Source: Ostreococcus lucimarinus | Taxonomy: Eukaryota | NCBI GenBank assembly: GCA_000092065.1 | Contig: CP000586.1 | DNA: 64,000 bases | Reading direction: 5' to 3' (one strand) | Shown here: positions 1-64,000 of the stretch, in pieces | Layout of the letters: every line of letters begins with the position of its first letter | How positions within the stretch are numbered: position 1 is the first letter of the stretch | Program-made: the position numbers and the translations under genes | Notes under the pieces: model-generated | The model's database searches: none | What the model saw: only the letters and a program-made list of their open reading frames with translations | Told to the model about the DNA's origin: nothing

Positions 1-245
1 CCCTAAACCCTAAACCCTAAACCCTAAACCCTAAACCCTAAACCCTAAACCCTAAACCCTAAACCCTAAACCCTAAACCCTAAACCCTAAACCCTAAACC
101 CTAAACCCTAAACCCTAAACCCTAAACCCTAAACCCTAAACCCTAAACCCTAAACCCTAAACCCTAAACCCTAAACCCTAAACCCTAAACCCTAAACCCT
201 AAACCCTAAACCCTAAACCCTAAACCCTAAACCCTAAACCCTAAA
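1..245. repeat. Telomeric repeat array (CCCTAAA)n = TTTAGGG-type telomere, chromosome end
   Basis: Perfect tandem heptamer CCCTAAA runs from base 1 to about 245 (about 35 copies). Its reverse complement TTTAGGG is the plant/green-algal telomere unit. The C-rich strand reads 5'->3' from the window edge, as expected for a left chromosome end. Confidence 0.97.
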
Positions 246-467
246 GACGCCGAGGGCGATGGCGACGGCGACGATCGTCGCGATCGTCGCGAACACGCAG
301 CGTTTACCCATCGTGTACGTTCGCGCACGCGCGTCGTTTTCTGGCGACGCGGGCGCGTCATCTGCGAACGGGAGGGGGACGTGCGTATCCGTGTATCGGG
401 TTGTTTTTTGTTTTGGCCGGGATTATCTTCATACATAGCGATCGTGTACCCTAACTAAAAAGCCACA

Positions 468-2210
468 TCACTTGTTCACGAGATACCGCAAAAAGTATCG
501 ATCGCGCTGATTCCCAAGAGTCCACATGCTGTCGAAATATGAAGATCCGTAATCTTCCGGCACCCCACTTACGAACGGACGGTCGACGTGAGGGTGATCC
601 GGGATGAACAACGCGCGAGCCTTGTAAAGCTCGCGACACATGCGCATGGCGTAGGCAGAGTCGTCTGTGACGCAAATTAAGTGACCTCCCGGCTTGAGTA
701 CGCGATACACGTCTCGGATGAATTCTGCTTTAATAAGCACTTGCGAGCTCCCCACCCATTCTGGAGGGTCGGGGTAATTGACGTAGACTTCGCTCGCCGT
801 ATTCATAGGCATCCGTCTCGCGTCAAAAGCGTCACTCGCCATGCCACACACGAGCGCGAGATTTGCGTCCACGCCCGACCGAAGGGCTTTCATCCACGTC
901 ATTGCGACTCTGTTTCGACGCATTTCCACACCGATCCATTGGATTTTGGAATCTTGTTTCGCCTTGCGCGTGATCCAGTCACCGTGACCGCTACACACTT
1001 CGACGCGCACATCCGAATCGCCGGCGATGTTCGGCGGCCTTTCCGCCTCGTCTTCGCCAACTATTCGCACATTTGGCGCCCGATCAACTCCTTTCATGGC
1101 TTTATCGGCGATTTGTTTCCTTCTCGCGAGCGGTACGTCTCTCATGTACGCCTCGACTTCTTCAATTTCCCTAGACGCGTCTTGCGCTCGTAGCTGTAGG
1201 AACAATTGCACGCTCTTCGACGGCGCGTCTGGATCTTCGACGTCATCATCGTCGTATCGAGTCGTCGCGCCCGCTTTCGCCGCGGATTTTTCGGCGTCGA
1301 CGTCGAGCGTTGCTCGGGCGTCGCGACACGCGTTCGCCGCTACGTCTGCGTCGGGCATCATTAAACTAGAAGCTACCGCCAACGCCACGTACGACTGCGC
1401 GGTTACCACGATCCCTTCGCGCTGAGCGTCTCGGATGAAATCCAACGCCTGCTGCACCATGAGCTCACCGCATAGAGTTTTGATGTAATACTCACACACC
1501 GTCGCGTCCAGCGATGCATGGCGTTCGCGCATCATCTCCAGACATTTCGACGCATTCTTCACGTCGCCGTATCGCACGCAATTTCTCAGCAACGTCGCGT
1601 ACGTGCGCTGATTTGGTTCAACGCCGCAATCTATCATCTCACGTATCACTGATCGCGCCCGATCGATATGGCCATTCTGGGACTCTCCCTTGACGAGCAC
1701 GGTGTACGCTACCTCGTTCGCTTCGACGCCCGCGTCGCTCATCGCCTTCCAAATCGTTCTCATTTCCATAACCTCTCCCACGCGCGTGGCTGCGTTGAGC
1801 ATATTTGTGTAGGAATACACGTTCGGCGTCAGGCCAACGCGAGAGATGCGTTCAAACGCTTCCTTGGCGAATCCGTATTGCTTATCGTTCCCGAAATCCT
1901 TGAGCAGCCGATTGAAAAACTTTACATCCTTCACCTTCATCGCTCGCTTGAGCAACGTCTGCGCCTCTCGCGCCCGTTTGCGATTTTGCTTCACCGCGCG
2001 TTTCATGCCTTCATCGAGCGAGGCCAAGTACGAGGTAGATAGCCCGCCATCGGTGTCACCGTCGTCTCGAACAACTTTTTCGCTCGGCGCGTCAACGTCA
2101 TCGCGCGCGCGTTTGCGCGTCGCCGCCGCGGCGTTTCTTCGCGCGGCGCGATTCTGATTCTTCTTTTCGTACTTTTTCTTCTTCCGCGTCGCATTCGACG
2201 TCCGATCCAT
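468..2210 (-). CDS. PPR-repeat protein fused to a TrmB-like tRNA (guanine-N7) methyltransferase domain
   Basis: Track ORF 468..2384 begins at a TTG. The first ATG is at 2210 (MDRTSNATRKKKK...). The middle part has degenerate ~35-aa PPR-type repeats (LTPNVYSYTNMLNAATRVGEVMEMRTIWKAMSDAGVEANEVAYTVLVKG; HIDRARSVIREMIDCGVEPNQRTYATLLRNC). The C-terminal ~190 aa look like TrmB (VEVCSGHGDW, WIGVEMR, VNYPDPPEW in place of FPDPW, LKPGGHLICVTD). Stop TGA at 468-470. Confidence 0.75.
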   Translation of the reverse strand: MDRTSNATRKKKKYEKKNQNRAARRNAAAATRKRARDDVDAPSEKVVRDDGDTDGGLSTSYLASLDEGMKRAVKQNRKRAREAQTLLKRAMKVKDVKFFNRLLKDFGNDKQYGFAKEAFERISRVGLTPNVYSYTNMLNAATRVGEVMEMRTIWKAMSDAGVEANEVAYTVLVKGESQNGHIDRARSVIREMIDCGVEPNQRTYATLLRNCVRYGDVKNASKCLEMMRERHASLDATVCEYYIKTLCGELMVQQALDFIRDAQREGIVVTAQSYVALAVASSLMMPDADVAANACRDARATLDVDAEKSAAKAGATTRYDDDDVEDPDAPSKSVQLFLQLRAQDASREIEEVEAYMRDVPLARRKQIADKAMKGVDRAPNVRIVGEDEAERPPNIAGDSDVRVEVCSGHGDWITRKAKQDSKIQWIGVEMRRNRVAMTWMKALRSGVDANLALVCGMASDAFDARRMPMNTASEVYVNYPDPPEWVGSSQVLIKAEFIRDVYRVLKPGGHLICVTDDSAYAMRMCRELYKARALFIPDHPHVDRPFVSGVPEDYGSSYFDSMWTLGNQRDRYFLRYLVNK

Positions 2211-2240
2211 CCTTTTCGACACAGCTCGACGCGCGACGGA

Positions 2241-2882
2241 ATGGCGGCGACGTTGGCGGCGACGTTTACGCGACTGCACGCGCACGCGCGCGACGCGCAC
2301 GTCGCGCGCGCTGGCAAAGGCAAACGTAAGTCGCAGCGTCTCGGTACCGGTGGTGGCGTGCTGGACGCCGCGACGACGACGCAATCGACGAAGAACATCG
2401 CTGGTGCGGTGGGGCCGGTGTCTTGCGACGCCGACGCGATGACGGACACGGTTGAATTCTTTCTGTTCGCCCGTCGCAAGACGAGCGCCGGTGGAGACGA
2501 CGAGCGTTGGCTGCCGCTCGGCGACGTCGTGTTCGAGCGCTCGACGAACGTGGAGGACGTGGCACGCGAGCGCTATCGCATTCTCTGCGAGTACGCACGG
2601 AAGCGATACTTGCGATTGAATGTGGGCAAGGGTGGGTTAGAAATCGGTGCGCGCGTGCAAAAGGGCGTAGCTAAACATCCAGACGCGCGAGACGCGACGG
2701 AGATCGTTTACGTAGCTTGCGAAGAGACGGCATTGACATGGGACGCGACGGCGGCGGCGGATGCGACGAAAAGATTTGGATCGTTTCCAGCGATGTTGCG
2801 TTTATTAAATAACGCAGAGCCGCTGACGGCTGCGGTAAAGAATAGAATGCTCAAAGCCTCGGCACAGTTCGCGGCGGAATGA
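2241..2882 (+). CDS. Hypothetical protein, possibly organelle-targeted (family not recognised)
   Basis: ATG at 2241, 213 codons. The Ala/Arg/Thr-rich N-terminus resembles a presequence. An alternative ATG lies at 2439 (MTDTVEFFLFARRK...). The core VEFFLFARRK...RWLPLGDVVFE looks conserved, but I cannot name the family with confidence. ATG 2241 is only 30 nt from the divergent ATG at 2210, so 2439 may be the true start. Confidence 0.55.
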   Translation: MAATLAATFTRLHAHARDAHVARAGKGKRKSQRLGTGGGVLDAATTTQSTKNIAGAVGPVSCDADAMTDTVEFFLFARRKTSAGGDDERWLPLGDVVFERSTNVEDVARERYRILCEYARKRYLRLNVGKGGLEIGARVQKGVAKHPDARDATEIVYVACEETALTWDATAAADATKRFGSFPAMLRLLNNAEPLTAAVKNRMLKASAQFAAE

Positions 2883-2945
2883 AATCGTACGTGCCAGTCG
2901 CACGCTGTAATACCAGTTCAGAAATATCAATGATCAACCCATCGC

Positions 2946-5258
2946 TCAGGCAAACTCCATAAGAGCTGCGGCGAGATGCGTGAGCTCCTGACCGTACGCG
3001 ACGCGAATCAGTCGCCCGACGACATCTCTTGAATATTCACCCGCCAAGGCGTGTCCTACCGCGAGCAAGAATATTCGCTCGCTCGATCTGATGGGTCTGA
3101 GGCCGAAATGTCGATTGAGCTCCGTCACCATCTCCACGTGTGAGCTGGCGATTATCGGGAAGACCTGAGACGTGCCATTCGTCTCGTTCGAAGCCTGAAA
3201 CACAAAGTGACCTTGCTCTTTTAATTGCCGAGACGCAGTACTGAGCACGGAAATCGTGACTTCGTATGTCTCGAAGTCGTCGGATCGCTCGGAGACCGCG
3301 TGCAAATCGGCGTCGTTCAAGTTCGTAATCAATTCGACGTCGATCATTTTGCGCGCCTCTCTTCGCGGGCGCGTCGCAGCCTGAAGGCGTTTCATGGGTC
3401 TACCACCCATGGCTGGACGCGTCGATCCGCTACCGACGCGCACTGTCATGTCTGATTCATTCAACCTTCTACCGATGAACGTAATGGCGCGTGCGCTCCC
3501 CACCGCGACGGCTACGGCGCTGGAGCCGACGATGCAAGGTGCGACTGCTTGAGTGCTTTGCGTCCCTACGTGCATGAATTTCAATGGACCTTGCACTCGA
3601 GCGAACGTATCTCGTTGATTCCGAGTAAAGACGTCGACTTGAGTAACGCACTCATTGGAGCTAGTCGACTGCAGTTTTTTCAAAAACATCGCGAACTCGC
3701 CGTTCGGTGTGTTAATGAGCTCGATACCTCGCAACCAAACCTCTTGCGCAGAAAAGTCGACGTCAACCGACTTGGACGGCGATGCGTTCACTTCATCGGT
3801 AAAAAGCTCCGCAAATTCGGTGAGTTGACGTTTCATAGACTCTTTCTGTCTGTTGGTTTGCTTAGGCTTGAACGCGACTCGCACGCCGTCCATGTGAGCT
3901 CTCATCTCTTGAACGCTCATGTGCAGCTCTTTGGAGATGTGTGCGACTTCTTGAACGCTTATGCCAAGCGTCGACGAACTTCGCATCTTAAATTCCGACA
4001 AGTCGCTCTTTTGGGTGTCTTTGCCGAGCAAATATTTATCCGTCGCACGACGCCAAGCTTTGAAGAGTAAACCGCGGCGCACCGCGAACGCGTCCAAACC
4101 CGTTGCTACCAAACTCAGGCTCAGTCTACCGCGTAAGTAAGCAGTAACACGCGACATCGCATTCAAGTGATACCGGAGCGCGAGCGGCGCGAGCGTCGCG
4201 ACAACCCATCCTTTGACGCTAAAGTGCATACGTATGCCGCGATATATCGGAGCGATGTTGTCCAGCCCGACATAAAACGTGGGATACAAGATAAAATTCA
4301 GGACACAGCACGCGAGCGCGGCTTTAAACCTTTCCATGGCGCTGATGAGCGCCATAGCCACGAGCGGTGGCGCGACGAGTAACGTCACAATTTGAGCCGG
4401 GTCAAAGCTGTGCCCAGAGTATTTATAACCGACGATGTTCAACGTAACCGCGGGATGACGCATCACCGACTTGACGACGTGTCGTATGAGAATACCAGCG
4501 TCTTCAAAGTCGTGCATTGGTCGACCGTGCACGTCTATACGGAAGAAACCAATCAAAATGACGTAATCGATAATGGTGGCGAGTGGCAAGTATCGCGTGT
4601 ACAGCCCCTTCAGGAACAACGATGGATCTTGAGTATCGTTGAGTGTTACGTGCGCCACTCCCTGCACGCGCACGCCTCTACACATAAGATAATTTTCGAG
4701 CGTTAACGCCACCATGAAGTAAATCCACATGTAAAACCGGCGCACGTTCAAACCGTGTCCTGGAGACATCCCTAACACGTACCACAAAATCGCGCTGGAG
4801 ACGCGTCGCACCGCGCGCTCGAAGAGGCCCGCCTTTTCGCCGCGCGGCGCTCGGTTTCGTCTTCGATTATCGCGCTCTAAATATTGCAGCACGGCAGCCG
4901 GTTTTATGAACCGTCGCGCCTCGCCCGTCGCGTCTTCCTCCGTCGATCCTCCGTCGTTCGACGACGCGTCCCCTCTTTCCTTTTGTACCCGTTCGCGTTC
5001 GCGTCGTCTGCGCGTCGTCGCGCTCCCATCTCGTTTCTTCTTCGTAGCCTTCGTCGACGACCGCGGCGACGGTGACCGCGACTTAAGCGACGTCGACGCT
5101 CGCGTCGTTCGTCTTGTCCGCATCACTCGCGCATCGTCCGTACCGTCGTCGATAACGTCACCGACGACGTTTACGCAGTCCACGTCGTCCAAGTCCGCGC
5201 CCGCCTCGCGCGGCGCCGTCCCGCGCCTGGTGCGCGACCTCGACCGCGTCGCAGGCAT
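2946..5258 (-). CDS. Multi-pass membrane protein with large C-terminal soluble domain, unknown family
   Basis: Track ORF 2946..6014 runs antisense through the MDH gene at its 5' end. The first plausible ATG outside MDH is at 5258 ([10 protein letters not shown]...). It encodes a basic low-complexity N-terminus, then about 6 hydrophobic helices ([91 protein letters not shown]), then ~400 aa of mixed-composition soluble sequence. No family motif recognised. Confidence 0.6.
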
Positions 5259-5408
5259 CCCGTCTCGCGCTCGACGTCGAGAGGTTTCGCGCGTCGCGCG
5301 CGCGCGTTTGACGGACGCTGCCGCGATCGACGACGCGGATCCGTCCCGTGGCGCACGTCGCGTTCGCGTGGTCACTTCGACGCGTTCGAAGCGCGCGCGA
5401 CCGCGACG

Positions 5409-6416
5409 ATGCCCGCGTCCACGGTCGATGACGTCGTCACCGTTCTCATCACCGGCGCGGCGGGGCAAATCGGGTACGCGCTCGCCCCGATGGTGTGCGC
5501 GGGCGCGGCGACGGGGCCTGGGAAGAAGATTGCGTTGAAACTGTTGGACGTCGAGTTCGCGAGCGAAGCGCTGCGAGGGGTGAAGATGGAGATCATGGAT
5601 TGCGCCTTCGACGCGTGCGTCTCGGTGGACGTGTTCACGGATTGCGAAAAGGCGTGCGAAGGCGTTGACGTGGCGATCATGGTTGGCGGGTTTCCGCGCA
5701 AGCAAGGCATGGAACGCAAGGACGTGCTGGGGAAAAATGTGGCGATTTACAAACAGCAAGCGAGCGCGTTGGCGAGCAAGGCGAAGAAAGATGTGAAGAT
5801 TGTCGTTGTCGCCAATCCCGCGAACACGAACGCGAAAATTTTGGCGAAATTCGCGCCGTCGATTCCCAGAGGCAACGTCACGTGCATGACGCGGCTCGAT
5901 CACAACAGAGCGCTCGCGCAGTTGGGTGAAAGAAGCGGTAAAGCGACGATAGAGGTGAAGAATGCGATCATTTGGGGGAACCATTCGTCGACGCAGTACC
6001 CGGACGTGAATCACGCCACGATCGAGGGTAAGCCCGCGCGGGAGGTGATTGGAAATGACGCCTACCTCGACGGCGATTTCGTAGACGTCGTGCGCGCGCG
6101 AGGCGCGGCAATCATCGAGGCGAGAAAGTTGTCATCAGCGCTCAGCGCGGCGAGCTCGGTGTGTGACCACGTGTACGATTGGATTCACGGCACAAAAGAA
6201 GGTGAATGGACTTCAATGGGAGTCATCTCTGACGGGTCGTACGGCGTCCCAGAGGGGCTGGTGTACTCTTTCCCGGTGACGTGCACGGGTGGCAAATGGC
6301 AAATTGTGCAAGGGTTGAGCATCGACGAGCGCTCGCGGAAACTCATGGACGAGTCCGCGAAGGAGCTTACGGAGGAGTTTGAGTTGGCGGAGCAATGTTT
6401 GGCAGAATCTGCGTAG
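5409..6416 (+). CDS. MDH: NAD-dependent malate dehydrogenase, cytosolic (MDH1) type
   Basis: ATG at 5409, 335 aa. It has the Rossmann motif [20 protein letters not shown], the catalytic-loop TRLDHNRA, and [12 protein letters not shown]. These are hallmarks of cytosolic-type MDH. Confidence 0.93.
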
Positions 6417-6593
6417 CGTCGATCCCGAATGTAATCGTCAATCGTTGTCGCTAAAAGACTTGTGCGCAGTGGGATTCCGCTTCGACGGTTCTAGTTACAA
6501 TGCATCAACGCGAAGGAGTCAGGGGTTATATTCTATAGTTGGGGTTTACGTGACGTCGTTAAGCAGCGCCAATCACGGTTCAACAGTTGTTAT

Positions 6594-7100
6594 TCACGCG
6601 AACGACTCGGCTGGCTTGCCGTCTCCGACGGCCTCTGCGAGCGTAGTCGCCGCCTCAAAGGTCTCCTTCTGTTGTTTCGCGCTCGCTCTTCGCTTGAGTT
6701 TGTTCTGCGCCTCCGTAGAACGTTGCTTTTCTGTCATCTGCAATCGCCTATTTCGACTGCGCAGGCGCTCCTTCTCTCGCTGCTCTTTCGTTTGGTGGCG
6801 TCGGCGTCGCGCGCTTCTCAACCGTTCTCGCTCCTTCCGCGCCACCTCTCGCGCCATCGCCGCGCGTTTCTCCGCGCTCGTCGCGTCGAGCGCGCTCGTC
6901 TTCACCGCGCGCTCTTCGGACGAGCGAAGCTTCTTCTCCAACTCAACCACCATCGCTTGAAGCGTCAGCGCGGGCGGTGAATTCGCCCCCGACCGTTCTC
7001 CGTGGCCGTCGTCGTCGGGGGACAAGAAGACGTCCTCGAACGCGGGCGCGGCGGAACCTCTCTTCGTCGGCGATCGCTCCGACCTCTTTCGCGCGCCCAT
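6594..7100 (-). CDS. Hypothetical basic coiled-coil protein
   Basis: The track ORF starts at a GTG (7247). The first ATG is at 7100 (MGARKRSERSPTKRG...). The C-terminal half is Lys/Arg/Glu-rich (EKRAAMAREVARKERERLRSARRRRHQTKEQREKERLRSRNRRLQ). The opposite-strand ORFs look like low-complexity artefacts. No family recognised. Confidence 0.4.
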   Translation of the reverse strand: MGARKRSERSPTKRGSAAPAFEDVFLSPDDDGHGERSGANSPPALTLQAMVVELEKKLRSSEERAVKTSALDATSAEKRAAMAREVARKERERLRSARRRRHQTKEQREKERLRSRNRRLQMTEKQRSTEAQNKLKRRASAKQQKETFEAATTLAEAVGDGKPAESFA

Positions 7101-7405
7101 GTCGAGGGGGCGACGTCGCGGCGCTTCTCTCGCCGGCGTCGATGTGTCGTCTCGGTCGGTCGGTCGCCAAAGGACGGGCGCGCGTGACGCGGCGAATGCG
7201 CGATCGTGGGGCTGGGCGGGCGCGCGGCGAGCGGGGCGCGCGCGCACGGCTGCGGTGGTCGAGCGGCTCGTGTACCGGTTTTAGAAGAGTGTAACGTCCC
7301 ATTATTATATCATCGTATCATCATCGACGCTTGGTTCGTCGTCGACGGCGAGGAAGCGCCGGCGCGCGCGCGCTGGAATTGCCAAAATTCTCGCGATTCT
7401 CCAAT

Positions 7406-7693
7406 CTACTTCTTGTACTTGGCCATGGCCGCTTCGTAGCGCTTCTTGTCCTTGGCCGCTTCCGCTTCGTACTTGGACTTGTCCGTCGTCTTCGCCCACT
7501 GCGCACCGAGCGCCTTGGCGACGTCCGTGACACCGAACGACGGATTCTTCTTCAAAATCGCCGCGCGTTGATCCTTGGCGAAGAACATGTACGCCGAAAG
7601 CGGGCGCTTCGGGGCGTTCGGGTCTTTCACCTTCTTCGCCTTGACGGCGGTCTTCTTGGTCTTGGTGGTCTTCTTGGCGGCGATCTTAGCCAT
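7406..7693 (-). CDS. HMG-box chromatin protein (HMGB/NHP6-like)
   Basis: ATG at 7693, 95 aa. A Lys-rich N-terminus precedes a single HMG box: DPNAPKRPLSAYMFFAKDQRAAILKKNP...AKALGAQWAKTTDKSKYEAEAAKDKKRYEAAMAKY. Confidence 0.92.
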   Translation of the reverse strand: MAKIAAKKTTKTKKTAVKAKKVKDPNAPKRPLSAYMFFAKDQRAAILKKNPSFGVTDVAKALGAQWAKTTDKSKYEAEAAKDKKRYEAAMAKYKK

Positions 7694-7901
7694 GGTGGAT
7701 GTTACGGTCGTGAGTCGGACGCGTCGCGGTGTGGCGCGCCCGTCGCGCGCGCGCGGCGATTATTCTCTCCGCGTCACCGCGCGACGCGTTTTCGCGGGCG
7801 CGTTCGCTTTCTTTGGGTGTTCTTCATAGGTTAAATCCGTCTAGTATATACATTTTGTGCGCGCATAAATTTTATGCGCTGGCACTTTTTCGAAGATTTG
7901 C

Positions 7902-9743
7902 CTACCGCTTCTGGTGTCGCACGTTTTTCATGACCGCGTACGCCATGGCGATCCAAAACAGCCAAATTCCGAACACGGCTAAGATATTCGTGCCGAGCGA
8001 ATGCGAGACACCGTAAAAATCTGACACACCGACGGCGGTGCCGGAGTCGTCCACAAACACTTTCGGCTCTGAGTTGCGAAAATGATTTCTCATTTGCGCC
8101 ATCCAGCCGTATCGGACGAAGAGCGTGTGGCGATACCACGCCCATCCCTTCGGCATGCTCTGAACGCGAATGATGATACCGCTAAAAAGAAGTTGTACTA
8201 CGTTGTAAATTGGCAACAGCGTGTTCGCGCTGTCCATGTCGGGCGCCGCGGCGGCGCACACGTACGCCAAAGCGATGCCGCACAGCATGACGCCGTAGTT
8301 TATGATCCAAAAGTAGAAGTAACTTCCTTGAATTCCGCATCCAAGATACAGCATCATTTGCGCGATGAGCGACACTGGAATCGCCAACACGCCTTCTTCG
8401 ATTATTTTGTACGCGATGTAACTCGACAAGGGGTACACGCCGTCGTCTACCTCTCGATAGAACATCGCCCTCTCCATAACGACACTCGGCATGTAACCGG
8501 AAGCTTGAAAACTAGGCAAAATGTTCAGCATCGAAAGCAAACTTGCGACGTTTAACTGAGTCGATTGGTCTTGTGCCGCGCCGGTTGGTTCGCCAATTTT
8601 CCAGAACAACGACATCATAACGAATCCAAACAAAAAGTTGCCTGCGGAACGCGCGGCGACAAAATCGGGCGTTTTGTAATTGTATCGCGTTCGATATTTG
8701 ATGAGAGTCGCGACTTTCGACATCGCACCACGCGTGATTTTGGGTTGAGGCGGCGCCGGTAGTTGTTGTTTCGACATCATCGACTTGACGCGCGACGCGT
8801 TCGCTGCGCCGGCGGCACTTTTGGCGAACGCGCCGACGAAATCGACGTCGTCGCTCGCCACGGTGCCGACGAAAAAGTCCGCCATGCTATACGACGCATC
8901 GTAATCGTAGCCCAATCCACGGAAGTACGGCGTGACAGAATCGAGCGCTCCAGCAAACGCAACGCGCCCTTTCTTCAACATCAGCAATGAATCGAATAGC
9001 CGAAACGCCTCCGAAGTTGGAGAGTGAATGGTGGCGACGACGCAAACGCCGGAACAGGCCAAGTGCTTCAGAATTTGCACAATATCAAGCGAAGTCGCGC
9101 TGTCCAATCCACTCGTCGGTTCATCGAGGAAAAGGACGTCCGGATCCGTGACCAGCGCGAGTGCCAAGTTCGTGCGTTTCGCTTGCCCACCCGAGATGCC
9201 GCGCTTGAGCGCGTCTCCGACGATGACTTCAGAGCATTCACCCAAGTTTAAATCTTCGATGATCGCCGGCACTCGAGCCAAAATTTCCACGCGTTCTTCT
9301 TCGTTTCGTGCTCTCAATTCAGCCCAATAGTTGAGCGTCTCTTTGACCGTCAGCATTGCCAGCAGAGTGTCCCTCTGCTCGACGTACGCCGCGCACTGCC
9401 GAAACATCGCCTTTGACGCCCGTCTGCCGCCGTAGTAGACGCCGCCCCCACTCACCTCTCCCGACGTCACTCGATCGGTGATGACGTCCAGCAGCGTCGT
9501 CTTCCCAGCTCCCGACGCTCCCATCAACGCGTGCACCTTGCCGTGTTCGAACGACGCCGTGACGTTTGACAATAGGGCGAGCGGTTCCGACGACGCCTTT
9601 GCATTCGTCACCGTGTACGAAACATCGTCGACGACGACGTCGAGCGCGTGGCGCGCTTTGTTCGTGCTCAGCGAACCCACTGAAGGCACGCGTTTCATGT
9701 CCGGGACGTCGACCGCCGTCGAGGGCGTGCGCTTGAACGACAT
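7902..9743 (-). CDS. ABC transporter, G-subfamily half-transporter (NBD-TMD)
   Basis: ATG at 9743, 613 aa. It has Walker A GASGAGKTTLL, the signature ISGGQAKRTNLA and Walker B VLFLDEPTSGLD. An ABC2-type six-helix membrane domain follows. The NBD-before-TMD order is typical of ABCG/WBC. Confidence 0.9.
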   Translation of the reverse strand: MSFKRTPSTAVDVPDMKRVPSVGSLSTNKARHALDVVVDDVSYTVTNAKASSEPLALLSNVTASFEHGKVHALMGASGAGKTTLLDVITDRVTSGEVSGGGVYYGGRRASKAMFRQCAAYVEQRDTLLAMLTVKETLNYWAELRARNEEERVEILARVPAIIEDLNLGECSEVIVGDALKRGISGGQAKRTNLALALVTDPDVLFLDEPTSGLDSATSLDIVQILKHLACSGVCVVATIHSPTSEAFRLFDSLLMLKKGRVAFAGALDSVTPYFRGLGYDYDASYSMADFFVGTVASDDVDFVGAFAKSAAGAANASRVKSMMSKQQLPAPPQPKITRGAMSKVATLIKYRTRYNYKTPDFVAARSAGNFLFGFVMMSLFWKIGEPTGAAQDQSTQLNVASLLSMLNILPSFQASGYMPSVVMERAMFYREVDDGVYPLSSYIAYKIIEEGVLAIPVSLIAQMMLYLGCGIQGSYFYFWIINYGVMLCGIALAYVCAAAAPDMDSANTLLPIYNVVQLLFSGIIIRVQSMPKGWAWYRHTLFVRYGWMAQMRNHFRNSEPKVFVDDSGTAVGVSDFYGVSHSLGTNILAVFGIWLFWIAMAYAVMKNVRHQKR

Positions 9744-10013
9744 CAGGCGACTGAGACCAAGCGTCGAAGTGTCGACACGGGTGACCTAGCGCGCAGAGCT
9801 TCGCAGAGCTGCGGCTTCGCGACGAAAACCGTCGTAGCGTCGAACATCCGCTCGGATGATCGCATTCGGGCGTGCCGATGCATTAAGAAAACTATCGCTA
9901 CTTTAAGTCGTGTCGCTCGTCTATATCGGGGAGCGTTCACGCGCTGGCTGGGCTATGTGAATTTGAGGTTTTGTTCCGACGTCTCCGCGTCTTGGCTCAG
10001 TCGTCTTCTTCGT

Positions 10014-10640
10014 CTAGTCTTTTTCTTCCCACCAAGAGCACAAACCTAAACCGTCTTCGTTGATATCCGCGATGACGAGCATGGGTGCGAACGCGGCGTC
10101 GCCTCCATCTCGCGGCGCGGCGCCGCTCTCCCGGGTGAGACTCGCCAGTTCCTCCGCCGTCTTTGGCGATTCGGGAAAGCGCACGGCGACGACTTTAAAG
10201 CGAAACCGCTCGCCCACCTTCATCTCCATCAATTCGCCATCGTAGTCCCACATCCAGACCTTGGAGTCATCGTCGTACTCACTCGGCGCCTGCATGTTCG
10301 TCGGGGGCACGAATATATCTTTGAAGAACCCAATCGACACGTGCGCCCCGTGCGCGTCGGCGCTCAGCAACGTTCCCTCGATCACCTCTCCCGCGAACGG
10401 CTTGAAGAGCACCACTTTGAACGTCACCTCGAAGCACACGCACCCTTCGCCCGCCAACACGGTCCCTCCAGAGATATTTGTGATGGAATACAGCGTCACG
10501 CACAACCCCCCGCACTCTGCGAGCACCTTATCGACGTACAACGACTCCAACTCTTGCGTCACCGCCTCGAGCGTGCTCTTGCCCAAGTTCACCGGCGCGA
10601 TTTTCACCGCGCCGTCGCTCAGGGCGACGATCTGAAACAT
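10014..10640 (-). CDS. RPC25: RNA polymerase III subunit RPC25/RPC8 (Rpb7-like)
   Basis: ATG at 10640, 208 aa. The Rpb7-type N-terminal domain is MFQIVALSDGAVKIAPVNL...GLCVTLYSI...FKVVLFKPFAGEVIEG. The S1-like part is GAHVSIGFFKDIFVP...KVWMWDY...ERFRFKVV. The C-terminal GLGLCSWW is characteristic of the Pol III paralogue. Confidence 0.85.
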   Translation of the reverse strand: MFQIVALSDGAVKIAPVNLGKSTLEAVTQELESLYVDKVLAECGGLCVTLYSITNISGGTVLAGEGCVCFEVTFKVVLFKPFAGEVIEGTLLSADAHGAHVSIGFFKDIFVPPTNMQAPSEYDDDSKVWMWDYDGELMEMKVGERFRFKVVAVRFPESPKTAEELASLTRESGAAPRDGGDAAFAPMLVIADINEDGLGLCSWWEEKD

Positions 10641-10774
10641 CGCGGTTGCTCGCGTTCGTTCGCGGCGGCCTTTGAATCACCTCGTCCTCCCCGAGCGCGC
10701 CGATCGGTCCGCACCGCGCCGCACCGCGGGCGCGCCGTCCGTCGGTTCGGCACGCCGCCGCCTCGCGTTCGTCC

Positions 10775-10862
10775 TCGCGTCGCGTCGGCGCGTTCGAGGT
10801 CGCGTCGCGTCGGCGCGGTCGTCCTCGCGTCGCGTCGGCGCGGTCGACCTCGCGTCGCGTCG
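10775..10862. repeat. Tandem 25-nt repeat (~3.5 copies) in the RPC25/cyclase divergent intergenic region
   Basis: The core TCGCGTCGCGTCGGCGCGG recurs at 10775, 10800, 10825 and 10850 with an exact 25-nt period. Confidence 0.8.
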
Positions 10863-11216
10863 TTCGCCGTCGTCGTCTCGCCCGCGTCGGCGTCGCGGTG
10901 TGCCATCCAACCGCGACGGGCGCCGACGCGCCGATGCGCCGATGCGCGCGACGACGGCCATCGCAATCGAACGCGAATGCGACTGCGTCAGAAGACGTCG
11001 GTGCGCGCGACGTCCCGTCGGACGGGACGCGCGACGCGTGGGATGGCGCCGACGCGACGACGCGGACGCCGACGCGGCGCGGGCGACGACGCGCGCGACG
11101 ACGACGCGGATGGGTGCGATTTCAGTCGACGGTTGGCGCGAGGCGCGACGACGACGACGAAATTGAAGACGAACGCGGTGACGAATGCGCGACGACGACG
11201 CGCGCGTGGACGCGGT

Positions 11217-14200
11217 ATGGCGTGGAGGGTGGTAGCGGTGATAACGTGCGCGACGTCGTGGACGTGGGCGACGGTGTCGGCGAACGCCGTGACGTTGATC
11301 GGCGCCGGCGCGTCCTTTCCGGCGAGCGTGTACGGAGAGGCGATGAGCGCGTACGCGCAGGCGACGGCGAACGTGACGGTGACGTATAACTCATTTGGAA
11401 GTGGAAGTGGATTGTGTCGAATACAAAACGCCAGCGTGGAGTGTACGGATAGTAAAGGCGTGGACGAGGTAGATTTCGCGTGCAGTGACGCGTTGTTGAA
11501 TGATACGGCGTACGCGGCGTACCCCGATTTACAGATGTACCCCGTCATCGCAGGAGCGGTGGCGTTGGTGTACAATCTCCCAGACTCTACGTATAGCGGC
11601 ACGGCGACGGTGCTTAAATTCCTTAAATTCGACGCCAACGCCTTGTTGGGGGTGTTTTTGGGAAATATCACGCGTTGGAACGACGCCGCGATAACGGCGT
11701 TGAATCCGACGATGACGCTTCCGAACGAGTTGATCAAAATAGTGGTGCGTCAAGACAGTTCTGGGACGACGGAGGCTTGGACAAGTGCTTTATCGACGAT
11801 GAATGCATCTTTTGCGAGCGGGGTGGGGACGTCAAAGCTACCCGACTGGTCCGCGGTGTTGTCGAGTTACGTGACGAGATCTCAAGGGATCGGTGTCACG
11901 TCCTACGTCAAGGCGACGAATTACTCGTTGGGCTATGCCGTTTTGGCTGACGCAAACGCGGTGAACGCATCCATCGCTGGTTACGTTCACGCAGGCACCT
12001 CAACAGCGGTGCTCCCAAACTCTGCGTCGATTTTGCAAGCCGTGAAGACGCGAGGATTGCAATTTGGCAACAACGGCGACAACCCGGTGCGCCTGACGGC
12101 CACCATCGCTCCGGTGCTCACGAATGCTTTAGCTTGGCCGTTTACGACGTACTCGTACGTCGTATTGCGGACTGGTATGGTTGGCTTCACGGAGAGCGAT
12201 CGATTACGAGCCGGGGCGTCTTGTGAAAACGTGAAGCAGACAGTGGCGTTCTGGAACTGGTTTCTCACGAGCGCACAATCGTCGCGAATCGCCGAACAAC
12301 ATGGCTTTGCTGCGATGCACGACGAAATAGGCGCGCTTGTGTCTGCAAGACTCATCGCAGATGTCTATTGTCAAGGGACTCGCGTCGCGGCTGTGACAAC
12401 ATCAACCACTGTACAGGCTATACAGGTCGGAGTCACTGCTCCAGTCACACTCAATAGGCTTCTGTACTCGTTACGCGCCCTGTACGAAGCGTACAATTCG
12501 AGCTCAACGCTCGCCATTAGAGAACTGACCACTGCGGAGGGCGCACTGGCAAATATCCTTGCCGATAACGGTATGGCGATTGGGATTGATTTGGTTGGCA
12601 CTCCTCTCGCCGCTCTATCAAGGCTACCGTTGTTCTCGATTGAGGCACGAATGGGACTGAATAAAGGTGTTCTTCAATTAGGAGCGACAGGGACGACTCT
12701 GGCGCTCGACTCTGTGGCCGTCGCGGCAATTTTAAGCGGCGACGCCACGACGTGGGGGCATCCCGAAATAGTGCGCTTGAACACCTTTTTAAACGGGGTA
12801 ACGGCACCAATCGTCTTGGCTGGCATTCTCGATCCCGAAGCAAATGCATTCTATCGCACTTACCTTTCACAACTGGTCACTGCAAACGCTTCTTTTACGT
12901 TGGCTACACCGAGCTTTCGTGGGTTGTCATATTCTGAAGTCGCTGCTTTTGTTGTTGAAACTCCAAGCTCGATCGCTTTTCTTCCTGGAGACGTAGTGAA
13001 TGCTTTTAAGCCTTATCTGTCGTCGTCGAGCGCGTTGAGTAACCTCGCGGCTACCCAAATGGATGTGTATTACAAACCAGTCAATAGCGGCGCAGAGTGT
13101 GGGGGGGCAATGCGCCAGGCGCTCAAATCCATGCTCAGCATGTTAGAATGGATGGCTTCCGACACCGATGTACAAGGTATTATTACAGAAGCTGGTGTGA
13201 CGCCATCGTTTGCCTCATCACCGGCTGTGCTGCAGACATTTTTATCGAATGTGCGAAGCGTGACGTGCAACGGCGTCTCCATTCTGAATCCACAAAATGC
13301 GCAGTCGTCGGCTGCGTTGAGTGTGAGTCCACTGATAATGGCCCTATCTGTTGGCCTTGGGTTGTTGACGTTCGCGATGTTCGCATTCTTTGGAGGGGCA
13401 CTGCTGAAAAGTTTATTTGTCCAGACAATTTTGAATCAATACAAGCGCTCGCATCCTCCAACCGATGCGGAAGTCACAATCGTCGTCACAGACGTCCAAG
13501 CTTCGACGCAGCTTTGGCAAAAAGCTTCGGTTCACATGAATCGGGCTCTTGCAATACACGACAAAATAATGCGGGCGGCGATTCATCAAACATTTGGTTA
13601 TGAGGTTTTGACGGAAGGAGACAGTTTTGTCATCGCGTTCCACTCTGCAGGAGATGCGCTCAAGTTCGCGATGCTGGTTCAAGAGCGCATGCAAAACTAC
13701 GCCTGGGACTCACCGCTCATTAGAGTGTGTAATGAAGTCTACGACGCGTACGACGCAGAAATCTTCGAGCAAGCTACACAAGGTCGCAACTTTAAGGCAA
13801 AGGAACTTTTACTCAACGCCGTTTCGAGTCGTAGAGTGATTCAAGAAGACACCATGTACGACGAAGGCGACGTGAGTACTCATGCTGGTAGAGGACAAAT
13901 GAATGCGTTTAGAGTTCCTCTCGGGGCGAAGGCTAGTCCCTTGAGTGAAATTCCTAAGATTCACGGTCTTCGCGTACGTATCGGCATGCATACCGGATTC
14001 TGTCAGAGCAGAACGCATCCCACGACGCGACGACGAGAATACTACAAGGGGGCCGTGACGATTGCCAGCGCCGTCTCCGATTGTGCCACTGGTGGTCAGA
14101 CTGTGATTTCAGGGGAAACAATGGCGGCGATACTAGGTGAGATCAAAGAAACGTCCCGAGCTTTCCATGCGCTTCACATGGGACGCCATCAAATGGGGTT

Positions 14201-16226
14201 GAACGCCAAAGAGCTGGATTTGACGGAGGCTGTCGACGAGAGAACCGTGCAAGTTGACGGCAAGGTTGGGCTGGACGACTCGTCAGCGCCTACTGACGAC
14301 GTCACGTTTGCGCTGACCACGGATAGCACAAGACTAAGATGGCGTGCGTCCGATTCTGAAACATCGACAGAGGAAGGCTCGTTGGAAGTGAACCCGGCGT
14401 ACCGCTACGCGCAAAACGCGAAAGTCTCAATCATAAAGAAGGTGGCTTACGATAAAATACACCAGACGAGTCTATTCCAGTCCGAGCTGGTGCAAGCCGT
14501 GCCGAAGTCGCTTGCAACTCGTTTGGCGTTATTCTCTAATCTGCGCACTGTGCGTCAATTGGAGCCATCTTATTATGATTCGCCAGGACTGAACGATATG
14601 AAAGTCACCATCGTTTTCACGTACATCGAAGGTTTGAAGGAACTCAGCGTGGCATTAAAGGACGTGATGGAAGACTCCGTGGGTCTTCTAAATGCGGCTG
14701 TGCGCGCCACGCTACCAGTTTTTAACGGTTACGAGTCTAGAGAATCAAATGGCGAATTTTTGCTCGCTTTCCACTCGCCCAATGATGCGTACAAATGGGC
14801 TCTTCTTGCTCAAAGCGCGTTCATGAAGCTCGACTGGCCGAAAAAACTGTTGACGCATCGGAGCGCGAGACGCATGCGCAATGGAAGACGCGACGTATTC
14901 TTTGGACTCCGCGTGGGGATGGGTGTATGTTCTGGTAAGTGTGCCGACATCAGACCATGTATCCGCACCGGACGCTCCGAGTATTTCGGTGCAATCTTGA
15001 ATTTTGCGTCGAGGGTTGCACGCAGCGCCAAAGGTGGGCAAATTTTAACAGATTATGAAACCTTGAAATCGGCCATTCAAAACGATTATGTGGTTGAATT
15101 TTGTCACGATCTAGGAATGTACCAATTTAAGGGCATCGACAACACCGTACGAGTCATTCAAGTCTCCGACGCGTCGCTGATGATGCGTTCTTTTGAGGAA
15201 ATTGACGCAATCCAAGTCGCACCGCCGGTTGGATTGGATGAAGATCGCGATTTAAGGTCGCAAACACGGAGTGACGATCGTTCAAGTGTATGTATTTTGT
15301 TGTGTACGGCTAAATCACCACTGATAAAGATTGTGCAGTCGTTGGTGCGAGCCATTCGTAAAGAGATACAAGTCGTCAGTGCGCAGAGGATCGACGACGT
15401 CGTCAGTCAATTAAGACATCGTAATTCAGCTGGCCTCATTCATAACCACATGGTGATTGTTTCTGATGAGATCGAACGTTTAGACGTCGTGGATGCTTGC
15501 CGACAAATCCGCAGAAAACTCAACTTGTTTATGCAGCCGAGGCTCGCAGTGTACGCTTCACTCCTAAACGATCTCGACGCTGAACAGCTCGGCATTGACT
15601 GCCTTTTGCCTACTTTGGATGCACCTTTTGACGCTAGTTCATCCCGCAATTCATATGTCGATGGTGATAGTGATTCGGAGTACGAAGAAGATATGATTGC
15701 GTTCAAACAAGTGGTTGAATCTTTCCTTTTGGGAGAAGCGAGCGAGAGTGGCTTGGGCGTCTTGCAAAGGCTGTCAGAATCAGGCGGTATTGCATCAGCA
15801 CCGACTCTTGAAGCGAATCAAAACGATGAGAAACTACCAACGTTCAAACAAGCGCCCGTGCCAACTCATAACAAGCCGCTTTTGAGCATGTCCAACATTG
15901 GGATGTTGACTACGACGCTTGAGGCGGTTTGCGCAAGAGCTTTCGCAATCGACGTGAATCAACAGCTCATATTTGCTACGCGCCGCGCCGTGAAGGCTGG
16001 TGTGGGCGCTTCTTCGGGACCACTTCCGCCATCAGACTGGCTATCTCGAGTAAGTACTGTCGCTGCGAAGGCGCAAAGGGGTATACTCCGTCAGTCTTGG
16101 GTTGAAACGATAAAAGGCAGTTGGCTCGACGAAAATTCAGAGGACGAATACGTCGACGCCGTGCACAAACCGATTCGTCTCGGCGATGATTTCGCAGTTG
16201 TTTTAGTGACTTTGCAAAGTCGTTGA
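11217..16226 (+). CDS. Receptor-type class III nucleotide cyclase: signal peptide, PstS-like ectodomain(s), one TM helix, two cyclase homology domains, receiver-like tail
   Basis: Track ORF 10341..16226 is antisense to RPC25 at its 5' end. The convincing start is ATG 11217 (MAWRVVAVITCATSWTWATVSANA, signal-peptide-like). A ~310-aa PstS/phosphate-binding-protein-like domain follows (GAGASFPASVY, YNSFGSGSG, DFACSD, LVYNLP, FLGNITRWND, VRQDSSGTTEAWT, LGYAV). Next comes a second degenerate PBP-like module (ILSGDATTWGHPEIVRLN). The ectodomain carries many NxS/T sequons. There is one TM helix (LIMALSVGLGLLTFAMFAFFGGALL, ~13327-13405). CHD1 spans ~13470-14130 (VTIVVTDVQAST, GDSFVIAF, RIGMHTG). CHD2 spans ~14600-15165 (VTIVFTYIEG, NGEFLLAF, RVGMGVCSG, FGAILNFASRVA). 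A ~350-aa C-terminal tail completes the protein. Confidence 0.85.
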   Translation: MAWRVVAVITCATSWTWATVSANAVTLIGAGASFPASVYGEAMSAYAQATANVTVTYNSFGSGSGLCRIQNASVECTDSKGVDEVDFACSDALLNDTAYAAYPDLQMYPVIAGAVALVYNLPDSTYSGTATVLKFLKFDANALLGVFLGNITRWNDAAITALNPTMTLPNELIKIVVRQDSSGTTEAWTSALSTMNASFASGVGTSKLPDWSAVLSSYVTRSQGIGVTSYVKATNYSLGYAVLADANAVNASIAGYVHAGTSTAVLPNSASILQAVKTRGLQFGNNGDNPVRLTATIAPVLTNALAWPFTTYSYVVLRTGMVGFTESDRLRAGASCENVKQTVAFWNWFLTSAQSSRIAEQHGFAAMHDEIGALVSARLIADVYCQGTRVAAVTTSTTVQAIQVGVTAPVTLNRLLYSLRALYEAYNSSSTLAIRELTTAEGALANILADNGMAIGIDLVGTPLAALSRLPLFSIEARMGLNKGVLQLGATGTTLALDSVAVAAILSGDATTWGHPEIVRLNTFLNGVTAPIVLAGILDPEANAFYRTYLSQLVTANASFTLATPSFRGLSYSEVAAFVVETPSSIAFLPGDVVNAFKPYLSSSSALSNLAATQMDVYYKPVNSGAECGGAMRQALKSMLSMLEWMASDTDVQGIITEAGVTPSFASSPAVLQTFLSNVRSVTCNGVSILNPQNAQSSAALSVSPLIMALSVGLGLLTFAMFAFFGGALLKSLFVQTILNQYKRSHPPTDAEVTIVVTDVQASTQLWQKASVHMNRALAIHDKIMRAAIHQTFGYEVLTEGDSFVIAFHSAGDALKFAMLVQERMQNYAWDSPLIRVCNEVYDAYDAEIFEQATQGRNFKAKELLLNAVSSRRVIQEDTMYDEGDVSTHAGRGQMNAFRVPLGAKASPLSEIPKIHGLRVRIGMHTGFCQSRTHPTTRRREYYKGAVTIASAVSDCATGGQTVISGETMAAILGEIKETSRAFHALHMGRHQMGLNAKELDLTEAVDERTVQVDGKVGLDDSSAPTDDVTFALTTDSTRLRWRASDSETSTEEGSLEVNPAYRYAQNAKVSIIKKVAYDKIHQTSLFQSELVQAVPKSLATRLALFSNLRTVRQLEPSYYDSPGLNDMKVTIVFTYIEGLKELSVALKDVMEDSVGLLNAAVRATLPVFNGYESRESNGEFLLAFHSPNDAYKWALLAQSAFMKLDWPKKLLTHRSARRMRNGRRDVFFGLRVGMGVCSGKCADIRPCIRTGRSEYFGAILNFASRVARSAKGGQILTDYETLKSAIQNDYVVEFCHDLGMYQFKGIDNTVRVIQVSDASLMMRSFEEIDAIQVAPPVGLDEDRDLRSQTRSDDRSSVCILLCTAKSPLIKIVQSLVRAIRKEIQVVSAQRIDDVVSQLRHRNSAGLIHNHMVIVSDEIERLDVVDACRQIRRKLNLFMQPRLAVYASLLNDLDAEQLGIDCLLPTLDAPFDASSSRNSYVDGDSDSEYEEDMIAFKQVVESFLLGEASESGLGVLQRLSESGGIASAPTLEANQNDEKLPTFKQAPVPTHNKPLLSMSNIGMLTTTLEAVCARAFAIDVNQQLIFATRRAVKAGVGASSGPLPPSDWLSRVSTVAAKAQRGILRQSWVETIKGSWLDENSEDEYVDAVHKPIRLGDDFAVVLVTLQSR

Positions 16227-16302
16227 AGTGCGTTTAGTTTTATTATACATTACCTAGTAAGATCACTTGTAGAACAATTGCGAGCGCTGTAAAAGCAATC
16301 AC

Positions 16303-19300
16303 CTAATAACCGGTATCTCCAACGAGCGACGCATACGTCGAGTTCTCTCTTTCATCCGCTCGTCGGTCCCGAAGTTTTCCCGAAGCTTTCAGCATGAAAG
16401 CTGGGAGGTCTAGTCCTAGTAAACTATAAATTATTTTGCGTGTTTCTTTCATGACACTCGGTGGTGCGTCCCACGAATTCAACGACAGGGTTTCAGCTGC
16501 GTTTTCAGTTCCCCGACTCGGTTCGGCGACAGCAAGGAGGGCAATGTACAAATGCTCCGCCGCTGCGCAACGCACGCGAGGGAAGCGGTTCGCCATGAGT
16601 GCGAGTAGCCCCATCGATGCTGATTCGTGAACGACGCTATCAGCAGCACCGACGAAGTGAGCCAGGCATGCGCTCCCAGTGACGAGCTTTGAAATATCTC
16701 TGCTCGAGAAACACTCACAACGAATAGCTTCGATGAGTTGAATCGCGTGCGTGTGCGCCTGATCCAACGCGCCGTGCGAAATTAGGGCATCGCACACTCG
16801 TAAAGCCGGTACCGTAACGCGATCAACGTGCTTGTTTTGACACAGATCTTGTATAATCGATGCCACAACAATATCTGGAAGGCCCTCAAACCGCCTAATC
16901 GCTCGTAACAACGCATCGGTCGAAAAGCGCACCAGACTGTCGCCTACACTTCCGCAACTCAGAAACCATCCGCTCAACGCGGCGTTGACGTACGCCTCTG
17001 CGCCGAGAACGGGAGTTAACGTCGCGAAAATTGTCGAGACATGGGAAGCATCTGGCGCTGTTTCGACAGTCGCTGGCAAGCAACATTGTAAAACATCGTA
17101 GTCTGGCACACCAGAGAGCGCGTGTACTGTTAGTTTGGCCTGCACTCGCATTCTAACTCGAATCGCGTCACCACCACGCACGAGCTGCACGAGCGTCACA
17201 AGCGCTTGACATCGAATGCGGTCGATTTTTTCGAATGCTTGCTTGAGAAGTGCTGTCATGATGTTTTGCGACTGATCTGCAGCTAAAGCATTGCGCATTT
17301 GCAAAGCGGCGACAAGCACAGGGAAGCATTTCATCGCCGATTCTCGCACCCACGAGCCGACGTCGCCACGGTTGTCAACGCTGTAGTCGCACAAACATCC
17401 GAGTAAAGTGGCGATCGCAGTGTCCGATACAAAGGCGATGTCGTCGTCATCGATATCATGGCACTCTGCACACATTAATTTCACACTCAGCTCCGAGAGA
17501 CTGATCGTTGCGTTCACCCGCGTCTCGGCGTCTCTCATTTCTACATCTTCTTCCGGTTTCGTGGCTACCGACAGCGCCGTGATGACCGCGCGCAGAGTTG
17601 CACTTTTATCTTCACTATTTTTCGCGGCGAGAAGACTTGTCACAGGAAATCCGCCTAATACGAGCGCCGATCCACGCCGCACGACACCTACGAGATCGTT
17701 GACGACGATTTCAGCGTGCCTCAATAGCAAGCAATGAGCACGGTGAGATCCACGCGAAGCGTAATTCGTCTCTGTAAATGCGGCGATGGCGTCTGAGGCG
17801 GCAGCCTGTACGTCTCCGTTGCAGCACTGCAGACTCTCTTCCGCAAAGTAGACAAAGGCATCTGTCGCCTTCGAGTCAATCTTGTGATTCTCGTCGCAGC
17901 ACAAAAACACGCACTCAATGAGCCTACACGTCGCGCCACGCATTATTTCGCCGCCTTTTCCTTTGTACATCTTCTCCCTTTCCATACTTTGAACTAAATC
18001 GGCTACTCGTTCGAAACAGTCGTCTTCGAGTTTTGTTTTTGCACGCTGTGTCACGAGTAACATCTCACCGATCGAAAGCACAGCGCCGTGGCGCGTCGAC
18101 AAGTCAGAACTCGTCGCGCGCGACAGAACTGTTTTTATGCCTACGTCACCGATCCACTGCGGGTCTAAATTACCCAGAGCTCTGATTGTTTTCGTCGCGA
18201 GTTGCCGCGTGGCAAGTTCCCAGTGCGTGAGCTTCGTGTCCAACACGTGCTCGAGTAACGAACGCCTATATTCTTCAAACTGACAGATGAATGGTGCCAC
18301 CGTCAACGCAGCTCGGGTTCGCGATCCAAGCGAAAAGTAATCCGCCACGGTGACAATGTCGATGCCGTGAGGAAACTTGCCGAGCCGTCCGACGGCTTCT
18401 TGAAAGGCAGCGGATGCGGCTCGGCGACAATTAACTTCACGATCGAAACACGATATCATGAGAAGCCTCGGTGCAAGTTGGTCGACAAAAGGTTCGAAAA
18501 CGCCCGGTTCATATGCGCGCGCAAACGCCCAACATACATATGCTGCCGCATCTCGCACGTGCGCACCGATTGAGTGCGCTCCTCGTCGAACGTCGTAGAT
18601 GAGAGCGTCCATGCATCGCGGTACGGCCTCCACCAATCTATTCGGCAACAACAATCCACGTCGAGCGAGCTCAGCCAGAGCTAAACATGCGCCGTGCCAA
18701 GTTGAATCGCTTTCGATAACCGATAAGCACGCCAAAACCGCTCCAACGACTTCGTCACCAAAATCACGCGGGAGTCGAGAGCTAATTCTCCCCAACGCTT
18801 TCGCCGATGTCCAGCGTACGATAGTCTCCGCATCTCGCAAACCGACGAGACATATTTCAACAATATCATCAACAGCCATGTGCACGTCGCATTTATCATC
18901 TTCGTCCGCCGCCGTGGTGAGTTGCTTCGTCGGCGGCTTTTGCATCGCCCCGCTCAAGTTATCTTGCAAACACCGCGCACCACGATCATATCGCCACGAC
19001 ACCACTCGAGGTTTCATAAAAACCAAACCCACGCGACTGGCGAGCTTGATACTCAGTTGTCTCACCATGGTCGAGCGTTTCGCCAAACTTAGCCGCGTCG
19101 CGCAATACTGCGCGTCGTCCCAGTTTCCCTCCGCGTACGGCAGCAACTGCTCTCGAGATCCAATCTTGTATATCGCCGCGAGCGCCCGCAGTACACCCGG
19201 TACTAAGAAAATCATTTCTCTTTCCTTTTCATCATTGACGTCTCCACGAAGCGTCGCGCTCGACCAGGTCATGAACTCGCGCAACGCCTCGCTCATGTCC

Positions 19301-19989
19301 GGTCGCGTGAGAAGCTTGGCGAGCGTTTGCGCCGCCACGTCGCGCACCGCGGACGGATCGCCTAAAAAGTGCTTGCACTCTCGCATCAAATCACTCACGA
19401 CGCTCGGAATTTTCGAACGCGACGAATGCGGATCGATCGCGCTATCGATCGACACCAAGTCAAACGGCGCCAACGCCAAAATCGACAACCAACTCGTGAG
19501 CACGCGTTGCGTTTCCCACGTATTGTCTCCACGCACTCGCGCTTCCCGCAGCAGACGCACCGCCGGCTCTAAATACTTCGCCGCGTTCGGATAGAACCGC
19601 ACGCACGTCTTCCATCCGCGCACGCTCGACAGCGCATCCAGCGCCCTGCAGCACGCGTTCGCGTTCGCCTTCGCGTTCGCGTTCTCGTTTTCGTTTTCGT
19701 TCGCCTCCGTCGACGCTCGCGCCACCGCGTCCATCAAAGGCTCGATCACGCCCCCCAGCATCGGATCCAGCACCGTCGGCTGTTCTCTATACTTTTCAAT
19801 CACTCCCACGAACGCCCGCACGTCGTCTTCGTCCGCGGCGTCGTCTTCTTCGTCGCGTCCACGCGCGCTTCGCCGAGTCAACGCGCGAACGATGGCATCC
19901 ATCGCGTCGCCGTCTGCCGCGACGTCCACGCGCGACGTCGCGCGCTCGCGACGACGCGCGTCATCACCCTCACCCTCGCGCGTCCCCAT
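16303..19989 (-). CDS. TBCD: Tubulin-folding cofactor D (beta-tubulin chaperone)
   Basis: ATG at 19989, 1228 aa, HEAT-like repeats throughout. TBCD hallmark stretches are present: VVSWRYDRGARCLQDNL, ETIVRWTSAKALGRISSRLP, WHGACLALAELARRGLLLP, RDAAAYVCWAFARAY, FDREVNCRRAASAAFQEAVGR. Confidence 0.9.
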   Translation of the reverse strand: MGTREGEGDDARRRERATSRVDVAADGDAMDAIVRALTRRSARGRDEEDDAADEDDVRAFVGVIEKYREQPTVLDPMLGGVIEPLMDAVARASTEANENENENANAKANANACCRALDALSSVRGWKTCVRFYPNAAKYLEPAVRLLREARVRGDNTWETQRVLTSWLSILALAPFDLVSIDSAIDPHSSRSKIPSVVSDLMRECKHFLGDPSAVRDVAAQTLAKLLTRPDMSEALREFMTWSSATLRGDVNDEKEREMIFLVPGVLRALAAIYKIGSREQLLPYAEGNWDDAQYCATRLSLAKRSTMVRQLSIKLASRVGLVFMKPRVVSWRYDRGARCLQDNLSGAMQKPPTKQLTTAADEDDKCDVHMAVDDIVEICLVGLRDAETIVRWTSAKALGRISSRLPRDFGDEVVGAVLACLSVIESDSTWHGACLALAELARRGLLLPNRLVEAVPRCMDALIYDVRRGAHSIGAHVRDAAAYVCWAFARAYEPGVFEPFVDQLAPRLLMISCFDREVNCRRAASAAFQEAVGRLGKFPHGIDIVTVADYFSLGSRTRAALTVAPFICQFEEYRRSLLEHVLDTKLTHWELATRQLATKTIRALGNLDPQWIGDVGIKTVLSRATSSDLSTRHGAVLSIGEMLLVTQRAKTKLEDDCFERVADLVQSMEREKMYKGKGGEIMRGATCRLIECVFLCCDENHKIDSKATDAFVYFAEESLQCCNGDVQAAASDAIAAFTETNYASRGSHRAHCLLLRHAEIVVNDLVGVVRRGSALVLGGFPVTSLLAAKNSEDKSATLRAVITALSVATKPEEDVEMRDAETRVNATISLSELSVKLMCAECHDIDDDDIAFVSDTAIATLLGCLCDYSVDNRGDVGSWVRESAMKCFPVLVAALQMRNALAADQSQNIMTALLKQAFEKIDRIRCQALVTLVQLVRGGDAIRVRMRVQAKLTVHALSGVPDYDVLQCCLPATVETAPDASHVSTIFATLTPVLGAEAYVNAALSGWFLSCGSVGDSLVRFSTDALLRAIRRFEGLPDIVVASIIQDLCQNKHVDRVTVPALRVCDALISHGALDQAHTHAIQLIEAIRCECFSSRDISKLVTGSACLAHFVGAADSVVHESASMGLLALMANRFPRVRCAAAEHLYIALLAVAEPSRGTENAAETLSLNSWDAPPSVMKETRKIIYSLLGLDLPAFMLKASGKLRDRRADERENSTYASLVGDTGY
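19655..19702. repeat. Hexanucleotide microsatellite (GCGTTC-like, 8 units) inside the TBCD coding region
   Basis: GCGTTC GCGTTC GCCTTC GCGTTC GCGTTC TCGTTT TCGTTT TCGTTC. On the minus strand this encodes NENENENANAKANANA in TBCD. The same hexamer recurs at 28189..28218. Confidence 0.85.
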
Positions 19990-20246
19990 CGCCGACGCCA
20001 GACGCGCGTGCGCGGCGCCTAGTCCGCCGCGCGCGCGTCTGGCGATGACGCGTGTGGCGGTTGGCGCGTTCGGGCGCGCGGCGCGCGCGCGCGCGGCGGA
20101 CTAGGGTTAGAGCTTGGAGTCAACGCGCGCGCGCGAAAGGATGGACCGTCGCGATCGGACGTGCTTTTATACAATTCTAAACGCTCGCCGCGCTCGCGCG
20201 CTCGCGCGCGTCCGCGGCGGCGCGATTCAAACGCCGCGCGGCGACG

Positions 20247-20540
20247 CTAGGAAAACGCCCACCGCGCGAAGAAGACGAAGACGAAGACCAAGCACACGAC
20301 TTGCCAAAAATATCCCTGCCTTCTCGCCTGCTCCACGACCTGCGCGAACGCGCGCGCGCTTTCTCTCAGAGCGTCTCTCGCTCGCGCGAAGTCATCGCTC
20401 TGTTCGTCGAGCATTCTTCGCTGCGCGCCGACTTCGTCGTGAATGTCGATGGTGATGTTCTTCAGCGCCGACGCGCGTTCGCTCACGCGGTCGATGTCTC
20501 GATCGTTTTCGCGCTCCATCGCGCGCGTCGCGGCGTGCAT
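20247..20540 (-). CDS. Bet1/Sft1-family Qc-SNARE (tail-anchored)
   Basis: The track ORF begins at a TTG (20810). The first ATG is at 20540, giving 97 aa. The sequence MHAATRAMERENDRDIDRVSERASALKNITIDIHDEVGAQRRMLDEQSDDFARARDALRESARAFAQVV forms a SNARE heptad motif. It ends in a C-terminal TM anchor (YFWQVVCLVFVFVFFARWAF). Size and layout match Sft1/Bet1. Confidence 0.75.
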   Translation of the reverse strand: MHAATRAMERENDRDIDRVSERASALKNITIDIHDEVGAQRRMLDEQSDDFARARDALRESARAFAQVVEQARRQGYFWQVVCLVFVFVFFARWAFS

Positions 20541-20890
20541 CGCGCGTCGGCGACCGCGCTCTGTCGCCGTCGTCGTCGCGTCGTCGTCAGTCGCGTCGTC
20601 GTCGGTCGTCGTCCATCGTCGTCGTCGTCCATCGTCGTCGTCGTCCAGCGTCCATCGCGCATCGTTCGCGTCGTTCGCGTCGCGCGTCGTTCGCGTCCGT
20701 CGCGCGACCTCGCGATCGATTCGCGCGCGTTCCGTCGTCCACCGCGCGCGCGTCGCACCTCTCGCGCGTCCGCGCGCGTCGTCGCGCGTCGCGACGTGCC
20801 GCTCGACCAACGGCTGCGGGACGACGGAACGCGACGCGCGATGCGCTGACGCCGACGCGCGAGAGGTGCGACGCGCGACGCGCTCGAACG

Positions 20891-23569
20891 ATGGCGATGA
20901 TACCGGTCGACGACGCCCTGGCGATCGCGCTCGATGTCGTCGCGCGTGGCGCGCGCGCGACGACGACGAAGACTCGAGTGGAGCGCAGCGCGAACCGCGT
21001 GTCGGCCGAGGACGTGCGCGCGACGACGCCGCATCCCGCGTTCGCGGCGAGCGTCATGGATGGGTACGCGCTGAACGCGCGCGCGAGCGCGGCGGCGATG
21101 CGGGCGAACGACGACGGTGGGGCGACGCGACGATGGGAGTTTGAGATTGTCGACGACGAGGCGTCGCGGGCGGGACCGGCGAAGGCGACGCGCGACGACG
21201 AAGGACGCGAATTTGGCGCCATGGAGTGTGCGTACGTCACCACGGGCGCGGTGTTACCTCGAGGATGTGATTGCGTCGTGCCGGAGGAAGCGTGCGAGGT
21301 GGTGAGGGAGGGATCTGGACGCGCGCGCGCGGACTCGAGCGACGTCGTTTCGGGAAAGTGGACGCGCGCCGTCGGGAGCGACGTGCGAGGCCGAGGGGAA
21401 GTTTTGATCGCGAAAGGTGAACGGTTGAGCGCGTATGATGTTGGCGTGCTAAAGTACGCTCGGGATGTCGTTGAGACGTACGAGCCTCCGCGCGTTCGCG
21501 TTTTGAGCACGGGCGATGAGTTGGCGGCGAGTGCGAGCGACGTCGCCGTTCGCGGATGCGTCGTGGACACAAACGGTCCGATGTTGGAAGCGCTGTGCGG
21601 TGAAGAGGGCGCAGAAGTAATATCGCGCGATATAGTGCGAGACGACGAGGCTGCGACGAGGGCAGCGTTCGAAATGGCCGTCGCCGACGCTTCGTGCGAC
21701 GCGCTCATCACCTCTGGCGGCGCCTCGGTGGGTGACAGAGATTTCGTGAAACAGACGATCGAAGGTCTCGGTGGGAAGATTTACTTTAGACGTTTGGCGA
21801 TGAAACCGGGGAAGCCGACGATGTTCGCGACGATTCCTAGAGCGACGGGTCCGCCACTTCTCGTATTCGCACTGCCGGGCAATCCTGTCAGCGCGGCGGT
21901 GACGTTTACGCTCATCGTCGCGCCGTGCATTCGCGCGCTCGGTGGAGTTCGCGAATCTGGACTTCGGCGCATCCATTGCGTATTAGATGAGACGTTACGT
22001 CTCGACCCAGAGCGCGCTGAGTATCATCGCGTCACACTAGATTGGACGCGGGGGAACTTACCCGTCGCGCGCTCCACTGGCGCGCAAATCAGTAGCCGCT
22101 TACTGTCCATGCGAAACGCGGACGCGCTAATCGAGCTTCCGCGAGGACCAGGGGTGGTGGAAAAAGGCGCCATCGCGAGTGCGCTGTTGATTTCAGATGT
22201 AAGACACGCGAAAGGTGCGAACATGGAGAAAATACAATGGCCCAAAAAGTCACGCGGCGACGAGAGTCGGCGTTCGAACGAGGCGCTCGACTCCATCGTG
22301 ACCGTGCTCGACGCCGAGGGATCCGTCCGGGATTTGAAACGCGTCGTAGGGCTTGAAGAAGACGCGAGGCGTCATTGCCGTGCCGCCGGAGATTGCGTGG
22401 ACGCGCTTAATGAACTGAGGATGTATTCAGATGGCGATTCCACGCACGTTGCGGTGACAGACGCGCAGTCGCCAGGATTACGAAGAGGAATCGCAACAAC
22501 TTTGGAACGACTGCGCGTCGTCACGCCGATTGGCGACGTTATCACTAAACGCGCGTATGCCCGCGTGGGTTTAGTTGGGAATCCGTCCGATGCATACGGA
22601 GGCAAGTGTGTGGCGTTTACCATTTCAAACTTTTTCGCTGAAGCGTCGCTACGCCGAACGCCATCATCGAAGCGCGTAACGTTCGCGCCGGGCCCGTACG
22701 ACGGAAACGCGTTCGATTCATTCGACGCCTTGTCGACGCACGTATCCCAACACGGTGTCGATGGTGGTGTGCGTCTACTTAAGTCGCTATGTTGCAACCT
22801 CATGCGATATTGCGAGTCGACAAAGCAGAGAATCGATACGTCATGTGGCTTTGAGATGTCATACACGTCGAACATCCCGAAACAAACCGGCTTGAGCGGT
22901 TCGAGCGCCATCGTCATCGCCGCGATGAGATGTCTTCTCGAAATGTATAGAATCAACATTTCGTTGGATGATCAGACCGAGCTGGCTTTACGCGTCGAGC
23001 GCGATGTCGGCATCAACGCCGGACCGATGGATAGAGTCGCGCAGGTGTATGAAGGCGCGGTGTTTATGGATTTCACAAAACCGCGCGCGTCAACAGCATG
23101 CGGTTGGCGCATTCACGGTGAATACACGCGCGTGGAGACGGATGAATTGCCTCCTTTGTATCTCGTGTGGGCCAAAGACAACGAGAGTGAGAGCTCTCGA
23201 ATTCACGCCGACGTTCGGCGTCGATGGGACGCTGGAGACGCGGATGTCGCAACGTCGATGTCGCGCCTCGCGTCGCTCGCCGACGACGTATTCAAAGCTA
23301 TGGCAACGCGACAAATCAACGTCGAAGAACTCAAAACGTCGATCGACACGAACTTTGATATTCGTCGAGCGCTTTTCGGTGATCAAGCGATCGGCGCGTT
23401 GAATGTAACACTCGTCTCGGTGTGTCGCGAACGCGCGGGTTGTGCGGCAAAGTTTGCCGGCAGCGGTGGCGCTTGCGTCGTCGTTTGCGAAAACGACAGA
23501 GCGCGCGCTTTAAAGGAAGCGTGCGACGCGCACGGGTTCGAAGTCGAACGCGTCGTCGTGCGAAAGTAA
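20891..23569 (+). CDS. Single ORF fusing a complete MoeA/Cnx1E-type molybdopterin molybdenumtransferase domain to a glucuronokinase-like GHMP kinase
   Basis: ATG at 20891, 892 aa, no stop. The N-terminal ~440 aa are MoeA-like (MIPVDDALAI, VMDGYAL, STGDEL, VDTNGPML, SGGASVGDRDFVKQ, MKPGKPTMFA, LPGNPVSAAVTF, plus a MoeA C-terminal domain ending ...ASALLISDV). A ~95-aa linker follows. The last ~355 aa are glucuronokinase-like (RAYARVGLVGNPSDAYGGKCVAFTISNF, GGVRLLKSLC, PKQTGLSGSSAIVIAAMRCLLEMY, NAGPMDRVAQVYEG, PPLYLVWA, FDIRRALFGD, KFAGSGGACVV). Confidence 0.85.
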   Translation: MAMIPVDDALAIALDVVARGARATTTKTRVERSANRVSAEDVRATTPHPAFAASVMDGYALNARASAAAMRANDDGGATRRWEFEIVDDEASRAGPAKATRDDEGREFGAMECAYVTTGAVLPRGCDCVVPEEACEVVREGSGRARADSSDVVSGKWTRAVGSDVRGRGEVLIAKGERLSAYDVGVLKYARDVVETYEPPRVRVLSTGDELAASASDVAVRGCVVDTNGPMLEALCGEEGAEVISRDIVRDDEAATRAAFEMAVADASCDALITSGGASVGDRDFVKQTIEGLGGKIYFRRLAMKPGKPTMFATIPRATGPPLLVFALPGNPVSAAVTFTLIVAPCIRALGGVRESGLRRIHCVLDETLRLDPERAEYHRVTLDWTRGNLPVARSTGAQISSRLLSMRNADALIELPRGPGVVEKGAIASALLISDVRHAKGANMEKIQWPKKSRGDESRRSNEALDSIVTVLDAEGSVRDLKRVVGLEEDARRHCRAAGDCVDALNELRMYSDGDSTHVAVTDAQSPGLRRGIATTLERLRVVTPIGDVITKRAYARVGLVGNPSDAYGGKCVAFTISNFFAEASLRRTPSSKRVTFAPGPYDGNAFDSFDALSTHVSQHGVDGGVRLLKSLCCNLMRYCESTKQRIDTSCGFEMSYTSNIPKQTGLSGSSAIVIAAMRCLLEMYRINISLDDQTELALRVERDVGINAGPMDRVAQVYEGAVFMDFTKPRASTACGWRIHGEYTRVETDELPPLYLVWAKDNESESSRIHADVRRRWDAGDADVATSMSRLASLADDVFKAMATRQINVEELKTSIDTNFDIRRALFGDQAIGALNVTLVSVCRERAGCAAKFAGSGGACVVVCENDRARALKEACDAHGFEVERVVVRK

Positions 23570-23641
23570 GTTCGATAGCATAGATAGAATGATGAAAGGA
23601 CGAAAGGACGAAAATCGTTGTGAACGTTGAAAGTTTTGCTA

Positions 23642-25270
23642 CTACATGGATACGTGCGCGGCGATGCCCACTTGAAACCCGTCGCTGACGCGATCGTTTG
23701 TCCCCGCGCGCACGACTTTGCCGTAATTCATTTCGATCTGACCGATCGGCAACGGCCAAACAATGCCAACGCCCAAAGACGCGCGCGTGGCGTCGCGAAC
23801 AACCTTGATCGCGTCTTTCGGCGCCCCTGACAGAGCGGCGAGCGGTAAGAGCGTCCCGGCGGTCGCAAACGCGTGGAAATGAATCCCAGCCTCCCTCATG
23901 GCTTCAAATTTCTCTCCCGGAATATCCATCTGCAACGCAGCCGTGGCGCTCCACACGAAATCGCCTCCTAAAGCGTCTCTCGTGAGCGACGGTTCTCCAT
24001 CTTCGGCGCTCGACGGCGTCTTTGCGCCCGGTGATTCCTCCGCCGCTGCGGTCTTTTTCGTTCCACGACGCGCGTCACTCGGGCCAACGCCGTTATTTTC
24101 GAACTGGCGCAGACACCCGACGCCACCTAAGAAGAATCTATCCGCAATGCACGTCCTACTGTCACCATCGTTGCCAGATTTCCCCCACGGAAATAACACG
24201 CCAAAGCGCCCAGACGCCGACGCCGTGATACCGCGCGACGCGTCCAACGTCTCAACGACGTGCGCGCTGACTTCAGACTTAACGAACTTTGCCGCGAGCG
24301 CGTTATCCATAAACCCGATGCCCGCTAACTCGGACCGAATCTTCCACAAATAGCCCGACGTCGGCCTCACCTGTCTGTCGAGGCGGTCGGAGACGTACGT
24401 GTGCGTCACCGCCGACTTGAGCGAGTGTCCGAGCTGACGTCGAACTTCCCGGCTAGCCATGCGCGTTGGATCTTGAACATCTCGCCACGCGATTTCGTAA
24501 TCCACCGTTCCCGGTCCGTCACCCGCGACGCCCACGCGAATGCCCCTCGACGTCACGTCGAATGAGCTCAACTTTTTAAAGCACTCGACGGACTGAAAAG
24601 CGCGCGCGTCCAAATTTACGTCGCTCCCGTAAAGTTTTGGTTGTTCCCACGCCGCAGAGTACGTCGAGCTCGAATTCTGCCCCTTGATGAGTTCGACCTC
24701 AAACTTTTCCCCGTACCCGAGCGGGTTGCGCAGCCCAAACGTCGCCTCCGCCTCGCCCTCGCCGCGTTTGCTCACGTACGTTCCGACTTTAAAATGAAAC
24801 GCGTCTTTTTCCTCCACGCTCACCACCACCTTCGCCCCCGGCACGTCCCCACCGTCCAACCGTCCTCCCTCGTGATCCGCATCGATCACGATCGCGACGT
24901 CTTTAAATATCCCGTATTCATACAGCCTCGCGTTCGCCGCGAAGAGCGCGTCCTTGATCCCGTCCAGCGTCCTCGCCTCGTACGCCCTCGCCAACTCTCG
25001 TTCGATCACCGACGCTCGCGTCCGTTCGTTTCCTCGTATCTCGATCGACGACACCGCGCACGCGTCATCGCGCACTCGGTCGTACCGCGCTCGGAATTCA
25101 TTCACCGGCGGCGTCGACGTCGTCGCCCCCGCGTCCGCCGACGCCGAGGATTCCGCCGACGCCGAGGATTCCGCCGCGTCCGCCGCGTCCGACGTCGCGT
25201 CGCGTCGTTCGCCTCGCGCCGTGAAGCTCGCGTCGTCGTCGCGCGCGTCCGTCGTCGTCGTCGTCGCCAT
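23642..25270 (-). CDS. SAM50: Sam50/Omp85-family outer-membrane beta-barrel protein (single POTRA)
   Basis: The track ORF starts at a TTG (25858). In-frame ATGs lie at 25651 and 25270 (MATTTTTDARDD...). There is one POTRA-like unit (VSSIEIRGNERTRASVIERELARAYEARTLDGIKDALFAANARLYEYGIFKDVAIVID). A bacterial-surface-antigen barrel follows (GLRNPLGYGEKFEVEL, RFFLGGVGCLRQFENNGVGP, GGDFVWSATAALQMDIP, IGQIEMNYGK). The start at 25270 is preferred because a divergent exon is predicted at 25717. The Arg/Ser-rich extension from 25651 cannot be excluded. Confidence 0.8.
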   Translation of the reverse strand: MATTTTTDARDDDASFTARGERRDATSDAADAAESSASAESSASADAGATTSTPPVNEFRARYDRVRDDACAVSSIEIRGNERTRASVIERELARAYEARTLDGIKDALFAANARLYEYGIFKDVAIVIDADHEGGRLDGGDVPGAKVVVSVEEKDAFHFKVGTYVSKRGEGEAEATFGLRNPLGYGEKFEVELIKGQNSSSTYSAAWEQPKLYGSDVNLDARAFQSVECFKKLSSFDVTSRGIRVGVAGDGPGTVDYEIAWRDVQDPTRMASREVRRQLGHSLKSAVTHTYVSDRLDRQVRPTSGYLWKIRSELAGIGFMDNALAAKFVKSEVSAHVVETLDASRGITASASGRFGVLFPWGKSGNDGDSRTCIADRFFLGGVGCLRQFENNGVGPSDARRGTKKTAAAEESPGAKTPSSAEDGEPSLTRDALGGDFVWSATAALQMDIPGEKFEAMREAGIHFHAFATAGTLLPLAALSGAPKDAIKVVRDATRASLGVGIVWPLPIGQIEMNYGKVVRAGTNDRVSDGFQVGIAAHVSM

Positions 25271-25716
25271 CGCGTCGTCGTCGTCGTCGTCTGCGGTGAC
25301 GAAGTCGACGCATCCATCCGGCCGGCGATCCCATCCCAGCCATCGTCCGCTCGAGTCCCCCTCGCGACGGTTCACGACTCGTCCGCGTCGACGCCCGTTC
25401 GCCCGCGCGTCACTGCGCGACGCGACGCGACGCGACGGACGACGGACGACGGACGACGGACGACGCGCGAGCGCGCGAGCGACGAACGGTGAACGACCGC
25501 GGTGCGACGCGCGACGCGACGCGACGCGAGGACGCGACGCGAGGACGCGCGCGACGGATGATTCGGATTCGCATTCAAAAGGGGAACGGCTGTCGAACGA
25601 CGACCGACGACGACGACGACCGACGACGACGACTGACGAAGACACCGACATCGCGCGCGCGACGGGGTGAAATAGGACGAGGATACATGTTTCGCAGACG
25701 AGAGACGGCGGGTGGG

Positions 25717-25807
25717 ATGGCGACGCCGACGGCGTTGCGGACGGCGACGAACGACGACGGGGACGAAGCGCGGACGCCGACGCCGCTGAGAAGCGCGTTG
25801 AAGAAGG
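25717..25807 (+). CDS. Predicted exon 1 of a hypothetical coiled-coil protein gene (inferred)
   Basis: ATG at 25717 (or 25687) opens MATPTALRTATNDDGDEARTPTPLRSALKK. It ends 1 nt into a codon at a GTGCGA donor (25808). The phase matches the acceptor at 25918/25919 (G+GT = Gly). Confidence 0.35.
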
Positions 25808-25918
25808 GTGCGAGACGCGACGCGACGCGACGCGATGCGATGGGTGAGGGATGGGCAATGCATGCGCGACGATGATCTATCGATGACGCGCGACTGACGG
25901 ATGGGCGAACGCGCGCAG
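25808..25918 (+). other. Predicted spliceosomal intron (111 nt)
   Basis: Donor GTGCGA at 25808, ACTGAC at 25893-25898 (21 nt before the 3' end), acceptor GCGCAG ending at 25918. It removes the in-frame TGA at 25873-25875 and joins two segments in the same frame. The grammar is the same as the three firm PSMA6 introns. Confidence 0.4.
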
Positions 25919-26727
25919 GTGGATTGAGTAAAGCTCGCGTCGTCGTGGAGAGCGACGGGTTCAAGTATAAAAAACGCAAGAGCGCGAAGGGCGCGCTGGG
26001 GGTGACTATTTCGGAGCCGCTTTGGGCGATCGAACGGGCGTCTTCGCGCGCGTTGGTGGTGGGAGCGACGACGACGTCTTCGAACGGCGCGCACATGTCG
26101 TCCGATGAAGCGCGCGGAAGGGAAGATTTCCACGAACAACTTCCAAACAACATGCCCGAAGACGAGCGCATGCAACTGCTGTGCGAGAGCGTGTGCGCGG
26201 CGGAGTGCGCGGCGGTGGTGCCGCAGTTGAAGGGCGACAACGCGTTCGCGGCGAACGCGATTAGTGACGCGTTACAAGAGTTTCAGTTGCGCGTCGAGCA
26301 GTTATTGATTGATGAGGAGGTAAAGTTTGCCGAAGGACCGCAAACCGTCGCGGCGAAGATTGACGCGCGCAAGGCGCAGTTGCGAGCGCTCCGAGACGCG
26401 CTCGAGCAAGAGTCCACGCAGTGGTCTTGCATGCTCGAAGGTTCGGCGAAAAAAGTCACCGCGGAGGTGCCCGTCATAGATACCTCCGAACTCGGTCCGA
26501 GCGAAGCCGGTTCGCTCGCCGAGGCGTGCGAAAACACCCAGCGACGGTTGCTGTTACAAACCGAAGGCGCGAGAGGCTTGGTCGAAGGCGTCGAGAGTTT
26601 GTGCGTCCGCGCCGAGCGCGCGTGTGAAGTTTTCGCGAGTGCGATCGCCGCGAACGATTTCCGTTCGCTGCCGTCGTACCAGTCACCGCACCGATTAATC
26701 TCGAGTCTCATCGGAGGCGCGAGGTAA
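25919..26727 (+). CDS. Hypothetical coiled-coil protein, main exon
   Basis: Track ORF 25924..26727 starts at a TTG. The first in-frame ATG is only at 26095. However, codons 25919-26094 (GLSKARVVVESDGFKYKKRKSAKG...) keep a strong G/C third-position bias, which argues for an upstream exon. The C-terminal half looks coiled-coil (LQEFQLRVEQLLIDEEVKF...KAQLRALRDALEQE). No family recognised. Confidence 0.55.
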
Positions 26728-26844
26728 AGCCTCGCTGTAATAAAACTGATCCTTCCTCACTCGCCGTCGTCGTGTTCGCGGCTTCATCGCGTCCTCCCGC
26801 CCTCGTCCCGTCCCTCGGTCGCTCGAAAACATCAAAGGTACGGC

Positions 26845-27837
26845 ATGGGATTCGGTCAACTCGTCACCGGCCCGCCGGGCGCGGGAAAGACGACGTACTG
26901 CGTCGGCATGAAGCACTTTTACGAGCTTCGTGGACGACGCGTGGCGATCGTCAACTTAGATCCAGCGAACGACGTGGCGCCGTACGAAGCCGCGGTATCG
27001 CTCGAAGACCTCATATCCGTCGATGAAGTGCAAGAGGAGCTCGGACTCGGGCCGAACGGGGCGATGATTTACTGCATGGAGTATTTGGAAAAGAACGCCG
27101 ACTGGTTGCGGGACGCGTTGACGCCGCTTCGGGACACGCACTACTTCATCTTCGATTGCCCGGGGCAATTGGAGTTGTTCAACGTGCACGGATCTTTCCG
27201 TAATGTGCTGCATCGAATGATGAATGAGTGGGATTATCGACTGTGCACGGTGCATTTGAGTGATTCACACCTGTGTTGCGACCCGGGCTCGTACGTCAGC
27301 GCGTTGCTCGTGACGCTCCAGTCGATGTTGCATTTAGAGACACCGCACGTGAGCGTGTTGAGCAAAATCGACATGCTGGAACAATACGGCGAGTTGGCGT
27401 TCAGCTTAGACTACTATGCGGAGGTGATGGATTTAGATTATATAGTGGAACACATCGGAAACGATCCGAAACTCGCCAAGTATAAAAAGCTCACGAGCGG
27501 GTTGTGCGAAGTCATCGAGGACTTCGGGCTCGTGCGCTTCGTACCGATGTCGATCGAAGACGAAGAAACGGTGAGCAGAGTAGCGACGTTAGTGGATAAG
27601 TCCATCGGGTATTCACTCGGCGTGCACAAAGGCGCACGTCTCGGCACGGAGGAGCTTCGCGAACGCGCCGCGCGCGGTGACGAGGACGAGGACGAAGAGG
27701 CGTTCGACATGCGCAACGCCGTCGCGAAGGCGCCAGCGATCGAATCGTACTCGCAAAACCTCGAAATTCAGGAGCGATACTTCCCCAAGAGCGACCGTAA
27801 CGACGATGGCGGATCGAAAACCCCGACCGCGGAGTAG
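26845..27837 (+). CDS. GPN2: GPN-loop GTPase 2
   Basis: ATG at 26845, 330 aa. It has the P-loop FGQLVTGPPGAGKTTYC, VAIVNLDPAN, the GPN motif LGLGPNGAMIYCMEYL, and FDCPGQLELF. The GPN2-type C-terminal region is LAFSLDYYAEVMDLDY...LVRFVPMSIEDEE. Confidence 0.9.
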   Translation: MGFGQLVTGPPGAGKTTYCVGMKHFYELRGRRVAIVNLDPANDVAPYEAAVSLEDLISVDEVQEELGLGPNGAMIYCMEYLEKNADWLRDALTPLRDTHYFIFDCPGQLELFNVHGSFRNVLHRMMNEWDYRLCTVHLSDSHLCCDPGSYVSALLVTLQSMLHLETPHVSVLSKIDMLEQYGELAFSLDYYAEVMDLDYIVEHIGNDPKLAKYKKLTSGLCEVIEDFGLVRFVPMSIEDEETVSRVATLVDKSIGYSLGVHKGARLGTEELRERAARGDEDEDEEAFDMRNAVAKAPAIESYSQNLEIQERYFPKSDRNDDGGSKTPTAE

Positions 27838-28188
27838 ACGCAGTAGACTTAGTGTAGAGCAATCGACGCCGCGCGCGCGACGTCGGAAATGATACAAAAT
27901 TAAAACAAAATGCGCGCGCGCATCGCCTACGTCTGCGAAACAAAGGAGCAACGCGCGGTCAGCGCCACGTTCACCGCGCGCGATGGACAAAAAAAATCCA
28001 AGCGAATGTCCCGGGAATTGCTCACGGCTTCGACGTCGACCGATACGACGGAAGCCCCGATTGTCCCCGGCAATTTTATATCGCGTGTTATTATTTTATG
28101 ATGGTTCATCGCACAGGTGGGTATCAACCACCCTCGATCGACGAACCCGTCCCACACGCTTTTCCCTTCTCGCGAAAAAGTCGCGCTC

Positions 28189-28218
28189 GCGTTCGCGTTC
28201 GCGTTCGCGTTCGCGTTC
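28189..28218. repeat. (GCGTTC)5 microsatellite in the intergenic region
   Basis: Five perfect GCGTTC units at 28189-28218, preceded by the variant GCGCTC. Confidence 0.9.
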
Positions 28219-28423
28219 GCCTCGCCTCGAGTCGGGTCAGAGCAAAGATGACATCGTGTGCGTTCGTGTCTTCACGCGTCCATCGCCGATCGACGGGCGT
28301 CGGAGAGAAGATTAGCGTACGCGTGTGACTCATCATCCCCGTCGCGCGGTCGCCGTCGCGTCGCGCCGTCCCGTCGCACCTCTCCACCGTTCCGACGCAA
28401 AACCTCACCGCCGCGCGTCGTCG

Positions 28424-28457
<34 letters not shown>

Positions 28458-28656
28458 CGCGTCGCCGCGCCGTCCCTTCGCGCCGCGCCGCGCCGTCCTT
28501 CGCGCCGTCCTTCGCGCCGCGCCGCCGCGTCGACGCGCGTCGCGTCTTGACGTCGTCGCGTCTGACGTCGCGCGGTCGACGCGATCTCACGACGAACGGG
28601 CGACGTCAAAACGCGACGCGACGCGCGACCGGCTCGAACGCGCGCGGACGCGCGGC

Positions 28657-29364
28657 ATGAGCGATGGAAGGTACTCGTTCTCCCTCACGACATTCTCCCC
28701 GAGCGGAGAGCTGGTGCAGATAAAACACGCGCTCGCCGCGATCGGGGCGGGGGCGACGAGCCTCGGGATCAAGGCGAAGGATGGTGTCGTGCTGGCGACG
28801 GAGAAGAAAGTGCCGAGCGCGCTCGTGGACGCGACGACGGTGAAGAAGATCGCGCTGCTGACGGATGAGATCGGGATGACGTACAGCGGGATGGGACCGG
28901 ACTTTAGAGTGCTGACGCGAATGGCGAGGAAGGAGACGCAGACGTATTACCGGACGTATAAGGAGAGCGCGCCGGTGAGCCAGTTGGTGCGAGAGACGGC
29001 GACGACGATGCAAGAGTTTACGCAACAAGGTGGTGTGCGACCGTTCGGGGTGTCGTTGCTCGTCGCGGGGTACGATGAGAGCGGACCGAGTTTGTATCAA
29101 GTCGATCCGAGCGGGTCGTACTTTGCGTGGAAGGCGAGCGCCATCGGAAAGAATATGGTCAACGCGAAGACGTTCTTGGAGAAACGGTATAGCGATGACA
29201 TAGAATTGGAAGATGCGATTCACACCGCGATTCTGACGCTCAAAGAAGGTTTCGATGGGCAGATTTCTGCGGAGAACATTGAAATCGGCGTCGTCGGCGT
29301 CGACAGGAAATTTCGAGTGCTCACCTCGAGCGAAATCGCAGATTACCTCGAAGAAGTCGAATAA
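28657..29364 (+). CDS. PSMA2: 20S proteasome subunit alpha type-2 (alpha2/PAB)
   Basis: Track ORF 28258..29364 has an Arg-rich artefactual 5' end. The real start is ATG 28657, giving 235 aa: [29 protein letters not shown]...[15 protein letters not shown]...GMGPDFRVL...[37 protein letters not shown]. Intronless. Confidence 0.95.
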
Positions 29365-29415
29365 GCGTCGCTAGTTCTAGATTTACTTAATGATATGCTA
29401 CTTTGCTACTTTGTT

Positions 29416-31116
29416 TCACTCGTCTTCGCTGTCGTTCGTCGTCGCGTCGGAATCCCAAATCGAGTCGTCGAGTGGAAAGTTCCACGAGTCGCGCGCGCGT
29501 CGAGAGCAAAACATGACGTACGCGAGAGATCGACGTCTCGCAGAATCGTTCGCACCGCCCTTATGCATGACGCGGTAGTCATAAATGAGTACAGAACCGG
29601 GAAATAACAGTTCAGGCTGCGTTCGAGGCGCCAAAGCCTGTGCCTTGCGCTCGGGTGTCGACACATAACACGCGTCGTGGTCCCACTCGTGTGACCCGTG
29701 AATGAACGCAGTCGGTCCATCTATCGTTTCAACCTTTGCTGTGTTTATAAATACGTTGAAAATACCGAACACACGTCCATCGGCGTGAAAGTGCTGCTCC
29801 GGCGCGCCGGGCTCGGAGCTCACGCACCCGAGAGATTTGGTCGTAAAGTCGTAGTCGGCACCGTACGCCTTAGAGAGAATTGGAGAAACCCACGGCGAGA
29901 CGTACGCTCCCAAAGCTTCCCACGCGCTCACCGCGCGCTGCCCGTTTGGTTTCGCGAGAGCGCGCACTCGTTCGCATTCGGGACGAGTAAAGTCATATCG
30001 CAGTCCGCAGCGCGCCCTACTACAGATCTCGGCGTAGCGAAAGATGTCTCGACGCGAATCGACGCCTCGTGTTTCGGCGCGAGCGAGCAACTCGTCTAAG
30101 TGCTCGTCATTCGCCCGCGCGCACTCGGCGAGAGTGTCCTCGGGCACGATCGCACCAGACGCCACCGGTGATAACACCACGAAGCCGTGCACGCGCAAAC
30201 TCTCCGCCGCAGCGTCGATGGTGTCCGCGTCAGGCGTTGCGCGCTCGACGCGCAGCGCGTACGAGCACGCATCATCAAAGTCGACGCGCAACGAGCACTC
30301 ATCACCGTCATCACCGTCATCACCGTCACCATATCGTCGCACTTCCCCGTCTTCACTATGCACCGCGAGAGCTTCCACAAAATCTGCCAACACCGCCGCC
30401 TCGTCGCGTTCGGCGATCAACAACCTGTATCCGCCCTTGGCGGTTATTTCGTCGTCGTGCGCGTGTTCCGCCGCCGTCGTTCGCATGTCTTCGCACACAT
30501 CCGCGTCCAACGCCTCCGTCCGAACGACAAAACCTCGAGCGCGCAACGCGCTCTCGAACGCCGCCGCGAGCGCGGGCTTTCGCACGCCGAACGCCGCGAT
30601 AAACCGCGTCCCGCCGCCGCTCTTCGCGTGCGCGTCCACCGCCGTCGCCAATTCCTCCGCGTGTTCCTCTAAATACAGCATATCCGCCGCCACGATCACG
30701 TCATACGCGCGTCGTTCGTTTTCGTTTTCGTCCCACGTCTCCCGTCGCCCCCAATCGAGCGCCTTGACGCGGACGTCGCACGCTCGCGTCCCGTCGAACC
30801 AACCGTTTCGCAGCGCGTTGCCGTGCGCCAGCGCCAGGGTGCCTTCGTCTCGATCCGACAACGTGACCGATCGCGCTCCGAGCGCGGCGCACGCCAAGCC
30901 AACCGCACCGACGCCCGCGCCGAGCTCGAGGACGCGTCGGTCGCGCACGTCCGCGCCGTCGCGCGCGGATAAGCGCTCGACCAGGGCGTAGGCGGCGCTC
31001 CAGAGCCGACACCCGGTTCTCAACGGGACGTCGTCGGCGTCGTGGGCGATCGTGAGCGACAGCGGGGGGTGCGGGAAACTGGGGGTGGTGAACGCGCGGC
31101 GCTCGGTGAAGACCAT
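29416..31116 (-). CDS. Fusion of a Methyltransf_16-type (protein-lysine methyltransferase-like) domain and a PhyH-like Fe(II)/2-oxoglutarate dioxygenase domain
   Basis: The track ORF starts at a GTG (31197). The first ATG is at 31116 (MVFTERRAFTTP...). The N-terminal half has TGCRLWSAAYALVERL, SAM motif I VLELGAGVGAVGLACAALGA, LSDRD, and DVIVAADMLYLEEH. The C-terminal half has PEQHFHADG (HxD), GPTAFIHGSHEWDH, GSVLIYDYRVMHKGGAN (distal His) and SARRRSLAYVMF. Confidence 0.75.
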   Translation of the reverse strand: MVFTERRAFTTPSFPHPPLSLTIAHDADDVPLRTGCRLWSAAYALVERLSARDGADVRDRRVLELGAGVGAVGLACAALGARSVTLSDRDEGTLALAHGNALRNGWFDGTRACDVRVKALDWGRRETWDENENERRAYDVIVAADMLYLEEHAEELATAVDAHAKSGGGTRFIAAFGVRKPALAAAFESALRARGFVVRTEALDADVCEDMRTTAAEHAHDDEITAKGGYRLLIAERDEAAVLADFVEALAVHSEDGEVRRYGDGDDGDDGDECSLRVDFDDACSYALRVERATPDADTIDAAAESLRVHGFVVLSPVASGAIVPEDTLAECARANDEHLDELLARAETRGVDSRRDIFRYAEICSRARCGLRYDFTRPECERVRALAKPNGQRAVSAWEALGAYVSPWVSPILSKAYGADYDFTTKSLGCVSSEPGAPEQHFHADGRVFGIFNVFINTAKVETIDGPTAFIHGSHEWDHDACYVSTPERKAQALAPRTQPELLFPGSVLIYDYRVMHKGGANDSARRRSLAYVMFCSRRARDSWNFPLDDSIWDSDATTNDSEDE

Positions 31117-31236
31117 GACATGGGCGCCGCGTCCGTCGCGGTGTGCGGACGCGCTCGCGACTGGGACGCGCTCGCGGGCGACAACTTTTACTGACACAAA
31201 CGCGCGGCGAACTACGAAGCGCTGGGTTAGGTTGAG

Positions 31237-32901
31237 TCACGCTCGCGCGTTCACGCCGTCGCGTTTGCTGACGAGTTGGAGCACGATGAAACGCCGAGTG
31301 AGAACGAGAATGGCCGCGCACGCAACGACGACGCCGGCGCCGACGAACGCGTACGCGGGATCTGCGGCAAACAACTTGCCGAAAACGATCGGCGCGATGA
31401 TGCGAGCGACGGCATTGATGGCTGAATCAACACCCATGACGGTACCACGTCTCGTTGGTGGCACGCATTGCATGAGAAGGATCGGGATAGCGGGCGTAAA
31501 CAGCGGCAAACCGGCGACGTAGACGAAGGCGGCGGGCGGCACCAATGCGGGCGCCGCTTGACCGATCGCGACGAGACCGGTGGCGACGAGAGTCAAACCG
31601 ATGACTGTTGTTTTTGTGAGTCCAAATAGCTTTTGCGTCGGCGCGAATAGCGTCGCGCTAACCGTCAAAGAGACGGCAGACAACGCGGTGAGCAAGGCGC
31701 CGATTTGCGTCGGCGCCATGGAGAGCTTCTTTGACAGTAAGAGCGGAAAGAACGAATCAAACGTGCTCTGACCGGCGTTGTACAGGAAACTCGTCATACA
31801 AATCGTCGCGACCGCTGGCAGGTATTGCTGCCCGAGCGGACAACTCAGCGCGTCGGGGTCGTATACGCCAGGAAGCGACGTCTTCGGAAGCGTCGTCTGC
31901 GTCGGAACGCCCGCAATGGGACTCGAAGGCGTCGCATAAGCGGCGCTGGGCTTACCTTCGTCGACTTTATCTTTTTCCAACTCTGACGCATCGTCGACAT
32001 CGCCTTCCGTCGTCTCTCGCATCGACGCCTTCATCGCTTGCGGCGGCGTCATGAATAAGAGCACCAACGTCGCCGCCGCGACGCTCGCCCAACCGGTCAC
32101 GCTAATCGCCGCGCTCAGACTAAATCCGGCGAACAACACCCCTCCCAACGTCGGCCCGACGATAAACGCCAGCGTGCACGACGCCTCGCGCCACGCCATG
32201 AGCTGTGGCAAAAATTCTGGCGTCGAAGCGTCGGCGAGATACGCCTTCACCACCGGACTCGCCCCCGCGAACGCGCCGCTCAGCACGCGCAAGAGCAAAA
32301 ACGTCTCGAACGACGCCCCAGATCGCACACACAACCCTTGCAAAATCAACCCTATCCCTACTCCCATCAAACTCAACACGATGATCGGTTTCCGACCAAC
32401 CTTGTCGCTCAACTGCGGCCAAAAAAAGAGCGCTCCGAACATCCCGAGCGGATACGCGCTCGTGAGATATCCCACGTTCTCCGCCGCGACGCCGAACCGT
32501 CGCACCAAACCGGGCGTGATCGGCCCCGTCACCGTAAATCCAAGCAGGTGCAGAAACACCGCGAGCATCACACACGCGATGCTGAGCTTTTGTCGCCATT
32601 CGATCCGCGCCGCGTCCGGCGCCGCGCGTTCGCTCGCCTTCGCGTCGTTCGCGCGCGTCCTCGTCCTCATCCTCGCGTGCTCCGCGCCCGCGCGCCGCGC
32701 GCCGCGCTCAAACGCGCGCATTTCGACGCCCGCGTCCTCCGCGCGCGCGCCCACGCGCACGCGTCGTCGCGCGTCGCCCGTCCCCATCGCGCGCCCGCCC
32801 GGTTTCGCCCGCGAACCGCCGTCGCGTCTCTCGCGTCGTCTCTCCGTCGTCGTCGTCGTCCGAGCCGCGCGGTGCGCGCGCGCGACGATCGCGCGCGTCA
32901 T
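31237..32901 (-). CDS. Major facilitator superfamily transporter
   Basis: ATG at 32901, 554 aa. A basic ~110-aa N-terminal extension precedes 12 predicted helices with a central loop. MFS motif A is present (WPQLSDKVGRKPIIVLS). Substrate not inferable. Confidence 0.8.
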   Translation of the reverse strand: MTRAIVARAHRAARTTTTTERRRERRDGGSRAKPGGRAMGTGDARRRVRVGARAEDAGVEMRAFERGARRAGAEHARMRTRTRANDAKASERAAPDAARIEWRQKLSIACVMLAVFLHLLGFTVTGPITPGLVRRFGVAAENVGYLTSAYPLGMFGALFFWPQLSDKVGRKPIIVLSLMGVGIGLILQGLCVRSGASFETFLLLRVLSGAFAGASPVVKAYLADASTPEFLPQLMAWREASCTLAFIVGPTLGGVLFAGFSLSAAISVTGWASVAAATLVLLFMTPPQAMKASMRETTEGDVDDASELEKDKVDEGKPSAAYATPSSPIAGVPTQTTLPKTSLPGVYDPDALSCPLGQQYLPAVATICMTSFLYNAGQSTFDSFFPLLLSKKLSMAPTQIGALLTALSAVSLTVSATLFAPTQKLFGLTKTTVIGLTLVATGLVAIGQAAPALVPPAAFVYVAGLPLFTPAIPILLMQCVPPTRRGTVMGVDSAINAVARIIAPIVFGKLFAADPAYAFVGAGVVVACAAILVLTRRFIVLQLVSKRDGVNARA

Positions 32902-33002
32902 GCGCGTCGCGTCTCGCGCGCGCGGTCGCGAACGCGCGTCGCGAACGCGCGCGTCGGCGTCCTCGAGTGAGGCCCCCTCGACACTCGTCGACGCGACGAA
33001 GG

Positions 33003-33566
33003 ATGTCGACGATGCCGACGACGACGATCTCGGCGCCCGCGCGAGCGGTGCGCGCGAACCGCGCGCGAGGCGCCGTGCGCGCGCGCTCGACGGTGTACGC
33101 GTACGAAACGATCGCGCTCGGACGCACGCTCACCGGGACGCACTTCATCGACTTGACGGAACACATCGACGCCGCGGTGGCGAAGAGCGGCGTGAAGAAC
33201 GGCGTGGTGCACGTGCTGAGTCGACACACGACGACGGCGGTGACGATAAACGAAAACGAGGCGCGATTGATGGACGACGCGAGGATGTACTTTGCGAAGC
33301 TGGCGCCGGCGACGGATTTCTATCTGCACAACGACTTGGACAGACGAAGCGGACCGGCGGATTGGCCGGGCGGCGACGAGGCGTGGCGCGCGCAAGAACC
33401 CGAGAACTGTCACGCGCACTTGTTGAGCATGGTGATCGGGAACAGCGAGACGATTCCAGTGAGCGAGGGGAAGACGACGCTGGGGACGTGGCAGAGTTGC
33501 ATGTTCGTCGAATTAGACGGACCGCGCGAACGCACGGTGGGGATTCAAGTCGTCGGCGAGCGATAG
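33003..33566 (+). CDS. YjbQ/UPF0047 family protein with N-terminal presequence
   Basis: The track ORF starts at a GTG (32967). The first ATG is at 33003. The N-terminus is Arg/Ala/Thr-rich. The YjbQ core follows: VHVLSRHTTTAVTINENE, ENCHAHLLSMVIGNSETIPVSEGKTTLGTWQSCMFVELDGPRERTV. Confidence 0.8.
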   Translation: MSTMPTTTISAPARAVRANRARGAVRARSTVYAYETIALGRTLTGTHFIDLTEHIDAAVAKSGVKNGVVHVLSRHTTTAVTINENEARLMDDARMYFAKLAPATDFYLHNDLDRRSGPADWPGGDEAWRAQEPENCHAHLLSMVIGNSETIPVSEGKTTLGTWQSCMFVELDGPRERTVGIQVVGER

Positions 33567-33607
33567 ATAGATCCGCGCGTGTACTCTATAACTATTCTAT
33601 GTTACAT

Positions 33608-33976
33608 TCATCGCGACCTCGACGCGTCCAGCGCGTCGAGCTGCGAGCGCAAATCGAAGACGCGGCGGCAGCGCGTCCACCACTCGCCAACCTTCGCCTC
33701 GGGCGCCGGTCGCTGCAACGCGCGCGTCACCTCGCCCCACTCCACGCACCGTTCGCTCATCGCCATGTGTCTCGCGAAGTCCACGTCGGGATCGAACGCG
33801 TCGACCGTCGTCATGTGCATGAACAAGCGCACGCCAGAGCGGTAAATGAACATGTCGACCACGCCGACCGCGCGCAGGCTCTCCAAAATCTCTGGCCACG
33901 CGCGCGCGTGTAGGGCGTCGTACGCCTCGATCGCGTCTTCGCTCTCGAGCTCGATCGTCTGCGCGAACGTCTTCAT
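33608..33976 (-). CDS. L-rhamnose mutarotase (RhaM/YiiL, DUF718) family protein
   Basis: The track ORF starts at a GTG (34069). The first ATG is at 33976, giving 122 aa: MKTFAQTIELESEDAIEAYDALHARAWPEILESLRAVGVVDMFIYRSGVRLFMHM...CVEWGEV...WWTRCRRVFDL. This matches the RhaM pattern (H..WPE, G..n..Iy, LF). Confidence 0.7.
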   Translation of the reverse strand: MKTFAQTIELESEDAIEAYDALHARAWPEILESLRAVGVVDMFIYRSGVRLFMHMTTVDAFDPDVDFARHMAMSERCVEWGEVTRALQRPAPEAKVGEWWTRCRRVFDLRSQLDALDASRSR

Positions 33977-34186
33977 TCGCGTCGCGTCGCGTCGCTTCTC
34001 TCGCGCTCCGCTCGCGCGCGTCGATCGCTTCGCGCCGATCGACGCGCGTGAATGCGGGTGCCGCGACACGAACCGTTGCGCGCGGAATTCAAAAATTTCA
34101 TTTCAAAATTTGACTCGCCCGATTGACGCGACCGCGCGTCAATTCGCGACGCGGCGATCGACGCGCGCGAGAAAATCGGCGGAGAT

Positions 34187-35098
34187 ATGGCGATGATGGA
34201 CGTCGACGACGCGCGCGCGCACCCGGCGGCGCGATTGGTGTTTGACGACGACGAGAGCGTGGAAGTTCGAACGAGCGACGTTTTGAGCGAGGATGCGAAC
34301 GCGCGCGTGCGCGTGCTCACGGCGGACGTGGAGGATGCGATGGATGTGAAGATGAGCGCGGCGAACGCGGGGAAGACGAAAATGGGCGCGGCGACGATGT
34401 TTGCGCGATTGTTCGGGACGGATGGCGAGCGAGGGAGCAAGCGGGACCGAGCGGCGTCGCCGGCGGTGAAAATGAACAGACGGAAAGCCGCCGATGGGAC
34501 GCGCACGCAAGATTTAGGGCGTTTGGCGCGAGAGTTGGCGCAACAATTGGATGAGCCGAAGGTGCGCTTGCTCGCGCGAGCGATAAACGAGCTCGGCGAG
34601 GCGCAAGTCAGAGCGTACGTGCTCGAGGCGGCGACGCAACAGCGCCACGGCGGTGAGATGACCGCGTTGGGAGACCGTCGAAGAACGACGGGAGGGATCT
34701 TTTGGGCCATCGTTCGCGCGAGAACGAAACCGGAGGTGTACGACATCATTTACGCCGAAGAACGAGAACGACAAAAGGAACGAAGCAAGGCGCGCGCTCG
34801 TGCGCGCCGCGCCGCCGCAGACGGCAAGGAAAACATTCCTCCTGTCGGTCATGCCAAGCCTACGATGGCGCAAATCTTGTTTGGAAGCATCAGAGATGAG
34901 CACTTCCCCGAAAACCGCGCGCCCTTGGCCCCGATTGTCGTTCCCATCGACGCCGTCACGCCGAAGCCGACGCTGAAAACCGTTGGATGGGCGGACGACG
35001 ACGACGACTTTGACTTCTCCGCTGGATCCGAGCTCGCGGCGCCGATGAAGACACAAAAGCCCGATTTTACGTTCGCACAAATCGCCAAGATGCGTTAG
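34187..35098 (+). CDS. PHAX: PHAX-like snRNA export adaptor (PHAX RNA-binding domain)
   Basis: ATG at 34187, 303 aa. The central segment is LARELAQQLDEPKVRLLARAINELGEAQVRAYVLEAATQQRHGGEMTALGDRRRTTGGIFWAIVRARTKPEVYDIIY. It closely follows the PHAX RNA-binding domain (LQEPKKELL..V..G.E.A..L...T...E..GG....G.RRRTPGGVF). Confidence 0.75.
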   Translation: MAMMDVDDARAHPAARLVFDDDESVEVRTSDVLSEDANARVRVLTADVEDAMDVKMSAANAGKTKMGAATMFARLFGTDGERGSKRDRAASPAVKMNRRKAADGTRTQDLGRLARELAQQLDEPKVRLLARAINELGEAQVRAYVLEAATQQRHGGEMTALGDRRRTTGGIFWAIVRARTKPEVYDIIYAEERERQKERSKARARARRAAADGKENIPPVGHAKPTMAQILFGSIRDEHFPENRAPLAPIVVPIDAVTPKPTLKTVGWADDDDDFDFSAGSELAAPMKTQKPDFTFAQIAKMR

Positions 35099-35402
35099 AC
35101 CGCCAAGACTGGCGACTGACGTCCTCGACGAGCGTTTCGCGTCGCGGCGGTCGATGTCAAACCTCGTCTCGCGTGTACTTTACATCTTTAACCCGCGTCC
35201 ACCGGTGGTGTGATCGCCGTGGAATCACCACCAGATCGACGCAATGTTTAATAACGTCACGATTCACACTCTCTGGCGCCACGTCTCGCCGCGTCGCCGC
35301 GCGCGTTCGCCCGTTCGGCGATGGTTCCAATCGACACACACGGACCTTTGAATCCGAGTCACCGACGCGCGGAATCGCGGGTTCATTCCCTCGCGCGTCA
35401 AC

Positions 35403-35438
35403 ATGTTCACCGTTCAAGCCACGCAAATCGTCACCACG
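35403..35438 (+). CDS. psaN: psaN predicted mini-exon 1 (MFTVQATQIVTT)
   Basis: ATG at 35403 opens 12 codons. They end exactly at a codon boundary on a GTGCGC donor (35439). This exon is needed because the PsaN reading frame downstream has no in-frame ATG after the stop at 35672-35674. Confidence 0.5.
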
Positions 35439-35698
35439 GTGCGCATCGACGCACGCTCTCGCGCCCGTTCGTTTCGGCGCGTCACACCGCGGCGCGCGCG
35501 CGACGCGCGCGTCGCACGACGCCGCGACGATCATCGGAGATAGCGTATCTGGACGATCCCGAACGATCGAGACCGACGCCGCGGGACGCGCGCGCGAACG
35601 GCGCGTCGCGCGACGAAGCGGCGCGAATAAATACCTCGCGATGCGCTCGCGAGGCGAACGAACGCGAAGACTGACGCGCGACGCGCTCGCGATCGCAG
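35439..35698 (+). other. Predicted psaN intron (260 nt, phase 0)
   Basis: Donor GTGCGC at 35439, ACTGAC at 35670-35675 (24 nt before the 3' end), acceptor TCGCAG ending at 35698. The grammar is the same as the PSMA6 introns. Confidence 0.5.
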
Positions 35699-36082
35699 GC
35701 TAAGGCGCCGACGACGAAGCCCGCGAAGCGCGTCCAAAAGGCGGCGTCGCTCGGCTTGGCCGCCGTCGTCGCGGTTTCGCTTCAAGTCGCCCCGGCTCGC
35801 GCCGATCTCACCTCCGATTTGCTCGCGAAGACGGAAGCGAACAAGGAGTTGAACGATAAGAAGCGCGCCGCGACGTCGAGCGCGAACTTTGAACGCTCTC
35901 GCACCGTCACGGATGGGTTTTGCAACTTTCCGCAAAACATCTTCGGGTGCGAAAACGCCGCGGAGAAGGGCGACGTCAAGTTTTTGTCCGACGATTTGAA
36001 GGTCGAGTGCGAAGGCACGGATGCCGGTAAAATCTGCGCCAGCAAGAACTCTGGTTCGTACCCGTCCTTCCTCGGTTTGTAA
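35699..36082 (+). CDS. psaN: Photosystem I subunit N (PsaN), main exon
   Basis: The mature region is DLLAKTEANKELNDKKRAATSSANFERSRTVTDGFCNFPQNIFGCENAAEKGDVKFLSDDLKVECEGTDAGKICAS. It matches plant PsaN (NKELNDKKRLATSGANFARA...CKFPENFTGCQDLAK...FISEDIALECEGKDKYKC). It is preceded by a lumenal-type signal (KRVQKAASLGLAAVVAVSLQVAPARA). The track ORF start at 35756 is a TTG. Confidence 0.85.
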   Translation, partial: AKAPTTKPAKRVQKAASLGLAAVVAVSLQVAPARADLTSDLLAKTEANKELNDKKRAATSSANFERSRTVTDGFCNFPQNIFGCENAAEKGDVKFLSDDLKVECEGTDAGKICASKNSGSYPSFLGL

Positions 36083-36386
36083 GCGTGCGAGCGCGGAGCC
36101 CAAACGCGTCGACGCGTTGTAACTAAGTCACGCAACCGGCGACCCAGAATCGGAATGAGCGAACCGACTCGCGCGTCACATCGCCGCGTCAGCACCGCGC
36201 GTCTTCGCGCGCACGCGTCTTCGCGCGCTCGCAACTCGATCGAACGCGTCTTCACGCGCGTCGCGCCACGCTCCGCGCGCGCGCGTCGCCGATTCGCGCG
36301 CGGACAACGCCGCCGCCGCCGGCTCATCGATTCGTTCGTTCATTCGTTCGCGCGCGCATCGATCCATCGCTCGCGACGCGCGTTAG

Positions 36387-36677
36387 ATGCCCAAGTACGG
36401 CGTGCACGTGAACAAGTACTACGTCCCCGACGACGTCCCGACGTGGGCGAAACTGAACGTGAAACAAGCGAGCAAGAAGATTGCGAAATCGCGAAGCCGA
36501 GAGACGAAGCAAGCGCTCGGGAAAAAAGCCAAAGCGGCGGTGAAACTGGCGAACCGTAAGGGCGGAAGAGGCAAACGAAATCCCGCGAACGCGGATTTTA
36601 AAAAGAATTTAAAGCTCGCGAAGGATTTGAAGAAGAATAAACGTAAAGGACGTCAGGCAAAAAGACCGGGGACGTAG
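36387..36677 (+). CDS. Small lysine-rich basic protein, unknown family
   Basis: ATG at 36387, 96 aa: MPKYGVHVNKYYVPDDVPTWAKLNVKQASKK... followed by a Lys/Arg-rich tail. The TAG stop lies 39 nt before the next ATG, in the same frame. Confidence 0.5.
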   Translation: MPKYGVHVNKYYVPDDVPTWAKLNVKQASKKIAKSRSRETKQALGKKAKAAVKLANRKGGRGKRNPANADFKKNLKLAKDLKKNKRKGRQAKRPGT

Positions 36678-36716
36678 GCGAACGAAGGAACGAAGGAGCG
36701 AAGGAACAAAGGAACG

Positions 36717-38450
36717 ATGGCGGCGAGACGCGAACGAGAGGGTGGCGACGGCGGTGATGATGAAATTTCCGAGACCGAGAGTGATCGTTTCATCGTAAAA
36801 GTTGCGGAGTACTTGCAAGGTGCGATCGGTGCGCACGGTTGGAGCGAGGAGACCGTTCGCGGGGCGTTTGACGAGGCGGTGAAGCACATGCCTAAAGGAA
36901 GAGCTCGAAAGGCTTTGCGAGCGGGTTTCGATGAGTACGCGGATAAATTATGTGACACAATTTACCGCAAAAATGGTCCCTCGATCGAGCGCACGAAAGA
37001 GGAGCGTAAGATTGCAAAGTTGAGCAAGGATCCGTCGAGCGCGTGGTGGGCGTTGCATCAAGAGCCGCTCGAAGATTTTGCGTCGGCGTCTTTGGAAGTA
37101 TTGTGCGTAGAGTTTGACTACTCACTCAAACGTGCATCCTTCGATATCCCCGCATACGTCCTCATGAAGGCGTTGGAGATTTCTGACATGCTGCCTGAAG
37201 ATGTAGCGACGATGGAAGAAATTCGCGAGGCGGCACTTCGTCGTCTCGTCGATATCGCGCAAGCATCCAAAGCTGCGTTTGAAAAGAAGGCAACGAAGAC
37301 GCAGGATGACTTCGTCAAGGTGAATAATCTCGTAGGTAGACTCGCGGGCGCGACGGCTATTCGTCGTAAAATGCAAGGCGCTCGTGATGAAACTGCAAAG
37401 TTGGCGGCGGAGATTGTCATGCTGAGGCACGATTTCCGTAAACTCGCCTCGCAAGACGCGAGTCTGAGTCCACCAGAGCACGAGATCGGCGTCACCGCAT
37501 CACACGATGCCGCGGTGTTATTAGGAAACTATCGTGGGGATTTAGCAGCTTTGCTCGCCGAGAGGTTGCCCGAGGACGAGAACGAGCTCGCGCGCATGTT
37601 TGGCGAAGGCGATTTGCCCATCTTTGAGTGCGCCCTCGGCCTCGGTGGTTTCGACGCCGATTTTGAGAAACGAGGCAAAAAGAATGGACTGATGTTCGGC
37701 ATGTTGGATATCGATGTGAAAGATGTGAAAGATGTCGGCAAGAACGCACCTCCGGCGCTCTTACGTCGACCACCAAAGGCAAAGTTTGATGCCAACAAAG
37801 AGGTGAACGATTACGATATGGAAGCTTTCGCTCACGCGGGGGCCGGGGTATCGACGACCAGTATTGCAGAGTCTGCATTTAATAAGTCCGACTTTATCGA
37901 TACCGACTATCTCACCGAGGCGCTGTCGCTGGTGGGTAAAGACGACGACGAACGTAGCGGACCAGGGCGAGTCAAGTTGTACTTTGCCGTCGTGCGAGTC
38001 GCTCGAGCATACATCAAGCTTTTGAACGAGGCTGGTAAACGTAAGAGGTCCTCGGCTGTGGCGCGATACATGGCAGTCGCACCTGCGCCTGAGGTGCTTC
38101 TCATGCACGTTCCGGAGTCGTCTGGAATCGATAATACAGATGCTCGCGCGATGTCCGTCGAGCTCTCCGTCGCCTCCATCAAGGCGCTGCAAAGCATCGT
38201 CAACGAATGGAACGAAATGCGTACGCTGTTCAAATCTGCGGCGCAGAGTGAAGGTGGCTTTTTCATCGATGTTAATCGTACCGCAGGAGATGCCGCGAGG
38301 TTGGCGTTTGAAGAAGGTGAGTCTGCCGAGGACGACGGCGCGGGCGTCGACGACGAAACCGAAAAAGAACTCATGGCCATGCTCGACAAGCTCGAAGGCC
38401 CGGATGCATCTAGCGACGATAGCGACGACGAGGCGAGCGATGAAGATTAG
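36717..38450 (+). CDS. Hypothetical protein (577 aa) with acidic C-terminus
   Basis: ATG at 36717. The composition is mixed and non-repetitive (FIVKVAEYLQGAIGAHGWSEETVRGAFDEAVKHMPKG..., SAWWALHQEPLEDF, VKLYFAVVRVARAYIKLLNEAGKRK). The acidic tail is DASSDDSDDEASDED. No family recognised. Confidence 0.65.
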   Translation: MAARREREGGDGGDDEISETESDRFIVKVAEYLQGAIGAHGWSEETVRGAFDEAVKHMPKGRARKALRAGFDEYADKLCDTIYRKNGPSIERTKEERKIAKLSKDPSSAWWALHQEPLEDFASASLEVLCVEFDYSLKRASFDIPAYVLMKALEISDMLPEDVATMEEIREAALRRLVDIAQASKAAFEKKATKTQDDFVKVNNLVGRLAGATAIRRKMQGARDETAKLAAEIVMLRHDFRKLASQDASLSPPEHEIGVTASHDAAVLLGNYRGDLAALLAERLPEDENELARMFGEGDLPIFECALGLGGFDADFEKRGKKNGLMFGMLDIDVKDVKDVGKNAPPALLRRPPKAKFDANKEVNDYDMEAFAHAGAGVSTTSIAESAFNKSDFIDTDYLTEALSLVGKDDDERSGPGRVKLYFAVVRVARAYIKLLNEAGKRKRSSAVARYMAVAPAPEVLLMHVPESSGIDNTDARAMSVELSVASIKALQSIVNEWNEMRTLFKSAAQSEGGFFIDVNRTAGDAARLAFEEGESAEDDGAGVDDETEKELMAMLDKLEGPDASSDDSDDEASDED

Positions 38451-38702
38451 TGAACAGTCGTTGTAGTGTATCAGTTCCGCTTCAGAGCCGCTGGAGCGGC
38501 GCCGCCTCGCAGACGGTGAAAAATACAGCCACCGACTCTAGGGATGTTGGCATTGGCGCTCTCGCGTACTTGCTCGCGCCGGAGATGACGGCTTCGCTCG
38601 CCGCCAATTTTGCGCCGACGTAAGGGAGAAGTTTGCTTGGTGTAGTGTTGCTTATTACGGACTAAGATGATATACCAGCACTTGTAGTGGAGAGTTCAGT
38701 TT

Positions 38703-39686
38703 TCATGTAACTTTTTTCCACGCCGACGTGTCAACGTGGGCGGAAACGACGAAGAATATGAAAAGGCCGATCGCGACGGGTGAAAGAGTCGGCAGCGCGC
38801 GGCACACTAACCGACGCACGCCGTGCGTATCTTTCGCACATTCGTACTTGTACCACACCAACGCGCACGCACAGAAGATTATTAAAAAGTATCTCATGTA
38901 TCGTGCCTTTTGGGCCCACGTCATCTTGCGGAAGCCGTACCTATCGAACGGCGCGACGTGATGCCACACCTCGTACGTGCAATTTTTTCGCCGAAACCGC
39001 ATCGAAATACGCTTCATCTCTCCATCATCGCCATCTTGCACCGGAAGCTCGGTGGCGCGACTCGCCACCGCGAAGTCTTTCTCGTCGCTCACGACGTGCC
39101 AAAACGAACCAAATTTCCGCGTCAATTCTTCTCTGATCGCCGACGCGCGTTCGTCGTGATCGTCATCGGCGGTGTCCGCATCGCTGAGAACTTTCAGCAC
39201 GGTATTCACGATCGCTCGTGGAATCCCATCGACGTCGCTCGTCACCGTCGCCGTCGCCGAACCTTTTCTTCGTTTCGCCGTCTCCGTCGCTTCGTCGTGT
39301 TCGTCCCGCATCGCTTGAAACGCCAACTGTTGCGTTCCATCCACCCCACTCCCGAGGCTCAGCGAATCGAACACCAACACGCGAAACTCCGGCGCTTCCT
39401 TCCCTCCCGCGCTTCCGCGCCTCCCTCGCGCGCGCGCCGTCGCGTAGGCCAACGATTTCTTCGCGAATCTCAAATTCACGTTAAAATCCCCCCTCCCCAC
39501 CACGACGTGCGTCGCCGCGTCGTCGATTCCTCGCGCGATCGCTTCCGCGATGCGTTTCATCCCTCCCGCGTCGCCCGCGACCGCGCGCGCGTCGCCCTCG
39601 CGCTCGAACGCCTCGCGCACCGCGCGCAGGATTTCAAGCCTTCGCCGCGGCGCGCAGTCGCATCGCCGCAGCGCGACGTCCGCCAT
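38703..39686 (-). CDS. Membrane-anchored protein with two dynein-light-chain (LC8)-like segments (tentative)
   Basis: The 5' part of track ORF 38703..40460 is the antisense mirror of the NOT2 gene. The plausible start is ATG 39686 (MADVALRRCD...). Two LC8-like stretches are present: MKRIAEAIARGIDDAATHVVVGRGDFNVNL, and ASAIREELTRKFGSFWHVVSDEKDFAVAS (compare [25 protein letters not shown]). Two C-terminal hydrophobic helices follow (YFLIIFCACALVWYKY, LSPVAIGLFIFFVVSAHV). Confidence 0.45.
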   Translation of the reverse strand: MADVALRRCDCAPRRRLEILRAVREAFEREGDARAVAGDAGGMKRIAEAIARGIDDAATHVVVGRGDFNVNLRFAKKSLAYATARARGRRGSAGGKEAPEFRVLVFDSLSLGSGVDGTQQLAFQAMRDEHDEATETAKRRKGSATATVTSDVDGIPRAIVNTVLKVLSDADTADDDHDERASAIREELTRKFGSFWHVVSDEKDFAVASRATELPVQDGDDGEMKRISMRFRRKNCTYEVWHHVAPFDRYGFRKMTWAQKARYMRYFLIIFCACALVWYKYECAKDTHGVRRLVCRALPTLSPVAIGLFIFFVVSAHVDTSAWKKVT

Positions 39687-40009
39687 CGCGGTCGAGTTCG
39701 CGTCGGTCGACGTCGACGTCGACGTCGCGCGTCGCCTCGCGCGCGCGCGCGCTCGCTCTCGCGTCGCGCGGTGCGGGCTCGCGCGGAATCGACGGACGGT
39801 TCGCGAACCGTGAAAGAGTCGTCCGTCGAGCGCGACGCGCGCCGCACACGGCGACGCATCGCGACGACGGCGCGCGCGACCGACGCGGCGACGACGATCG
39901 ACGCGCGGCGACGACGCGCGCGGCGACGACGCGCGACGCGACGCGACGCGCGTGAACGACGCGAAGGGAAGGAATCGACGACGGCGATCTCGCGGCGAGA
40001 ATTCATTCG

Positions 40010-40041
<32 letters not shown>

Positions 40042-40137
40042 ACGTGAGGCGCGCGCGCGACGGCTCGGGTGGTTTGAACGGCGGTGAAAGCGGCGTCGGA
40101 CGGGGCGTCGGGAGGCCGTCGCGTCGGACGGGCGGCG

Positions 40138-41718
40138 ATGCAGAGCAACGGATACGGGCCGCAGGGCACCGCGCCGCCGCCGGGACCGTACGGGCAGCAA
40201 GGAGGGCTGCCGGGGATGCCGTATAACGCGGTTCCGCGTCCGGGAGGACAGTTTGCGCAGCAACGTCCGATGCAGAACCCGCCGGGGATGCAAGGGGCGC
40301 CGGCGATGCCGCGCGGAGTGATGGGCGGGGCGGCGCGACAAGGTTCGCTGCCGCTGCCGTACGGGGGGGTTCCGGGAACGCAGCAGCAGCCGGGCATGAT
40401 GGGAACGTCCGGAGCGGGAGGACAAGGCTCGATGGCGCAGGGTGGTATGAGCGGCGTCATGGGCGGCGTGCAGCGAGGGGTTATGCTAGACCGCAGCGCG
40501 AGCCAACCCGTGCAAGGGCAAGGGGTTCCGCAGATTCAGCGCGCCGCGAGTGGGTTGCCGATGCCGAGCGCGGGCATGAGCGCGCCCAGAGCGGGAGGTG
40601 TGATGGGCTCTGGGCCGCTGCCGCGAGCGTATCCCACGATTGGGTCGCAAGGAGACGTGAACGGAATGCCGAAGATGCAAGGCGTGGGAGGATTGGACAT
40701 GGATCCGTCGGGTGGTATGATGGGCGGATTAGGCGGTTTTGGGCGAGATCAGAAAGCGCCCGGGTTTGATGATTCCGAGTTCCCGACGTTGGGCGGTGGC
40801 GGTATGCCGCAGCGAGGGCCGTCTTTCGGAAACGGGTACGGAGGCATGCCGGGCGAAGGGTACGAGGGCGTGTACGACTTTTCAAAGCCTCAGCAGGACT
40901 TTAGCATGGAGAAGGAAGATTTCCCCGCCCTCGGTGGAAAAGGGCAAGGAAATATGGGTGGACTCGTTCCTCCGCCGGGGCTGGATGCGTCGGAGGGATC
41001 GAGTCCGTCGTATCCGCCTTTGGCTCGTCAAAGTTCGAGCGGCGTGGGTTTCGGCGCGCAAGCGCCGGGACGTCAAGCGGGTGCGCCGGGTGGAATTCAC
41101 TTCGATGGCGGAGCACCGCCGCCGCCGGGTAAGCCCGGCACGGCGGTACCGGCTAGAACGAGTGGTGGGACTTCGCAGAAGGACCGATACGGCTTGCTCG
41201 GCTTGTTGCCGGTGATTCGAATGGCGAATCCAAACGTGTCCACGCTCGCCTTGGGTGCTGACTTGACCATGCTTGGTTTGAACCTCAACTCTCCGGACAG
41301 CTTGTATAAGTCCTTCTCGTTGCCCTGGAACGATTCGGCGCCAAAGAACGACATGGAACTCACTATTCCATCCGCGTATTCGCAGCAAGTGAGTCGTTGC
41401 CATCCGGCGGTGTTCGCGAAGTTCCAGCAGGAGACGCTCTTTTACATCTTCTACAGCATGCCCGGAGAAGAGTCTCAATTATTCGCCGCGGACGAGTTGG
41501 TACAGCGCGGATGGGGGTTCCACAAAGAACTCAAGGCTTGGTTGATGCGCGTGGCGAACACCGAACCGGCGAATCAAAACGAGCAGGGCGAGCGCGGCTC
41601 TTTCTGGGTGTTCGATCCCATGACGTGGGAGCGAGTGAGGAAAGACAATTTCACGCTGCAGTACGATCAGTTGGAGACGCGCCCGACGGTTCCCTTGGCC
41701 GAAAGGAGCTTGCGTTGA
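40138..41718 (+). CDS. NOT2: CCR4-NOT complex subunit 2 (NOT2/3/5 C-terminal domain)
   Basis: The track start at 40084 is a GTG. The first ATG is at 40138 (MQSNGYGPQG...). The N-terminal part is Gly/Pro/Met/Gln-rich and low-complexity. The NOT box follows: DRYGLLGLLPVIRM, LGADLTMLGLNLNS, FAKFQQETLFYIFYSMPGEESQLFAADELVQRGWGFHKELKAWL, ERGSFWVFDPMTWERV. Confidence 0.9.
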   Translation: MQSNGYGPQGTAPPPGPYGQQGGLPGMPYNAVPRPGGQFAQQRPMQNPPGMQGAPAMPRGVMGGAARQGSLPLPYGGVPGTQQQPGMMGTSGAGGQGSMAQGGMSGVMGGVQRGVMLDRSASQPVQGQGVPQIQRAASGLPMPSAGMSAPRAGGVMGSGPLPRAYPTIGSQGDVNGMPKMQGVGGLDMDPSGGMMGGLGGFGRDQKAPGFDDSEFPTLGGGGMPQRGPSFGNGYGGMPGEGYEGVYDFSKPQQDFSMEKEDFPALGGKGQGNMGGLVPPPGLDASEGSSPSYPPLARQSSSGVGFGAQAPGRQAGAPGGIHFDGGAPPPPGKPGTAVPARTSGGTSQKDRYGLLGLLPVIRMANPNVSTLALGADLTMLGLNLNSPDSLYKSFSLPWNDSAPKNDMELTIPSAYSQQVSRCHPAVFAKFQQETLFYIFYSMPGEESQLFAADELVQRGWGFHKELKAWLMRVANTEPANQNEQGERGSFWVFDPMTWERVRKDNFTLQYDQLETRPTVPLAERSLR

Positions 41719-41828
41719 GGCGCTTAGGCGTTGTCGTTTAGGTAAAAAAGCCTTAAAAGTTTCATAAAAAAATCACAAAATCTTAAAACCTTCGCGTTGC
41801 GCGCGCGCTTAATCGTACACGTTTTGAT

Positions 41829-43031
41829 CTACATCGTGAAATTTGACACAGGAATGATGATTTCGTTTCGCCTGAGGAACGGGTTCGTGAATGGATCGTT
41901 GTACTGCGCCAACGCGGCGGCGCCGCTCGCCTCCAAACCGTCGTTCTCGATCAATTTTCGCAACTGCTTCTCCACGTCACGAGCCGCCTCCTCGGTCGCG
42001 ACGCCAGAAAATTTCTTAGCGACAAAAATACCGCCACTTTCTTCCCGCAACACTACGTTTTCATTCGTGCTCGCTGGGAGCGCGTCCACGGAGTCGCCGC
42101 TCACGACAAATTGCATCGTGGCGTTCTTCGTAAACACAGGCGTCGTCATCTCCATTTTCGTCCCACTCGCGTTGGCTTGGCCGAAGATGTAACCCGCCAA
42201 AGAATTAAAAGCTTGGCCCGCGACTTGACCGTTCATTTTTGCGCTGCTCGACGACACTTCCTTGACGTTCAGACCCGGACCCGTGGCGGCGACCAAGTAC
42301 GGCTCGTATCGTCGCACTTCGTAATCGCGCCTCTTCTTCAGCACCACGTACCCTGGGGTGTCCAAATCCGGCGTCTGCGCGAAATCAAAAATCTGTTTCA
42401 GCACCTCCACCACGCCCTCCGCACTGAGATGCCTCTGATTCTCAATCGAATCCCACGTGTCCACGTGGCGCGTCACCTTCTTAGTCTCCTCGTCGATCCC
42501 CATGATGGACGTTCCCGTAAAAGTCAGCGTCGGTCTCCAAGCGAAAGGAAACGTCGGCAATCCCATCACCATCGTCCATCGCGTCGTGATCTCCCAAGGT
42601 CCGCTCTGATATATTTCATGCATCGCGTACGTCGGCGAGAACACCCGTCGCAGCATCTGAATGTTAAACGCGTACCCGTCGAACGAGTCGTACTTCGTCA
42701 GCGGGTCCTCGAACGACACGTCTTTCGCGTACAGCGACGGATCGATCCCCTCGTCGTCGAACAGGTGCGTCAGATCCTCCGCCAGCGCCTTTCGCATCCG
42801 CGCGGACTCTTCTTCATCCATTCCCTTCGCCGTCGATGACGTCGTCGTCGTCGCGCGCGTCGCCGTCGTCGTCCGGCGTCGCGCGTCGCGCGTCGTCGGT
42901 CGCGTCGTCCGTCGCGTCATCGCGCGCGTCGGTCGCGTCGTCATCGCGCGCATCGTCGTCGTCCGTCGTCCGTCGTCTGTCGTCGTCCGTCGCCATCCGC
43001 CATCCGCCGTCGATCCACGATTTTGCCTCAT
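41829..43031 (-). CDS. SOUL heme-binding-family protein with N-terminal DUF2358/NTF2-like domain and Thr/Arg-rich presequence
   Basis: ATG at 43031, 400 aa. The leader is low-complexity (T/R/D-rich). The DUF2358-like part has LFDDEGIDPSLYAKDVSFEDPLTKYDSFDGYAFNIQMLRRVF...TTRWTM. The SOUL part has PGYVVLKKRRDYEVRRYEPYLVAAT, FNSLAGYIFG, MEMTTPV, FVAKKFSG, YNDPFTNPFLRRNEI. Confidence 0.8.
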   Translation of the reverse strand: MRQNRGSTADGGWRRTTTDDGRRTTTMRAMTTRPTRAMTRRTTRPTTRDARRRTTTATRATTTTSSTAKGMDEEESARMRKALAEDLTHLFDDEGIDPSLYAKDVSFEDPLTKYDSFDGYAFNIQMLRRVFSPTYAMHEIYQSGPWEITTRWTMVMGLPTFPFAWRPTLTFTGTSIMGIDEETKKVTRHVDTWDSIENQRHLSAEGVVEVLKQIFDFAQTPDLDTPGYVVLKKRRDYEVRRYEPYLVAATGPGLNVKEVSSSSAKMNGQVAGQAFNSLAGYIFGQANASGTKMEMTTPVFTKNATMQFVVSGDSVDALPASTNENVVLREESGGIFVAKKFSGVATEEAARDVEKQLRKLIENDGLEASGAAALAQYNDPFTNPFLRRNEIIIPVSNFTM

Positions 43032-43143
43032 TTTCGTCGATTTGGCGAGTCATGACTCGTCCCGAGTACCGTCGTCCGCCATCCGTCGCGCGCGGTGCCG
43101 AGTTCGTCGCGATCCGGGCACGCGCGCACATCGCGACGCCGCG

Positions 43144-43162
43144 ATGGTGCGGTCGCGCGCGC

Positions 43163-43193
<31 letters not shown>

Positions 43194-46100
43194 ACGCGAC
43201 GACGTCGACGCGCGCGCGCGGGTCGCGGACGGACGACGAGGGACGGACGCGCGCGAACGCGCGGACGACGGGCGCGGGTCACGGTTTCCGAGAGACGCGC
43301 GCGCGGCGACGCGCGCGGACGCGACGCGCGGGACGCGCGAGACGGCGCGGACGTCGACGCGAGAGGACGATGGAGACGACGCGCGAGTAGACGATGGGGA
43401 CGACGGCGACGCGGGACGCGCGCGGAGGGACGCGCGACGGCGAACGGTGATGCGGGCGAAGACGCGCGCGCGATTCGACGACGACGAGAGAGGCGAGGAG
43501 ACGTTGGCGGATTTCGCGTTCGGACGGGACGTCGCGACGCGAGAATGCGTTCCGGATTTTGTGAAGCGTCCGGTAGACGCGTGGGGACGCGCGCGCGGGA
43601 GAGGTGGACTCGACGCGGCGATGTATAGATTGTCGAACGCGATGGACGACGGCCGATTCGATCCGTCGAGTTTGCGAATTGAAGACGGCGATTTTTCAAA
43701 GATTAACGGTGAGTTTGCGAAGCAGTTTTGGAGAATTAAGATGCAGTTGATGGATTGCGTCGTGATGGTAAAGCACGGATCGTTCTATAACATGTTTGAT
43801 GTGGACGCCGACGCCGGGAAGGCGGTTGGACTTCAGCAGACGGGGACGAATTCAGGATTCATGCGCAAGGTTGGCTGTCGGGCGGAGTCGTTCGATACGT
43901 GGGCGGCTCGTTTACTCGCTCGTGGGTACACGGTTGCCCGGGTGGAACAGATGAGCGAAGCGGCGAGAGAGACCTCGGTGATGAAGCGGGAGTGTTGCGA
44001 AATATTGACTCCCTCGCTCGATCGCGGGCTGACGAACAACGAGCGCGCGAATTTCTTCATCACCATCGCGGGAAGCTCCGTGAAATCTTTGCACTCGTGC
44101 GACTATTTGGGTGTGTGCGCGGTTGACGCAGATTCTGGCACCGCCGCGTTGGGTGTCGTGACGCCTCAAGATCTGCACACCGTCTTGGTGCAATACGAGC
44201 CACGAGAGGTCGTGATTAGTGAACAGCTTTCTGACGACGCGAGAAAGATGCTCGTGTCGTACGTGCGTGAAGGCGGTGACGCGACAGACTGCGTTTTACG
44301 CGTTATAGAACGTGGCAAAGTGAAAAACCCGTCGATCGAGCGCTCGAACATTCTGAATTGGTTCAAATATCACACCGACGAGCCCGTTTCAAATATTCTT
44401 CAGGAAGCCACTGAGGCAGAGTTACGAGCCGTCGGCTTTGCGATGCGTCATCTCGCTTGGTGTGGTGTGTTGCAAGACGTCTTTTCTCGAACAAAGTTTA
44501 TGTCCATAGTGTCTGTTGAGCCAAGACGAACGAATGCTGAAGAAAACCAGTCGGCTTTTGCGCTCTCGCGCGAGCTCACGCACGTCATGCGACTCGATGG
44601 CGACGCGATCAAGAACTTGCACTTGCTCTATGGCGACACTGGGAAGACTACGGGTTCGCTCTACGAGTTTCTTAATCACACGTTTACCGCTCCCGGTCGT
44701 CGACGGCTGCGACAATGGCTTCTCCGTCCGCTACAAGATGTGCGCGCCATCGACGCTCGCCTGGACGTCGTGCGAGAGTTCTCCAACAATCACGTCTTGC
44801 TACAAACTTTCCGTGACAGACTCAAGCACTTCAAGTGGGACCACGAGCGACTTTTCGCAAAGTCGTGTCGATTGGCTATCAAGTGTACGAAAGTGTACAA
44901 TATCGTTCGATTCAATCAAACGTCGCCGTTGACGCAAGAAGACGAGATGGGTCTCAGAGAACTCGCGCCGAAAGGCGCGACGAAGCTCGAAGAGATTCTT
45001 ATCGACGCTGTGAATATGATTAGCTTTTGGGAAATGCACAAAAGCGCACTTGTTACATTTGTGGACTTGGTTCGCGCGTTGATCGAGATACGCGACGTGG
45101 TTTCCACCTTGAGTGAAATTGCAGAGCGTAACGTCTCCGTTGCGAGCTTACATCGCGACGTCGAAGACGCGATATCGTTTCTTCGTGAGTTGCGTTCGTG
45201 TCTAGAAGATAGACGGAAAGAAAACACGAAAAACAAAGAAAGATACATCGTTCCAAGCGCACTTGTGTTTCGTGACTACGGTGAGTTTGCGGCGGCGGCG
45301 GAGCGAGAGAGAGCGCAAGATCCAATAGTTCGAAAACACGCGCAGCGCCAACGGCGAGAACTGCTGAGAAACATTTACATTCCACTCAGCGATGATGACG
45401 AGCGAGACGATGAAGAGCAAGACGCGGCCGACCGCGCTGACTTAGCGGCGGCTAACGCATTTACTGAAGTGATGCATGCCTTTTACGAAGAAATCCCTCG
45501 TTTTGAACGAGTGGTGAGCGCCATGGCAGATTTAGACGTTTTACAAAGTTTTGCCACGTCTTGTGCGTCTTCAAGAGGTGCTGTTGGTTTCACTCGACCA
45601 CGTTTTACTACTGACACATCCTCGAGTACTTTAGAGCTCGTCTGCAGTTGGCACCCTCTACTCAAGCCGAGTATGGTGGACGACGCCAAGAGAATCACGC
45701 ATAACAGTGGCATCGTCGATAATGATGTATCGATGAAGACGCCCTTCGTGCTTCTTACTGGTCCTAATATGTCGGGAAAATCTTCCATACTACGCCAAGT
45801 TGCTATTATTGTCATCATGGCGCAAATTGGTTGCTACGTTCCCGCGGCATCTTGCGAAATCAGCGTGGCCGACGCTGTGATGACCCGACTTGGCGGCGAC
45901 GACAATTTCGCCAACGGCGTAAGCACATTTTTGAACGAAATGAAAAGTACGGCGAAAATCATGAACGACGTAACTTCGTCTACACTGGTCATACTTGATG
46001 AACTGGGCAGAGGTACGTCTACCTTGGATGGCTACTCGATCGCATTCGCGACGAGCCTTGAATTATGCTCTTGTGCTCAAGCTCCTCGCGTGTTGTTCGC

Positions 46101-46554
46101 CACGCACTACCACGAGTTGGACAAAGATTTGGCGAGACAAGAGATTGCGCGAGGTAAGTTTGTCACAAAGCACATAGACGTATCCAGTACTCGCTCAGGC
46201 GCGCTTAAGATGACGTATAAGCTCAAGAATGGTCCAGCACCTCTCGGATCGTGCGCGTTGAATGTCGCACGCCTCGCTGGCTTTCCTCCTGGAATTCTCA
46301 CCCGCGCTTCGCACGTCTCGCAAACCGTCACCTTCAAAGGGCGAGTTAAGGATAGCGGCTTCTCAAGATCCTCGTATGTACCGCCAAAGGCGTTACTAAG
46401 TAATGAAGAACATCTCATGCTTTCAGCGCTCCTGGGCGATCCCGCTCTGACCGGTGACGCCGATAGGCTCGGCGACGGCGTTGAGTGGTGCCGACGCTTC
46501 CATGCCCTGTGGCGGAAGTGCAACGATTTATCGAACCGCGCGAACGAGCCGTGA
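43144..46554 (+). CDS. MSH6: MutS homologue, MSH6/MSH7-type DNA mismatch repair protein
   Basis: The 5' part of track ORF 42661..46554 is antisense to the SOUL gene. The start is ATG 43144 (MVRSRARDDDDD...). MutS domain I has KQFWRIKMQLMDCVVMVKHGSFYNMFDVDADAG...VGCRAESFDTWAARLLARGYTVARVEQ. The ATPase has LLTGPNMSGKSSILRQVAIIVIMAQIGCYVPA, STFLNEM, LVILDELGRGTSTLDGYSIA, and LFATHYHEL. Assignment to the MSH6 rather than the MSH7 subtype is not certain. Confidence 0.85.
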
Positions 46555-46702
46555 GGAAAGTTTGCGATATGTTGTCTCGCTGCCATTGTCGCGCACATTC
46601 ATGAACCACACTGTTGAGAAACATGTAACAAAAACTTTAATCGCATCGCATAACATGGCACTACACACGGTATATACTGGCACGCAAACTTCAAGATGTT
46701 CG

Positions 46703-49700
46703 TTAAATTTGAGGCAAAGCGATGTCGGCGATGTCATCACTGGAGACAAAGCGGATGTTGGCCCAATCACCGGCAGCAGCGGTAGACTTCGTGCGCTCAA
46801 GCGCGGCGATACCCGCATCACCGTCTTCGAGCACGGACGGAGTGGATGCGTTGACATCGAGGCGCTGGCGAGAAATCATAATGATATCACCGATTTGCCA
46901 GTCGCCGGGAGATGGAGCTGGCGTGGAGACGTCTTCTACCCAATAACCGAGACCTAAGACGTCAAGACTGGTGGAATCTTGCACGATCTGCTTAGGATTG
47001 ATTGGTTTTGGTTTCTCCGGTGAGGATTCCTCGGTGTAGACGGGTTTGTAAACAATCATCGTCGTCGCCGTGGCATCGGACTCTGCGTTGGACACCGGCG
47101 TCTCAAGCCGTTTTGGCGCCGAAAGGCAGCAGGAGAGAAAACCCGTCGGGTTTCTGTACGGGGTTTTCTGCACGGGAGCGTGCGACGCCATCGGCATCAC
47201 AGCTTGCGTCGTCGCCGGCGGCATCGGCATCACTGCCGCCGCAACTGGTGAAGGCTTGTCGGCGGGCACGGGTTCCGAAGGTTTTTGTGTGTGAGAGGCG
47301 ACGTAAGTTTCTAGAACGGTTTCATCCGGTTTGTCCGCGAGCATCACTTTGCCCTTCTTGCCGTTTCGCAAGTTTAAAACTTCGTAAGTGCCGGCCCAGT
47401 TCGACCCGTCGCACTTCCCACAGTTTAGCGCACGTACGGCGTCTTTATCGAAACGGAAAATCGAGCCATCGGACGGATAACCGTGTCGCCGAATGTCGAG
47501 AACATTGATGGCGGTGGACGTGCCGAGAATATTGGCGTGAATACCGCCGCCAGAGCGCGCCGTCGAGTTCGCGAGCTTGTGCAAGTCCGTTGATTCCCAT
47601 CGCACACGCACGGCGGACACATCATCCATGATCGACTTGAACGCCCGTCCCCAGCGAACGTTTTCTGTACTGAGCTCTATTTTATGCCACTTTCCATCCG
47701 AACGCAGCGCTTTCGCCGTGAACGGAAGAGCTTCGAACGACGCATCCGTGTGAACGCCGTAAATTCGTGTCCCCACGCTCGCGGCTTCAATCTGAAATTC
47801 AATCTCCAGTTCTTTCCACCACGGACCGACAAGACCGCATTGACCATACCGAATTAAATGCCCGGGTAAGTTCCAACCAGTTTCCGTCTGGCACACGTAG
47901 TTGTCCATCGACAGCGTGAATGTGTACGGCGGAGGTTGGTTGTCATGCGAATACGCCAACAACTCGATGCGATCGCCCGGCTTCCAATCCCCTTCGTGGG
48001 CGTAATCGCAAGGATTCGCGCAACCGACGCCGATGCCCGACTCGTGCTGAAACACTATGACGCTCCCACGTCGTTCGCCCGCGCTCGTGTCGTTGGGGAT
48101 CGCGAATGAGGCGCCATCGCCGCCTTTTATGACGCCCGTCTTCCAGCCTTCGTAACTCGCATCGCCCCAATCTTCAATGCCCGTGATGGCAGAGAGCTGC
48201 GAGCTCTTGAAGCGAAACCACTTCCCTTTAGGCTCTGGCTCTGTTTTGCCGGGCATGACACCGCCGGGGTAATCGATGCTCACGACATCAAGGTGTGGAT
48301 CGACGAGCTTTCTTCGTTGTCGAGGGAACACAAACGCATCGGGCTTCAGCTTTACGACTTTCTTCTCACCCGACGCCGTTTTGTACGTCCGCTCTTTCGG
48401 GGGCGGTGGTTTTTTGTGAGGATTGTACACGTAAAACTCGTCACGCTCCTGCGCGTTTGGCCCACTGATGGATTTGTCGCCCCATTTTGATGCGTCATCA
48501 ACGCACTCTTCGCCGCGGTTGCCTTCGTCCTTGGTTGGCCACTTGTTAGACCCCCAACCAACCCCGAGCAAGTCAGGATCACCCTCGAGTAAGCCGACGT
48601 GAACACCGCCGCCGTACTTTTCACTGTAGCACGGCACCCCGGGGGCGCCTTTGTCAGGCACACGAACATTAAACTTAAAGTGAGTGATAGGTTCGTACTT
48701 TCTGTCGCGATGCAGCATGAGAGCTCCGAAATGTTGCTTGTTTTTATCATCCGTGCACAGTCCACTTCGAAAAGAAGGTTGACCTTCACCTTGACTGTTA
48801 ATGCCCTCGTTGTCGCGGCAGTTGTATGTCTGACAACAACCACCCGCTTGCAGGAGCGTTCGATTATCGATGAAGACGCCGATTGGAGTGTACGGACGCC
48901 CGTTGATCAACTCGGGGTCTGATCCGGTGGGATGCTTCAGCTTGATCTCGAACATGAGCCACATCGTACGCTTGCCTCCTCGGTAATTTTGCTCTTTCGG
49001 GTAAATTCCACTTTGGCCAGGGAATATTCGCTCGATTGGCTCGTCGTTGACGCCGCCCGTCATGAAGTGGGCGTCGTCGTCTTTGGAGTAGTCTTCAACA
49101 AACTTGATCGAATCGAATTTGCTCGGATCCATGAATCGCACACCCTTCGGCAAGCCACGGTACGCGATGAGTTCGATGGGCTCGCCGACGAGCCAGTCGC
49201 CCGGCTGCGCGCTCTCGACGGGGTGATAACAGCCCACGCCCATGCCGTTTGGACCGCCAAAAACGACGATCGCCGAACGCTTTTCTTGTCGATACACACA
49301 GAAAGTCGCGCCTTTCCCCGATTTGACGCTAAAATTTTCTGTTTTGTACGCCTTCAGATCCTTATTCGCCCACTCGTGTCCGATGACGCGCGTGAGCTCA
49401 TCCATGTCGAAGCGAAAGAATCTCCCATCCGCCGGCTTGGATTTGTCCGGATACTCCAACGACGTGACGTGTACGTACTTCCGATCGGGAACTTCATCAG
49501 GAAACACGACAACATCACCCTCATCAACTTTTGAAAGCCCTTGGTCGACCGTCGATCCGTTCGGTTTCACGTCTGGAATCGTCCCGAGCGCCGGCGCCCT
49601 CCCGTCCCCCGCGAGTCCAAAGCTCAACGTTTTCGACAACTGCCTGAGCATCGACGGTTGCTTTTTAAACACGTGCACGTTATGTTCCACCACCACCACC

Positions 49701-50077
49701 GTCGTTTTCAGCGCCGCAGCCTTCATTCGCGCCGCCACCGTGCCGTCCAGCAGCGCTCCCGGTTTCAACCGCTTCGCCGCATCCACGAAGCGTTCGACGA
49801 GCGCGTACAGCCCCGTGTTGCTCGAGCACGTCGACGCGAAGTCCTCCAGCGTCACCCGTCGATCGCACGGTTCGGTGTGATTGATCGCGATCCACGCTTC
49901 GATCGCCGCTTTCTCGTACGTCCGTCCCGTCTTCGCGACGACGACGGGATTCTTCATCACTCGCAGCGTGAGCGCGCACACGTACGCGTCCGGCGCCGCG
50001 GCGTGGAACGCGGGATCGGCGTACATCGCGGCGTCGACGTCGATGTCGCGAGGGAACGGGTTCGCGCGTCGGCCCAT
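46703..50077 (-). CDS. Large U-box E3 ubiquitin-ligase-like protein with unrecognised internal repeats
   Basis: ATG at 50077, 1124 aa. The N-terminal U-box is PDAYVCALTLRVMKNPVVVAKTGRTYEKAAIEAWIAINHTEPCDRRVTL. About 120-aa repeats occur at aa ~190-310 and ~581-710, with a partial third copy at ~858-915. They share G(R/K/S)xFRF..., GxGASF/ATF, S(A/V)IVVF..., G(M/I)GVGC, GDWxxG(E/D)xIEL(I/L)AY. No family recognised beyond the U-box. Confidence 0.8.
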   Translation of the reverse strand: MGRRANPFPRDIDVDAAMYADPAFHAAAPDAYVCALTLRVMKNPVVVAKTGRTYEKAAIEAWIAINHTEPCDRRVTLEDFASTCSSNTGLYALVERFVDAAKRLKPGALLDGTVAARMKAAALKTTVVVVEHNVHVFKKQPSMLRQLSKTLSFGLAGDGRAPALGTIPDVKPNGSTVDQGLSKVDEGDVVVFPDEVPDRKYVHVTSLEYPDKSKPADGRFFRFDMDELTRVIGHEWANKDLKAYKTENFSVKSGKGATFCVYRQEKRSAIVVFGGPNGMGVGCYHPVESAQPGDWLVGEPIELIAYRGLPKGVRFMDPSKFDSIKFVEDYSKDDDAHFMTGGVNDEPIERIFPGQSGIYPKEQNYRGGKRTMWLMFEIKLKHPTGSDPELINGRPYTPIGVFIDNRTLLQAGGCCQTYNCRDNEGINSQGEGQPSFRSGLCTDDKNKQHFGALMLHRDRKYEPITHFKFNVRVPDKGAPGVPCYSEKYGGGVHVGLLEGDPDLLGVGWGSNKWPTKDEGNRGEECVDDASKWGDKSISGPNAQERDEFYVYNPHKKPPPPKERTYKTASGEKKVVKLKPDAFVFPRQRRKLVDPHLDVVSIDYPGGVMPGKTEPEPKGKWFRFKSSQLSAITGIEDWGDASYEGWKTGVIKGGDGASFAIPNDTSAGERRGSVIVFQHESGIGVGCANPCDYAHEGDWKPGDRIELLAYSHDNQPPPYTFTLSMDNYVCQTETGWNLPGHLIRYGQCGLVGPWWKELEIEFQIEAASVGTRIYGVHTDASFEALPFTAKALRSDGKWHKIELSTENVRWGRAFKSIMDDVSAVRVRWESTDLHKLANSTARSGGGIHANILGTSTAINVLDIRRHGYPSDGSIFRFDKDAVRALNCGKCDGSNWAGTYEVLNLRNGKKGKVMLADKPDETVLETYVASHTQKPSEPVPADKPSPVAAAVMPMPPATTQAVMPMASHAPVQKTPYRNPTGFLSCCLSAPKRLETPVSNAESDATATTMIVYKPVYTEESSPEKPKPINPKQIVQDSTSLDVLGLGYWVEDVSTPAPSPGDWQIGDIIMISRQRLDVNASTPSVLEDGDAGIAALERTKSTAAAGDWANIRFVSSDDIADIALPQI

Positions 50078-50526
50078 GGTCGAGCGCGTCGCGGCGTCGC
50101 GGCGTCGCGGCGTCGCGGCGTCGCGCCACGCTCGCGATTCTCCGGCTCGCCGCGCCGCGCTCCGGCGACTCGGCGTTTCGGCGATCCGCGTCGCGCGCGC
50201 GGCGACGGACCGCGCCCCGCCCGCCCGTCGAGGCGCGCGAACGCCATGGAATACGCGATGGGTTTAAAAAAAGTACAGTACGCGATATCAAATGATACCG
50301 CGGTAAGGTTGTTGGACTTTGTGGAACATCCCAACCCCAACGAACGAGGATGTTGGCGCGTTGACGCGGCGCGCGCGCGGCATCGCTCGACGCCGAGCGA
50401 CGCGCGACGCTCGCGCGACTCTCTCGCGCGGCGAAACGCGTCGATCTAAAAAGTTTGCGCGGCGCGAGACCGCGCGCGCGCGAACGCGGCGGGACCGCGC
50501 GACGGACGCGCGCGAAAACGTCAATC

Positions 50527-50591
50527 GCGTCGCGCATCCCGGAGACGGTTCGCGGCGTCGCGCATCCCGGAGACGGTTCGCGGCGTCGCGC
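50527..50591. repeat. Tandem 28-nt repeat (2.3 copies)
   Basis: GCGTCGCGCATCCCGGAGACGGTTCGCG occurs at 50527-50554 and 50555-50582, with a partial third copy. It lies in the U-box/Lon-N divergent intergenic region. Confidence 0.9.
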
Positions 50592-50687
50592 GCGTGTTTT
50601 CGGCTCGCGACGCGAGCCGAACCCGCGACCCGTGTATTACACAATTTTGAATCAATAATAATGTTTACGACGTTTCACGAGCGCGTG

Positions 50688-50729
50688 CGTCCGTCCCGTC
50701 TTCGCGACGACGACGGGATTCTTCATCAC
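50688..50729. repeat. Exact 42-nt copy of the U-box coding core (second copy at 49919..49960)
   Basis: CGTCCGTCCCGTCTTCGCGACGACGACGGGATTCTTCATCAC is identical at 49919-49960 and at 50688-50729. At 49919-49960 it lies inside the U-box gene and encodes VMKNPVVVAKTGRT on the minus strand. The copy at 50688-50729 ends 34 nt before the Lon-N gene ATG. Confidence 0.95.
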
Positions 50730-50763
50730 GCCGACGTTCGGCGTCGCGCCAGACGCCCGCGCG

Positions 50764-51690
50764 ATGCGCGCGTCGTCGCGCGCGTCGGCGACGCGCGTCG
50801 CGCGCGTCGCGCGCGTCGACGCGAGGCGGCCGCGGGCTCGAGCGCGCGCGCGCGCGCGCGACGGTGCCGGCGACGACGACGACGCATCCGCGCTGGACAT
50901 GGACGCGCTGCGAGCGCGCGTCCGCGCGCTGGCGAAGCGCGAAGAAGCGCTGGAAACGCTGCGCATCGTCGTGCTGGACGCGAGCGTGCCGAAACAAGTG
51001 CTGCCGCTGGAGTTCGACGGCGCGAACGTCGAGAGGACGCTCAACGCGGGGACGGCGCTCGGGCGAGACGCGCGCGTGGGCGATCGATTCGGGATGCTCG
51101 GGCAAGCGCCGAGCAACGGACAGATACTGCCGAACGGAGTGGAGGTGACGGTGACGCGAGCGATGGTTCGGCCGAACGGGGGGGAGAGTTTGATCGAACT
51201 CACGGCGTCGCGGCGGTTTAAAATCGTGGGGGCTCCGTTCGAGGACGAGGCGAACGGATCGGCGCCGAGCGCGAGGGTGTGCTGGATTCCCGATACCGAA
51301 GGCGCGGGCGAGCAAACCGTCGCGGGCGGCGTGGAGGAGCCGGGCGCGGTGGATCCCGCCGAGTGCGACGCCGAGTGCGCGGCGCTCGCCGCGGAGCTTC
51401 CCGCGCTCGTCGACGAATGGCGGGCGCTGGTGATTTCGAGAAAGCGCGAGCGTCAGCCCGATCAGTTGAAGTTGATCTTATCGCAAATCGGCGACATCCC
51501 TGGGTCGAACCGACCGGCCGAGCTCTCGCTTTGGGTCGCCGCGCTCATCAACCCGATTCCCGCCCTCGGCGTGGCGTACGAGATTCGTCCGGCGATCCTG
51601 TGCGCGCCGACGACGGGTCACATGGTTCGCATCGCGTCCCAAGGCATCAAACTTTCCATCAACAGTCTGCGCGACGGGCCTCAAATTTGA
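50764..51690 (+). CDS. Lon protease N-terminal (LON substrate-binding/PUA-like) domain protein, probably organellar
   Basis: ATG at 50764, 308 aa. An Arg/Ala-rich presequence comes first. Then [50 protein letters not shown], and the C-terminal helical part [47 protein letters not shown]. This is typical of stand-alone LON_N domain proteins. Confidence 0.6.
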
Positions 51691-51973
51691 CCCTCGAGCG
51701 TTCGGCCCGAAAATTGAGCGACTGAGCGTTCGGCGCCGCGCCGCCGCCGTGTTTCGCTCGCGTCCTCGCGATAGTCCCGCCCCTGAACCGCTGTACATCA
51801 TCACACCGCGACATCAAACGCATCAAACGCATCAAAGGCAACGCTCGCTCTCACGCGCGCCCTCGACCCGATCTCTGTCTCGGGCACTCGGCATTTTCGA
51901 GTCGTCGGAATCCGCGCCCGCCTTCGCCGCGCGTCTGTTGTCACACCTCGCCGCGGTCAAATCACCGAGTCCG

Positions 51974-52049
51974 ATGTCCCGCGGTGCCGGCGCCGGATAC
52001 GATCGGCACATCACCGTATTCTCTCCCGAAGGACGTCTGTACCAAGTCG
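51974..52049 (+). CDS. PSMA6: Proteasome subunit alpha type-6 (alpha1/PAA), exon 1
   Basis: ATG at 51974 opens [25 protein letters not shown] plus the first base of the Glu codon. The GTGCGT donor is at 52050. Confidence 0.92.
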
Positions 52050-52168
52050 GTGCGTGTTCGCGCGCGCGCCGACGCCTCCTCGCGCCGTCACCTCGCCCGC
52101 GACGCGCGACGTTCACCGACGAAACGATCTCACCGACTGACCGCGATTCGACGACTTTCGACGCGCAG
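52050..52168 (+). other. PSMA6 intron 1 (119 nt)
   Basis: GTGCGT donor, ACTGAC at 52136-52141, acceptor GCGCAG ending at 52168. Splicing restores the conserved ...RLYQV-EYAFKAI... Confidence 0.9.
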
Positions 52169-52263
52169 AGTACGCGTTCAAGGCGATCAAATCCGTCGGC
52201 GTCACCACCATCGGCGTGCGAGGGAAAGACTCCGTGTGCGTCGTGACGCAGAAGAAGATTCCG
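52169..52263 (+). CDS. PSMA6: PSMA6 exon 2
   Basis: (E)[31 protein letters not shown] matches the conserved EYAFKA...[17 protein letters not shown]. Confidence 0.92.
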
Positions 52264-52432
52264 GTGCGCGAAACGGGCGAACGCGAGGGCGAAGAACGAT
52301 CTCGTCGGCGAACGCGAAGGCGCGAACGCGCTCGAGACGACGCGGGAGGGATCGACCGCGCTGGATCCCGCGAACGCGCGCGCGAGAGGAAGACTGACGC
52401 GTGGTGTGTGATCGGACGTCGCGCGAGCGCAG
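52264..52432 (+). other. PSMA6 intron 2 (169 nt)
   Basis: GTGCGC donor, ACTGAC at 52393-52398, acceptor GCGCAG ending at 52432. Confidence 0.9.
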
Positions 52433-52514
52433 GATAAATTGATCGATGCGTCGGATGTGACGCACATGTATAAGATTACGAAAACCGTGGGCATGTGCGC
52501 GACGGGAAAAGGAC
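52433..52514 (+). CDS. PSMA6: PSMA6 exon 3
   Basis: [27 protein letters not shown] plus 1 nt. Compare plant DKLLDQSSVTHLFPITKYIGLVATGIT. Confidence 0.9.
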
Positions 52515-52637
52515 GTACGTTTTCGTTTTCGTCGCTCGGCGGCTTTGTTTGAATGAACACGTACGCGCGCCCGCGCGAGCGCGACTTTTCGCTCGACCGA
52601 TCGACTGACGACTGCTCGCGTCGATTTCGTTTCGCAG
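52515..52637 (+). other. PSMA6 intron 3 (123 nt)
   Basis: GTACGT donor, ACTGAC at 52604-52609, acceptor TTCGCAG ending at 52637. Confidence 0.88.
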
Positions 52638-53125
52638 CGGATATCCGAGACATAGTACAAAAGGCGCGCAGAAAGGCGGCGGATTTCAAGCAACACTACG
52701 GGTACGAGGTCCCGGTGGACGTGTTGGCGAACATACTCGCCGATGAGTTCCAGGTGTACACGCAGCACGCATACATGCGTCCGCTCGCGGTGATGGTGAT
52801 ATTAATCGCCGTAGATGAGGATCGCGGGCCGAGTCTGTTCAAGTGCGATCCGGCAGGATACTTTGTCGGTTACAGCGCGACGAGCGCGGGGGCGAAGGAG
52901 GTCGAGGCGGTGAACTTCTTGGAGAAGAAGGTCAAGAGCGGCGCATCGTTCGATGTGAATCAGACGGCCCAGCTCGCGATCAGCGCTCTTCAGCACGTGC
53001 TCGGGGAAGAGGTCAAGGCGAGCGAGTTAGAAGTCGCCGTCGTCACGGCGGACAATCCCAATTTCCGCGTCATCAGCGAGAGCGAAGTGGAAGATCATTT
53101 GACATCGATTTCTGAGAGAGACTAG
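52638..53125 (+). CDS. PSMA6: PSMA6 exon 4 (to stop)
   Basis: (P)DIRDIVQKARRKAADFKQHYGYEVPVDVLANILADEFQVYTQHAYMRPLAVMVILIAVDEDRGPSLFKCDPAGYFVGYSATSAGAKEVEAVNFLEKKVK...HLTSISERD. The four exons sum to 741 nt, i.e. 246 aa plus stop, the canonical alpha-6 length. Confidence 0.93.
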
Positions 53126-53184
53126 CAGTAGTTTTTAATTGTGTACCGCGCCCTAGTAGACGCTCTAATTATTCTCGGTCCAGA

Positions 53185-55542
53185 TCAGATGTTGTCCTCG
53201 TCGCTGAGCTCATCGGCGTCGAGTTTCTCGATGGCGCCCTTGATCGAGTTCACGTCCGCGTTCGATGGACGCAAATCGAGCGCGATGCTAAAGTTAATCA
53301 TCGCTTTCTCTTGAAGCCCAAGCTTTTTGTAGATTCTTCCCATGAGAAAAAACACGCTCGCTTCCTTGGGGGCGATCTCTTGCAATTTGTTAAGCTCCGC
53401 CAACGCGGCGTCGTAATTTTCTTCGCTCATCAACACGGCGGCCATTTCGTAACGAGCCAGAGGATTCTTACCATCGAGCGCGATCGCTTGAGAGAGAAGC
53501 GATAACGCTGCATCGTTATCGTTTAGTGCATGCTTTGCCATACCGGCGTAGCAGTACAACACGCTCGACTTCGGATTGATGTTGAGCGCGTATGTGAAGT
53601 GATACTCGCTCATGACGTACTTTTCTTGGCGGTAATACACCGTACCGAGGCCGTACCAGGCGTTGTAATGTCTCGCATCTAATCTCAACGCAGCCCGATA
53701 GCAATTCATACTTTTTTCAAAGTCTTCGTTCGCAAAGTACTCGTGTCCGCTCAGCGTATGCGCGTACGTGCACTTCGGATCGAGTTGGATGGCGCGCTGA
53801 AAAAATTTCAAAGCCGTCTCGTGTTCCTTTTGTAACGAGAAACAGTTTCCGAGCACGCACCACGTTTCTGGAGCTAGACGATCGAGAGACTGAACTTCTT
53901 GTGCCAAATGTGCGAGCTTCACTTCCTCCTTCAAATGCCAAAGAACGGTTGAGTACACATCGAGACCTTCCAAGCGATACGGCGCGGCCGCGCGCGCTTC
54001 TTCAAACGCCTGCGCTGCGTTGGCGTAATCCACCATCTCTGAGTGCGCTTTCGCCATCGCGCACAGCACATAGGCGGTGTCGTATTGAGATCGCGAAAGC
54101 TGTTGAAACGAATGGATCGCTTCTTCGCATCGATACATGGCGAGATGCCTCAGACCCTCCGCGAGCGGACGCAGCTCTTTGAACGCCAACACGGCGCCCT
54201 CGGCTGTTCGCGCGGGCTGCCAACTCCAAGTACCCTGATCGCGCTGATCGCTGTAATGACCACTTTCATACGAAACTTCACCGTCTTCCGGGACTTGACT
54301 CAGGTTTGCCATCATGTCGTCGTGATCGCGATGGTCGTCGTCGGGCGATGCCCCGACGTGTTGCAGTCTCGCGGCGTGTATGCGCGAGCTCCTACGAACG
54401 GCCGTAGACGCTGGATCGTCGCTAAACAATCTACCAGAAACCTTTCTAAGTTTTCCTTCATCCATGAATTTTCGCCGCTCCCCTCCGAATAGCCCGCGAG
54501 CCGCTGTGGACGCCGGCGCGCCTGTGTCTTGAGCGCTCGGCTGTTGCGACGTGCTCTGTCGTCCCGTGCGCGGAGCGCCCGTGGTCGGTGGCGCGCGTCC
54601 TCCGATCGCCTTTTGAGGCGGCGGAGGAGCGGCGGCGGCAGAGCTCGGTGAAGGCGTCACGAAGGCGCCTCCCATGGAATCCGCAGCATCGACGCGAGGG
54701 CCTCCGCCGCCGACGGCGGGCGTTTGAAGTTCCGCGTCGTCCCATCCCTCTCCCGCGCGCGTTCGCTCGCTCGCGCCCGTGCTCGGTGGAACGCCCACGT
54801 CGTGCATGTGTACGTGTGCCGGCGTGCGCGCGAGAGCCTCGCCGTGTTCGCGACCACGCGACCTCGTCGGCGACAGCGGCGGCAATCCACCCGTTCTCGG
54901 CGCGAACGTCTCGCCGCTCGACTTTTGCGCCTCGAACGCGACGTCGTTCGACTCCAACGATGGGTACATCGCCAGAATACTCTCTTCCCGACTCTCCGAC
55001 GCGCACGCCTTCGCCTCGGCGTCGGCACCGAGCGCACACAATCCCTCGTACGCGCACCACATCAACGGATCCGCCATCAACGCGCGCGTAAACCGCGTAA
55101 TCGCCGCCGCGCGTCGCCCCGTATCCTTACAGATCATACCGAGCAGATACTCCCCCGCCGCTCCTCCCGACGCCATCGCCTCGTCCTCGCCCGCGCTCGG
55201 TCGTCGTCTCGCGCCGTACGCCCCCGCGAATCCGTCGTGGTCCGCCTCTCCGCGCAGCGCGCGCTCCGCCTCGTCCAGCTCGCCGCAATCGTAGCACGCC
55301 CTCCCGAACAGGTACCTCGCCCGCTGGCTCGTCAAACGCGTCCCGAGCACCGCGCGCGCGGCGCGCGCTTTGCCTGCCGCGTACAGGCACCGAGCGTGCA
55401 GCAGCGCGTTCGCGTCGCTGTCGCGAACCGCGCGCAGGCGTTCGCTCAAAAATATCGCGTTTTCGACGCAGTGCGCGTCGAGCGAGCGCGTCGCGGCCTC
55501 GGCGAGCGTGGCCTCGAGGGCGTCCGCGTCGACGGCGCGCAT
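53185..55542 (-). CDS. CDC27: Anaphase-promoting complex subunit 3 (CDC27), TPR protein
   Basis: The track start at 55602 is a GTG. The first ATG is at 55542 (MRAVDADALEATL...). The C-terminal TPR block is WCVLGNCFSLQKEHETALKFFQRAIQLDPKCTYAHTLSGHEYFANEDFEKSMNCYRAALRLDARHYNAWYGLGTVYYRQEKY...FFLMGRIYKKLG. This is diagnostic of CDC27. Confidence 0.9.
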   Translation of the reverse strand: MRAVDADALEATLAEAATRSLDAHCVENAIFLSERLRAVRDSDANALLHARCLYAAGKARAARAVLGTRLTSQRARYLFGRACYDCGELDEAERALRGEADHDGFAGAYGARRRPSAGEDEAMASGGAAGEYLLGMICKDTGRRAAAITRFTRALMADPLMWCAYEGLCALGADAEAKACASESREESILAMYPSLESNDVAFEAQKSSGETFAPRTGGLPPLSPTRSRGREHGEALARTPAHVHMHDVGVPPSTGASERTRAGEGWDDAELQTPAVGGGGPRVDAADSMGGAFVTPSPSSAAAAPPPPQKAIGGRAPPTTGAPRTGRQSTSQQPSAQDTGAPASTAARGLFGGERRKFMDEGKLRKVSGRLFSDDPASTAVRRSSRIHAARLQHVGASPDDDHRDHDDMMANLSQVPEDGEVSYESGHYSDQRDQGTWSWQPARTAEGAVLAFKELRPLAEGLRHLAMYRCEEAIHSFQQLSRSQYDTAYVLCAMAKAHSEMVDYANAAQAFEEARAAAPYRLEGLDVYSTVLWHLKEEVKLAHLAQEVQSLDRLAPETWCVLGNCFSLQKEHETALKFFQRAIQLDPKCTYAHTLSGHEYFANEDFEKSMNCYRAALRLDARHYNAWYGLGTVYYRQEKYVMSEYHFTYALNINPKSSVLYCYAGMAKHALNDNDAALSLLSQAIALDGKNPLARYEMAAVLMSEENYDAALAELNKLQEIAPKEASVFFLMGRIYKKLGLQEKAMINFSIALDLRPSNADVNSIKGAIEKLDADELSDEDNI

Positions 55543-55658
55543 CGCGCGAAGCGCACCGCGCGCGGCGCGGACGACCGACGCGAAGTGAAGATGAACAGGC
55601 ACCTCGATGGATTTGCAACAGTTTTTTCAAACGCGCCGAGGCGTCGGCGGCGAACGGG

Positions 55659-57215
55659 CTAAACGTGCGGAAGGTTGCGCGACGGCGAGCGCACGCGCGA
55701 GGCGGCGGCTTGGCTCAAATCTGCGAAAGGATCGCTCGCGGGCGATCGCGAGGGCGCGGCGCGAGAGGGCGTCGGCGGCGAGACGGAGTCGCGCGCGAAC
55801 GCGGCGGGATTCATCGGTCGCATGCCCTCCGGGAGCGGTCTGGCCGGTCGATACCGCTCGTCGGCGAACATCGGGTTGGTCTGCATCGGAGGCGGCGACG
55901 GTGACGTCGTCGACGGGAAGTGAACGATCGGACGCGGCGGGGTGGGACCGGCGGCAAATGGATTGGACGACGACGACGACGGTCCGGCGATGGAAGCCGT
56001 CGGCAAGACGTCGCCGAAAGGGTTCGCGGAGCTTTGGCTCGTCGTCGTGGCGGCGGTGGACGCTCGCATGACGTCGTCGAGTTCGCTCAGTAAACTTTCC
56101 GCCGTGTGCGTTCGCGTCGCGGCCACTGGCGCGGCGAGTCGAGCCCGCGATGCGACGTCGCCCGCCGCGGCTTTCACGAGCAAATCGTATCGTTCCATCT
56201 CCTTGGTCAACTCGTCGTTCAAATGTATGGCGCTCGCGAGCAAGCCCTCGTCTTCGGCGTTCGAGATAAGCTCGATCAGACGTGGCTGCATCGCGCGGCA
56301 CTGCTCCGAGAGCTCGTTCGCTAAACTAGACGGAGACGGCGGGCGAAGGGCGACGCAGCCGTCGAGGACTTGCGTGAACACCTTGAGCGAATTCGTCGCG
56401 ACGGCGATGTCGCCCTTCAATTTTTCTACGTCTTGCGAATTGTACGTCGTCGACACGGATGTCGTGGCGCGAGATGCCTCGGCAGCGGCTGTGCGCTCGC
56501 TTTCGCGAAGCGCTCTCTGTAATTCGCTCTCAGCGCGGTCCGCGAGTCGTCCCGAGGCGTGCGGCGAGCTCAGATGCGGCGCTCGCACGGGCGTACCCAT
56601 GGCGATGTTCCCAGGGTAAATCCCGTGTCTTTGACGCTGCACCGGTGTCATTGCTTCTTCTTCGTCTTCCTCGAGCGCGCGCGCGATCGCGGCTCGATCC
56701 TCCTCGGAGATATCTTCTCTCTTCGACCAGTCGCCGCCGCCGTTCCAGTCCTCGCGAGCCGCCGACGACGTCGCCCCCCGCGCCACCGACCGTCGCTCAA
56801 CCTCGGGAAACTGAAACCCACGCGCGCGCAACTGATGAAACGCCCCCGCGAACGCGGGCTCTCGCCTCAAATTTACCGCCCACTCGTGAACCAACGCCAA
56901 GGTCTTGTCGCGAACCTCCAAATTCGGCGCTCTCTCGCACAACCGCACCATCGTCTCCGGCACCTCCTTCGCCACCGCCATCGCGTGAAACCGTCCTCCG
57001 CAGTTCTTCATGCACATCTCCAGCGCGAACAGCGCCTTGAGCGTCGCGTCCGCGTCCATCACCGCCCGTCCCTTCGTCGGCGCCGTCAGCTTTGCCCGCA
57101 GCGCCTTGACGCAATCCTTCCCGTGCGCGACGAAATCATCGTTCACGCAGTCGCACAGCCGCAGATTAATCTCCAGCGCGTCATCGACCGTTCGTCTCGC
57201 GCCCGATTTGCACGC
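55659..57215 (-). CDS. TOM1-like/TOL ESCRT-0-type protein (VHS, UIM-like, GAT), main exon
   Basis: The VHS core is RRTVDDALEINLRLCDCVNDDFVAHGKDCVKALRAKL...ALFALEMCMKNCGGRFHAMAVAKE...VRDKTLALVHEWA. UIM-like stretches are EEDRAAIARALEEDEEE and ESELQRALRESE. The GAT-like part is VEKLKGDIAVATNSLKVFTQVL...CRAMQPRLIELISNAEDEGLLASAIHLNDELTKEMERYD. The open frame extends upstream of the track start (a GTG at 57146) to 57281 without any ATG. Confidence 0.85.
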   Translation of the reverse strand, partial: ACKSGARRTVDDALEINLRLCDCVNDDFVAHGKDCVKALRAKLTAPTKGRAVMDADATLKALFALEMCMKNCGGRFHAMAVAKEVPETMVRLCERAPNLEVRDKTLALVHEWAVNLRREPAFAGAFHQLRARGFQFPEVERRSVARGATSSAAREDWNGGGDWSKREDISEEDRAAIARALEEDEEEAMTPVQRQRHGIYPGNIAMGTPVRAPHLSSPHASGRLADRAESELQRALRESERTAAAEASRATTSVSTTYNSQDVEKLKGDIAVATNSLKVFTQVLDGCVALRPPSPSSLANELSEQCRAMQPRLIELISNAEDEGLLASAIHLNDELTKEMERYDLLVKAAAGDVASRARLAAPVAATRTHTAESLLSELDDVMRASTAATTTSQSSANPFGDVLPTASIAGPSSSSSNPFAAGPTPPRPIVHFPSTTSPSPPPMQTNPMFADERYRPARPLPEGMRPMNPAAFARDSVSPPTPSRAAPSRSPASDPFADLSQAAASRVRSPSRNLPHV

Positions 57216-57301
57216 CTGCGTCGCGTCGCGCGTCGTCGTCGTCGTCAGTCGTCGCGTCGTCTCCGACAGAATCAGAATTCGTCACAGCGTCGCGCACGCA
57301 C
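57216..57301 (-). other. Predicted intron (86 nt, phase 0) of the TOM1-like gene
   Basis: On the minus strand: donor GTGCGT at 57301-57296, ACTGAC at 57249-57244 (29 nt before the 3' end), acceptor GACGCAG ending at 57216. Both junctions fall on codon boundaries. Confidence 0.55.
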
Positions 57302-57364
57302 GTGATCGACGATTTTGTACGCCAAGCGGTCGCTCTTATCGTTCAGGAACATCGTCTTGAGCAT
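57302..57364 (-). CDS. TOM1-like gene, predicted exon 1 (MLKTMFLNDKSDRLAYKIVDH)
   Basis: ATG at 57364 (alternative at 57352). The 21 codons end exactly at the GTGCGT donor. This exon supplies the start codon missing from the VHS exon. Confidence 0.5.
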
Positions 57365-57581
57365 CCTCGAGCGTCGACGCGCGCGCGGCGAGGACCGACG
57401 CGAATCCACGGTCGACGCGCGATCGTGTGACCGACGCCTCGGCGACCGCTGGGCACTGTGACGTTTCACATTTTTCACGTTTCGAGGCGCGGTCCCGCGC
57501 GCGCGCGGGCGCGAGAGGACGAAACGCGAGGCGCGCGCGCTGGAGAAAATATTCCGTCGCGCGGGCGCGCGCGCGGCGGCG

Positions 57582-58250
57582 ATGCGGCGCGCGGCGGCGG
57601 CGGCGGTGGCGGCGTGCGTCGCGGCGGCGGCGTTCGTCCGGTGTTCGAGGCGCGAAACGGTGGACGTCGTCGAGCGCGCGCGGGTGCCGTTCGCGTTCGG
57701 CGCGCTCGGGCCGGTGGGAACGGCGCGCGAGGGACTGCGATATTACGACGCCGCGCTCGGGGCCGCGTTGTCGTCGTCGCCGCGCGCGCAGAGCGCGCTC
57801 GAAATCGGGTGCGTGAAACCGGCGTTCGCGCGACACCTCTCTTGGATTCGCGATAAGACGTGCGTCGCACCGTATTACGCCGGGTACAAGACGACGGCGG
57901 GCGACGACTCGATCGACGCGACGGACGACGTGCGGTACGTCGTGGGGGATTTCGCCAACGCGAGCCTCGCGCCGTCGTACGATTTGTGTCTCTGCATGCA
58001 AGTCTTGGAACACTTGGATTTCGACGCCGCGAGCGATTTCGTGCGTCGCATGTTCGAGCTGTGCCGTGTGTCCGTCGTGTCGGTGCCGTACAGATGGCCG
58101 GAGTGCGGATCGACGTGCTCGCACAAGCAACACGCCATCGACGAGTCGACGCTCGCTCGATGGAGCGGCGTCGACGCGCCCGCGACGACGACCATCGTGC
58201 GCGAACGCGGCGGCGGCGCGGCGCGCGCCATCGTGGTTTACGACGCATGA
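57582..58250 (+). CDS. Putative signal-anchored class I SAM-dependent methyltransferase-like protein
   Basis: ATG at 57582, 222 aa. The N-terminus is hydrophobic (AAAAAVAACVAAAAFV). Then come SALEIGCVKPAFARHL and YDLCLCMQVLEHLDFDAASDFVRRMFEL, which is Methyltransf_11/23-like. The call is tentative. Confidence 0.5.
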   Translation: MRRAAAAAVAACVAAAAFVRCSRRETVDVVERARVPFAFGALGPVGTAREGLRYYDAALGAALSSSPRAQSALEIGCVKPAFARHLSWIRDKTCVAPYYAGYKTTAGDDSIDATDDVRYVVGDFANASLAPSYDLCLCMQVLEHLDFDAASDFVRRMFELCRVSVVSVPYRWPECGSTCSHKQHAIDESTLARWSGVDAPATTTIVRERGGGAARAIVVYDA

Positions 58251-58297
58251 GTCGCTCGAACGCGTATGTTTCTCTTTTAGTGACTACATTTTAGCGT

Positions 58298-58708
58298 TTA
58301 GGTTTGCGCCTTGGTCATGACTTGCGGCGTCGCGGCGCGCATGACTTCGGCGAGGATCGCGACGGCTTCGTCCGGGGACGACGAAGAGAAGCGAAAAGCG
58401 TCGCGCGCGGGATACTTCTTACCGAGCTCGACGTTGCGCACGTTCGTCCGTCTACCATGGATCAACCGAGAGCGCGGTGTCGTGAGTTGATGCGCGTCCG
58501 GCGTGAAGATCATTCCCGCCGACCGAACGGTGTAATCGTGAAACTTGGCCGTCTCGTCGTCGACGTGCGCCGCGAACCCGTCGTGTCCGCCGAGACAAAA
58601 GCACCACGGCTCGACTCGCGTCGCGTCGCGCCGCCGCGCGATCGATCGCTCGATCGCCCGAAGACGCGCGTCGCCGTACCGCGCGGCGCGTCGCGACGTC
58701 GCGACGCG
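58298..58708 (-). CDS. Coding-like segment with no own upstream ATG, in frame with the preceding ORF across a single TGA
   Basis: Minus-strand translation after the TGA at 58711-58709 reads RVATSRRAARYGDARLRAIERSIARRRDATRVEPWCFCLGGHDGFAAHVDDETAKFHDYTVRSAGMIFTPDAHQLTTPRSRLIHGRRTNVRNVELGKKYPARDAFRFSSSSPDEAVAILAEVMRAATPQVMTKAQT*. The composition is mixed and the third positions are strongly G/C-biased along the whole segment. The only ATG is at 58513. Family not recognised. Confidence 0.4.
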   Translation of the reverse strand, partial: RVATSRRAARYGDARLRAIERSIARRRDATRVEPWCFCLGGHDGFAAHVDDETAKFHDYTVRSAGMIFTPDAHQLTTPRSRLIHGRRTNVRNVELGKKYPARDAFRFSSSSPDEAVAILAEVMRAATPQVMTKAQT

Positions 58709-59377
58709 TCAGCGCGGGCGCGCCGCGGCCGCCGCGGCCGACGCCTTGAACGCGTCGCGAACCGCGCGACTGGTCGCGTTCACGCGGTCCCTGATCTCGC
58801 CCAAATCCTCCTCGCGCGCGAGGTCGAGATACTTTGAAAACTTGTCGGGGTGCCAGCGCACCAACTCCTCGCGAAGCCTCGCGCGCGCGTCGCCTCTCGG
58901 CGCGTCCGACGTCAGAAAATCGCGAAGCGTCGCCGCGCGCGACGTCAGGGCGTCGTCGACGAACGGGAAATCTTTCGCCCGCATCGCTCGCGCGGGCGAT
59001 TTTCGCGCGCGCGCGCGCTCCAATCTTCGCCACGCGCGTCGATACGCGTCGATCGTCGTCGCCCCGGTCGTCGCGTCCGCGTCGCCGCGCGCCCCTCTCG
59101 TCGTCCCGTTCGCGCGCGTCGTTTCGCTTTTCCGCGAATCATTGTCTCTCGCGTTTCGTCTCGACGTCGCTTCTCGTCGTCCCGCGTCGTCGCGCGCGCG
59201 TCGTCGCCTCTCGCTCGCCGCCCACACGCGCGCTCGATGCGTTTCGTCGCCCAGCGGTCCCGTCGCGCTCCACTCGCGCTCGGCGCGCGCGTACGTCGCC
59301 CACGCGTCGTCGGCGCCCGACTCGAGCGCGCGTTCGTCGCGCAACCGCGCCTCGAACGCGTCGTCGTCGAGAATCAT
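58709..59377 (-). CDS. Hypothetical protein with C-terminal J-like RWHPDKF motif
   Basis: The track ORF starts at ATG 59506, which shares a CATG with the divergent gene. The more plausible start is ATG 59377 (MILDDDAFEARLRDERALESGADDAWATYARAEREW...). The C-terminal part is FPFVDDALTSRAATLRDFLTS...RLREELVRWHPDKFSKYLDL. It ends at TGA 58709-58711. Confidence 0.5.
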   Translation of the reverse strand: MILDDDAFEARLRDERALESGADDAWATYARAEREWSATGPLGDETHRARVWAASERRRRARDDAGRREATSRRNARDNDSRKSETTRANGTTRGARGDADATTGATTIDAYRRAWRRLERARARKSPARAMRAKDFPFVDDALTSRAATLRDFLTSDAPRGDARARLREELVRWHPDKFSKYLDLAREEDLGEIRDRVNATSRAVRDAFKASAAAAAARPR

Positions 59378-59504
59378 CGCGCGCGGTCGACGGCGGCGAC
59401 GTACGCGAGCGCCGAGCGCGACGCGCGGGTCCCCGCTTACGCGTCGCGCGGTCGACGCGGTCGCGCGTCGCTCGCGTCGACCGCGCCGCACTGCGCGACG
59501 CGAC

Positions 59505-59583
59505 ATGCCGTCGGCGTCGACGTCGTCGTCGATCGACGATTCCGCGCCGCTCGCCGCGATCGCGCGCGCGATCGCGCGCGACG

Positions 59584-59615
<32 letters not shown>

Positions 59616-60260
59616 CGCGACGCCGACGGTATCGGCGCGCGCGCGATCGCGGCGCGCCTGGACGCGACGGCGGAATCGTCGCAAAGAAAAAATGCGCCGA
59701 CGGACGCGTCGAAACCGCGACCGCGACCGCCGAAACCGGATTGGGGGTGCGCGCGGTGCGGGACGCGCGTGAACGTCGTGCGGTGGCACAGCGCGGACGC
59801 GAAGTGGTACTACCATCACAGCCGCACGCGCATGTGCAGGCGGTGCGAACGCGAACGCGAGGCGCGAGAGCGCGGAAGACGCGAGGCGGCGGCGACGACG
59901 ACGACGACGACGCGCGACTACGACGACGACGACCACGACGACCACGCCGACGACGACGGGACGGCGAGCGACGACGACGGGACGGACGACGACGCGCGCT
60001 TCGGCCGGGTCGCGCGAGCGACGCGACGACGGCGGTGCGGCCAGTGCGGCTCTCAGACGAACGTGGAGACGTTCGACGCGAAGACGCGACGGTGGACGTG
60101 GACGCGACCGAAGACGCGCATGTGCGAGGGGTGCGACGAGGCGTACGAGGACGCGGCGCGCGCGTACGAGGCGATTTTCGCGAGCGAGACGCGCGCGCGC
60201 GACGGCGAACCGGCCCTCGCGCCGGCGCCGCCGACGTTCGTGTACGACGTCGCGGATTAG
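59505..60260 (+). CDS. Hypothetical protein with two CxxC...CxxC zinc-ribbon-like repeats
   Basis: ATG at 59505, 251 aa (the upstream part of track ORF 58545..60260 is an Arg/Ser-rich artefact). The repeated motif appears as WGCARCGTRVNVVRWHSADAKWYYHHSRTRMCRRCE and as RRCGQCGSQTNVETFDAKTRRWTWTRPKTRMCEGCD. The two copies are separated by an acidic linker. Confidence 0.5.
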
Positions 60261-60291
60261 AGACGTTTAATGACGATACATTTGATGATAG

Positions 60292-61416
60292 ATGTGCGAC
60301 GCGTTCGAAGCGCGTCGGCGCTCGGGCGCTTCGGCGTCACTCGTCGACGCGTCCCGCGCGATGGCGTCTCGCGCGGCCGTCGACCGCGTCGTCGCGCGCG
60401 CGCGCCTCGCCCTCGAGCGCTGCGAGCTCGCGGTGCCGATCCATTTCGACGCGTGCGCGCGCGCCGCGCTCGCCGACTCCTCGCGCTGGGTCGTCGCGGA
60501 CGACGTCGACGCGTCGCGCGCGCACCCGCTCGTCGTCCCGCTCGCGCGCGCGGCGACGACGACGCGCGCGCCCGTCGTCCTCGGCGTCGCCGTCGGCGCG
60601 CGCGCCGTCGACGCGCGATTCGCGTCCAGCGGCGGGTTCTACGCGCGCGCGCGATCGGCGCAGGCGTCGACGCCGTGGGTCGTCGCGGGCGCGCGGGGCG
60701 CGCGCCTGCTCGCGCCGTCGGCGACGGCGATGCTGCGACGCGCGCTCGCCGAGGACGAGCGCGCGCACGGCGTCGGCGGCGGCGCGGCGACGGCGGCGTG
60801 CGGAAGCGACGCGCTGGACGCGTACGCGCCGGGAGAGCTGACGAATTCGCCGTACGCGACGCGCGTCGAGGCGTTTCTGACGCGACGCGTCGGGCGATTT
60901 CTGGACGCGGACGAAACGCTGATCGAGCGACACGTAGAGCGAGGGGACGTCACGAGCGCGCTGGTGACGGCGGAGTGGTGCGCGGACGGGCCGTACGCCG
61001 GGTGGTCCAGGCCGCACGCGGTGCACGCGGCGACGCTGGCGCGATTCGGACGCGCGGCGGAGGCGAGGGACCAGGCGCGCGTGGCGCTGAGCGTCGGACC
61101 GTGGTGGACGATGGGAGAGGACGGCGCGATGATGACGCAGATGCAAACGCTGAGCGGGTACGCGGGACGAAGCGCGGCGGACGTGCGGAGGACGCTCGAG
61201 GGAGGGGACGTGGACGCGGGAGGCGCGAGCGGCGGCGAACCGGCGCCGACGAGGGAGGAGACGGCGCTGAAGCGCGCGATGGACGCCATGGACGCGGTGG
61301 CGTGGGGGGAGCGCGGTGAGACGTGGGCGTCGGTTCGCGAGCGCGTCGCGGAGAGCCTCGACGAGGCGGGGTTGCGCGCGCTGTCCGCGCACGTGCTCGC
61401 GCCTTTGCGCGAGTGA
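60292..61416 (+). CDS. Hypothetical protein (374 aa)
   Basis: ATG at 60292, only 31 nt after the previous stop. This frame has mixed composition (TNSPYATRVEAFLTRRVGRFLDADETLIERHVERGDVTSALVTAEWCADGPYAGWSRPHAVH, GPWWTMGEDGAMMTQMQTLSGYAG). The other overlapping frames are Arg-rich artefacts. No family recognised. Confidence 0.5.
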   Translation: MCDAFEARRRSGASASLVDASRAMASRAAVDRVVARARLALERCELAVPIHFDACARAALADSSRWVVADDVDASRAHPLVVPLARAATTTRAPVVLGVAVGARAVDARFASSGGFYARARSAQASTPWVVAGARGARLLAPSATAMLRRALAEDERAHGVGGGAATAACGSDALDAYAPGELTNSPYATRVEAFLTRRVGRFLDADETLIERHVERGDVTSALVTAEWCADGPYAGWSRPHAVHAATLARFGRAAEARDQARVALSVGPWWTMGEDGAMMTQMQTLSGYAGRSAADVRRTLEGGDVDAGGASGGEPAPTREETALKRAMDAMDAVAWGERGETWASVRERVAESLDEAGLRALSAHVLAPLRE

Positions 61417-61510
61417 TTAGATTGTATTACGCGACGCGCGAATCGGTAGAACGTGTGTCGCGCGCGCGCGCGCTGGTGCGTTGTTTTACAATGTGTACAA
61501 TGTTCGTTCA

Positions 61511-64000
61511 TCATTCTAATTCTATAACCTCGCGATCGACGTCGTCGCCGTCGCCGTCGCGACGCCGCGCGTCGAGCGCGCGTCGAGCGCGTCCATCCGG
61601 TCGCTCGAGCAGCGCGCGCAATTCGCCCAGGGTCAAGCCTGCGTCCTTGCCCTTCTTCTGCAGGGCGACGTCGCTCGCGATGTCACTCATGGCGTCCGCG
61701 CGTTGGCGCGAAAAATTGTGCACGTTTTCTTCAATCGTGTCGCGAATGAAAAACCTGTGGACGCACGTCGGGCGCGTTTGTCCGATGCGATCGACGCGCT
61801 TGATCGCCTGGGCTTCCATTCCGGGATCGAGCACGGGCTCGAGCAGTAACACGTGCTGCGCTTCGGTGAGGTTCAAACCGTGCGCGCCACGCTTAAGCGG
61901 CAGCAACAGAACGTTGCACGCGGCGTCGTGCTTAAATGTATCGATGACGTCGCGAAACTTTGGACCAGAGACGCCGCGAACGAAGCGAATTTCATTCGCG
62001 CGCATCGCTTTTTCGACCACGTCCAGGACGTCGTCCCATTCAGAAAACACTATCATTTTAGCGTCATCCTCACGCAACAGCAAATATCTCAGACGTCGAA
62101 TGATCGCTTCAATTTTTGTGCCCCAGCTCCCGGAGACGAGCACTTGTTGTTCCCCGCCGAGGAGGTCGGCTTCGACGCCGAGCAGATCCGTAAGAAATCG
62201 CACGTCGCCTCCTTTACCGCGCCTCACGTAATCAGCCGCATCTCGCACTCCCGTGCGATTGTCAACGTTGTTCACGTACATCAACTCTTCGACGTACGCA
62301 CGAACGCGACAGGTGACGCACGACACTCTCTCCCCGTGCTCGCGTCGGACCAAGTCGAGAGCGCACGAGACGCACGTTCGGTGACCGCAAGGGAAAACAC
62401 ATATTTCAGCGTTAGTTCCCGCGAATGACACCATACAGACCGGACAATCAGTTGCTATAGTGTTTTCTCCGCCAGCGTTCTCCGCGCGAAGATTGTCCTC
62501 CAGATACTTGAGTTGAGACATCGCTTTGCGCAAATCCTTTTCGTACACGAGCTTTTGCGTCGTGTAGTTGACGCTCAAACCCTCCACTTCGTCTCGATAG
62601 ATGACCGACCCTCGGAGACCCTCGGGCACGGGATCGTTTTGCATCAACCAACCCGTGAACCGATGGAAGCCGTGCGGTGGAAGCTCGTGATCGTGCCGAG
62701 TGCGTATTCTCGCCACCGCCATGTCGAGCTCGTCGCGAGACGCGACTTCTTCCCTCTGTTGGACGATGAGCTGCGATATTTTGTAAAATTCCTTGCGCAT
62801 CTCTTCAAGCGCAGCGACGTGCGCCGCGGATTCTTCAACATACGAACTGGGTGCACTCAACGAATGCACCATGGGGACTAAAATACGAAGCACGGCTTCC
62901 ACCGAGCTCGCTCCACCGCGGTTGGTTTCCTCTCGTTCATACTTCCGACCGTAACGAGAAACGCGTGGCACAAACGTTTCCCTGTTCTGACTATCGTCGT
63001 CATTGGTGCGATTTTGCTGAAGCCGCAGGTTGCGAACACCGAATATCTTTGCCTCAAACTCCGAAAGTAACGGTTCGGCCTTGCAAAACATACACACCAC
63101 GCCGGGAAGGGCAAAGTCCGTATCTTTACGGCAGTTTGAGCACGAACCGATCGTACGCACATCATCTTCACTCGGATTTTCAACCCGTACGCGGATTTCT
63201 GAGACAGATTCCATGACTCTGGCGCGTGTGTTGTGAATTTCTTCCAAATCGTTCGCCATCGTCATCTTCAAACCGTCGGTGCTTCGAAAAGGTGCTTGCT
63301 TGTCTTGCCAGCGTCCATCCAAAGCTTCAAGCACACGCGCGAGTATATTCGACGCCGCAACATCTTCTGCGGTTCCTTCTGACGTCATCGCATGATCGAG
63401 GATGAATAGCCACCACGTGAATTTGTCCACGCGCGCGATCGAGCCAAACGCTAAATGCTTCGCCACGTTTGCACTCGTAACTTCGAGTTCGCGCGTCGCT
63501 GCAGGGACGCCGCCAGCACGCTGTGCCATGTATGCAGCTCGCTCTAAATTGGCTTCTTTTTCCAAATCATCGTCCCGTATCGTCGGTGCTATTATCTTGC
63601 CTTTTAGTAACTCTTTGTTCGCCTTGACTTCGCGCATGGCCAAGTTGAGATTGTGAAGCGCGTGAAGTCTTTGAAGGGTGTCCATCCGAATGCCTCGCTG
63701 CTTCCCCTCACCTTCGAGCTTAAGGACTTCACGATACGTTTCTATGACGATGTCGAAAGTTCCTAAAATCCAAGCGATCCCAGCGAGGGCGTTGAGCGAA
63801 AACGCCACGAGACGCTGCGCCTCTTCGGCTTCGATGCGAGCTCTTTCGACAAGCTTTTCAGAAATTTGCTCCATCGTCAACACGTTAGCGCCGGCGCGAA
63901 TACCGCCAGCAAGACCGTGTGATCCCGCTTGCGGATGATCACACGCTTGACGCAATCGCAACAAAGGTCCCATGACGCTCGATGCTTTGTTCGGTGGAAG
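61511..64000 (-). CDS. SNF2-family helicase with embedded RING finger (SHPRH/RAD5-RAD16-like E3), 3' part; gene continues beyond the window
   Basis: The frame is open to base 64000 (...PPNKASSVMGPLLRLRQACDHPQ is the end of the SNF2_N lobe). The C3HC4 RING is CPVCMVSFAGTNAEICVFPCGHRTCVSCALDLV...CVTCR. The helicase C lobe is KMIVFSEWDDVLDVV, VLLLPLKRGAHGLNLTEAQHVLLLEPVLDPGMEAQAIKRVDRIGQTRPTCVHRFFIRDTIEE. Stop at 61511. Confidence 0.88.
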   Translation of the reverse strand, partial: LPPNKASSVMGPLLRLRQACDHPQAGSHGLAGGIRAGANVLTMEQISEKLVERARIEAEEAQRLVAFSLNALAGIAWILGTFDIVIETYREVLKLEGEGKQRGIRMDTLQRLHALHNLNLAMREVKANKELLKGKIIAPTIRDDDLEKEANLERAAYMAQRAGGVPAATRELEVTSANVAKHLAFGSIARVDKFTWWLFILDHAMTSEGTAEDVAASNILARVLEALDGRWQDKQAPFRSTDGLKMTMANDLEEIHNTRARVMESVSEIRVRVENPSEDDVRTIGSCSNCRKDTDFALPGVVCMFCKAEPLLSEFEAKIFGVRNLRLQQNRTNDDDSQNRETFVPRVSRYGRKYEREETNRGGASSVEAVLRILVPMVHSLSAPSSYVEESAAHVAALEEMRKEFYKISQLIVQQREEVASRDELDMAVARIRTRHDHELPPHGFHRFTGWLMQNDPVPEGLRGSVIYRDEVEGLSVNYTTQKLVYEKDLRKAMSQLKYLEDNLRAENAGGENTIATDCPVCMVSFAGTNAEICVFPCGHRTCVSCALDLVRREHGERVSCVTCRVRAYVEELMYVNNVDNRTGVRDAADYVRRGKGGDVRFLTDLLGVEADLLGGEQQVLVSGSWGTKIEAIIRRLRYLLLREDDAKMIVFSEWDDVLDVVEKAMRANEIRFVRGVSGPKFRDVIDTFKHDAACNVLLLPLKRGAHGLNLTEAQHVLLLEPVLDPGMEAQAIKRVDRIGQTRPTCVHRFFIRDTIEENVHNFSRQRADAMSDIASDVALQKKGKDAGLTLGELRALLERPDGRARRALDARRRDGDGDDVDREVIELE

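Follow-up and report, generated by a model that had tools for sequence, protein, structure and literature searches.

The TGA at positions 58709-58711 on the minus strand of our window, a 64,000-nucleotide stretch of Ostreococcus lucimarinus contig CP000586.1, is very probably a genuine stop codon, followed by a spacer and by the 3' remnant of a neighbouring gene that was truncated by a 369-nt deletion, so that the open frame running past it reflects gene decay and not recoding. The scenario we propose involves two separate genes on the same strand, of which the first, J-like, would end normally at the TGA. The likely parent allele would have resembled that of the metagenome contig L001, which bears a G5 run and in which the second gene already lies in the frame of the J-like gene. 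Loss of 369 nt in strain CCE9901 would then have taken the ATG and about 123 codons of the second gene, leaving its surviving 105 codons in frame behind the TGA, with 31 GC-rich spacer codons, none of them a stop, in between. The remnant is most likely non-functional, and would either be carried in the 3' UTR of the J-like mRNA or be untranslated. Coordinates of all features are collected in Table 1.

Table 1. Features of the J-like locus and its flanks (window coordinates).
Feature	Coordinates	Strand	Evidence
J-like gene CDS, 222 aa from ATG 59377 (in-frame ATG 59506 would give 265 aa)	58712..59377	-	ORF; environmental haplotypes and orthologues
TGA, genuine stop of the J-like gene as judged by comparison	58709..58711	-	Invariant in L001-L005; ends of orthologues
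92-nt GC-rich spacer: J-like 3' flank plus former 5' flank of the downstream gene	58617..58708	-	Matches L001-L005
Surviving copy of the imperfect ~45-nt direct repeat, CTTCGGGCGATCGAGCGATCGATCGCGCGGCGGCGCGACGCGACGCGA	58616..58663	-	Two copies in L001
3' remnant, 105 codons (VEPWCFCLGGHDGF...VMTKAQT), of the 5'-truncated gene	58301..58615	-	Homology; coding GC pattern
TAA of the truncated downstream gene	58298..58300	-	Intact alleles close with the same stop
Internal ATG, sole possible ATG start of a 71-aa ORF (58298-58513)	58511..58513	-	ORF list
Convergent neighbour, 222 aa, weak methyltransferase-like matches	57582..58250	+	Syntenic in all related contigs

The J-like gene ends at a conserved stop

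The initial annotation had described two coding-looking segments joined in frame by a single TGA, and had proposed that orthologues be aligned to see what is conserved at that position. Re-reading of the sequence confirmed the coordinate of the stop, which the J-like ORF reaches with the C-terminal end ...AAAAAARPR (...DAFKASAAAAAARPR). A homology search with the 222-aa protein as query found this form called in about 25 environmental haplotypes (90-98% identity), along with more distant homologues at 41-69% identity. When aligned, all 13 J-like homologues (eight of them at 41-48% identity) terminate 0 to 9 residues from the window's stop, shortly after a conserved motif, ...RVNA.S.AVR(D/E)(A/C)F(K/R). 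None of the 13 shows an extension past the stop, and there is no Cys or Sec column at the UGA. The TGA is also invariant in an alignment of five closely related metagenome contigs (L001-L005). At the level of sequence comparison, these alignments show the TGA to be the genuine, conserved stop of the J-like gene.

The same data bear on whether a nonsense mutation at 58709 recently broke up an ancestral single fusion gene. The in-frame arrangement would fit such an event, yet we give it a negligible probability: the TGA is present in every haplotype and orthologues end there, the J-like gene of other species abuts the methyltransferase gene with nothing between them, and outside lucimarinus the nearest homologue of the downstream gene is found at a different locus, by a YchF GTPase gene. 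The initial annotation had listed "a recently inactivated gene or fusion" among its possible explanations. Its first half survives, in the form of gene decay by a 5'-truncating deletion, but the lesion hits the downstream neighbour and is not a nonsense codon within a J-protein fusion.

The name J-like deserves some caution. The J domain is a four-helix domain with an HPD tripeptide between helices II and III. The protein shares with J-domain (DnaJ/Hsp40) proteins the HPD within RWHPDKF, found near its C-terminus after a helix-like LREELVR. A profile match is absent, however: there was no Pfam DnaJ match at E <= 1, and hhalign of the family profile against the J domain of E. coli DnaJ gave a probability of 0.35%, that is, no match, so that the label derives from the tripeptide alone. 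The family as a whole, despite its invariant RWHPDKF, has no Pfam or NCBIfam match, and its profile finds no PDB sequence match at E <= 1. We also observed that the homologues of other species (322-384 aa; L009 and L010) are extended at the N-terminus by some 100-150 aa (...GDA..LR.AF...GRT...), a stretch that tblastn does not find anywhere in the window. The O. lucimarinus gene (58712-59506) therefore appears, from its predicted ORF, to be shorter at the N-terminus than its homologues in other species.

An open frame that is only partly unusual

Past the TGA, the same frame comprises 136 sense codons (58708-58301) before the TAA at 58300-58298; its sole ATG (58513-58511) comes after 65 codons, and 47 nt separate the TAA from the end of the convergent gene (58250). 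All of these measurements from the initial annotation were confirmed, and so was its statement that local intron grammar does not account for the junction, since a motif scan of 58708-58513 found zero CAG, CTGAC or ACTGAC. An intron removing the TGA, or supplying a missing first exon, was rejected on the lack of CAG/CTGAC in 58513-58708 and because distant homologues of the downstream gene are contiguous ORFs.

The continuation had also been credited with an unbroken G/C bias at third codon positions. GC3 is indeed 0.79 over the 136 codons, but this value has two different causes and does not reflect one coding stretch. The first 31 codons after the TGA, which comprise the spacer and the deletion junction and read RVATS...RRRDATR in the J-like frame, are 78% GC, with GC1/2/3 of 0.77/0.74/0.84, and no frame stands out among them. 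The last 105 codons before the TAA, with GC1/2/3 of 0.62/0.50/0.78, display a true coding pattern.

How surprising is it, then, to find no stop in the spacer? The window has a GC content of 59.7%, rising locally to 70-78%, and given this GC-rich composition it is no surprise that the spacer stays open in frame: no stop interrupts any of the three frames in the 93 nt that follow the TGA, and about 70% of shuffled versions likewise lack an in-frame stop. Across the six frames of the window, stop-to-stop intervals of at least 136 codons make up about 6% of the total. That the neighbouring gene should be in frame with the J-like ORF is roughly a 1-in-3 coincidence. The open frame is thus only partly unusual.

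In sister haplotypes the downstream segment belongs to a separate gene

The 136-aa segment matches three protein clusters (P0001, P0002 and P0003) at 88-98% identity over its own C-terminal ~100-120 residues; for the 105-codon remnant taken by itself, identity to the C-termini of the three is 91-98%. Each cluster has a different N-terminus, and tblastn with these N-terminal halves has no match in the rest of the window. The metagenome contigs that encode the clusters, L001-L005, are syntenic with the window (97-99% DNA identity), with a shared gene order of SHPRH helicase, PAB-like, J-like, second gene, convergent methyltransferase-like, VHS/GAT, APC3 and proteasome subunit. The spacer of the window shows only single-base differences from the stretch that precedes the next gene's ATG in these contigs. 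After the TGA and this spacer they continue with ATGGCGATC... (also given as ATGGCGATCGCGTAC... and ATGGCGATCGCGTACTTC...), the start of a separate gene. Counted from the T of the TGA, its ATG comes 95 nt later, and hence in a frame that differs from that of the J-like ORF. The ORF opened by this ATG is intact in L003 (228 aa) and gives 164 aa in L004/L005, while the J-like frame past the TGA meets stops in L003-L005. The DNA of the remnant is 99% conserved among haplotypes. This comparison shows that the downstream part belongs, in sister haplotypes, to a separate gene with a predicted ATG of its own.

A 369-nt deletion between direct repeats

Starting from the TGA, GAGCCGTGG is reached after 99 nt in the window, but after 468 nt in L001/L002 and 467 nt in L003; the window is therefore without 369 nt relative to the former and 368 nt relative to the latter, and the missing segment holds the ATG and about 123 codons of the second gene. 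In L001 this segment is flanked by imperfect direct repeats of ~45 nt, the left copy starting from about 7811 (CTTCGGGCGATCGATCGATCGATCGCGCGGCGGCGCGACGCGACGCGA) and the right one from about 8181 (CTTCAGTGGCGAGCGATCGATCTCGAGCGGCTGAGCGACGCGCGGCGA). In the window the left copy is directly followed by GTCGAGCC (GTCGAGCCGTGG), which in L001 is found after the right copy. Since the window thus combines the left copy with the flank of the right one, the junction must lie in the shared GCGA microhomology at 58619-58616. These alignments define the deletion and the repeats on either side of it. It may have occurred between the repeats through replication slippage or unequal recombination.

The polarity of the event is given by two distant homologues of the second gene, P0070 and P0072, both contiguous ORFs that include the region absent from the window; it is therefore the window that carries a deletion and not the other contigs that carry an insertion. 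As for a gene truncated by deletion, the extra 368-369 nt of L001-L003 are ancestral by comparison with P0070 and P0072, and both the junction and the repeats are in place.

Within the surviving repeat, at 58648-58656 on the minus strand, a T-to-G difference sets the window (GATCGAGCGATC) apart from all other haplotypes (GATCGATCGATC), and the G of GATCGAGCGATC agrees with the right-hand repeat copy, GGCGAGCGATCGATC. Instead of a simple SNP, this difference may be a mosaic or the scar of a template switch, and because of it the exact path of the deletion is ambiguous.

A second deletion allele, of 375 nt and involving the same repeats, is present without gaps in three environmental scaffolds (L017, L020 and L021). 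Its junction is at the proximal GCGATCGATC|TCGAG (L017:1354-1430, equivalent to window ~58616-58666). The existence of two distinct deletions, of 369 and 375 nt, between the same repeats means that repeat-mediated deletion happened at least twice. Exact-match scans of JGI metagenome contigs returned no match for the CCE9901 junction, nor for the 375-nt-deletion junction. The 369-nt junction comes so far only from CCE9901 and could have arisen in culture.

The junction is reproduced by independent reads

A sequencing or assembly error had been put forward as one explanation for the TGA. It does not stand, as independent CCE9901 reads assemble to the same junction: a Logan contig from an MNase-seq run on O. 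lucimarinus CCE9901 (L007, SRR847307; bioRxiv 10.1101/2025.04.21.649811) is 100% identical to window 57231-58740, which also identifies the window as this strain. A second Logan contig (L006, SRR1179203) is 100% identical to window 57231-59612. The junction is real and reproducible from independent reads, and not an assembly artefact.

Such an error would be a collapsed repeat or a missing segment that falsely joins two genes. The missing segment does sit between direct repeats, and N-gaps at precisely this interval in several metagenome scaffolds indicate a region that is hard to assemble. Nevertheless we hold this explanation to be highly improbable: L006 and L007 come from other read sets and are identical to the reference across the junction; imperfect repeats of only ~45 nt would not make Sanger or k141 assemblies lose 370 nt by collapse; and the 375-nt deletion between the same repeats is found gap-free in the three environmental scaffolds. 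As a separate observation, L006 and L007, although obtained from different runs, both begin exactly at window position 57231.

A small family and its ancestral frame

An exhaustive HMMER search showed that the second gene belongs to a tiny family, with P0070 (257 aa, 60% identity) and P0072 (213 aa, 46%) as distant members. Over its 105 residues the remnant shows 64% identity with P0070 (residues 153-257) and 37% with P0072. Intact members share a core, C..L..P.V.C ... E.R..TE.R.Y ... LSDARR..P.CFC.GG.DG, followed by a C-terminal FR.S..SP...A...E.M.A..P.VMT. The window holds a remnant and not an intact member: only the C-terminal 105 residues are present, and the gene's own ATG is absent. The family is small and uncharacterised, and its matches so far come only from contigs resembling Ostreococcus and relatives.

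The ancestral frame of the middle of the gene, CGF..LPC..MCC..EERVVLTERRAYR..LSDARR.PWCFC.GGHDGF in P0070/P0072, is the frame of the L001/L002 allele, with its G5 run. As 468 nt is a multiple of three, the ancestral frame is in this allele also that of the J-like gene, and no stop interrupts it from the TGA onwards. Deleting 369 nt from a G5 allele keeps the frame, and the in-frame juxtaposition seen in the window is thereby explained without recoding.

The HMM search on the 136-aa segment that the initial annotation had suggested found nothing significant in Pfam/NCBIfam, and the same was true of the 71-aa ORF, P0070, P0072 and P0065. The family profile has no PDB sequence match at E <= 10, and an AlphaFold2 model of P0070, built on a 5-sequence alignment, is unusable (mean pLDDT 33.6). 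A PH- or GRAM-like fold is our guess. Assignment to MsrB/SelR was considered and rejected: NCBIfam scores were 12-17 bits (E 0.003-0.16) against cut-offs of 179-330, Pfam gave nothing, and hhalign against a hand-entered E. coli MsrB sequence returned a probability of 0.18%.

Readthrough, selenocysteine and a short gene

UGA followed by C is a relatively leaky context, and UGA-CUAG is a context that promotes readthrough. Here the TGA is followed by CGCGTC and not by the latter, and a trivial level of basal leakiness at this UGA-C may occur, to judge from the sequence.

Programmed readthrough or selenocysteine insertion at the TGA, either of which would produce a J-like fusion of ~358 aa, is a different matter, and we regard it as very improbable. 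The 136 open codons and the UGA-C stop would both suit recoding, as would the use of Sec by O. lucimarinus, for which 29 selenoprotein genes have been reported (PMC2375036). Against it, the orthologues end here, without a Cys/Sec column or an extension; the second gene occupies another frame in L003-L005, where the J-like frame meets stops; and the first 31 codons to be translated would be non-coding spacer without any codon-position pattern. There is no SECIS match at E <= 10 either: the initial annotation had seen no SECIS-like element, and an Rfam scan at that threshold over 57500-59600, on both strands, likewise lists no SECIS family, nor any other family meaningfully. Re-reading of the flanks bore out a further claim, that no redox motif surrounds the TGA. 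The option of readthrough or selenocysteine left by the initial annotation is thus contradicted by the orthologue ends, by the separate ATG in another frame and by the lack of a SECIS-like element.

We find it unlikely that the deletion is real and the remnant nonetheless still works as a short gene, with translation beginning either at ATG 58513 (71 aa) or at a non-AUG codon. The initial annotation had offered a short independent gene starting at 58513, and the 71-aa ORF is indeed intact; the conservation of the remnant DNA among haplotypes, and the location of part of the family's most conserved residues in the C-terminal third, also speak in its favour. Yet the Met at 58513 corresponds to an internal position (GMLFSP in P0070, GEFTKP in P0072) and is no conserved start, the invariant core is upstream of 58513 or deleted, and there is no promoter space, given that the remnant comes directly after the stop of another gene and a spacer. 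Polymorphisms in the remnant are nonsynonymous in five of six cases, too few for power. Across haplotypes, nonsynonymous to synonymous counts were 5:1 in the remnant, 15:5 in the J-like gene, 4:2 in the methyltransferase-like gene and 6:1 in the VHS/GAT gene, numbers too few and too similar to speak of relaxed constraint. The preferred reading, a remnant left by truncation, leads us to attribute its preserved coding signature to the deletion being recent.

A structurally polymorphic locus

Every lucimarinus-like haplotype departs from the ancestral architecture at the second gene. With a G5 run the upstream ATG falls out of frame, and calls of 181 or 189 aa start from internal Mets, in dozens of contigs. 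In G4 alleles a 228-aa ORF is restored, with ~75 residues outside the ancestral frame; P0042, of this type, is found on 49 contigs. The G5/G4 homopolymer difference (L001:~8150-8160 vs L003) lies in the segment absent from the window, and both forms are common in metagenomes. L004/L005 carry a large internal deletion in the second gene, and further variants of 88, 117 and 232 aa were found. Six of the ten scaffolds with the 71-aa ORF (L014-L016, L018, L019 and L022) have runs of N exactly in the interval equivalent to 58520-58708, which suggests that co-occurring structural alleles break assemblies there. Taken together, the haplotype sequences point to a locus that is structurally polymorphic and probably decaying.

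The genomic setting is also particular. In other species the J-like and methyltransferase genes are immediate convergent neighbours, 31-74 nt apart (L009:2426-2501; L010:5155-5187), and P0070, which among homologues outside lucimarinus is closest to the truncated gene, is at another locus, beside a YchF GTPase gene (L012:4001-4774). It follows that the second gene holds this position only in the lucimarinus-like clade, and this distribution implies that it would have been relocated or duplicated in one lineage.

Wild O. lucimarinus-like populations contain no fewer than five structural alleles: the 228-aa G4 allele, the 181/189-aa G5 allele, the 164-aa allele with an internal deletion, the 375-nt deletion and the 369-nt deletion of CCE9901. 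One could imagine a maintained hotspot of structural polymorphism, in which repeat deletions and a G-run toggle switch the N-terminal half under balancing selection, by viruses for example, although we consider this unlikely.

Discussion

The sequence feature that drew attention to this locus is real and has an ordinary cause. It calls for caution in GC-rich, compact genomes like that of Ostreococcus: stop-free spacers are common in them, and as a consequence a neighbour truncated by a deletion can imitate a readthrough or selenocysteine extension. Where near-identical wild haplotypes are available, comparing them settles such cases quickly. The reference annotation of CCE9901 is likely to have a problem here, with a gene remnant that lacks a start codon. 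The locus also documents, on a small scale, how repeat-mediated deletions recur and alleles decay in a narrowly distributed gene of natural picoalgal populations.

Compared with known systems, the locus resembles eukaryotic selenoprotein genes (PMC2375036) in that open sequence with a coding look continues in frame past a TGA, and in that the organism decodes UGA as Sec. Unlike them, it has no SECIS and no Cys/Sec column, its orthologues stop, and a separate gene lies downstream. With programmed readthrough extensions it has in common a UGA-C stop and a long in-frame open extension. Here, however, the extension is nowhere conserved, is out of frame in sister haplotypes and opens with 31 spacer codons; in relatives the extension is not coding, given the frame of L003-L005 and the fact that other species have no gene after the stop. 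The closest likeness is to a unitary pseudogene produced by deletion between short repeats: the start codon and the N-terminal half have been lost relative to intact alleles of the same species, and the breakpoints fall in imperfect direct repeats with 4-nt microhomology. Two traits set it apart from a plain unitary pseudogene, namely that several other lesion alleles are found at the locus in wild populations, and that the remnant lies in frame with an upstream stop and so mimics a readthrough extension.
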